Below, in pieces: positions 1 to 34,556 of a stretch of DNA of 34,556 bases. This DNA is from an uncultured Bacilli bacterium (GTDB taxonomy: Bacteria > Bacillota_I > Bacilli_A > RF39 > UBA660). The notes under the pieces were generated by a model. That model did not search any database. It was not told where the DNA came from and saw only the letters and a list, made by a program, of their open reading frames with translations. Both the position numbers and the translations under genes were made by a program. Location: NCBI GenBank assembly GCA_947626095.1, contig CANQQV010000015.1, forward strand, positions 1 to 34,556. The letters are read 5' to 3'. Position 1 is the stretch's first letter. Each line of letters begins with the position of its first letter.

Positions 1-554
1 CCTTTTGCACAATCCTTAGCTCGTAATCCTGCACTAATTGTTAAAGCTAAATCTAAAACTAAGAAAATAGATATAATAACTACTAATTTATGTCCTAACT
101 TTTCTGGTATTTTTCTAATTAATTTTTCAATTGGCGGATAAATCCATTTAATCCATGCAATGCCTAAAAAGCCCCATAAACAGGACATAACTAAACAAAC
201 ACGACCATTTATATTTAAAAACATATTACTATAATTCCAAGAAGAAAAACCTAATACTAGTTCCATTCCCCAGCTCATAATATATTCTAAAATTGATCCT
301 AGAAAGAAACTAATCCCAAACAAAGTAAGATATCCTTTATCTTTATAACGATATAACAAAAAAGTTAAAGCACAAGCACAAATACCATAACAAACATTAA
401 ATGGTCCAATTACTAAAGCTGAATGATTTATAAACACATGATGAACAATTAAACTAAATAAAACTTCGTAAATCCACCCAAAGATACTACCAAAGATAAA
501 TAACCAAAATAAATCATAAAATCTAACTTTTTGTTTTTTACTACTCTTCTTCAT
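1..554 (-). CDS. Putative ABC transporter permease (CmpB/DUF1113-like), 3' end runs off the window
   Basis: Not in the ORF track. Manual translation from ATG at 554 (AGGTGG RBS): MKKSSKKQKVRFYDLFWLFIFGSIFGWIYE...GPFNVVYG...LEY...WNYSNMFLNINGRVCL, with the family motifs GW.YE, P..YG and WDYS...N..GR. Confidence 0.8.
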   Translation of the reverse strand, partial: MKKSSKKQKVRFYDLFWLFIFGSIFGWIYEVLFSLIVHHVFINHSALVIGPFNVCYGICACALTFLLYRYKDKGYLTLFGISFFLGSILEYIMSWGMELVLGFSSWNYSNMFLNINGRVCLVMSCLWGFLGIAWIKWIYPPIEKLIRKIPEKLGHKLVVIISIFLVLDLALTISAGLRAKDCAK

Positions 555-584
555 TTTATCCACCTTATTATCTAAAATATAAAT

Positions 585-607
585 AAAAAAGACTGATATA
601 ATCAGTC
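585..607 (-). terminator. Intrinsic terminator after the lipoprotein gene
   Basis: GACTGAT/ATCAGTC stem followed by a T6 tract on the minus strand. Confidence 0.75.
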
Positions 608-609
608 GG

Positions 610-1170
610 TTATTTTTTGTAATTTCTAATTACTTGATATTCATAGTGATTAGATGCAATTGCATATCCTACTGAAATACCTTTACCATTATTACTAGTT
701 GCTTTATCTTCTGCTACCTTTTTGGCTTCATCTATTAATGTTTGTGCTTCTTCACTAGTTATTTCTTTATTATTGGCTTCAATTAATAATCTCGTATAAG
801 CAGGTATTTGTGGATCTTCTAATGTTTTATCAGTAAAGTAAAGACGCACTGATTCAACAATATCTTCTTTAACATCCTTTTGTTCATTAAGTGGTACTAC
901 AATTAAATAAATATCACTATCAATTGTATACCAATAACGTCCATCATTAACTTTTAAAGTTTCTTTATCAATTGGTCCTAATCCAGATGTATCAGTAATA
1001 ACTTGATTTAATATATCGATTAAACTATCTACTGTTACTTCATCAACATAACCAATAGTATTTTGTTTTTCTGGTTCTTGAGTCTCTTCTTTCTTTTCTT
1101 CTTTACTTCCACATCCTACTAAACTAAAAGCACATATTATAGCTAATAAACTAAATAATATTTTTTTCAT
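610..1170 (-). CDS. Lipoprotein of unknown function
   Basis: MKK + hydrophobic stretch + LVGC lipobox, then a charged linker. Confidence 0.8.
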   Translation of the reverse strand: MKKILFSLLAIICAFSLVGCGSKEEKKEETQEPEKQNTIGYVDEVTVDSLIDILNQVITDTSGLGPIDKETLKVNDGRYWYTIDSDIYLIVVPLNEQKDVKEDIVESVRLYFTDKTLEDPQIPAYTRLLIEANNKEITSEEAQTLIDEAKKVAEDKATSNNGKGISVGYAIASNHYEYQVIRNYKK

Positions 1171-1237
1171 TTTCTTTCTCCGTTCTAATTTATATTATAT
1201 AACAAAAAAAGAAGTTTATAAATATTACATCTTAATA

Positions 1238-1807
1238 TTATAAATCTTGTTTACTTAAGTACTTTTCAATCTTATTTAAATTATGATTAAAGATAATAGA
1301 TTCGATTATATTCATTATTGCAAAAATAATTAATACAACGCCAATTGAAGTAATTACAAGGCCTTTAGTCAGAATAATAAAACCTCCACACAAAACCATT
1401 AAAATTGAAATTAATAAACTTGTAATACCAGATACTTTATCAACAAATAGTATTTTAGTAGATAAAGTTATATTAATAATTGCTTCATAAATAACAACTA
1501 AACCAATAATTATTCTAAAAATACTTTGTAGTTCATTAGTAAAAATAATACATACAATACCTATAATAATGTTTAAAATACCAAATGATAAATCATAATT
1601 AAAAATATTATATTTACCATCATATCTAAAATAATAAAATATTTTAAGTAAGCCATTAACAATTAATAAACCACCGATTAAATAAGAGATAATATCTAAG
1701 ATACTTTTAGAAAATATTATCATAATAAGACCAAGCAAAATGGTAACACAACTAAAAAATATTGATTCATAACTATCTTGTTTTAATTTTTTTTGAATAC
1801 TTTTCAT
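1238..1807 (-). CDS. HdeD/DUF308 family membrane protein
   Basis: About six TM helices with repeated G-x-x-x-G patterns typical of DUF308 repeats. Confidence 0.75.
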   Translation of the reverse strand: MKSIQKKLKQDSYESIFFSCVTILLGLIMIIFSKSILDIISYLIGGLLIVNGLLKIFYYFRYDGKYNIFNYDLSFGILNIIIGIVCIIFTNELQSIFRIIIGLVVIYEAIINITLSTKILFVDKVSGITSLLISILMVLCGGFIILTKGLVITSIGVVLIIFAIMNIIESIIFNHNLNKIEKYLSKQDL

Positions 1808-1827
1808 TTTTTATTCTTCTTTCTTTT

Positions 1828-2511
1828 TTAATTTTCACGTCTATTAAACATTAAAATCAATCTTAAAATTTGAATTAATGTTGTCGCAACACTCGCAACG
1901 TATGTCATAGCTGCTGCTGTTAAAACTTTTTTACCAGATTTTAATTCATTACTTGTAAAAAAATGGGCATAATCAAGTTCTTTTAAAGCTCTAGAACTAG
2001 CATTAATTTCTACTGGTAAAGTTATAAGTTGAAATAATAAAATAACTACTTCTAAAATAATGCCTAACCAAATTAAATTAATCGCTCCAAACAGTAAACC
2101 TAAAACTATCGCCAAATAACCGGCATATGAAGAAAAATTAACTATTGGAACTAATTTAGCTCTAATACGCATAAATAAGTATTTTTCTTTATCTTGAATA
2201 GCATGACCACATTCATGACAGGCAACACTAACACTCGCAATAGAAGTCCCATTATAGTTATTTTTAGATAGTCGTACCTCTAACTTTTTTGGATCATAAT
2301 GATCAGTTAAATAACCACTTACTTCAACGACTTCAACATCTTCTAAACCATTCTTATCTAAAATATAACGAGCAGCTTCTCGGCCAGTTAAATTTCGTTC
2401 ATTTTTCACTTTAGCATATTTATTATAAGTTGAATTAACAAAAAACTGTGCCGCAATCGTAATAATAAAAGCGATTAATGTTAAACCATAAACAATAAAG
2501 TAATAATCCAT
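1828..2511 (-). CDS. Neutral zinc metallopeptidase (YugP/Zn_peptidase_2 family)
   Basis: LTDHYDP, VACHECGHAIQ (HExxH), ITLPVEINASSRA and AAAMTYVA motifs. Start moved to ATG 2511 behind AGGTGA. Confidence 0.9.
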   Translation of the reverse strand: MDYYFIVYGLTLIAFIITIAAQFFVNSTYNKYAKVKNERNLTGREAARYILDKNGLEDVEVVEVSGYLTDHYDPKKLEVRLSKNNYNGTSIASVSVACHECGHAIQDKEKYLFMRIRAKLVPIVNFSSYAGYLAIVLGLLFGAINLIWLGIILEVVILLFQLITLPVEINASSRALKELDYAHFFTSNELKSGKKVLTAAAMTYVASVATTLIQILRLILMFNRREN

Positions 2512-2520
2512 CTTAATCAC

Positions 2521-2763
2521 CTAGTTACTTAGCAATCTAATATAGTTTCGTATTTCTTTTTCATTTAATACTTTACCTTGACTAATTATTTTGTCATTAA
2601 TAATTAAAGCTGGCGTATTAAATACTTGATACTTAGAAAATTTTTCTTGATCCTCAATTAATTCTATCTCTAAATCTTCTGGCAGTTCTTCTACTGCCTT
2701 ATTAATATTTTTTAGAAGTTTAAGACGATTACTAGAATTTTGACCAACTATTTTTAATTTCAT
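2521..2763 (-). CDS. Small thioredoxin-like protein (Thioredoxin_3 type) lacking CxxC
   Basis: MKLKIVG...KYQVFNTPALIINDKIISQGKV pattern. Start at ATG 2763 behind AAGGAAAAGG. No cysteines. Confidence 0.7.
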   Translation of the reverse strand: MKLKIVGQNSSNRLKLLKNINKAVEELPEDLEIELIEDQEKFSKYQVFNTPALIINDKIISQGKVLNEKEIRNYIRLLSN

Positions 2764-2779
2764 ATTATCTTTTCCTTTC

Positions 2780-3418
2780 CTACTTATATAAAATAATTGC
2801 ATTAGGATAAACTTTTTTTAAATAATCATCATTATATTTATTATCGATTAAATGCCAGAAATAACTTGTTCTCTTTATATTATTCCCACGCTCCTTCATT
2901 CTAAAAGCAGCAATCCCAGAAATTATAACATCATTTATAAAGAAGGCAACTGATATAATAAATAAGGTGATTACTGTACTAGTTAAATTTATAGAAAGGA
3001 AGTATTCGTTAATTGGAAACAAAATAGATTTATAGGAGATTGTAGCAGCTAGGCCAAAAAGGATAGAATACAAAAAGTTAACTCGGCCACCTAAATTTAA
3101 AGGAAACTCACTATAATCCCAAGATATTGTTCCAAATAACTTTTCTTGAATAAAACTAGCAACATATTCCACTACAGTACTAACTACAAAGCCTACTAGA
3201 AATATTGCAAAAGAGGATTTAACCTTTAAGTAATTGCATACTAATAAAATTATTAAACCAGCTAAACCATAAATCGGAATAATAGGTTCATAAATTAAAC
3301 TTTTTCGCCACTCAAAGCGTTTATTCTTTAATAAACACCAAATAGTTTCCATTATAAACCCAACAAAAGAACCAATTAAGAAAAGCCAGAAGTAACTAAT
3401 AATTTTATGCACTATCAT
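2780..3418 (-). CDS. Putative ABC transporter permease (CmpB/DUF1113-like), second paralog
   Basis: GSFVGFIME, PIYG, VVEY and WDYSEFPLNLGGRV motifs, multiple TM segments. Confidence 0.85.
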   Translation of the reverse strand: MIVHKIISYFWLFLIGSFVGFIMETIWCLLKNKRFEWRKSLIYEPIIPIYGLAGLIILLVCNYLKVKSSFAIFLVGFVVSTVVEYVASFIQEKLFGTISWDYSEFPLNLGGRVNFLYSILFGLAATISYKSILFPINEYFLSINLTSTVITLFIISVAFFINDVIISGIAAFRMKERGNNIKRTSYFWHLIDNKYNDDYLKKVYPNAIILYK

Positions 3419-3531
3419 TCACCTTCTATATAAGTAAAAGTTTTCTTCCTTTTACATTTTTAAGTTTATTACTTAATTCTTAATAAATTATAATTATTTT
3501 ATTAAAAATTATTAAAAAGAAAAAAGATAAG

Positions 3532-4812
3532 TTATTTCTTATCTTCGTTATAAATTGGTAATTTAAATTTTATTGCTAATCCATTATCATTAAAGGCTTT
3601 AATCGTTCCTTTATGTACTTCAACAAATTCTTTACAAATAGATAAACCCAAACCTGATATTTTTCTTGAAGGATCAGTTGTAAAAAATGGATCAAATAAT
3701 TTATCAATAATTTTTTCATCTACTCCAGGTCCATTATCAGCAATTGTAAATTCAATAAAATTATTTTTCTTTAAGATAGTAATATTGATAATTCCCTTTT
3801 CTGGAACAAACTTAGCACTATTAGAAATAATATTAGAAAAGACACGTTTAATTTTTAAAACATCAATATTTATTTTTGCCTTTTCACAATTAGTAGTAAT
3901 ATTAAATTCAATATTTTTATTATTTAATTCAATCTTATAATCTTCATTTAATTCATTGATAAGGTCTTTAATACAAACAACTGACAAATTAATCTTTTGT
4001 TTATCATAATTAACTAAATAATCATCAAATGTTGCTAATATATCTTTAATATGTAAAGCTTTTTCATGAACTTTATTACTATATTCTTTCATTTCTTTAT
4101 TAGATAGATTATCTTCCATTAAAGTAGAATAACCAATAATCGAGGTAAGTGGCGTTTTTATATCGTGAGATATACTAGCTATAATTCTTTTTTGTTCTTT
4201 CTTCTCTGCTTCTAAAGAATCAACTAAATTAACAAATTCATTTTGAATAACATCTAATTCATTATTTACTTCATTACGAACTGGTTTTTTCCCAAATTTA
4301 TAATTTCGTAAATCATTAATTATCTTTTCAATTGGTGTAATAATTAAATGACCGGTAAAAATATAAGTCGATACTATTAAAATAGCCACAATAATTATTT
4401 GAAAAGAAATTAAAGATAGAATAATATTAACCGGATTTATTCTTTTAGAAAAATAGCCATTAATAATATATAAATGATCATCTACTTTAGTAAAAGTACT
4501 AAATATTTCTAAATTATTTTCCTGTGGTTGATTATCTTTAATAATATTATTTTCTTCATCAACAATATTTAAGATAACATCATATTCTTGCGCTAAAGAA
4601 TCAATATTTTTTTCTAAATCTTCATATGAAGAATAACTAGGAGCTATTTTCTCATTAATAATTGTTTCTTTAGTATTTTCTATATTATTTAAAGAAGGCT
4701 TTATTCTTAGATAATACCAAGTAACTAATGAGATAACATTAATAAGAGCAATGATAAATAAAGTGATAATAAAATTACGACGAACTTTATGATTTTTAAA
4801 TATATTAATCAT
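3532..4812 (-). CDS. Membrane sensor histidine kinase
   Basis: Two TM helices, HAMP-like region, H-box ISHDIKTPLT, N-box NIISNSAKF, DNGPG and SGLGLSI. Confidence 0.95.
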   Translation of the reverse strand: MINIFKNHKVRRNFIITLFIIALINVISLVTWYYLRIKPSLNNIENTKETIINEKIAPSYSSYEDLEKNIDSLAQEYDVILNIVDEENNIIKDNQPQENNLEIFSTFTKVDDHLYIINGYFSKRINPVNIILSLISFQIIIVAILIVSTYIFTGHLIITPIEKIINDLRNYKFGKKPVRNEVNNELDVIQNEFVNLVDSLEAEKKEQKRIIASISHDIKTPLTSIIGYSTLMEDNLSNKEMKEYSNKVHEKALHIKDILATFDDYLVNYDKQKINLSVVCIKDLINELNEDYKIELNNKNIEFNITTNCEKAKINIDVLKIKRVFSNIISNSAKFVPEKGIINITILKKNNFIEFTIADNGPGVDEKIIDKLFDPFFTTDPSRKISGLGLSICKEFVEVHKGTIKAFNDNGLAIKFKLPIYNEDKK

Positions 4813-5497
4813 TTAAATCAACACTCTTATTAAATTTATAGCCGTAGCCCCAAATAGTTATAATATATTCATCATTATCATTTAATTTATCTCTTAAACT
4901 TTTAATATTAACAGCTACTGTGCCAATATCACCATATTCACTACCCCATACAGCTTCATAGATTTGTTCTTTAGATAAAGCAATACCTGCATTTTCCATT
5001 AAGTATCTTAATAATTCAAATTCTCTTGTTGATAAATCAACCTTTTCTCCATTATTTTTAACTTCATAACTTTCGGTATTTAAAGATATCTTCCCAATAT
5101 TAATTACTTTACCATTTCCTTTATTATTTCTTTTATTTAATCTTAAATGTGACTTTACTTTTAATAAAAGTTCAGTATTATCAAATGGTTTAGTAATATA
5201 ATCATCCCCACCTAGTTCATAACCAACAATCTTATCAACCATCTCACTCTTAGCTGAAACAAAAATAATAGGTATATTAACCAAATCTCTTATTTTAGAA
5301 CATAATTCAGTTCCACTTAAATCAGGCATCATAATATCAAGTAAGATTAAGTCATAATCAAAATTAGGATCTTTAATAAAATCTAAAGCCATTACTGAAT
5401 TATTAATTATTTTAGATTCAATTTGTTCTTTTTTTAAAATTAAAGATATTAACTCTGCGATATCTTCATCATCATCAACAATTAAAACTTTAGACAT
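4805..5497 (-). CDS. OmpR/PhoB-family response regulator
   Basis: VLIVDDD, LLDIMMP, SAK, DDYITKPF and winged-helix TIWGYGYK. Start moved to ATG 5497 behind GGAGGTG. Overlaps the kinase start. Confidence 0.95.
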   Translation of the reverse strand: MSKVLIVDDDEDIAELISLILKKEQIESKIINNSVMALDFIKDPNFDYDLILLDIMMPDLSGTELCSKIRDLVNIPIIFVSAKSEMVDKIVGYELGGDDYITKPFDNTELLLKVKSHLRLNKRNNKGNGKVINIGKISLNTESYEVKNNGEKVDLSTREFELLRYLMENAGIALSKEQIYEAVWGSEYGDIGTVAVNIKSLRDKLNDNDEYIITIWGYGYKFNKSVDLND

Positions 5498-5527
5498 AAA
5501 TACACCTCCTAGGTATAATATACCCAT

Positions 5528-5536
5528 ATTATAGCA
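5528..5536 (-). promoter_or_regulatory. Extended -10 sigmaA promoter for the two-component operon
   Basis: TGCTATAAT about 30 nt upstream of the regulator start. Confidence 0.6.
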
Positions 5537-5565
5537 CAAAGAATTTTAAGCAATTAAAAAAGCTA

Positions 5566-6261
5566 TTATTTAATAACTTTGTATTTTAACTCAATATACG
5601 AATTATTAAGTTGCTTACATTCTATTAATTCTAAAGCTTTTAATTTATTTAATTCTTCTCTCTTTGTAATAGCATCACCATCTATTAAAGTTGGAACATC
5701 TCTACCACCAACTAATATCGGCGCAATAACTATATGAACATAATCAATTAAATTCTCTCTTAAAAATAAACCATTTAATGTTCCACCAGACTGAATCGTT
5801 AAATTTTCAACTTGATATTCTAAAACTAAATCTTCTAATACCTGAGCTAAATCTAATTTATCATAAAATAGTATATCAATATTATCATATTTATTTTTAA
5901 GTTGATAAGCTGGATGATTTTTATTAGTTGTCACAAGAATCAATCTTTGCACCCATTTAGATAAATAACTAATCCCTTGTTCATTTAAATGTGGTTTATT
6001 ATCAATAATAATAAAACTACAATCAATCTTAGTTGGTTCATCCAAACGTTCATTAACCCCAATCTTTGCCATAACTCGACCAGTATTTAAAGAATATAAA
6101 TCCGTCGTTTTTTCTATTTCATAATATTGATCTAATCCTTCTTTAACTCCTGTAATTGTACACCAGTCTTTATCAACATCTAAAGTATCATTATTACCAC
6201 TATTTATTTTACCATCTAAAGACTCTAACATAAATAAGGTCGTTATAGGTTTTCTTCTCAT
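5566..6261 (-). CDS. RibD C-terminal/dihydrofolate reductase-like protein (stand-alone reductase domain)
   Basis: SLDGKI, QSGGTLN, LIDYVHIVIAPILVGG and PTLIDG motifs. No deaminase domain. Confidence 0.85.
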   Translation of the reverse strand: MRRKPITTLFMLESLDGKINSGNNDTLDVDKDWCTITGVKEGLDQYYEIEKTTDLYSLNTGRVMAKIGVNERLDEPTKIDCSFIIIDNKPHLNEQGISYLSKWVQRLILVTTNKNHPAYQLKNKYDNIDILFYDKLDLAQVLEDLVLEYQVENLTIQSGGTLNGLFLRENLIDYVHIVIAPILVGGRDVPTLIDGDAITKREELNKLKALELIECKQLNNSYIELKYKVIK

Positions 6262-6276
6262 ATTTATTTCTCCTTT

Positions 6277-7122
6277 TTATTTATTTTCTAAACTAATAAT
6301 AACTAATTCCGGACGATTATTAATCCTAAAAGGAATAATACTATTTCCTATTCCTCTACTTACCACCATTTTAGTATCATTCTTTTCATATATACCACTA
6401 GTATATTTCGGTAAGAATCCTTGATTAGGAGCTACTAAACCACCTATTAAAGGAATTCTTATCTGTCCACCATGAGCATGACCTGATATTACTAAATCAA
6501 ATTTTTCTTCGGCATAAGTATCAATTAATTCTGGACGATGAGATAATAAAATAGTAAATTCATTTTTATCATAGGTAATAGCTTTTAATTCATCTTTAAT
6601 TGTCGTCTTATCATCACGATAAGGATCTCCGTTAAACGCTGGATCATCTAAACCAATTAAATTTATTATACTATCTTTATTTTCTATTACTACATTCTTA
6701 CCATCTAATATCGTAACATTATTATTTACTAATTCTTCTTTTAATTTATCATAACTTGTAATACCAGCTTCATGATTACCAGTAACATAATAAATAGGAG
6801 CAACATCCTTTATTTCTTTTATCAAATTAATTGCTGTATCAATATCTGTTCTATTAGCATCAATCAAATCACCAGTTATAACAATTATATTAGGTTTAAT
6901 ACCACTTATTTCTTTAACTAAACTATTATGTAATTTCTTAGATTTCGTATTATGAAAATCAGATATTTGTACAATTTTATAATTATTAAATTCTTCTGGT
7001 ATTCTATCACTAGTAATAACATAATTACTTACTTGTAACATATTATTTTCATAATATAAGTAATAAGCTACTAAACTTAGTAATACAATAATTACTAAAC
7101 TAATTATTATCTTCTTTTTCAT
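6277..7122 (-). CDS. Calcineurin-like metallophosphoesterase (YkuE-like) with N-terminal anchor
   Basis: SDFH, TGDLID, GNHE, SHRP, GHAHGGQ and SRGIG motifs. Start moved to ATG 7122 behind GAGGT. Confidence 0.92.
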   Translation of the reverse strand: MKKKIIISLVIIVLLSLVAYYLYYENNMLQVSNYVITSDRIPEEFNNYKIVQISDFHNTKSKKLHNSLVKEISGIKPNIIVITGDLIDANRTDIDTAINLIKEIKDVAPIYYVTGNHEAGITSYDKLKEELVNNNVTILDGKNVVIENKDSIINLIGLDDPAFNGDPYRDDKTTIKDELKAITYDKNEFTILLSHRPELIDTYAEEKFDLVISGHAHGGQIRIPLIGGLVAPNQGFLPKYTSGIYEKNDTKMVVSRGIGNSIIPFRINNRPELVIISLENK

Positions 7123-7168
7123 TTTATAATACCTCACACTTATTTTAACATAAAAACAGAACATTTAA

Positions 7169-8068
7169 CTATTCTGTTTTATATTGAAATTGATCAGTAT
7201 GATAATATAATTCTACTTGTTCTTTAAGATCAATATCTAATTTTTCAAAAGTTCCATCAAAGTAAACTTGATCTATTTCTGGCAAAATTTCTGCGGGAAA
7301 AATTTTTTTTAAATCTTTGGCATAGGCAGTGCCATCACCAGGTATTTCATAACTATCGACAATAAATTCATCCCCATTTTTTATAACCTTAAATTTGTGA
7401 GGAATAGAAAAACCAGAATAATTAACAACATTATCATTTTTAATATCTCTAGCAAATGTTTCTTCCAATACCCAAGCATAAACATAATAAGTATTCTTTT
7501 CTTCTTTTATTAAATATGTCCTCATAGTAACAAAACTTTTTACATCATAATAACTATCATCATCAAAGCCACTTTCACTTTCTTGAGCAATATATTCTTT
7601 AATAGCCTTTTCTATTTTTAAACTATCAATATTAATTGCTGGTGCATACTTAAATCCCCACGTACTAAAAAATACTGGTTCATTATTACGCATCCTTATA
7701 ACATCTATTCCAAATAAAGTAAGTAATATTATAACTATTATAGCAATAATTGAAATCAAACAAATTGCTACTTTTCTATTACCTCTTTCTTTTTTAGCAG
7801 AATAATCTAAAGTATTAATAATATTTTCTTCAAACTTACTTTTTTGTTCTTCTTTTTTTAATTTTTCTCCACTTAATAATTCGTTAATTGTAATTCCAAG
7901 CTCATCACATAAATCTTTGATTAAAGAATAATCTGGTAAACGACGACCATTCTCCCAATTAGAAATAGCTCGATCCGTAACATTTAACTTATTAGCTAAA
8001 TCTTGTTGTGTCATCTTTTTTTCTTTACGAAGTTCGGCAATAAACTTACCAATTTTTTCTTGATTCAT
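7169..8068 (-). CDS. XRE-family HTH regulator fused to a TM helix and an extracytoplasmic domain
   Basis: IAELRKEKKMTQQDLA...AISNWENGRRLPD HTH, TM helix at about aa 101-122, about 175-aa C-terminal domain. Confidence 0.85.
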   Translation of the reverse strand: MNQEKIGKFIAELRKEKKMTQQDLANKLNVTDRAISNWENGRRLPDYSLIKDLCDELGITINELLSGEKLKKEEQKSKFEENIINTLDYSAKKERGNRKVAICLISIIAIIVIILLTLFGIDVIRMRNNEPVFFSTWGFKYAPAINIDSLKIEKAIKEYIAQESESGFDDDSYYDVKSFVTMRTYLIKEEKNTYYVYAWVLEETFARDIKNDNVVNYSGFSIPHKFKVIKNGDEFIVDSYEIPGDGTAYAKDLKKIFPAEILPEIDQVYFDGTFEKLDIDLKEQVELYYHTDQFQYKTE

Positions 8069-8135
8069 AAATTTCTTCCTTTCGTAAGTTATTGTAACTT
8101 ATTTTATGATGAGAGTATCCAAACAAAATGTGGAG

Positions 8136-8603
8136 TTATAAAGTTTTACAAACATCAACCCATTTAATATTATTTGATACTTTTTCTAATTCATTAATTT
8201 TTAATTTAACTGCACTATTAGAACTACCACAGGCAGGATATACTATTTGATGCTTTTTTAAAGATACATCTAGATATACTTTAACGTTATCATTAATTCC
8301 AAAAGGACAAACGCCACCTACACCATGACCAATTAATTTTTCTACATCTCCAGCGGGAATCATTTTAGCTTTACACTTAAATTCTTCTTTATATTTTTTA
8401 TTATCTATTTTAGAAGCTCCAGATACTACGATTAATATTGGTTCATGGAAAGATAAAAAAGATAAACTTTTAGCTATTTCATCTTCACTACATTTAAGTG
8501 CCTCTGCCGCTAAAGCAACAGTAGCTGATGAAACAGAGAACTCTTTTATTCGATCTTCTAAGTTATATTGTTTTAGATATTCTTGCGCTTTTACAAATGA
8601 CAT
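8136..8603 (-). CDS. YbaK/EbsC family aminoacyl-tRNA deacylase-like protein
   Basis: SSATVALAA, IAKSL, GGVCPFG and YPACGS motifs. Confidence 0.92.
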   Translation of the reverse strand: MSFVKAQEYLKQYNLEDRIKEFSVSSATVALAAEALKCSEDEIAKSLSFLSFHEPILIVVSGASKIDNKKYKEEFKCKAKMIPAGDVEKLIGHGVGGVCPFGINDNVKVYLDVSLKKHQIVYPACGSSNSAVKLKINELEKVSNNIKWVDVCKTL

Positions 8604-8656
8604 AATACCACTTCCTAAATTTTATATATTGTAACATGCTTTTAAATAATCATAAT

Positions 8657-8686
8657 AAAAAAATGAGGTTGTTTATTCCAACCTCA
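8657..8686 (-). terminator. Intrinsic terminator
   Basis: TGAGGTTG/CAACCTCA stem followed by a T7 tract on the minus strand. Confidence 0.75.
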
Positions 8687-8696
8687 AACAATACTA

Positions 8697-8975
8697 TTAT
8701 AAAAAGAATATTAAACAATTGACAGCAATTACTAATATTACACTAATAACCATTAATAACAAGACTGGTGCTATACAGCTATTAGCAAGCTTTTTATTTT
8801 TTTCCACGTTAATAGCATAAATTATCATTCCTACCAAAGGTAGAAAAAATGATATTATCGCCTCATGACAATAGCTCTTATCAACAAAAGATAAAGCCTT
8901 TTTAATTCCCCAAACTAGAGCTACAACAGCAGCAAATAAGAAAATAATAAAGAAAAAACCAACAACAGTTACCAT
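8697..8975 (-). CDS. Small hypothetical membrane protein (3 TM)
   Basis: GAGGTG RBS, own TGTTATAAT at 8996-9004, ISFFLPLVGMIIY hairpin-type motif. Confidence 0.7.
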   Translation of the reverse strand: MVTVVGFFFIIFLFAAVVALVWGIKKALSFVDKSYCHEAIISFFLPLVGMIIYAINVEKNKKLANSCIAPVLLLMVISVILVIAVNCLIFFL

Positions 8976-9021
8976 CCTATATCACCTCATTTATAATTAT
9001 AACAAATTAAATATAATTTAG

Positions 9022-9690
9022 CTATTTCTTATTTGAATAAGCATGACTTTCTTTAATATGTTCCATTATTACTTCATCATCTAAAGTATCATCTAAAGTA
9101 ATCGTAATCCATTTAGTTTTATTCATGTGATAAGCTTTATAATAACCATCTTTTAGTAATAACTCTTGAATCTCACTTTCATCAAGTTTAATATTTAGTA
9201 TTTCCACATCACCAGTATCATTACTAAATCGACTGCGATCAATATGCATAATTAAAGCATACCATTTTTTCGTAAGCGGATTTCTAAATATTCCCGAATC
9301 ATCATTCTCCCAAGGAAACTCTGGAGCATCATTAAATTCTTCTAAAATTAATTTCGCTAAACGATTAGTTTGCGGATAAACAAAGTTATTACCTGTTGTA
9401 CATTTATCTTTAATCCTATTAAGAAAATCTATAAACTCTTGTCTTACTTTACCAACATATTCCCCAGTTTGGGTTTTTATTCGATAATTAAAATATTCTT
9501 CATTAAAAGCTAAATCATAGATATGGCCCTCTACTTTACCAGATTTAGATATTTTAACATCAATACGAAAAGAACTATTTAAAATAGTCTTAGATATTAA
9601 ATAATTATTCCCTTCTTTAGTAAAACCATAAGGAATTAATTTATCAAACAAAATAATCCTTTTTTTAAATACTTCTTCTTCAATATTCAT
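9022..9690 (-). CDS. MmcQ/YjbR family protein
   Basis: PEFPW, KKWYALIM, NIKLD, AYHMNKTKWITI and IKESH motifs. Confidence 0.88.
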   Translation of the reverse strand: MNIEEEVFKKRIILFDKLIPYGFTKEGNNYLISKTILNSSFRIDVKISKSGKVEGHIYDLAFNEEYFNYRIKTQTGEYVGKVRQEFIDFLNRIKDKCTTGNNFVYPQTNRLAKLILEEFNDAPEFPWENDDSGIFRNPLTKKWYALIMHIDRSRFSNDTGDVEILNIKLDESEIQELLLKDGYYKAYHMNKTKWITITLDDTLDDEVIMEHIKESHAYSNKK

Positions 9691-9721
9691 AAAACCCTCT
9701 TCTAATATTTCTTACTATATC

Positions 9722-11125
9722 CTAGTTACTAACTCGATGATGAACATCTGGTGTCCATTCATCAATTGTTTCAAAAGTATAATCATTATCTTTAGCATAA
9801 CGAATAATATCACGTAAAGCATCACGTGTTTGTGGTTTTACATCATGCATTAGAATCATATTAATTCTTTTATTACTTAAATTTTTAATAACATTATTAT
9901 AAACCGCTTCTTTAGTTTTTGCACCACCTGCATCTTCGCAAGATACATTCCAATCAAAATAGCGATATCCTCTATTCGTAACTTCTTGAGTTAAAGTACT
10001 CATAATACCTATACTATATTTACGACTTACTGTATTGCTACTTCCTCCAGGGAACCTAATTATTTTAGAATCAACTCCTGTAAGACGTAGAACTCGATCA
10101 TGAACAATTTGTAAATCATTAAAATAAGCATCAACTGAAGCATAAACTTTAGAATAAGTATGACTTGCTGTATGTAACCCTATTGTATGTCCCTCAGCAT
10201 ATTCGCGTTTTATCAAAGAATCAGGTCCTTTATTAGTTACAAAGAATGTTGCTTTTACACCCTCTTCTTTTAAAATATCTAAGATAACATTAGTTGTTCC
10301 ATTATTTGGTCCGTCATCAAAAGTTAAATATATTACTCCTCCCTGTGGTGGAATTACTACATTTACCTTTCTTCTAACCTCACTTGCATTTCCTGCACTA
10401 TCAGTTACTTGAAAAGCAATTTCATATATTCCAATTTTTTTTGTATCTACATTATTTATTACTTTTACCTTACTAGCTATCTCACTATCACAATTATCTG
10501 TTACCGTATAACCAGGATCATTATATATTTCGCTATAATATACTTTATAATTACTAGCACCCTTTAATACTATTTTAGGACTTTCTTCATCTACATAAGT
10601 TATCTTTCTTGTAACACTACTTGTTTTACCTAAGGAATTAGTTACTGTATAAGTTACTTCATTATCATTCGTAGTTACTTTAACTTTACTAGTTAAATCT
10701 CCATCTATATCATCACTAGCTGTATATCCTTCCTCTTCATATTTTTTATTTGGACAAACTTTTACTTTACTTTCCCCTTTAAGCGTTATAACTGGTTTTG
10801 ATGATCCATCTACAACTACTGTTCTAACTTTCTCTTTTTTATATATTCCTTTTTTTAAAGTATACTTAATTTTATAAGTTCCAATTTTCTTATCAACAGT
10901 ACCTTCTATTTGAACATCATCAGAAACATCTTTACCATAATAAGTCGCTATAACTCCGGGTTCTTGATATTTTTCAGTATAATCAATAGTTATTTCATCG
11001 CTACCCTTTAATTCTAAAGACGGTGAAGCAAAATAAAGAAGAAGTGGAATTCCACTTAGGGTTAATAATAAAAACATAATAAAAAATAAAACCATTTTCT
11101 TTTGTAAAATCGCTTCTTTACTCAT
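9722..11125 (-). CDS. Membrane-anchored polysaccharide (peptidoglycan) deacetylase with three Ig-like DUF5011-type repeats
   Basis: N-terminal TM, repeated P.I.LKG...Y.EPG..A.D units, CE4 motifs TFDDGP, HTASH, RFPGG, DW and LMHD. Confidence 0.92.
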   Translation of the reverse strand: MSKEAILQKKMVLFFIMFLLLTLSGIPLLLYFASPSLELKGSDEITIDYTEKYQEPGVIATYYGKDVSDDVQIEGTVDKKIGTYKIKYTLKKGIYKKEKVRTVVVDGSSKPVITLKGESKVKVCPNKKYEEEGYTASDDIDGDLTSKVKVTTNDNEVTYTVTNSLGKTSSVTRKITYVDEESPKIVLKGASNYKVYYSEIYNDPGYTVTDNCDSEIASKVKVINNVDTKKIGIYEIAFQVTDSAGNASEVRRKVNVVIPPQGGVIYLTFDDGPNNGTTNVILDILKEEGVKATFFVTNKGPDSLIKREYAEGHTIGLHTASHTYSKVYASVDAYFNDLQIVHDRVLRLTGVDSKIIRFPGGSSNTVSRKYSIGIMSTLTQEVTNRGYRYFDWNVSCEDAGGAKTKEAVYNNVIKNLSNKRINMILMHDVKPQTRDALRDIIRYAKDNDYTFETIDEWTPDVHHRVSN

Positions 11126-11227
11126 ACTACTCTAACTCCCGATAACTAACCATTCTTATTTATTATCTATTATTATCATACCACTTTTTAAAATCTATAA
11201 ATCATTATAATTAAACAGTTTACAAAC

Positions 11228-11254
11228 AAAAAGACAAATATCAATTTGTTTTTT
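11228..11254 (-). terminator. Probable terminator of the GntR-ABC operon
   Basis: Imperfect AAAAACAAAT/ATTTGTCTTTTT hairpin immediately after the stop. Confidence 0.45.
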
Positions 11255-11255
11255 A

Positions 11256-11891
11256 CTAAAATTCTTTATTTAAATATATTTTTTTCGATATTTTATAAGA
11301 TATATAAACCATTACTACCGCTATCGCTATTATAATAGCAACCAAATATTTTTCTAAGAAATTAAATGCTTTACCAATAAAGGAAAAGTCAATATTTAAA
11401 TTAAATATTAAACCACCAATGAAAGCTATACCAATTACAATTACGAAAATAACAATGCGGGCTTTTTCAATGCCTAATTTATAGATGATTGGATACATTA
11501 CTGCTAAGACAAGAAAAGTCCCAAAGATACCTCCAAGTGTCGTAACTAATATTTCTTCTATGTCAATTGGTTGCTTTTTAATATAAGTTAAAAGAAATGT
11601 TAATAAGATCGTTATTAAGGTTGTAACAAGAATCATAATAATTGTCGCTAAGTATTTGGCCTTAACACTATTTTCTCGTCCATTAGGTAATGCTATCGTA
11701 TAAGCGTCCCAATGGTTATACTCATCATAACTAAATGTTGAAATCATAATCATGACACAGATAAATGGTAAGATAAAGGAAATATCCATTCCATCATTAT
11801 AAGCCATTACACCATAAAAGATAAAAAGAATAAATAATATTTTAAAGTTACTTTTTATCATCGCTATATCTTTTTTAATAAAACCTAACAT
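11256..11891 (-). CDS. ABC-2 type transporter permease
   Basis: Six TM helices, FSYDE..W..Y..ALP..R...VKAKY motif. Confidence 0.9.
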   Translation of the reverse strand: MLGFIKKDIAMIKSNFKILFILFIFYGVMAYNDGMDISFILPFICVMIMISTFSYDEYNHWDAYTIALPNGRENSVKAKYLATIIMILVTTLITILLTFLLTYIKKQPIDIEEILVTTLGGIFGTFLVLAVMYPIIYKLGIEKARIVIFVIVIGIAFIGGLIFNLNIDFSFIGKAFNFLEKYLVAIIIAIAVVMVYISYKISKKIYLNKEF

Positions 11892-12748
11892 TACTCTTCC
11901 CCCTTAATCATTAAAACCATTAAGTCATCTAAAGTTATATTATCAATAACTTCTATTTTATATTTCTTTTTAAATTCTTTTTTATTTTCAACTAATACTT
12001 CATAAGCATATTTTTCTTTACGATATTTTATATAATCTTTTTTATTAATTTTCTTAAACTCTGCATCACTACATTTAGCAATTCCATAATTTTCTTTTAT
12101 CTCATCACAAGTCTTACATAATACAATTGCACCATTATTAATGAAAGTTATATAATCAGCTATATGTTCTAAATCCGTTGTAATATGACTAGATAAGAAA
12201 ATTGAACATTCTTCATTTTGAATAAAATCTTGAAATATTTCAATAACTTCAGCACGCGCAACTGGATCTAATCCTGAAGTTGGTTCATCTAAGATTAATA
12301 GTTTAGGATGATGTGATAAAGCTGTCACTATTTCTAATTTTTTACGCATTCCTTTAGATAATGTTTTAATCGTTTTATTATCAGGTAAAGAAAAATCTTT
12401 AAGATATTTATAATACATCTCACTATCCCAATTATGATAAATCCCTGCCATAACATTATTAACATCTTTTGGTGTTAAAATCTCAGGAAAGAACATATCA
12501 TCTAAGACAACACCAATATCTTCCTTAATCTTTTTCTCTTCTTTTTTACTATCTAAACCAAATATTTTAATATCTCCTTGATATTTTTTAATAATCCCTA
12601 AAATAGCTTTTATGGTTGTGGTCTTACCAGCTCCATTCTCCCCAATAAAACCCATTATCATTCCTTTAGGTAAATTAAAACTAATATTTTTTAAAGCAAA
12701 AGTATCATACTCTTTATTTAAGTTTTTAACTTCTAGTATATTTTCCAT
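11891..12748 (-). CDS. ABC transporter ATP-binding protein
   Basis: GENGAGKT, LSKGM, LILDEPTSGLDP and SSH motifs. Start moved to ATG 12748. Confidence 0.95.
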   Translation of the reverse strand: MENILEVKNLNKEYDTFALKNISFNLPKGMIMGFIGENGAGKTTTIKAILGIIKKYQGDIKIFGLDSKKEEKKIKEDIGVVLDDMFFPEILTPKDVNNVMAGIYHNWDSEMYYKYLKDFSLPDNKTIKTLSKGMRKKLEIVTALSHHPKLLILDEPTSGLDPVARAEVIEIFQDFIQNEECSIFLSSHITTDLEHIADYITFINNGAIVLCKTCDEIKENYGIAKCSDAEFKKINKKDYIKYRKEKYAYEVLVENKKEFKKKYKIEVIDNITLDDLMVLMIKGEE

Positions 12749-12749
12749 C

Positions 12750-13124
12750 TTATTCCTCCTCATATAAGATATCTATCATTTCTTTTAATTCTTTTTTAGT
12801 TACATTATTTAGTTTAGCTATTTCAATCGCTGAATCCATTAAACCTTGAATTTTATTTAATTGTTCTTCTCTTGCTAAATCTTTATTAATCTGCGCCACA
12901 TAAAAGCCTTTAGCTGGTATTGTTTTAACATACCCTTCTTTAACTAATTCCTCATAAGCATTTTTCGTGGTAATAACACTACATCTTAAATCTTTAGCTA
13001 AACTTCTAATCGATGGTAATAATTCATCAGTTTGTAATTCCCCCGAAATAATTTTACTTTTTATTTGTTCTTTTATTTGTTCATAGATTGGAACTCCATT
13101 AGAGTTACTAATTATTATTTCCAT
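12750..13124 (-). CDS. GntR-family regulator, YtrA subfamily
   Basis: PIYEQI...LPSIRSLA...TTKNAYEEL...KGFYV with a short C-terminus. First gene of an ABC operon. Confidence 0.93.
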   Translation of the reverse strand: MEIIISNSNGVPIYEQIKEQIKSKIISGELQTDELLPSIRSLAKDLRCSVITTKNAYEELVKEGYVKTIPAKGFYVAQINKDLAREEQLNKIQGLMDSAIEIAKLNNVTKKELKEMIDILYEEE

Positions 13125-13136
13125 CCAATCACCTCT

Positions 13137-13176
13137 TGTATATATTAAGTATATACAGTATATACACAGAAGTCAA
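13137..13176 (-). promoter_or_regulatory. sigmaA promoter with overlapping YtrA-type operator
   Basis: TTGACT (13171-13176), 17-nt spacer, TATACT (13148-13153). Inverted repeat TGTA-N13-TACA (13137-13157) covers the -10 and start region. Confidence 0.75.
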
Positions 13177-13177
13177 T

Positions 13178-13207
13178 AAAAAAGTAGTTTAATAACTAAA
13201 CTACTTA
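13178..13207 (-). terminator. Intrinsic terminator ending the AAA/VWA-like operon
   Basis: AAGTAGTTT/AAACTACTT stem plus T tract overlapping the stop codon. Confidence 0.65.
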
Positions 13208-14248
13208 TTTCTTTAACTTTAAACTCATTACATCGTTTTTAAATTCTTCTTTCGCTTTTTCGACATCTATTTTATCTTCCAAATTTAAATGTTTAATCGC
13301 CGCTTCAAAGTCTTCAGCTAAATCTTCGCCTCTTATTCCCATTTCTCTTGGTTGATCAAAGAAGATATCATTAGGGCCAAAATGTAATACTTTTTTCGTA
13401 AATCTCTCACCACAGGTTGTACCGTAGCCGCTTTCCCAGTCTCTTTTTACATCTAGCGTTTCTAAAATTCTAAATAATATTCTTCGTAAAAATTCCACAC
13501 GACATAATGTCTTATATAAAGCCGCCATATTCATTCTTTCGCCATGACGTTTTATTTGGACCACAATGTATATAAGTTCATCATATTCTTCACTTAATTC
13601 AAAAGTATCTAAATCAACACTATATCCTGCTTTTTCTAAGGCTGTTAATATATTTGTAATAATGATTGCGCGATTAAGTACTTGCCTTTTCGTTGTTCCC
13701 CAATAATATGATAATGTTACATGGATTCTTACAAACTTCGGTTGTTTAATCTTTTCTTCAGTTTCATAACATAAAGGATTCCCCGCACTATAAGCTGGCA
13801 CGTTTAAATGTCCACCAGCTACTGTTCTAACTAATTTATATTTATGTATTTCTCTTAAGTTAGCACTATTTAAATCCCTTTGTAAAGTTAAGAATTCTTC
13901 ATAACCAGGATCAACATCATTTATCAAGTCTTCTACTGCTGCTTTATATGGCTTACCAGCAAAACCACTATCTTTAACTACACTATGTAAGGTTGTAAAA
14001 ACTCTTCGATTAGTTTCAGGATTACTTTTTAAATATTCATAAAGGTCAAATAAACTACTAAATCGTGCTTTATAAATTGTATAAGTATCATCACCAACAT
14101 CAATTTCCTCGGGAGGAAAAATATAATCTTCAAACTTTTCATAATTATGTGGATAATCCATTATTTCTTCCTCCTCTTCGACATCTTCTTCGTCTTCTAC
14201 TATTTCTTCTGTTTCTTTTATAACTCTTTCAAATCCATCATCTAACAA
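13205..14248 (-). CDS. Degenerate VWA-like (CobT-like) partner of the AAA+ ATPase
   Basis: Acidic N-terminal tract, VAGGHLNVPAY.AG.P, beta-alpha pattern VRIHVTLS...LTALEKAGYSVDL...VQIK..GE...FLRR..F...GYG. TTG start with AAGGA RBS 7 nt upstream. Confidence 0.6.
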   Translation of the reverse strand: MLDDGFERVIKETEEIVEDEEDVEEEEEIMDYPHNYEKFEDYIFPPEEIDVGDDTYTIYKARFSSLFDLYEYLKSNPETNRRVFTTLHSVVKDSGFAGKPYKAAVEDLINDVDPGYEEFLTLQRDLNSANLREIHKYKLVRTVAGGHLNVPAYSAGNPLCYETEEKIKQPKFVRIHVTLSYYWGTTKRQVLNRAIIITNILTALEKAGYSVDLDTFELSEEYDELIYIVVQIKRHGERMNMAALYKTLCRVEFLRRILFRILETLDVKRDWESGYGTTCGERFTKKVLHFGPNDIFFDQPREMGIRGEDLAEDFEAAIKHLNLEDKIDVEKAKEEFKNDVMSLKLKK

Positions 14249-14307
14249 TAATAATTCCTTAAGTTTTTTAATTAATTCCTTGAGTTTAATTAAATATCTT
14301 TTAGTCT

Positions 14308-16605
14308 TTATTTTCTTTTCTTCTTTTCTACACCATTTAAGGAATTATTACAAGTTCTAATAAATGATTTAGCTAAAATCATAGTATCAGCATCAGCTAA
14401 TCTTTCTGGCTCCGTAAACTTACCAAGACTATCAGCATCTAAGCTATAAAACTCACTAAATTTTTTCTTTAAGAAACTTAAATAATCTCTTTCTTTAGTT
14501 TGTGTAAATTTTTCACGCATTATTTGATCTATAGATTTACTATTATGATTTATGTATTTAACAATCGCCGCCGCATCTCTTGTTGTCCCAATACCAGGTG
14601 CTACATCTAAACCATGTTGTTTGGCATATATTTCACAAGCTTCTCTAAACTTAATAAATATTTCATACCAATTAGTATAATTACCAAATATTTTTTGTTC
14701 TACGACATTATCATATTTAAACTCTTTAGGTGTCATACGTTCTTGAACTGCTTCATCAATTTTACCACGTGAAGAAAATATTTGGTTTTCTCCACCACCT
14801 CTTGTATTACCAGCACTAATCATTCTAAAATTAGGGCTTATTGGAACTGTCATATCTTCAGCAAATGTTACATAACGTTTTTTATTTGGATTACCTAAAA
14901 CATCCAATAAACCAGAATATAATTCATTTAAAACAACTTGCGTATCTGTATTACCATTATCAAATTCATCTAAAGATAACATCTTACCATATACTAAAGC
15001 GACAAAAGCTTGAGTTGCTCTAAATCTTCCATGTGGATCATTATAAGCCATAATACTATATTTATCAGTTATTTTACCATTTTCTACTAAATCAATACCA
15101 ATTAATTCTGCTACTTGTTTAATAACAAATGATTTACCGCAACCAGAAGGTCCCCATAAATAAACCCAATCACCTTCTAAGATACAACGTATAACTTCTT
15201 CAACCATTTCATGGAAGAACTCTCCATTTGCTTCACGACGTTTTTTCTCTTCTAATATTTTGTCCATTCGTTTATCAAATGGAATACTCTCATCAAAAGC
15301 TGGTAAGATAACTGACTCAGTATGTTCTTTCGGAATAATAACTTGTGGATTAGCTGGTACTACTAAACGATCATTACCAGGTATAACTATTCCACTAACT
15401 GGTGCTCCTACTACCGCTTGACTTTCTGCTCCTACTTGTAATTCACTAAATTTCTTTAAAGCTTCCATTATCTTTTCATTATCACTAGCACTCTTTAAGA
15501 ATTCTTGTAATTGTGGTTCTGTTTCCACATAACTTTTTAATCGAGCTACACTATCTTGTGTTGCTTTTTGAATACGTAATAGTTCTGATGTTGTGGTACT
15601 TGATAAACCACTAGCCATTACTTTAATACTATTTATTTTTTCTTCAGCATCTAAAAGTAATTGTTTAAATATTTCATCACTACTCTTTTTTAAAGCATCT
15701 TCTAAAGATAATAAATATTCATCTAGTTTTTTAACTAATTCAAGTCTTACTTCTTCAATTTCCTTTTTCATTTCTGATATTGCATCATCACTATATGTCC
15801 TAATATCTTGTTTGCCGACTCTTAAAGTATCATTTATTTCTTTAACTCCAGCTTTCGTAAGGGCATTAACTCGATCTTGATAACTATCTACTTTCTTTTG
15901 CATAACACTAAGTTTAGCAATTAAACCTTGGGCTTTTTCCGCTTCGGCTGATATCGTTGCTAATGTTTTTTCATCAATTGGATAAATACCAGTTCTTTTC
16001 TTTGCTTCCGTAAGTCTTTTTTCTTTATAACTAGTTACATCATCTAACTCATTTTTTAAAACACTAACAAAAGATAATATTTCATTTTTTAACACCGCCT
16101 GATTAATTGTATATGGTGCTACTTCTAAAGCATAACTTACAATATCTTTATAATGCGAAGTTAAATCTTCATCATCTCTAATTATTTTCATCAGATATAA
16201 ATAATCTAAACGTGAATCAAATAAACTATAAAATCTTTTATCAAAAACATCTTTAGCTAAAATACCATCATTTCCCCCAAAGTTATGAACAAACATATTT
16301 TTTATTGCTTCATAATCAGGTGTTTTTTCACCCTCTGGTAAAAAGAACTCTATGGCATCTAGTAATTCATTATATAAGGCCTTAAATTCTTCTAAATCAC
16401 TAAAATCCGTATTAATTATTTCTAAGATTATTCCTTCTAAGAATTCGAAGTTAAAAAAGTCATTATTTCTTTTTTTATCTCTAATCTCAGTTACATAATT
16501 AACTAAATAATTAATAATTTCATAGTTTAAACCAGAACTTCTTATTACTTTAATTAATCTTTTATAATCCTTTTCTTCTGGTGTTTCTTCACTAAATATT
16601 CCCAT
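14308..16605 (-). CDS. CobS/MoxR-type AAA+ ATPase with long N-terminal helical/coiled-coil extension
   Basis: Walker A GPSGCGKS, Walker B LSLDEFD, NFRMISAGNT.G.G sensor-1, R.KIDEA..ER arginine finger and TTRD sensor-2. Likely start ATG 16605 behind AAGGGTG. Confidence 0.88.
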   Translation of the reverse strand: MGIFSEETPEEKDYKRLIKVIRSSGLNYEIINYLVNYVTEIRDKKRNNDFFNFEFLEGIILEIINTDFSDLEEFKALYNELLDAIEFFLPEGEKTPDYEAIKNMFVHNFGGNDGILAKDVFDKRFYSLFDSRLDYLYLMKIIRDDEDLTSHYKDIVSYALEVAPYTINQAVLKNEILSFVSVLKNELDDVTSYKEKRLTEAKKRTGIYPIDEKTLATISAEAEKAQGLIAKLSVMQKKVDSYQDRVNALTKAGVKEINDTLRVGKQDIRTYSDDAISEMKKEIEEVRLELVKKLDEYLLSLEDALKKSSDEIFKQLLLDAEEKINSIKVMASGLSSTTTSELLRIQKATQDSVARLKSYVETEPQLQEFLKSASDNEKIMEALKKFSELQVGAESQAVVGAPVSGIVIPGNDRLVVPANPQVIIPKEHTESVILPAFDESIPFDKRMDKILEEKKRREANGEFFHEMVEEVIRCILEGDWVYLWGPSGCGKSFVIKQVAELIGIDLVENGKITDKYSIMAYNDPHGRFRATQAFVALVYGKMLSLDEFDNGNTDTQVVLNELYSGLLDVLGNPNKKRYVTFAEDMTVPISPNFRMISAGNTRGGGENQIFSSRGKIDEAVQERMTPKEFKYDNVVEQKIFGNYTNWYEIFIKFREACEIYAKQHGLDVAPGIGTTRDAAAIVKYINHNSKSIDQIMREKFTQTKERDYLSFLKKKFSEFYSLDADSLGKFTEPERLADADTMILAKSFIRTCNNSLNGVEKKKRK

Positions 16606-17929
16606 CTTGTTCACCCTTTACTAATCTAAGCATTTGCGCTTTATTTAACATATCACTAGCTTGTAAGACATTATCTTCTTTTCTAACTGTTCTTAAACTA
16701 TCCCTACTTATTCCTTTTATACCTTTACTACTTTGTTCTAAATGATAATAATATCTATTTTTTAATTTATCATCATAGTATCCCAAACCACCTAAAACTT
16801 TATCAGTAAATCCTGTTTCTATAACATATATTCCATTAGTTGGTGATAAACAAACCCCATTAATTGTTTTTCTTACTTCATCTAAAACCATTTCATGAGC
16901 ATCAACTGCCACCGTTTTATTTCTAATATAAGTTTTAGCAAAATACTCTCTTCTACTAAAAGCATCACTATTTACATCAATATACATATTATGAACTTTA
17001 ACTATCTTCTCAGTCTCACTTATCTCTTGGATTTGATTACTTACTCCATATAAAGATCCCCAAGGAAGTCTATACCAAGTTAAATTACTATCATAATCTA
17101 AATTAGCGATATTCTCCCATTCATTACTTGTTACTTCTAAATCTCTATCCTCATACACAACTGGTATTCCATCTTTTTTTATTTCATATGTCTCTTTAGG
17201 TGCTCCCTTAGTTATATGATAAAGACTACTACTTACTAACTTATAAGAAGGAATAATTAACTCAATACTAATTGCTTCTTTACTAAATTTAATCTTTATC
17301 CCAAGTGGTTCATTCTTCGTATTTAAACCACCAACATATATTTCATACTCATCACTATCTATTTTATTAAATTGTAAGTTGATATTAACTTCTATGCCAT
17401 CTACTTGACCATATAAAACATAATTATCTCGATATCCACTTACCTCTTCATCAAAAGTAACTACTCGATTCGTAAATTCATAAAATTTTTTTATATGATA
17501 CTTAATCATTGGTAATAATAATTTAACTTCGTCAGTCTGAAATAATAAACTACTATCATAACTATCTTTACCATCATAAAAACTATATATTTCATTTATT
17601 TCTTCTAAACGTCCACTTAAAAGAATTTCTTTAGTTTTATCATCAATATTTATTCTTGGACGTAACTTAAAAGGATCTGTTAAACCATCTTCTAATAAAT
17701 TATCTTTTTCATTGTTATATACTTCAACAACCTTTTGCACAAATACTTTAAAGTTTTTATCTTTGGCACTAAGATTTAAATATTTACCACCATCATATGT
17801 CACAAGTAAGGTTGGCACAACAACTAATTTACCCGTTCCATTTAACACTAAATCCCAAAGCTTAATTGATTCAATATTATGTAAATTATATATTTCTATT
17901 AATTCTCTATCCATTCCATATAATTGCAT
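16592..17929 (-). CDS. Hypothetical protein (445 aa, beta-rich, no signal peptide)
   Basis: Long ORF, AAGGGTG RBS, overlaps the ATPase start by 14 nt. No family recognised. Confidence 0.8.
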   Translation of the reverse strand: MQLYGMDRELIEIYNLHNIESIKLWDLVLNGTGKLVVVPTLLVTYDGGKYLNLSAKDKNFKVFVQKVVEVYNNEKDNLLEDGLTDPFKLRPRINIDDKTKEILLSGRLEEINEIYSFYDGKDSYDSSLLFQTDEVKLLLPMIKYHIKKFYEFTNRVVTFDEEVSGYRDNYVLYGQVDGIEVNINLQFNKIDSDEYEIYVGGLNTKNEPLGIKIKFSKEAISIELIIPSYKLVSSSLYHITKGAPKETYEIKKDGIPVVYEDRDLEVTSNEWENIANLDYDSNLTWYRLPWGSLYGVSNQIQEISETEKIVKVHNMYIDVNSDAFSRREYFAKTYIRNKTVAVDAHEMVLDEVRKTINGVCLSPTNGIYVIETGFTDKVLGGLGYYDDKLKNRYYYHLEQSSKGIKGISRDSLRTVRKEDNVLQASDMLNKAQMLRLVKGEQDGNI

Positions 17930-17951
17930 AACATCACCCTTAGCATTGATT

Positions 17952-17980
17952 ACTATATAGATTTAATATTCTTTTGTCAA
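17952..17980 (-). promoter_or_regulatory. Near-consensus sigmaA promoter of the three-gene AAA operon
   Basis: TTGACA (17975-17980), 17-nt spacer, TATAGT (17952-17957). Confidence 0.75.
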
Positions 17981-17991
17981 GCAAAAAGGAC

Positions 17992-19869
17992 TTATTTAAG
18001 TCCCATTTCTTCTCCTTCTACATCAAATTTATTAACGCCATTTAATAAAACTGTCTTTTCTTCATTTTTATCTACTTTATATCTTACTGGAAAATTTTTC
18101 CGATATATTTGTTTATTATAAGCCATTGTTTCATTAACTCTCTGTTCTAGTTCTTCGCCTTCTAATCCCAATACTATATGATAATAAGCTGTAATACCTT
18201 CTTTTAGTGTTCGACCACTAACTACTTTATTAACTTTAGTTAAAATATGTTCACCAATATCAAGGAATATATTTTGAATATCTGCTTTCGAATAATTAAA
18301 ACCATAATCTCTAATTCCTGAATATTTACTAATTATTTCTTGATAAAATTCATTATCTAAAGTTTCAAACTTATCTAATAATTCTCTAATAATATCTGCT
18401 TCTTTTTTATTTTTATTCTTATCTAACAATATATTAATTTTTGCATAAAACTCTTCTAGACTATGCACAAAAAATAATTCATCTACCCCATAACAATTAA
18501 AATAGTTCGATCTTCTTGTCCCATTATATTCATCTTGTGTCATTAGAGCATAACTATAAGTATCATGTTCCATATCATTATCCCATGTTGGATCAGCTAT
18601 AAAATAACCATCTATACCATACTTAGGATCAACTAAATGAACTTCTCTTCTAGCATGATCTCCTCGTTCAATCATGACTTCATGTTCTTTTCCCGTTTTA
18701 GAAGAAACTATCTTTTCTGGCAAAATTACAATATCATCTGGAACATCATCAAATCCTACATTTACTCCTACTGAGTAATCTAAACTAGGTATCCCTAGTT
18801 TTTCTAATAAATCACCAAGTAATCTTGAAAAACCTACACAAACTATATAATCATTATCTAATAACTGATATAGATTTCGTGAATTAGCTTTATCTTCATT
18901 ATTTTCTTTATATTTTTTAAATTGTTTAACCTTATTATAAGCAAATAAATATTTTTCAAAAGGACTTAAATTCATTGCTGGTAAAACCATTTCCATAAGT
19001 CTTCGTTCATTTTTTATATATGTTAAAATATCACAATCTAAACCTAAATGCTTATTAGATTTAATAAAAATATTTTGCGTATCTGGTAATTCTTCCAAAT
19101 GATTTAATAAATAATTATTAAAATCATTTTTATTATCAACATAAAGATATATCTCACCTTTAAAATCTAATTCTTTTAATCTTCTAATAACTTTAAAATA
19201 ATTATTATTATCAAGTGATTTTAAATCAATTTTTGCTTTTTTATTTATGTATTTTAAATAATATAATTCTTCATCATTTAAGGGATTATTAAAATAAAAC
19301 GAATCATTACTTTGTAACATTGTATAAGGATAATAACCAATTAATTCTCTTCTATTATGCAAAATAATTGGATCAAAATTATCTTTAAGTTCTTTACTTA
19401 CTTCATAACTTCTTATTTCTTCGACATTCCCTTTTTTTAAAGAATTATATTCATTAAGTGTTAAAGGAGCCACATCATCCCTATTACCAATTCTAACTCT
19501 TTCTATATTTAGATTATTACCAATTGCTTCACAAAATCGATCATTAACTATCATACTATCAGCTAAAGCAATAAATTCTCCTTTTTTATAACGACAAATA
19601 AATTCAATTAAGTCATCTATTTCCTCTTTATGTTCTTGATAATATTTTGAATCAATACTAAGTACTTTTGATCCAAATACTGCTGAAACTAATACTAACG
19701 GATGTTCATAATCAGAATAAATAACTTTAGTATCTTTAATTAAAGCACACGAATCAATGGAAATTTCTTCTATCTCTAATTCACTTAAATGTTCTTTAAT
19801 TTCGGCAATCGTTAATATTTTAGGATTTAAAAAATCTAATTTATAACCTAGTGCTATTTTTTCCATCAT
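17992..19869 (-). CDS. Transglutaminase-like (papain-fold Cys-His-Asp) protein, cytoplasmic
   Basis: LSPFEKYLFAY, VCVGFSRLLGDLLEKLGIPS (Cys), GDHAR (His) and YFIADPTWD (Asp). No signal peptide or TM. Confidence 0.82.
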   Translation of the reverse strand: MMEKIALGYKLDFLNPKILTIAEIKEHLSELEIEEISIDSCALIKDTKVIYSDYEHPLVLVSAVFGSKVLSIDSKYYQEHKEEIDDLIEFICRYKKGEFIALADSMIVNDRFCEAIGNNLNIERVRIGNRDDVAPLTLNEYNSLKKGNVEEIRSYEVSKELKDNFDPIILHNRRELIGYYPYTMLQSNDSFYFNNPLNDEELYYLKYINKKAKIDLKSLDNNNYFKVIRRLKELDFKGEIYLYVDNKNDFNNYLLNHLEELPDTQNIFIKSNKHLGLDCDILTYIKNERRLMEMVLPAMNLSPFEKYLFAYNKVKQFKKYKENNEDKANSRNLYQLLDNDYIVCVGFSRLLGDLLEKLGIPSLDYSVGVNVGFDDVPDDIVILPEKIVSSKTGKEHEVMIERGDHARREVHLVDPKYGIDGYFIADPTWDNDMEHDTYSYALMTQDEYNGTRRSNYFNCYGVDELFFVHSLEEFYAKINILLDKNKNKKEADIIRELLDKFETLDNEFYQEIISKYSGIRDYGFNYSKADIQNIFLDIGEHILTKVNKVVSGRTLKEGITAYYHIVLGLEGEELEQRVNETMAYNKQIYRKNFPVRYKVDKNEEKTVLLNGVNKFDVEGEEMGLK

Positions 19870-19885
19870 ATCACCTATTATTTAA

Positions 19886-19894
19886 ATTATAACA
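19886..19894 (-). promoter_or_regulatory. Extended -10 promoter of the transglutaminase-like gene
   Basis: TGTTATAAT directly after the T tract of the der terminator. Confidence 0.6.
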
Positions 19895-19918
19895 AAAAAA
19901 TGATGATTATTCATCATC
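19894..19918 (-). terminator. der terminator
   Basis: GATGATGA-ATAA-TCATCATT hairpin plus T7, overlapping the stop codon. Confidence 0.55.
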
Positions 19919-21235
19919 ATCTTCGTCTTTACTACCTCTATTTTTAAATTGTAAAATAATCGGTGTTCCTGTAAAATCAAAATTCTTTCTAATCGTATTT
20001 TCTAAATATCTTTCATAACTAAAATGAACTAAGCCTTTATCATTACATCTAAAAGTAAATTTAGGTGGACATATTCCCGTTTGACTACTAAAGTAAATCT
20101 TTAACTTACGTCCTTTATATCCTGGTGCATCATGTAACTTAGTTGCATCAGTAATTACATTATTTAAAAGTGATGTTTTAACTTCACGATGGTTATTTTC
20201 ATAAGCACTTAGTATTTCTGGCATTAAAGTATGTAATCTTTTCTTTGTTAAAGCCGATAAGAATACTACTTTAGCATAAGTCATAAACTGAAATTCGTTT
20301 TCTAAAAGTACTTTCCATTCTTTAATTGCTGAATCTTTATCTTCTATCGTATCCCATTTATTAACTACTAAGACTAAACCTTTACCAGCTTCTATTGCAT
20401 AACTAGCAATATGTTTATCATGCTCAATAATTCCTTCTTTTGCATCTATCACTAATACACATACATCAGATCGATCAATAGCTTTTAAACTTCTAAGTAA
20501 ACTATATTTTTCTACTGATTCATATATCCTACCTTGTTTACGCATTCCTGCTGTATCAATAACGATATAGTCTTCATTATTATATCTAAATCTTGTATCG
20601 ACCGAATCTCTAGTTGTTCCTGCAACATCAGAAACAATTGCTCTTTCTTCATTTAATAAAGCATTAACTAAACTACTTTTACCAACATTAGGTCGACCAA
20701 TAATACAAAATTTTAAGATATTTTCAGGCATATCAGTATTCTCTTTAAAATCTCTAGTTATTTCATCTAATAAATCACCAAAGCCTAAATTATGAGAAGC
20801 AGATATAGGTATTACATATTGAAAACCTAATTCATAGTAATAATATATTCTTTCTTCTTGCATCTTAACATTATCTAATTTATTTAAAGCAACAATAACT
20901 TTTTTATTAGTTTTCATTAACATATCACGAATATATAAATCATTACTTGTTAAATCTTCACGTCCATCAACAACAAAAACAATTACATCAGATTCATCAA
21001 TTGCAATCTCTGCTTGTAATCTAATATCTTTATTAAAATCACCTTCGCCTAAATCTATTCCTCCAGTATCAACTAGTAAAAAAGTTTTCTCATCATAAGT
21101 AACATCACCATATAAACGATCTCTTGTTACTCCTGGAGTATCTAAGATAATAGCTTTATTTTCTTTAATTAAACGATTAAATATTGTACTTTTGCCAACA
21201 TTAGGTCTTCCGATTAAACAAACTGTCTTTTTCAT
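19907..21235 (-). CDS. der: Ribosome biogenesis GTPase Der (EngA)
   Basis: Two tandem G domains (GRPNVGKS twice, GVTRD/GTTRD, DTGG/DTAG, NKLD/NKWD) and KH-like tail HFSYERYLEN...GTPI. Confidence 0.98.
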   Translation of the reverse strand: MKKTVCLIGRPNVGKSTIFNRLIKENKAIILDTPGVTRDRLYGDVTYDEKTFLLVDTGGIDLGEGDFNKDIRLQAEIAIDESDVIVFVVDGREDLTSNDLYIRDMLMKTNKKVIVALNKLDNVKMQEERIYYYYELGFQYVIPISASHNLGFGDLLDEITRDFKENTDMPENILKFCIIGRPNVGKSSLVNALLNEERAIVSDVAGTTRDSVDTRFRYNNEDYIVIDTAGMRKQGRIYESVEKYSLLRSLKAIDRSDVCVLVIDAKEGIIEHDKHIASYAIEAGKGLVLVVNKWDTIEDKDSAIKEWKVLLENEFQFMTYAKVVFLSALTKKRLHTLMPEILSAYENNHREVKTSLLNNVITDATKLHDAPGYKGRKLKIYFSSQTGICPPKFTFRCNDKGLVHFSYERYLENTIRKNFDFTGTPIILQFKNRGSKDEDDDE

Positions 21236-21319
21236 CTTCTACCCCTCATTTCTCGTGGTATTTTAACATAATTATTATCATATGTAAAATTCTCTTTTAA
21301 TTATAAATTATCTCTAAAC

Positions 21320-21345
21320 AAAAGAAAAGGTACTAATTAGTACCT
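21320..21345 (-). terminator. ysxC terminator
   Basis: AGGTACTA/TAGTACCT stem followed by TTTCTTTT. Confidence 0.6.
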
Positions 21346-21923
21346 AGACAACCTTCAATAATTGTATATAACTCTTCTCTTCCTTTTTTCGTTACTGAAG
21401 AAAATAAAACAATATTATCATTTCCTTTAAGTTCAAAAGAATCACGTAAAGCATTTTCATTCTTAACACGATCTTTTTGGCCTACTTTATCATACTTAGT
21501 TGCTACTATCGTTACATCTAAATTATAATATTTCATAAAGTTATACATTAGCAAATCATCTTCTGTTGGTTTATGTCTAAAATCAACTAACAAAAAGACT
21601 CTTTTTAAACATTTTCTTTTTATTAAATACTCTTCAATCATTAAACCAAATTTCTTTTGTGTATCCTGTGAAACAGAAGCATAACCATAACCAGGTACAT
21701 CTACTAAATAAAACCTATCATTAATTAAATAGAAATTTAAAGTCTTTGTTTTACCAGGTGTTGCACTAGTATGCGCAAAATTCTTACGACATATCAAAGA
21801 ATTAATAAAAGAACTTTTACCAACATTACTTCTTCCTACTAACAAAAACTCACTTTTATCATCATCAGGGTATTGACTAGTTCTAACTGCTATACTTTTA
21901 AGCTCGACGCTATCAATTTTCAT
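21333..21923 (-). CDS. engB: Ribosome biogenesis GTP-binding protein YsxC/YihA (EngB)
   Basis: GRSNVGKSS, TPGKT, DVPGYGYA and TKYDK motifs. Likely start ATG 21923. Confidence 0.96.
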   Translation of the reverse strand: MKIDSVELKSIAVRTSQYPDDDKSEFLLVGRSNVGKSSFINSLICRKNFAHTSATPGKTKTLNFYLINDRFYLVDVPGYGYASVSQDTQKKFGLMIEEYLIKRKCLKRVFLLVDFRHKPTEDDLLMYNFMKYYNLDVTIVATKYDKVGQKDRVKNENALRDSFELKGNDNIVLFSSVTKKGREELYTIIEGCLGTN

Positions 21924-21942
21924 AGTTATCACCACTAGCCAT

Positions 21943-21972
21943 ATTATAAAGGAAAAAAGAAGGTAATGTCAA
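21943..21972 (-). promoter_or_regulatory. sigmaA promoter for ysxC
   Basis: TTGACA (21967-21972), 18-nt spacer, TATAAT (21943-21948). Confidence 0.7.
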
Positions 21973-21982
21973 ATCACCTTCT
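21953..21982 (-). terminator. glmS terminator
   Basis: AGAAGGTGAT-TTGAC-ATTACCTTCT hairpin plus T tract. Confidence 0.7.
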
Positions 21983-23766
21983 TATTCAACTGTTACACTC
22001 TTAGCTAAATTACGTGGTTTATCAATATCACAACCATTTAACTTAGCCACATAATAAGCTATTAGCTGACAATTAACCATTACTAACGCTCCACTAATAA
22101 GTTCATGAACTTTAGGTATTAAAATCAATTCATCATATAACGATTTATCATCTATTTCTCTATTACTAATTATAATACTTAAAGCTTTTCTTGCTTTTAC
22201 TTCTTTTATATTACTTAATGTTTTAGTTCTAATATCATCATCCGTAACAATACTTATTACTGGCGTCTTATCTTCTATTAAACTAATCGTTCCGTGTTTT
22301 AATTCACCAGCTGCATACGCTTCACTATGTAAATAACTTACTTCCTTTAACTTTAATGAAGCTTCTAAACAAAGTGCATAATCTAACTTACGTCCTAAAT
22401 AAAAAATATCTTTCTTTTGATAAATTAATTGGGCAATTTTTTCTAACTTTTCTTTATTTTCTAATTCATCACTAATTAGTTTATCTAACTCTTTATACTC
22501 TTTTAATACATCTTTACTTAGACTTTTATTCTTAATTCCTAAATATAAAGCTATTAAAGATAATATCATCATTTGACACAAATAAGCTTTAGTTGTTGCT
22601 ACTGCTATTTCTGGTCCCGCTTTAATATATAATACTTTATCTGCTTCTCTTGCTATTGATGAACCAACAACATTTACTATTGCTAATGTCTGAGTTCCCA
22701 TTTCTTTAGCTTTTCTTAAAACAGCTAAAGTATCAGCTGTTTCCCCAGACTGACTTATTAAAATAATTAAATGCTTTTTTCGGTAAATATGTTCTGTATA
22801 ACGATATTCTGATGCAATATCAGTTCTAACTTCTACTTTACCATATTTAGTAATTAAATATTTACCAACTAAGCCAACATGGTAAGCACTACCACAACCA
22901 ACAATATCAATAGCTTCATATTTTTCTAATCCTTTTAATTTTTCTTCTAATGCTTCATAACTATTAATATATTCGTTAATCGTTTCCATCACTGCTTTAG
23001 GCTGTTCCTCGATTTCTTTAAGCATATAATGATCATAACCATTTTTCATTGCTGCATCAATGCTACCTTCAAATACTTCTAACGATTTTGTACTTATCTT
23101 TCCATCTTTATCATAAATAGTTACATCATTTTTACTTAATACAGCATATTCATCATTTAAAAGTAAATAATACATCTTCGTATATTCTAAAATAGCTGGA
23201 ACATCACTCGCTATATAATTACCATCTTCACTTATGCCAATAATTAATGGACTATCTTTTCTAATAGCATATATCATATCTAAACCATCAACTAAAACTC
23301 CTAAAGCATAACTACCTTTTAAATAGTCTTTTAATTTAGCTAGAACTTTTAACATATCATTATCTTCTTGATATAGTTTATCTATTAAAGCTGCTACTAC
23401 TTCACTATCTGTTTCACTTTGCCATTTATATTCTTTTAAATATTTTTTTAATTTCTCATAATTTTCAATTATTCCATTATGCACTAAAGTTATCTTTCCA
23501 ACCTTATGAGGATGACTATTTACTGTACATGGCATACCATGAGTCGCCCACCTTGTATGACCAATTCCCATATAAGAATCAAGATCTTTATTTATTAATT
23601 CTTTAAGATTTACTATTTTCCCCTCTTCTTTAACTATTTCAATATCGTTATTTAATTTATAAGCAATCCCGGCACTATCATAACCACGATATTCTAAAGA
23701 TTCCAAACCTTTTATTATTTTAGGTATACATTTATCTTTCCCAATGTATCCGACAATTCCACACAC
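21982..23766 (-). CDS. glmS: Glutamine--fructose-6-phosphate aminotransferase
   Basis: GTG start at 23766 (GGAGG RBS) gives N-terminal (M)CGIVG. LEYRGYDSAG, GHTRWATHG, SQSGETADT and PRNLAKSVTVE motifs. Confidence 0.98.
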   Translation of the reverse strand: MCGIVGYIGKDKCIPKIIKGLESLEYRGYDSAGIAYKLNNDIEIVKEEGKIVNLKELINKDLDSYMGIGHTRWATHGMPCTVNSHPHKVGKITLVHNGIIENYEKLKKYLKEYKWQSETDSEVVAALIDKLYQEDNDMLKVLAKLKDYLKGSYALGVLVDGLDMIYAIRKDSPLIIGISEDGNYIASDVPAILEYTKMYYLLLNDEYAVLSKNDVTIYDKDGKISTKSLEVFEGSIDAAMKNGYDHYMLKEIEEQPKAVMETINEYINSYEALEEKLKGLEKYEAIDIVGCGSAYHVGLVGKYLITKYGKVEVRTDIASEYRYTEHIYRKKHLIILISQSGETADTLAVLRKAKEMGTQTLAIVNVVGSSIAREADKVLYIKAGPEIAVATTKAYLCQMMILSLIALYLGIKNKSLSKDVLKEYKELDKLISDELENKEKLEKIAQLIYQKKDIFYLGRKLDYALCLEASLKLKEVSYLHSEAYAAGELKHGTISLIEDKTPVISIVTDDDIRTKTLSNIKEVKARKALSIIISNREIDDKSLYDELILIPKVHELISGALVMVNCQLIAYYVAKLNGCDIDKPRNLAKSVTVE

Positions 23767-23787
23767 AAAAAATTCCTCCATACAAAA

Positions 23788-23926
23788 AAGATATGGAGAA
23801 TTATTCTTTGTTACAATCTTGATTTTGCTTTTTTAATAATTCTAACGTTTCCACTCTTACGTAGTAATACCCGCCGAATCTTTCGAACCTTACTAACCTC
23901 GTCATCCTTAAAGGACCTGGCGCTAA
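23788..23926 (-). ncRNA. glmS ribozyme (GlcN6P-activated self-cleaving riboswitch)
   Basis: Minus strand reads AGCGCCAGG-TCCTTTAAGGA-TGACGAGG...TCGAAAGATTCGGCGG...; P4-like AGAATTATT/AATAATTCT stem; lies in the glmS leader. Confidence 0.92.
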
Positions 23927-23966
23927 CTTAAAAATACTACCTTTCTTCATTTAAGTTTTATACTTA

Positions 23967-23996
23967 ATTATATGCGTATCCATTAAAAAAAGTCAA
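23967..23996 (-). promoter_or_regulatory. sigmaA promoter for glmS
   Basis: TTGACT (23991-23996), 18-nt spacer, TATAAT (23967-23972). Confidence 0.65.
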
Positions 23997-24012
23997 TAAA
24001 TTGGCTTAAAAC

Positions 24013-24042
24013 AAAAGAATACTACATTTAAATAGTATTCTT
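24013..24042 (-). terminator. Terminator after the Rpn-family gene
   Basis: AAGAATACTA/TAGTATTCTT stem plus T residues. Confidence 0.6.
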
Positions 24043-24047
24043 ATTCT

Positions 24048-24959
24048 TTAAAAATTTAATTCATTTAATGACATATTTAATCTTTGCGATAATTCTTCTT
24101 TAGACATTCCTGAATTTAGAAGTTGCTTAACAATATTAGCTTGACCCTCGATACGGCCTTCTTTAATTCCTAGTTTACGTCCTTCAACACGACCTTCTTT
24201 TAATCCTTCTCTACGAGCATTTTTTCTTATTTCTTTTTCTAAAGCTTTGGAAAAATCACGACGTTCCTCTGGTGTCATTAAATCCTCTTCTGCTGTCATT
24301 ACATGTATCATATCTTTTAAAACACTCATCCTTTCTTTATTACCTTTAGCATACATTGCCATTTCTTTAAAACTTTTAGCTTCAAACATTTTATAATCTA
24401 GTTGTTCTTCTTTATTATAACATGATATAGATATAATTGGTATATAAATATTAAATAATCTTATACTTTTTAAATCGATATTATTATTCTTATCTTTCAT
24501 TGAAAACTCACTTACTGAAATTCCTTCATTATCTTTAGCTTTAAAGCAATTCAAATTAACTTGATCGACTAATAAATCTTTCTCATATTTATCTTTCTTC
24601 CTTCCTGCATAAAAATTTCCGGCTATCTTATATAAATATGATTCATTCCTATTCATTAATACCTTATAATAAGTTTTATTAAGTTCAATATTTACAATTC
24701 TTTTTCTATCTTTTGCTACTAAAATAATATCTACTTTGTTAAAGACACTTTCTTTCGTATCAATTGGTAGCTCATTATATCTTAAATCAAAATCAGATAC
24801 ATCATACCCAACTATTCTTTTAATAACACGATAAAAAAACTTTTTAGTATCAGTACTTCCCTTTACCCACAATGACTTAAAAAGAAAATCTGTAGTCAAA
24901 GGGATAAAATCTAATATTTCATCTTGCAATTCCATTGGTAAATTAATTATTTTAATCAC
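24048..24959 (-). CDS. Rpn-family PD-(D/E)XK nuclease (putative transposase-like)
   Basis: TDFLFK, KVDII...NIELN, C-terminal EG..EG repeats and GMSKEEL HTH-like tail. Start codon uncertain. Confidence 0.78.
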   Translation of the reverse strand: MIKIINLPMELQDEILDFIPLTTDFLFKSLWVKGSTDTKKFFYRVIKRIVGYDVSDFDLRYNELPIDTKESVFNKVDIILVAKDRKRIVNIELNKTYYKVLMNRNESYLYKIAGNFYAGRKKDKYEKDLLVDQVNLNCFKAKDNEGISVSEFSMKDKNNNIDLKSIRLFNIYIPIISISCYNKEEQLDYKMFEAKSFKEMAMYAKGNKERMSVLKDMIHVMTAEEDLMTPEERRDFSKALEKEIRKNARREGLKEGRVEGRKLGIKEGRIEGQANIVKQLLNSGMSKEELSQRLNMSLNELNF

Positions 24960-25026
24960 CTCCCCCTACTTTAATTATTCTCTATAAAATCGCAATTTCC
25001 TTTTTTTTATAAAAAAAGAAAGTTTT

Positions 25027-25539
25027 TTAATTAACTTTCTCTCCTGTTATAATTTCTAATGTTTCAAACATTGTATCAACACTATCTAAAACTATATCAT
25101 AATACTCACTATCAGCTTCATAAAAAGCTACAATCAACTTACTATCTTTCTTATACACATTAACTAATACTTGTTTCATATCATATTCATATAAGAAAGA
25201 ATAAGCTTCATACTTATCCGTAATATTTGCCGAACTAATTAAAGTATAACCTGTATTCTGTTTTTCAATACTTAGCATAATATCACTTATTAAATCACTT
25301 AATGGTATATCAATATAATTATCTTCTAATTTCTTATATTGAATTTTTACTATACTATGTGACTTTTTATGTTCTAATACTAACTTATTATCATTATCTT
25401 TAACTTTCCACGTATTATCATAGTTAATTTTAAAATTATTATCACTATACTCTTTAATTTGCATACTATAAGAATAATAAAATCCCCCTAATAATGCTAT
25501 ACCTATAATAAAAAGTATTATTAATATTTTATTTCTCAT
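25027..25539 (-). CDS. Small exported or membrane-anchored protein, PsbP/Mog1-like pattern
   Basis: N-terminal TM, YSDNNFKINYDNTWKV (F.i.YP..W-like) and C-terminal helix YYDIVLDSVDTMFETLEI. Confidence 0.6.
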   Translation of the reverse strand: MRNKILIILFIIGIALLGGFYYSYSMQIKEYSDNNFKINYDNTWKVKDNDNKLVLEHKKSHSIVKIQYKKLEDNYIDIPLSDLISDIMLSIEKQNTGYTLISSANITDKYEAYSFLYEYDMKQVLVNVYKKDSKLIVAFYEADSEYYDIVLDSVDTMFETLEIITGEKVN

Positions 25540-25541
25540 CA

Positions 25542-27143
25542 CTATTTCTCCATAATAAGAATAATTAAGTAATCTAAATCATTTTTAATTACTACCTTAT
25601 ACTTTTTACCTTCATATATTATTTTATTATTCTTTTCATATCCTTTTTTATAGCCATCTTCTTCTAAAGCCTTAGCATAATCTGAAACTAAGTATATTGA
25701 ACTTATCATTCCCTCAGTTTCATTACGATATCTAAGACTTAAAATATTATCTTTAAATGAAGCCTTAAGTAAAGGTAAATCAATATTTTTTAAAACATCT
25801 CCTACTTGTTTAAATTCTACTGATTCTTGACCTGTATTATTATATTGTACTTCTTCTTCACTATCATTTTGATAATAACTTGTTTTAAAATTTTCTAAAG
25901 AAACTGCTTTAATATTATTAAATGTTTGTAATTCTAAAATACTTTGTAATTCTTTTAAATAGTCAGTACTATTAGCATAGGACAAATCACTATTTACCAT
26001 ATCAGCTACGGTAAAACCAACTACGTTACCATTAATATCATATAAAGCACTACCTACATCACTATCACTCAAAGTAAATAAATTCTTCATTCGCCCATTT
26101 TCATTCTTAATAAGCGCCCCATAACTGATACTAAAATTATCATTGGACTTACTATTTATCATTATTAAATTATCATTTGTTTTAACATCTTTACTATTAC
26201 CAAGTTTAACACTTTGTAATACTTCTTTTTCTAATTTCAATAGTACTACATCATAACTAGCTTCTGCAGCAACAATTCCTGAGACATTATAAGTATTACC
26301 ATCAACATCACTAACATAAACATAATTACTATCATTTAAAATTTTTAAAAAATTTGACCACGTTGTAGCTACTATTCCTTTTCTTAGAATAAAGCCACTA
26401 CCATACTCGTTAACTCCAGTTTCATTCATCCCTGTAATACTTACATTACTATTTTTATTATTTTCATATATTTCTTTTAATTTTTCATCACTTATACTTT
26501 GTAACTGTGAATCACTATTTAGTGATAATTTATTATAAGTACCACCAATTATATTTCCATTTTCTTCCTTTAAAGCTACCTCATTATAATAATTTTCTAA
26601 ATTACTACCATAAGTTAACCATGGAAAAAATAATTTATAACCATCACTATTTTCTTTTAACCAAAAAGCTAAAATTAAATCTTCACTTTTACCTTCTACT
26701 TTAGCATCAGTTAAATAGACAAAAGATAATGCATCCTTCTCATTAAAACTAACAGTTCTAATATCTTTAATATAATCTGCTTCTATCTTTTTATCTTTAA
26801 TCATTTCTAAATACATTTGAATAAATAAAGCTCCCGACAAAGTATCTGCTCCATTAGTTTCACTAGTATATAAGTATTTTTTACTAAACTCCTTATATAA
26901 CTCATCATAACTTTTATTACTTAATGATTCTTTAACTAATTCTTTTGTAAAATTACTAATCTTTTCATCATTAATAATTCTTTTATCAAAGCCATCTACC
27001 GAAATACTATAAGATTTATTTAAACTATTAATTACTTCATTACTTTTAGCATGAATATCTATTTTATCTACATCAATATCAAAGGCATAAGATATTTTAA
27101 TAAAGCTTAAACTTATAATTAATAAAAATATTATTTTTTTCAT
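25542..27143 (-). CDS. Secreted protein with degenerate trypsin-like (HtrA-type) domain
   Basis: Signal peptide, GSGFIL, YDVVLLKL, VKLGNS and GSALYDINGNVVG. Catalytic His and Ser positions substituted. Confidence 0.78.
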   Translation of the reverse strand: MKKIIFLLIISLSFIKISYAFDIDVDKIDIHAKSNEVINSLNKSYSISVDGFDKRIINDEKISNFTKELVKESLSNKSYDELYKEFSKKYLYTSETNGADTLSGALFIQMYLEMIKDKKIEADYIKDIRTVSFNEKDALSFVYLTDAKVEGKSEDLILAFWLKENSDGYKLFFPWLTYGSNLENYYNEVALKEENGNIIGGTYNKLSLNSDSQLQSISDEKLKEIYENNKNSNVSITGMNETGVNEYGSGFILRKGIVATTWSNFLKILNDSNYVYVSDVDGNTYNVSGIVAAEASYDVVLLKLEKEVLQSVKLGNSKDVKTNDNLIMINSKSNDNFSISYGALIKNENGRMKNLFTLSDSDVGSALYDINGNVVGFTVADMVNSDLSYANSTDYLKELQSILELQTFNNIKAVSLENFKTSYYQNDSEEEVQYNNTGQESVEFKQVGDVLKNIDLPLLKASFKDNILSLRYRNETEGMISSIYLVSDYAKALEEDGYKKGYEKNNKIIYEGKKYKVVIKNDLDYLIILIMEK

Positions 27144-27144
27144 C

Positions 27145-28866
27145 TTATCCCTCCTCTAATTTTTGATTCAAAATAGTCAAAATCGCCTTACTCGCTGGTT
27201 TAGCTTTTTCTCCATTTAAGTAACAATCATGGAATGCTTCAGCAATCGTCTCATCATAAATGTATTTACCACTTTTATCTTTTGCCATTGCATACCTTGA
27301 TATACTTGCTCTAAATTCATCAAAAGTTCCACTGGCAAACGTCGTATTTTGATATTCTTGATAAGCTTCTTGTAACAATTTATAACTAAAATTACCTTTA
27401 GTAAAGTCTGTATAAACTGAATATAATTTTTTTGAATCACTCTCTGTAACATAATTTAAACGATTACTATTATAATAATTTAACATTGCTACATAAGAAA
27501 GATAATGACCAAATTCGTGAGCAACTGTACTACTACTAGTCGCATTAGGTGGAAAATAACCACTATTAGCTCCACTACTAACTGAATTTTTTAATTTAAC
27601 TGGATTTAAAAAATATTTAGCATTTAAGATAATTTGCGTCTTAATACCTACAGGATATCCTGAACTAGTATTACTAGTAGCAAAAGTAAATACTGGCATA
27701 AAAGCTGCTATATACGTTTCATTTTCGCCAACATTAGCTATTGTAATATTCGTTAAATAATCTCTAGCATTAGGAAATTCATTATATATATATGCAACAA
27801 CATTTCTTAATTCTTCTGCCAAATTTTTATCTATCTCACAAAAATTAACTGCTGTAACTCCATAATGAGCAATAATTTCATTTTCTACCTTTTTTACATC
27901 ACTTGGACAATTTCTTTTCTGCTTTTCACTGTCACTAACTATTAACTTATTAACATCACTAAGATTATTTATTTTCATTTGTTTTAAATATTGATTATCA
28001 TAAACAATAGACGTAACGCCAATACTAGAGCCATTAGAAACTTGATTAGACTTAGAAACTCCAGTATATTCTTCCATATCACCATTACCAGAACTAAAAT
28101 AATATCCCTTATTATTAGCCGATATTACCACAAATATAACAATTACCCATACTGCCATCACAACCATATAAGATAAGAAATCTCCAATACCATGTTTCTT
28201 TTTTACCGGTTCTTCTAATGGTAAATTTAGGTTATATGAAGAATTAGGCACATTAACAAATCTTCCTGATTGATAACTTTCTTGTCTACTAACTTGTCTA
28301 GATGAATTACCTTTCCATTCACTGCTATATCTCTTAGTCTTTGCTACATTACCAACTTTATTAAAATCTGCTTCTCTCTTCGTTCTAATTGAAGCTTCAG
28401 CACTATTTTTTGAAAACTTAATTTGGGCTTTATTAGCTCCTGTTGTCTTATTATTAGATTCCAATAACTCTTTTTTATATTCACCTATATTTTTTTCATT
28501 AGGTTTTATCTTTTCAATTTTTAAAATACTAAAGAAACCATTTCCTTCTGGTTCATTACTTTTTAATATTTTACTTTTATATTTTGTTGCTTTCGCTAAT
28601 TCTTGATCTTTAATTGCATCTTTAGCTTCTTGATAATCTAAATAAGTACTATAATCTGATCTCTTAATTTCTTGTTGAACTTTTTTCTTTTTAAAACTAA
28701 CAACTGAACTATTATTTGAAATAACTCCTCCAACATTTTTTGAAGCTTCATCTTTTATATACTTATTTTTAACTACTTTACGAACTTTTTTCTTCATTGG
28801 TGAACCACATATTGGACACATCGATAAATTATCTTTAACTTTATTCTTACATTTTGGACATATCAT
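27145..28866 (-). CDS. Zinc-ribbon / TM / HExxH zincin-like metallopeptidase
   Basis: CPKC...CPIC at the N-terminus, basic low-complexity linker, one TM helix, TVAHEFGH, ISRYA and ETIAEAF. Start ATG 28866 behind GGAGGTG. Confidence 0.78.
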   Translation of the reverse strand: MICPKCKNKVKDNLSMCPICGSPMKKKVRKVVKNKYIKDEASKNVGGVISNNSSVVSFKKKKVQQEIKRSDYSTYLDYQEAKDAIKDQELAKATKYKSKILKSNEPEGNGFFSILKIEKIKPNEKNIGEYKKELLESNNKTTGANKAQIKFSKNSAEASIRTKREADFNKVGNVAKTKRYSSEWKGNSSRQVSRQESYQSGRFVNVPNSSYNLNLPLEEPVKKKHGIGDFLSYMVVMAVWVIVIFVVISANNKGYYFSSGNGDMEEYTGVSKSNQVSNGSSIGVTSIVYDNQYLKQMKINNLSDVNKLIVSDSEKQKRNCPSDVKKVENEIIAHYGVTAVNFCEIDKNLAEELRNVVAYIYNEFPNARDYLTNITIANVGENETYIAAFMPVFTFATSNTSSGYPVGIKTQIILNAKYFLNPVKLKNSVSSGANSGYFPPNATSSSTVAHEFGHYLSYVAMLNYYNSNRLNYVTESDSKKLYSVYTDFTKGNFSYKLLQEAYQEYQNTTFASGTFDEFRASISRYAMAKDKSGKYIYDETIAEAFHDCYLNGEKAKPASKAILTILNQKLEEG

Positions 28867-28895
28867 ATGATTCACCTCCATACTCTATCACTATG

Positions 28896-28904
28896 ATTAT
28901 ACCA
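28896..28904 (-). promoter_or_regulatory. Extended -10 promoter of the zincin operon
   Basis: TGGTATAAT 30 nt upstream of the start. Confidence 0.6.
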
Positions 28905-28907
28905 CAT

Positions 28908-28931
28908 AAAAAAAGTGCATTAAAGCACTTT
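28908..28931 (-). terminator. Intrinsic terminator
   Basis: AAAGTGC-TTTAAT-GCACTTT hairpin plus T tract overlapping the stop. Confidence 0.6.
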
Positions 28932-29744
28932 CTTATCACCAAAAACCAATTTCATATGTTCTTGCATTTTTTCATATTCAACCCAAGCTTCAGGATATAA
29001 TTCTTTGCTTCTTTCTAACTCATAATTTTGTTCTGCTAAATCAGGTGCTTGGAATGTTTTATTCATTTCATAAAAAGTAATTATATCAGCTAATTTAACC
29101 ATTCTTTGCGTTTGTTCAGCATACAAAGCCCTTTGCCTTTTATTAAAATTTTTCTTTTTTACTTCACTAACTACTTCCAAATTATAACATTCCTTAAAAT
29201 AACTAGTTTTAAATATTCGTTTTGTAATAGTATCTACTAAATATAATTCGCCATTAATTTCTACTTCCACAAATGGACGTGTTTCCGTAAGTCTAACACC
29301 TCTCGTTGGTGAAGTATAAAGCGCTTCATAAAAAGTAAAATCTTCAAAGACTATACTAAAAGCTGTATTAGGATCATACACACAATATCTTAATGTTTTA
29401 CTAGGTGGTTTAGCTAAAAACATAGTAACTGGTACACCCGCTGATATATAAAGACATTCTTTTCTTAATTTATCTTTAATTGCCATTGGAATACCACATA
29501 CATTAGGCGTCTTTGTATAATGATAATCACTAGGATTATTCGTTATTGCCAAATCACTTAAAGATAGAAATTCCCTTTCTGGATTTATCTCCCCTTTATA
29601 TACTAAAGCATCCATTATTGTTGCTCTAATAGCTTCTTTATCTAACTCATCAATATCTTCGTGATGCTCTAAATATTCTAAAATATGCCAACACTTATAA
29701 AATGTTTCATTAACTAATACTGGATAATCAAATAAACTTTTCAT
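28920..29744 (-). CDS. Hypothetical protein (274 aa)
   Basis: GAGGTGG RBS, own promoter and terminator. No family confidently recognised. Confidence 0.8.
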   Translation of the reverse strand: MKSLFDYPVLVNETFYKCWHILEYLEHHEDIDELDKEAIRATIMDALVYKGEINPEREFLSLSDLAITNNPSDYHYTKTPNVCGIPMAIKDKLRKECLYISAGVPVTMFLAKPPSKTLRYCVYDPNTAFSIVFEDFTFYEALYTSPTRGVRLTETRPFVEVEINGELYLVDTITKRIFKTSYFKECYNLEVVSEVKKKNFNKRQRALYAEQTQRMVKLADIITFYEMNKTFQAPDLAEQNYELERSKELYPEAWVEYEKMQEHMKLVFGDKKVL

Positions 29745-29767
29745 TTAACCACCTCAAAGTAATCTGT

Positions 29768-29796
29768 ATTATAACAATTAATACCCATTTTGCCAA
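29768..29796 (-). promoter_or_regulatory. sigmaA promoter for the 274-aa gene
   Basis: TTGGCA (29791-29796), 17-nt spacer, TATAAT (29768-29773) with TG extension. Confidence 0.7.
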
Positions 29797-29811
29797 ATTA
29801 AAACGTAGAAT

Positions 29812-32070
29812 TTATTCTTCTACGTTTTCTGCTTGTTTACCAACTAATACTTCACGAGGCTTAGAACCATTTGCTGGTCCGATTACTCCTCTTTCTTCTA
29901 ATAAATCAACTATTCTTGCTGCTCGATTATAACCTAATCTAAATCTTCTTTGAATTAATGAAGCACTAATCTTACCTGTTTCTAAGGCAAACTCATATAT
30001 TTCATTGTATAATGGATCATCAAATGATTCTTTATCACCAGATACTGGATTATGTTCTTCCGTAATCGCTTTTTCTAATGAATCATCATAAGATGCTGTT
30101 TGTTGACCACTAACATATTCAATAACTTTAGCTATCTCATCATCGGTAATAAAACATCCTTGAATTCTTATTGGATTATTCTCTCCCATTGGTAAATATA
30201 ACATATCACCTTTACCAAGTAATTTTTCTGCTCCGGCATGATCTAAGATTGTTCTTGAATCAACCTGTGATGCAACCGCAAATGAAATACGTGTTGGTAT
30301 ATTAGCTTTAACAACACCCGTAATAACATCTGTACTAGGTCTTTGGGTTGCAACAATTAAGTGAATACCAGCCGCACGAGCCATTTGGGTAATACGCATT
30401 ATTGAATCTTCAACTTCTTTAGAAGCAACTAGCATTAAATCTGCTAACTCATCAATAATAACCACTAAGTAATACATCTTTTCTTTATCAAATGTTGGAT
30501 CTTTAGCTTTTTCACTTTCAACCCATTCATTATAAGAACCAATATTCTTAACCCCAGTTTCACTAAACATCTCATAACGTTCTTCCATCATTGCTACAAC
30601 TCTTTGTAATGCTGTATTAGCTTTCTTAGGATCAGTTACAACCGGCCATAATAAATGTGGTATACCATTATAATTTGAAAGTTCAACCTTCTTAGGATCA
30701 ACTAAAACTAATTTAACTTCATCTGGTCTTCTAAACATCAAAATAGATGCAATAAAACTATTAATACATACTGATTTACCTGAACCAGTAGAACCAGCAA
30801 CTAATAAGTGTGGCATTTTCGAAATATCAGCTGTTTGTACACGACCCATTAAGTCTTTACCTAAAGCTACTAATACCTTCGCATTTTCTTGTCCTTTAGG
30901 AATATTACCCAATACTTCTCTTATCTTAACTGCACTAATTGATGGATTAGGTATTTCAATACCTATTGTACTCTTACCAGGTATTGGGGCTTGAATACGT
31001 ACATCTTTAGCCGCTAATGCTAAAGCTATTTCTTTATTAATTCCTAAAATACGACTAACCTTTGTTCCATTTGGAATTGCTACTTCATATTGTGTAACTG
31101 CTGGTCCAACATGAATTTCCACAACTGTTCCATTTATTTGGAAATCATTTAATACTCGCTCTAAAATAATTTTATTACTCTTTGTAAACTCCGAACTATT
31201 AACTTTATTCTTTGGTACTTCATCTAAAAGATTAATACTAGGTAACGTATAAAAGCCTTTAGTAGATGCTGAAGTCATTTCTGGAATCTTCATTGTCATC
31301 GTTAAATCAAGATTCTTATTATCTAAATTAGCTGCTAAATTAGCTGGATTAACTTCTTTATTATTAAGCATTGGCACCTCAGTATCAGCTACTGTAACTG
31401 CTACCTCTTCATCATCTTCTTCTGTTTCTTCTTCGTCGTCTTCCTCTTCCTCTTCTTCACTTTCTCTTAAAGCTCTTCTCTCATCAAGTTTGTGTTTAAA
31501 ATTAACAATAACTTCACCTAAATCAACATTAAATAACATAACAATCGCAAATAAGATTAAAGCAAATAAAACAACAATCGTTCCTATCTTACCAAATAAA
31601 CTAGTTAAAGCATAAGCGCAACCAGCACCGATAATTCCTCCCCCAATATTAATACCACTTTGACCACTTGTAAAAATACTCGAACCACTCTTAATCGTTA
31701 CTTTACGTGATTCAAAATTAGTAATCGTTGCATCAATTATTTCCTTTGGTTCATACTTGTTAATAAATCCTGCATGAGCCATAACTAAAATAACTAAGAT
31801 AAGTATATATAAACCAAGTAACTTTGAACTAAAAAAATTAGGTAATTTTCTTTTAATAAGCATATAAAAGCCCATAAATAAAAGTAAAGCTAAAATCGCC
31901 CACCAAAACTCACCAACTAAAAACATGGCAAACTGTTTAACCATTGATCCTACAATTCCAAAACCTATTCCTACAATCCCTATGACAATTAAAAGTAAGC
32001 CAATTAGTTCTACACTGTAATTAAAATCCTTCTTTTCATCTTTCTTCGATGTTTTTTTCTTCTTAGCCAT
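29812..32070 (-). CDS. ftsK: DNA translocase FtsK/SpoIIIE
   Basis: N-terminal TM domain, MPHLLVAGSTGSGKS, IDELADLM, ATQRPS and gamma domain LIQRRFRLGYNRAARI. Confidence 0.97.
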   Translation of the reverse strand: MAKKKKTSKKDEKKDFNYSVELIGLLLIVIGIVGIGFGIVGSMVKQFAMFLVGEFWWAILALLLFMGFYMLIKRKLPNFFSSKLLGLYILILVILVMAHAGFINKYEPKEIIDATITNFESRKVTIKSGSSIFTSGQSGINIGGGIIGAGCAYALTSLFGKIGTIVVLFALILFAIVMLFNVDLGEVIVNFKHKLDERRALRESEEEEEEDDEEETEEDDEEVAVTVADTEVPMLNNKEVNPANLAANLDNKNLDLTMTMKIPEMTSASTKGFYTLPSINLLDEVPKNKVNSSEFTKSNKIILERVLNDFQINGTVVEIHVGPAVTQYEVAIPNGTKVSRILGINKEIALALAAKDVRIQAPIPGKSTIGIEIPNPSISAVKIREVLGNIPKGQENAKVLVALGKDLMGRVQTADISKMPHLLVAGSTGSGKSVCINSFIASILMFRRPDEVKLVLVDPKKVELSNYNGIPHLLWPVVTDPKKANTALQRVVAMMEERYEMFSETGVKNIGSYNEWVESEKAKDPTFDKEKMYYLVVIIDELADLMLVASKEVEDSIMRITQMARAAGIHLIVATQRPSTDVITGVVKANIPTRISFAVASQVDSRTILDHAGAEKLLGKGDMLYLPMGENNPIRIQGCFITDDEIAKVIEYVSGQQTASYDDSLEKAITEEHNPVSGDKESFDDPLYNEIYEFALETGKISASLIQRRFRLGYNRAARIVDLLEERGVIGPANGSKPREVLVGKQAENVEE

Positions 32071-32087
32071 ACTCTATCACCATAATC

Positions 32088-32096
32088 ATTATATCA
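32088..32096 (-). promoter_or_regulatory. Extended -10 promoter for ftsK
   Basis: TGATATAAT upstream of the GGTGA RBS. Confidence 0.55.
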
Positions 32097-32222
32097 CAAA
32101 ATAAAAAGAAAAAGAGGTATTTCCTCCCTTGTTAACAAAAAATAAAGTTACATAATACAATCCCTACTAAAACATATAGAATAATTATTAGTATTGAACT
32201 ATTACTCTTTTTCTTAAAAAAA

Positions 32223-32312
32223 CTAAATATAAGCTCCTACTATAATAATTAATAGAATAAATAATACTAAGATAATTGCAGGACCTAAAGCGTTATTTCC
32301 ACAATTATTCAT
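32223..32312 (-). CDS. YjcZ/SscA-family small sporulation membrane peptide (29 aa)
   Basis: Not in the ORF track. MNNCGNNALGPAIILVLFILLIIIVGAYI, AAGGAGG RBS, family-like motif LVLFILLIII.GA. Confidence 0.8.
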   Translation of the reverse strand: MNNCGNNALGPAIILVLFILLIIIVGAYI

Positions 32313-32345
32313 AAACCATCCTCCTTTATTTGTTTTTTCACTAAT

Positions 32346-32373
32346 ATTCTATGGTTAATTATCTATTTATGTG
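32346..32373 (-). promoter_or_regulatory. sigmaK-like (mother-cell) promoter for the YjcZ-like peptide
   Basis: CACA (32370-32373), 16-nt spacer, CATAGAAT (32346-32353), matching mACA-N16-CATAnnnT. Confidence 0.55.
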
Positions 32374-32403
32374 AATGTTATTCTTGTTTTTTACATTATA
32401 GAT

Positions 32404-32412
32404 TGCTATAAT
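32404..32412 (+). promoter_or_regulatory. Extended -10 promoter for prsA
   Basis: TGCTATAAT upstream of the AAGGAGG RBS. Confidence 0.6.
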
Positions 32413-32436
32413 AATAGTTGTATTAAGGAGGAAAAC

Positions 32437-33477
32437 ATGAAAAAGAAAATTATTGTGCTAGCCCTTTGTATGTTATTAATTTCAGGGTGTGGAAGTAAAA
32501 TACCAAAATTGTCTAATGGTGATGAAGCAGTTATTACAATGAAAGATGGTCAAAAAATAAGTGTAAATGAGCTTTACGAAGGAATGAAAAATGAATATGC
32601 ACTACAAACATTAATAAATTTAATGGATAAGAAAATTCTAGAAGAAAAATATGGTGATCGTTTAGATGAAGCTAATCAATCAGTTGAAACTAACGTAAGT
32701 ACTCTAGAACAATACTATGGTGATAGTTTAGAAGGAATGTTACAACAAGCTGGATATCCTTCACTTGATGCTTATAAACAAGAAGCTTATATTAACTATT
32801 TAAGAAATTTAGCTATCGAAGATTATTGTAAAGGTAAAATCAAAGATAAAGAAGTTGAAGAATATTATAAAAATGAAATTGAACCAGATATTGTTGTAAG
32901 TCATATTTTAATCACTCCAAATGTTACTGATGATATGACTGACGAAGAAAAAGAAACTGCTGAAAAAGAAGCTAAAGATAAAATTAATTCTGTTATAGCT
33001 GAATTAAAGAAAACTAATAGCAAAGATGTTGCTACTAAATTTGCTGAATTAGCTAAACAATATTCAATGGATGAAACTAATAAAGATAAAGGTGGTTCAT
33101 TAGGAACTATCAATAAAGATACTTTATCAGATGAATATGATGAATTAGTAAGTGCTGCTTATAAATTAAAAGATGGTGAATATTCTAAAGATATAATCGA
33201 AACTGAAATTGGTTATCACGTTATCTTAAGAACTGAAACAAAAGAAAAAGCTTCATTAGATGAAGTTAAAGATACAATTCTTTCTGATTTAGCTAGCGAA
33301 TATATCCAAGCTCATTCAGTTGCTCAAGTAGAAGCATTACAAGAATTGAGAAAAGATTATAAAATGGAAATAGTTGATTCTGATTTACAAAAACAATATG
33401 CAACTTACATTCAAAATCAATTGACTCAATTACAAGCTCAAGATCAAGAAACTGCTAATCCTCAAAAAGAAAGTTAA
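32437..33477 (+). CDS. prsA: PrsA foldase (parvulin-type PPIase lipoprotein)
   Basis: ISGC lipobox, VSHILI, FAELAKQYSMD, GGSLG and GYHVI. Start moved to ATG 32437. Confidence 0.92.
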   Translation: MKKKIIVLALCMLLISGCGSKIPKLSNGDEAVITMKDGQKISVNELYEGMKNEYALQTLINLMDKKILEEKYGDRLDEANQSVETNVSTLEQYYGDSLEGMLQQAGYPSLDAYKQEAYINYLRNLAIEDYCKGKIKDKEVEEYYKNEIEPDIVVSHILITPNVTDDMTDEEKETAEKEAKDKINSVIAELKKTNSKDVATKFAELAKQYSMDETNKDKGGSLGTINKDTLSDEYDELVSAAYKLKDGEYSKDIIETEIGYHVILRTETKEKASLDEVKDTILSDLASEYIQAHSVAQVEALQELRKDYKMEIVDSDLQKQYATYIQNQLTQLQAQDQETANPQKES

Positions 33478-33482
33478 TACTT

Positions 33483-33510
33483 AAAAAGGAACTTTTAAAA
33501 GTTCCTTTTT
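33483..33510. terminator. Bidirectional terminator between convergent prsA and recX
   Basis: Perfect 28-bp palindrome AAAAAGGAACTTTTAAAAGTTCCTTTTT. Confidence 0.85.
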
Positions 33511-34271
33511 TATTTGTTCATAACTCTTTTAACATCGTCATAATAAAATCCTTTGGCTACTAACTTAGCTAATATTTTATTTTCTAATTCATAACCGTCA
33601 TACTTCTTACTTAATTTATTCTTAGCTTTTTCATATTCTTTTACTAGAATATCATCAGTATTTTTAAATTCACTTTCTTCTATTACTTCTTCAATCATTC
33701 TTTTATAAAAACCATTCATACTTAATTGATATAATATTTTTTCTTTTAACTTATTACTACTAAGACTTTTATTTTGTGCAATCATCTTTTTTACACTATT
33801 TCTTATTTTGTCTAACCAAATTTCTTCACTAATACTATCTAATCTCTCATCAAGTTCTTCTTCACTATATCCTAACTTAATTAAACTATTTTTAATCTTT
33901 TTAGGTCCATTATTACTTAAGTTTATCTGATCTGCCAAATAACATTTTAAATATATATCTTTATTTAAATAACCATTCTTCTTTAATCTATCTATCGTTT
34001 CATCAACTGTTTTTTGCGTATAATCTACTCTTAAGTAATCTTCTATTTCTTTTTCTGTACGTAACTTCTTCGTTAAATATCTTAAAGCTTTATAATAAGC
34101 TTCTAACTTATCATTATACTTTGTTATTTCTTCAAATAACTCTTCATCTATTTCTTTTTTACGTAATAACTCATATTTAACTATTACATCATCATATAAT
34201 TTAACTTTAAGACCATCAATTAAAACCTCATAACGATTACTTTTTAACTTTGTATATTTTTCGATTTTCAT
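33510..34271 (-). CDS. recX: RecX regulatory protein (long Firmicute type)
   Basis: ALRYL...RTEKEI..YL, L...GYLN, GPKKI..L..LG, repeated L..(K/N)GF helices. Confidence 0.88.
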   Translation of the reverse strand: MKIEKYTKLKSNRYEVLIDGLKVKLYDDVIVKYELLRKKEIDEELFEEITKYNDKLEAYYKALRYLTKKLRTEKEIEDYLRVDYTQKTVDETIDRLKKNGYLNKDIYLKCYLADQINLSNNGPKKIKNSLIKLGYSEEELDERLDSISEEIWLDKIRNSVKKMIAQNKSLSSNKLKEKILYQLSMNGFYKRMIEEVIEESEFKNTDDILVKEYEKAKNKLSKKYDGYELENKILAKLVAKGFYYDDVKRVMNK

Positions 34272-34306
34272 TATATCACCTTGTAAATCATATTATATCA
34301 TACTCA

Positions 34307-34337
34307 AAAAAATAGAGTTATCTTCTTTTAACTCTAT
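34307..34337 (-). terminator. Intrinsic terminator upstream of recX
   Basis: ATAGAGTTA/TAACTCTAT stem followed by T tract. TGATATAAT promoter element follows at 34292-34300. Confidence 0.65.
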
Positions 34338-34419
34338 CCTCTATAAACAGTATATCTTCTATATCTGAACATATTGCTAATAACACTACTAATATACCAA
34401 TTACTATATATCTCACCAT
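34318..34419 (-). CDS. Possible 33-aa hydrophobic peptide
   Basis: MVRYIVIGILVVLLAICSDIEDILFIEDRVKRR, ends inside the terminator, RBS poorly spaced. Confidence 0.3.
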   Translation of the reverse strand: MVRYIVIGILVVLLAICSDIEDILFIEDRVKRR

Positions 34420-34480
34420 AAATTAATCATCCCTTCTTTTCTCACGTTGTATAACTTATCATATTTTACAAATATCTTCA

Positions 34481-34556
34481 ATAAAAATCCACTAGTTCAA
34501 CTAGTGGTTTTTATGTAGCCCTATAAGGGCATACTACTGGCTGACTCCACATGGAG
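34481..34556 (-). mobile_element. Probable right end of an IS200/IS605-family element (transposase outside the window)
   Basis: Serial hairpins on the minus strand: CTCCATGTGGAG, GCCCTTATAGGGC and AAAACCACTAGTTGAACTAGTGGATTTT. GC-richer than the surroundings. Confidence 0.55.

Follow-up and report, generated by a model that had tools for sequence, protein, structure and literature searches.

A conserved three-gene operon encoding a MoxR/CobS-class AAA+ ATPase and a predicted VWA-like DUF7192 protein in uncultured Bacilli

Gene layout and boundaries

The window analysed here is the whole 34,556-nucleotide stretch of contig CANQQV010000015.1 (assembly GCA_947626095.1) from an uncultured Bacilli bacterium. 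According to the open reading frame (ORF) calls, three co-oriented genes on its minus strand run from a near-consensus promoter to a hairpin terminator, just as a preliminary description of the locus had stated. The features are as follows.

17952..17980, minus strand: promoter-like site TTGACA-17-TATAGT, 5' of gene 1 (matches 11/12)
16592..17929, minus strand: gene 1 (G1), ORF of 445 aa with ATG start, beta-rich
14308..16614, minus strand: gene 2 (ATPase), ORF of 768 aa from GTG or 765 aa from ATG 16605
16006..16605, minus strand: ATPase N-terminal helical domain (~residues 1-200), from alignments
15451..15993, minus strand: ATPase coiled-coil-like region (~residues 205-385), from a simple heptad scan
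14311..15240, minus strand: ATPase AAA+ module (~residues 456-765), of the CobS/MoxR/midasin class, from Pfam, PHROG, PDB profile and motifs
13205..14248, minus strand: gene 3, DUF7192 (PF23822), 347 aa from TTG 14248 or 318 aa from ATG 14161
13176..13206, minus strand: intrinsic-terminator-like hairpin and U-run, 3' of gene 3, from folding energy vs. shuffles
17992..19869, minus strand: gene of 625 aa, upstream neighbour of the trio, with its own terminator at 17987-18004

The site TTGACA-17-TATAGT at 17980-17952 ranks best among the promoter-like matches in 12700-21500, a region in which the class as such is unenriched (52 sites vs. 60.9 +/- 9.4 in shuffles). The terminator of gene 3 consists of a 10-bp A/U-rich stem that overlaps the stop codon (-8.7 kcal/mol, z -2.58) and is followed by U6; it was equalled in 1 of 200 shuffles and is genuine, though weak. 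The terminator scan left it unlisted because its stem has fewer than three G-C pairs. A second terminator (18004-17987) ends the upstream 625-aa gene, which lies 5' of the trio in 7/9 loci of the genus and is present in 20 of the 27 genus genomes. Some of these genomes are trio-less, and given this occurrence and its own terminator the 625-aa gene was rejected as an operon member; it probably stands outside the trio unit.

Gene 2 more likely starts at ATG 16605 (765 aa), which is preceded by the ribosome-binding site AAGGGTGA, than at GTG 16614 (768 aa), and with the ATG start genes 1 and 2 overlap by exactly the 14 nt reported earlier. The start of gene 3 is uncertain (TTG 14248 vs. ATG 14161), because the internal ATG 14161, with a strong GAGGAGG site ahead of it, yields a 318-aa form of the usual homologue length: DUF7192 homologues mostly comprise 316-320 aa, within an overall range of 267-372 aa. 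Across the four proteins every 19-residue window falls short of the hydrophobicity expected of a membrane span or signal peptide (Kyte-Doolittle maximum 1.41), in agreement with the earlier statement that signal peptides are missing.

The three proteins

The gene 2 product matches Pfam AAA_5 (30.3 bits, cut-off 22, residues 485-612) and phrog_249 (E 1.2e-24), and its profile retrieves from the PDB midasin (8.2e-57, five domains), CobS (1.8e-16), CbbQ (4e-12), CbbQ/NirQ/NorQ (9e-11) and NorQ (1.2e-8). Alignments of 11 and of 20 homologues show little or no variation in Walker A (GPSGCGKS), Walker B (LDEFD, with D546/E547), sensor-1 N600, R613 and R676, the two arginines being read as putative arginine finger and sensor 2. 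As judged from these matches and alignments, the ATPase belongs to the MoxR/CobS/midasin (AAA_5) class with its catalytic motifs intact; both the CobS/MoxR assignment and the intact motifs had been proposed before. CobS proper was tried and rejected as an identity: no CobS-specific model occurs among the Pfam or NCBIfam matches, and no CobN partner is present. In detail, a search that was positive in control genomes did not detect CobN (PF02514) in the genome, which is 91% complete; this bears out the reported lack of a cobalamin context. The coiled-coil region gives weak GA_3 and apolipoprotein-type Pfam matches below cut-off. The N-terminal domain of the ATPase is a separable module that travels with G1, as P-loop-less proteins next to G1 in two loci (L054 and L059) carry a homologue of it. 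No phage match was obtained for residues 1-270. A fused TelA at the N-terminus was considered and rejected (hhalign probability 1.7%).

Gene 3 matches Pfam PF23822 (DUF7192; E 2.1e-18) and phrog_1909 (E 4e-23). DUF7192 is its only match in Pfam, with no VWA family at E<=1 and no CobT model, and the family profile found no match among PDB sequences. A structure model of DUF7192 has a pLDDT of 80.7. Its best Foldseek match is the NorD VWA domain (E 3.5e-5, probability 1.0, TM 0.26-0.28), the same domain ranks top in the VIA search (NorD chains at Z 8.4, with rmsd 7.3 over 210 aligned residues, and Z 8.2), and all 50 of the 50 VIA matches listed are VWA-fold domains. The model thus modestly supports a VWA-like fold with NorD as nearest relative, the match being a moderate one (rmsd ~7 A). 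The metal-ion-dependent site (MIDAS) is the normal means by which VWA partners hold substrates. At the aligned position, taken from the first strand of the DUF7192 model, the MIDAS motif DxSxS occurs in 0 of 18 DUF7192 sequences, which were drawn from phage loci as well as from trio and pair-only loci; a VWA-like fold predicted from the model and a missing MIDAS fit the label "degenerate VWA-like" that the 347-aa protein had been given. The VWA-like part reaches to about residue 300 of 318 and includes a conserved loop rich in Gly and Pro (residues 114-133 of the 318-aa form), and no additional or effector domain was found in DUF7192 proteins of 267-372 aa. Searches for DUF7192 in plasmids gave no match, and a literature search found no publication on the family.

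G1 is a dedicated third protein without a family or convincing fold match. Pfam, NCBIfam, PHROG and PADLOC gave no match, and a convincing Pfam match was likewise found for 0 of 43 family members. By sequence there was no match in the PDB (best E 0.32), the AF2 model (pLDDT 84.3, pTM 0.81) retrieved nothing from the PDB at E<=0.001 with Foldseek, and the protein atlas held no usable match. Two structural candidates were dismissed: a single row from the viral structure library (7.2e-4 at TM 0.10) was judged noise, and the best result of a wide VIA search (Z 8.5, residues 144-264 only), shared by porin-like and other beta-sheets, was judged a common arrangement. The role of G1 is therefore argued from gene context only. 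Homologues are represented by 251 clusters at E<=1e-3, and among 43 diverse members the columns conserved to at least 75% are hydrophobic, aromatic, Gly or Pro, with the exceptions D57, D96 and T372; no conserved Cys, His or acidic cluster was found. Since G1 has no conserved catalytic-looking residues, a partner, adaptor or sensor fits better than an enzyme effector; the role of client or effector proposed for it earlier is conjectural.

Conservation, phage relatives and the TelA neighbour

Among the 27 genus genomes each of the three genes occurs in 11, and these 11 are identical for all three. In a family sample of 401 genomes G1 occurs in 14, DUF7192 in 26 and both in 11, in the latter always on one contig and 2.5-3.8 kb apart, while 15 have the pair-only type; among 401 genomes of the class DUF7192 was found in 4. 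Gene order is kept in 9/9 genus loci and in 10 of 12 loci of other genera, i.e. in 19/21 loci from other genomes, so the co-occurrence expected for the trio was found. In the ten order-conserved loci of other genera the housekeeping neighbours differ. The remaining two of the 12 are without an AAA+ gene, and G1 is followed there by proteins that share the N-terminal domain of the ATPase. The distance from the G1 stop to the ATPase start ranges from -14 to +6 nt in 20/20 trio loci, a tight coupling of the two genes. ATPase and DUF7192 genes are adjacent in all cases examined, namely the window, contig C6 of its own genome, genomes G216 and G356, Kayvirus GH15, Clostridium phage CS266P3 and 19 further trio loci. 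This pair is also found without G1, in cells as well as in phages. The AAA+ tree and the DUF7192 tree recover the same main groups, in which trio-type proteins form clades of their own, separate from phage and pair-type proteins. Our data establish that G1, ATPase and DUF7192 have been inherited and moved as one unit, and all three ORFs are intact, with motifs and order conserved, across 20 loci in 13 genera.

Within the genus the trio is a chromosomal accessory operon that is often lost: its spot between der and thrS is variable, and was empty or otherwise filled in 5/5 trio-less genomes checked. G1 is the fastest-evolving member (43-80% identity vs. 86-95% for Der), along with the N-terminal domain of the ATPase. 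Trio loci are set among housekeeping genes rather than defence islands or mobile elements, and none of the 77 ORFs flanking 12 loci belongs to a recognisable defence, integrase or phage family. PADLOC-DB 2.0 gave no significant component match (best E 0.0066-0.26 over short stretches; none for G1), which upholds the view that no known defence system is matched. Our data do not tip the balance from other roles towards the anti-phage role suggested in the preliminary description; the loci lie among housekeeping genes.

The motor pair is common in phages. DUF7192 was found in 263 phage records and the AAA+ part in 343, with 236 Staphylococcus phage records each, and the phage taxa of the two mirror each other. 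ORF047 and ORF046 of Kayvirus GH15 are ATPase and DUF7192, adjacent and in the same order as in the trio. Thus the same two families lie side by side in Kayvirus and other phages; unlike these, the trio adds G1, the ATPase N-terminal domain and the coiled coil. At 359-378 aa the phage ATPases are short, with neither N-terminal domain nor coiled coil. G1 was not found in phages, and with a closer G1 alignment no viral contig was confirmed. The phage relatives of the ATPase carry the PHROG label "porphyrin biosynthesis", and in the phage records of the pair examined its function is unannotated.

TelA (PF05816) lies directly 5' of G1 in 6/8 distant loci tested. The claim that the operon is "self-contained" consequently holds only in part: the three genes form a conserved unit, and TelA is a fourth member in distant relatives. 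TelA was found neither in the window nor in its own genome, and in the nearest four of the other genera G1 has no TelA gene next to it. Compared with Ter/TelA stress-response sets, the likeness lies in TelA preceding G1, in the distant sub-type only; in contrast to these sets, TerD, TerC and TerB genes were not seen in the examined loci, and the ATPase N-terminus is not TelA-like. For TelA with a neighbouring vWA protein, the available portion of PMC7824862 puts forward a role in building sub-membrane structures or barriers against phage. A literature search on TelA and MoxR found no description of this cassette among the matches listed.

Proposed function and alternatives

NorQ-NorD is a MoxR-class AAA+ protein with a VWA partner that serves iron insertion into nitric oxide reductase. 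As in this pair, an AAA_5-class ATPase gene adjoins the gene of a partner with a predicted VWA fold, and DUF7192 best matches NorD; unlike NorD, DUF7192 has no MIDAS, and the locus further differs by an ATPase with an N-terminal domain and coiled coil of ~450 aa and by the addition of G1. No nitric oxide reductase context was found in the window or the flanks examined. With CobS-CobT the locus shares an ATPase whose closest single-domain solved relative is CobS (1.8e-16), yet it has no CobS-specific model match, no CobN, and a DUF7192 unmatched by CobT or VWA sequence models. A two-gene cluster of ATPase and VWA protein (cobST) is described as widespread in tailed viruses in the accessible text of PMC8651126, and binding in NorQ-NorD, in the portion available of PMC13036017, involves a VWA-protein loop in the ring pore and the VWA-protein C-terminus on the ring. 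The MoxR-vWA ternary conflict systems combine in one operon MoxR, vWA and a third conserved component (VMAP, inactive STAND, FtsH or beta-propeller), and their hallmark, according to the excerpted text of PMC7159879, is a vWA protein extended at its C-terminus by variable effector domains. A MoxR-vWA threat-sensing pathway (Esr) with experimental support has been reported for Actinobacteria (bioRxiv 10.64898/2026.09.08.750141, as far as its available part goes). Like these systems, as their excerpts portray them, the trio unites in one operon a MoxR-class ATPase with a vWA-type protein and with a third protein that is conserved but more variable. In contrast to the ternary systems, its VWA-like protein is without effector domains and the extra domain sits on the ATPase instead, G1 has no recognised Pfam family or fold, and its hosts are small-genome gut Bacilli rather than multicellular Actinobacteria or Cyanobacteria. 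The trio is most likely a previously undescribed three-part version of the MoxR-VWA remodelling machines.

In our preferred reading, to which we give about an even chance, the trio encodes one ATP-driven remodelling machine of the MoxR/CobS-AAA+ and VWA-cofactor kind with two extra parts. The ATPase ring would grip DUF7192 as NorQ grips NorD, with a VWA loop in the pore and the C-terminus on the ring; the ATPase N-terminal domain and coiled coil would hold G1; and ATP hydrolysis would remodel either G1 itself or a target that G1 and DUF7192 bind. More speculatively, the machine might act along the membrane's inner face, as part of an exclusion or envelope-stress response. This is suggested by the TelA gene ahead of G1 in distant versions and by the solubility of all parts. 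As TelA is absent from the window's own genome and from the G1 loci of the closest genera, this envelope link may not apply to the present version. For the trio we infer an envelope-stress or conflict role. A wider scheme is rather unlikely: a four-part system of TelA, G1, the ATPase with its own N-terminal domain and the MIDAS-less VWA-like protein, in which G1, with a so far unseen fold, would be the sensor of an envelope insult or phage, motor and DUF7192 would remodel a TelA-type sub-membrane layer, and the bare pair in phages such as relatives of Staphylococcus phage K would serve to drive or subvert the process.

A conflict or anti-phage system like the MoxR-vWA ternary ones is a doubtful competitor. 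Here G1 would be the sensor and ATPase-DUF7192 the switch, the 625-aa transglutaminase-like protein or a TelA layer would perhaps be the effector, and the phages' bare pair would be a countermeasure or serve their own use. The patchy presence (11/27 in the genus, 11/401 in the family), the variable der-thrS spot, empty or differently filled in 5/5 trio-less genomes checked, and the fast evolution of G1 and the ATPase N-terminal domain all speak for this, as do the resemblance to a MoxR, vWA and third-component architecture (PMC7159879), the Actinobacteria threat-sensing precedent (bioRxiv 10.64898/2026.09.08.750141) and the proposed TelA and vWA sub-membrane phage barriers (PMC7824862), each as given in the available part of its source. 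It is opposed by the failure of any PADLOC model to match (best E 0.0066-0.014, short stretches), by a VWA-like protein with no effector domain fused to it, by 77 flanking ORFs free of defence, integrase or phage families, and by a 625-aa gene that ends in a terminator of its own and is also found in trio-less genomes. Patchy distribution and fast G1 evolution would suit a conflict system too.

That the locus encodes a maturation or metal-insertion chaperone like NorQ-NorD, CbbQ-CbbO or CobS-CobT, with G1 as client enzyme or scaffold, appears improbable to us. Such pairs are indeed the nearest solved relatives (CobS, CbbQ and NorQ for the ATPase, NorD for DUF7192), and tight G1-ATPase gene coupling would suit a client; however, G1 has no conserved Cys, His or acidic cluster, DUF7192 has no MIDAS, CobN was not found, and the pair occurs without G1 in cells and phages. 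Still further down stands the already disfavoured notion of a decaying or selfish phage-module remnant without function for the cell, which we deem very improbable. ORFs that are intact over 20 loci in 13 genera and keep their motifs and order, flanks free of phage and integrase genes, a G1 and an N-terminal domain without phage relatives, and trio-type clades separate from the phage and pair-type ones outweigh the one pattern in its favour, a pair common in phages (263 DUF7192 and 343 AAA+ records) and rare in cells (DUF7192 in 4/401 genomes of the class).

MoxR/CobS-type ATPases with VWA partners are widespread and most are without an assigned function. The trio combines a metal-site-free, predicted VWA-like partner, a separable ATPase N-terminal domain and a dedicated third protein, and as the cassette is small, soluble and complete it is suited to biochemistry. 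The link to TelA is a testable lead on a family whose mechanism has long been obscure. Hundreds of phage genomes, those of the well-studied Staphylococcus Kayvirus among them, also carry the as yet unexplained motor pair, and solving either its cellular or its phage version would inform the other.

The trio locus and its proteins

The trio lies in the window, contig C15 of a 91%-complete genome of 1.6 Mb in 34 contigs (G+C ~27%), and the names carried by close homologues include "Candidatus Coprovivens sp." and "Bacilli bacterium". Its genes, signals and upstream neighbour are as follows:

19907-21235: der
18004-17987 (-): terminator ending the gene for the 625-aa upstream protein, separate from that of the trio
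17980-17952 (-): promoter-like TTGACA-17-TATAGT, 11/12 match, the best in the region
16592-17929 (-): G1 (gene 1), ORF of 445 aa
14308-16605/16614 (-): ATPase (gene 2), ORF of 765 or 768 aa
ATPase residues ~1-200: helical domain, N-terminal of the AAA+ module
ATPase residues ~205-385: coiled-coil-like stretch (simple heptad scan)
ATPase, N-terminal of the AAA+ module: linker rich in Pro/Gly/Val
13205-14248 (-): DUF7192 protein (gene 3), ORF of 347 aa
3' of gene 3 (-): A/U-rich hairpin (10-bp stem, -8.7 kcal/mol, z -2.58), then a U-run

The 14-nt overlap of genes 1 and 2 noted in the preliminary description was reproduced with the gene 2 start at ATG 16605, which has AAGGGTGA ahead of it. Judged by sequence, gene 3 may alternatively start at ATG 14161 behind GAGGAGG, giving 318 aa, the size of most homologues. 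The trio region shows no overall enrichment of promoter-like sites, and no segment in any of four proteins (the trio and the 625-aa protein) qualified as a membrane span by hydrophobicity.

The ATPase is a CobS/MoxR-class motor. Residues 485-612 match Pfam AAA_5 (30.3 bits against a cut-off of 22), and the protein matches phrog_249 in PHROGs (E 1.2e-24), labelled "porphyrin biosynthesis". A profile of the AAA+ part, built from 15 homologues and run against solved structures, matched midasin best (8.2e-57 across five ring domains), and also CobS (1.8e-16), CbbQ (4e-12), CbbQ/NirQ/NorQ (9e-11) and NorQ (1.2e-8). In the aligned ATPases, the Walker A and Walker B motifs, N600, R613 and R676 are fully or almost fully conserved.

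Gene 3 matches two families of unknown function, Pfam DUF7192 (E 2.1e-18) and phrog_1909 (E 4e-23); a literature search for "DUF7192" returned no publication. In a Foldseek search with an AlphaFold2 model computed from 43 sequences (pLDDT 80.7, pTM 0.76), the top four PDB matches were VWA chains of NorD from NorQ-NorD complexes (best E 3.5e-5, probability 1.0, TM 0.26-0.28). A second structural alignment likewise gave Z 8.4 (rmsd 7.3, 210 aligned, model residues 13-299) and 8.2 for NorD, 5.4-5.9 for the MIDAS domains of Rea1/MDN1 and 4-5 for other VWA domains, and all 50 listed structural matches were VWA folds. This model-based match is moderate and consistent. The DxSxS motif, sought in the loop after the first strand (its usual VWA position), was absent from all 18 aligned proteins, and the family has conserved features of its own, namely a Gly/Pro-rich loop (114-133), an FLRRxxFRxxE helix and W..GYG. 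The label "degenerate VWA-like" previously given to this protein is therefore fair. In every case examined, this NorD-like VWA-fold partner is encoded next to the motor.

G1 matched nothing in any family library scanned, and none of 43 diverse family members had a convincing Pfam match. Its confident model (pLDDT 84.3, pTM 0.81) predicts a mainly beta fold with a small alpha/beta part at the N-terminus, for which no convincing structural neighbours were found. Searching 1.84 billion representatives with a G1 profile recovered 251 relatives (E<=1e-3), almost all of them 360-450 aa long. No column is invariant in the diverse alignment, and those at least 75% conserved are hydrophobic, aromatic, Gly or Pro (exceptions D57, D96 and T372), a residue pattern which argues against an enzymatic role.

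Distribution of the trio

Within the genus, the same 11 of 27 genomes hold G1 and the orthologous DUF7192 gene on one contig, ~3.3 kb apart, and the order G1-ATPase-DUF7192 is kept in all nine loci fetched. A homologue of the 625-aa gene lies upstream in seven of these nine, with der beyond it in six of the seven. Five trio-less genomes have thrS (assigned with Pfam) after der, and the interval contains no ORF of at least 100 aa (G041, G024, G021), two small ORFs (G019), or a 625-aa homologue and two small ORFs (G006); the site where the trio sits is therefore variable. Compared with the window, six loci show 86-95% identity in Der, 59-92% in DUF7192, 50-83% in the ATPase (most divergent in its N-terminal domain) and 43-80% in G1.

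Across related genomes of the genus (loci L029-L033), the der-thrS interval is empty or holds small ORFs, the 625-aa gene, or the 625-aa gene plus the trio. The window itself has no thrS downstream; a set of 124-aa, 290-aa and 211-aa genes lies there instead and, judged by eye, may encode a GntR-type regulator and an ABC transporter. The 625-aa gene (17992-19869, -) is present in 20 of the 27 genomes of the genus, including some that lack the trio. Its product matched no family in the libraries scanned; C344, H405 and D426 are invariant in seven homologues, and weak protein-atlas leads point to transglutaminase-like clusters (scores 0.84-0.86). These residues may form the Cys-His-Asp triad of a transglutaminase-like fold. 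A glmS ribozyme (23788-23935, -; 54.9 bits against a gathering score of 37) lies upstream of a 599-aa ORF (21982-23781).

Of 401 genomes sampled evenly from the family, 14 were matched by the G1 profile (one weakly), 26 by DUF7192 and 11 by both, always on one contig and 2.5-3.8 kb apart; at class level DUF7192 was rarer (4/401). Among 12 loci from 12 other genera, ten keep the order G1-ATPase-DUF7192. The two exceptions, L054 and L059, have P-loop-less proteins after G1 that share the first 250-300 residues of the ATPases. L059 (genome G746, 9490-16662, +) carries four such tandem paralogues of 568-633 aa downstream of TelA and a G1 homologue, which have the N-terminal domain, no P-loop and no Pfam family. 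The N-terminal domain is therefore a separable module tracking G1. The distance from G1 stop to ATPase start is -14 to +6 nt in all 20 trio loci; G1 is inherited with the motor and DUF7192 and is translationally coupled to the motor gene.

Of eight distant loci tested, six have a TelA-family gene directly 5' of G1 (E 2.5e-7 to 1.3e-27). No TelA-type gene abuts G1 in four closer genera, and TelA was not found in the window's genome by a search for which B. subtilis, whose genome has PF05816 genes, served as control. YaaN and YceH of B. subtilis are probable TelA homologues. The genes abutting G1 upstream in L053 (9362-10771, -, 469 aa) and L057 (8904-9845, -, 313 aa) have no TelA or Pfam match and may encode a diverged TelA or a different fourth partner. 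The 77 ORFs flanking the loci of other genera are housekeeping genes that vary by genus (Mur ligases, SSB, YchF, Gmk, RelA, PBP, TsaBDE, IleRS, DivIVA/SepF, GlmS, Tgt, LspA and others), and none belongs to an integrase, phage or defence family.

Phage and pair-only relatives

Phage records with DUF7192 relatives number 263 (Staphylococcus 236, Mycobacterium 22, others), and those with relatives of the AAA+ part 343 (Staphylococcus 236, Listeria 70, Mycobacterium 19, others). DUF7192 had no plasmid matches, and no phage relatives of G1 or the ATPase N-terminal region were found. Kayvirus GH15 encodes a 359-aa AAA_5 ATPase immediately ahead of a 281-aa DUF7192 protein, and in Clostridium phage CS266P3 the two are neighbours in reversed order. 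Another contig of the window's own genome (C6; locus L020, 10928-13566, -) carries a pair without G1, shorter than the trio versions (AAA_5 ATPase 586 aa, DUF7192 291 aa) and flanked by folD and an ABC-F gene, and two further genomes (G216, G356) have similar pairs. Two trees of 18 rows, one for the AAA+ part and one for DUF7192, recovered the same main groups: a window-like trio clade (support 100/99 in each tree), the trio types linked to TelA, and a group joining phage and pair-only versions (100/99 and 82/89), among them the C6 pair. These matching groups indicate that the pair co-diversifies and that the trio type is a distinct lineage.

Comparison with known systems and proposed mechanism

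The cassette probably works like known MoxR-VWA machines, yet cannot be assigned to any that has a name. CobST does not fit, since no CobS-specific model in the family-library scans matches the ATPase and the search of the 91%-complete genome yielded no CobN gene. Unlike canonical VWA proteins, DUF7192 lacks a MIDAS and belongs to no VWA sequence family. In contrast to the ternary conflict systems as described in the available sections of PMC7159879, the VWA protein has no effector domains, which sets the cassette apart from them. PADLOC returned no match to the cassette, and a literature search found no publication on it.

VWA partners work with MoxR-class rings, and in NorQ-NorD the VWA domain inserts a finger into the pore of the ring and the C-terminus touches the ring (abstract of PMC13036017). 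By analogy, DUF7192 would be held by the ATPase ring as NorD is by NorQ, the conserved, low-confidence loop 99-140 of the DUF7192 model being a candidate pore finger. G1 would be held by the N-terminal domain and coiled coil of the ATPase, and G1, or its bound target, would be remodelled by ATP hydrolysis. The TelA neighbour points to the membrane's inner face and to envelope stress or exclusion, a speculative setting for the TelA-less version of the window; the accessible text of two sources proposes sub-membrane structures for TelA with a vWA protein (PMC7824862) and lists the B. subtilis xpaC-yaaN and yceC-H operons in the sigma-W regulon (PMC3498285). The trio most likely acts as a MoxR-VWA-type machine composed of a motor, a VWA-fold partner and a third protein.
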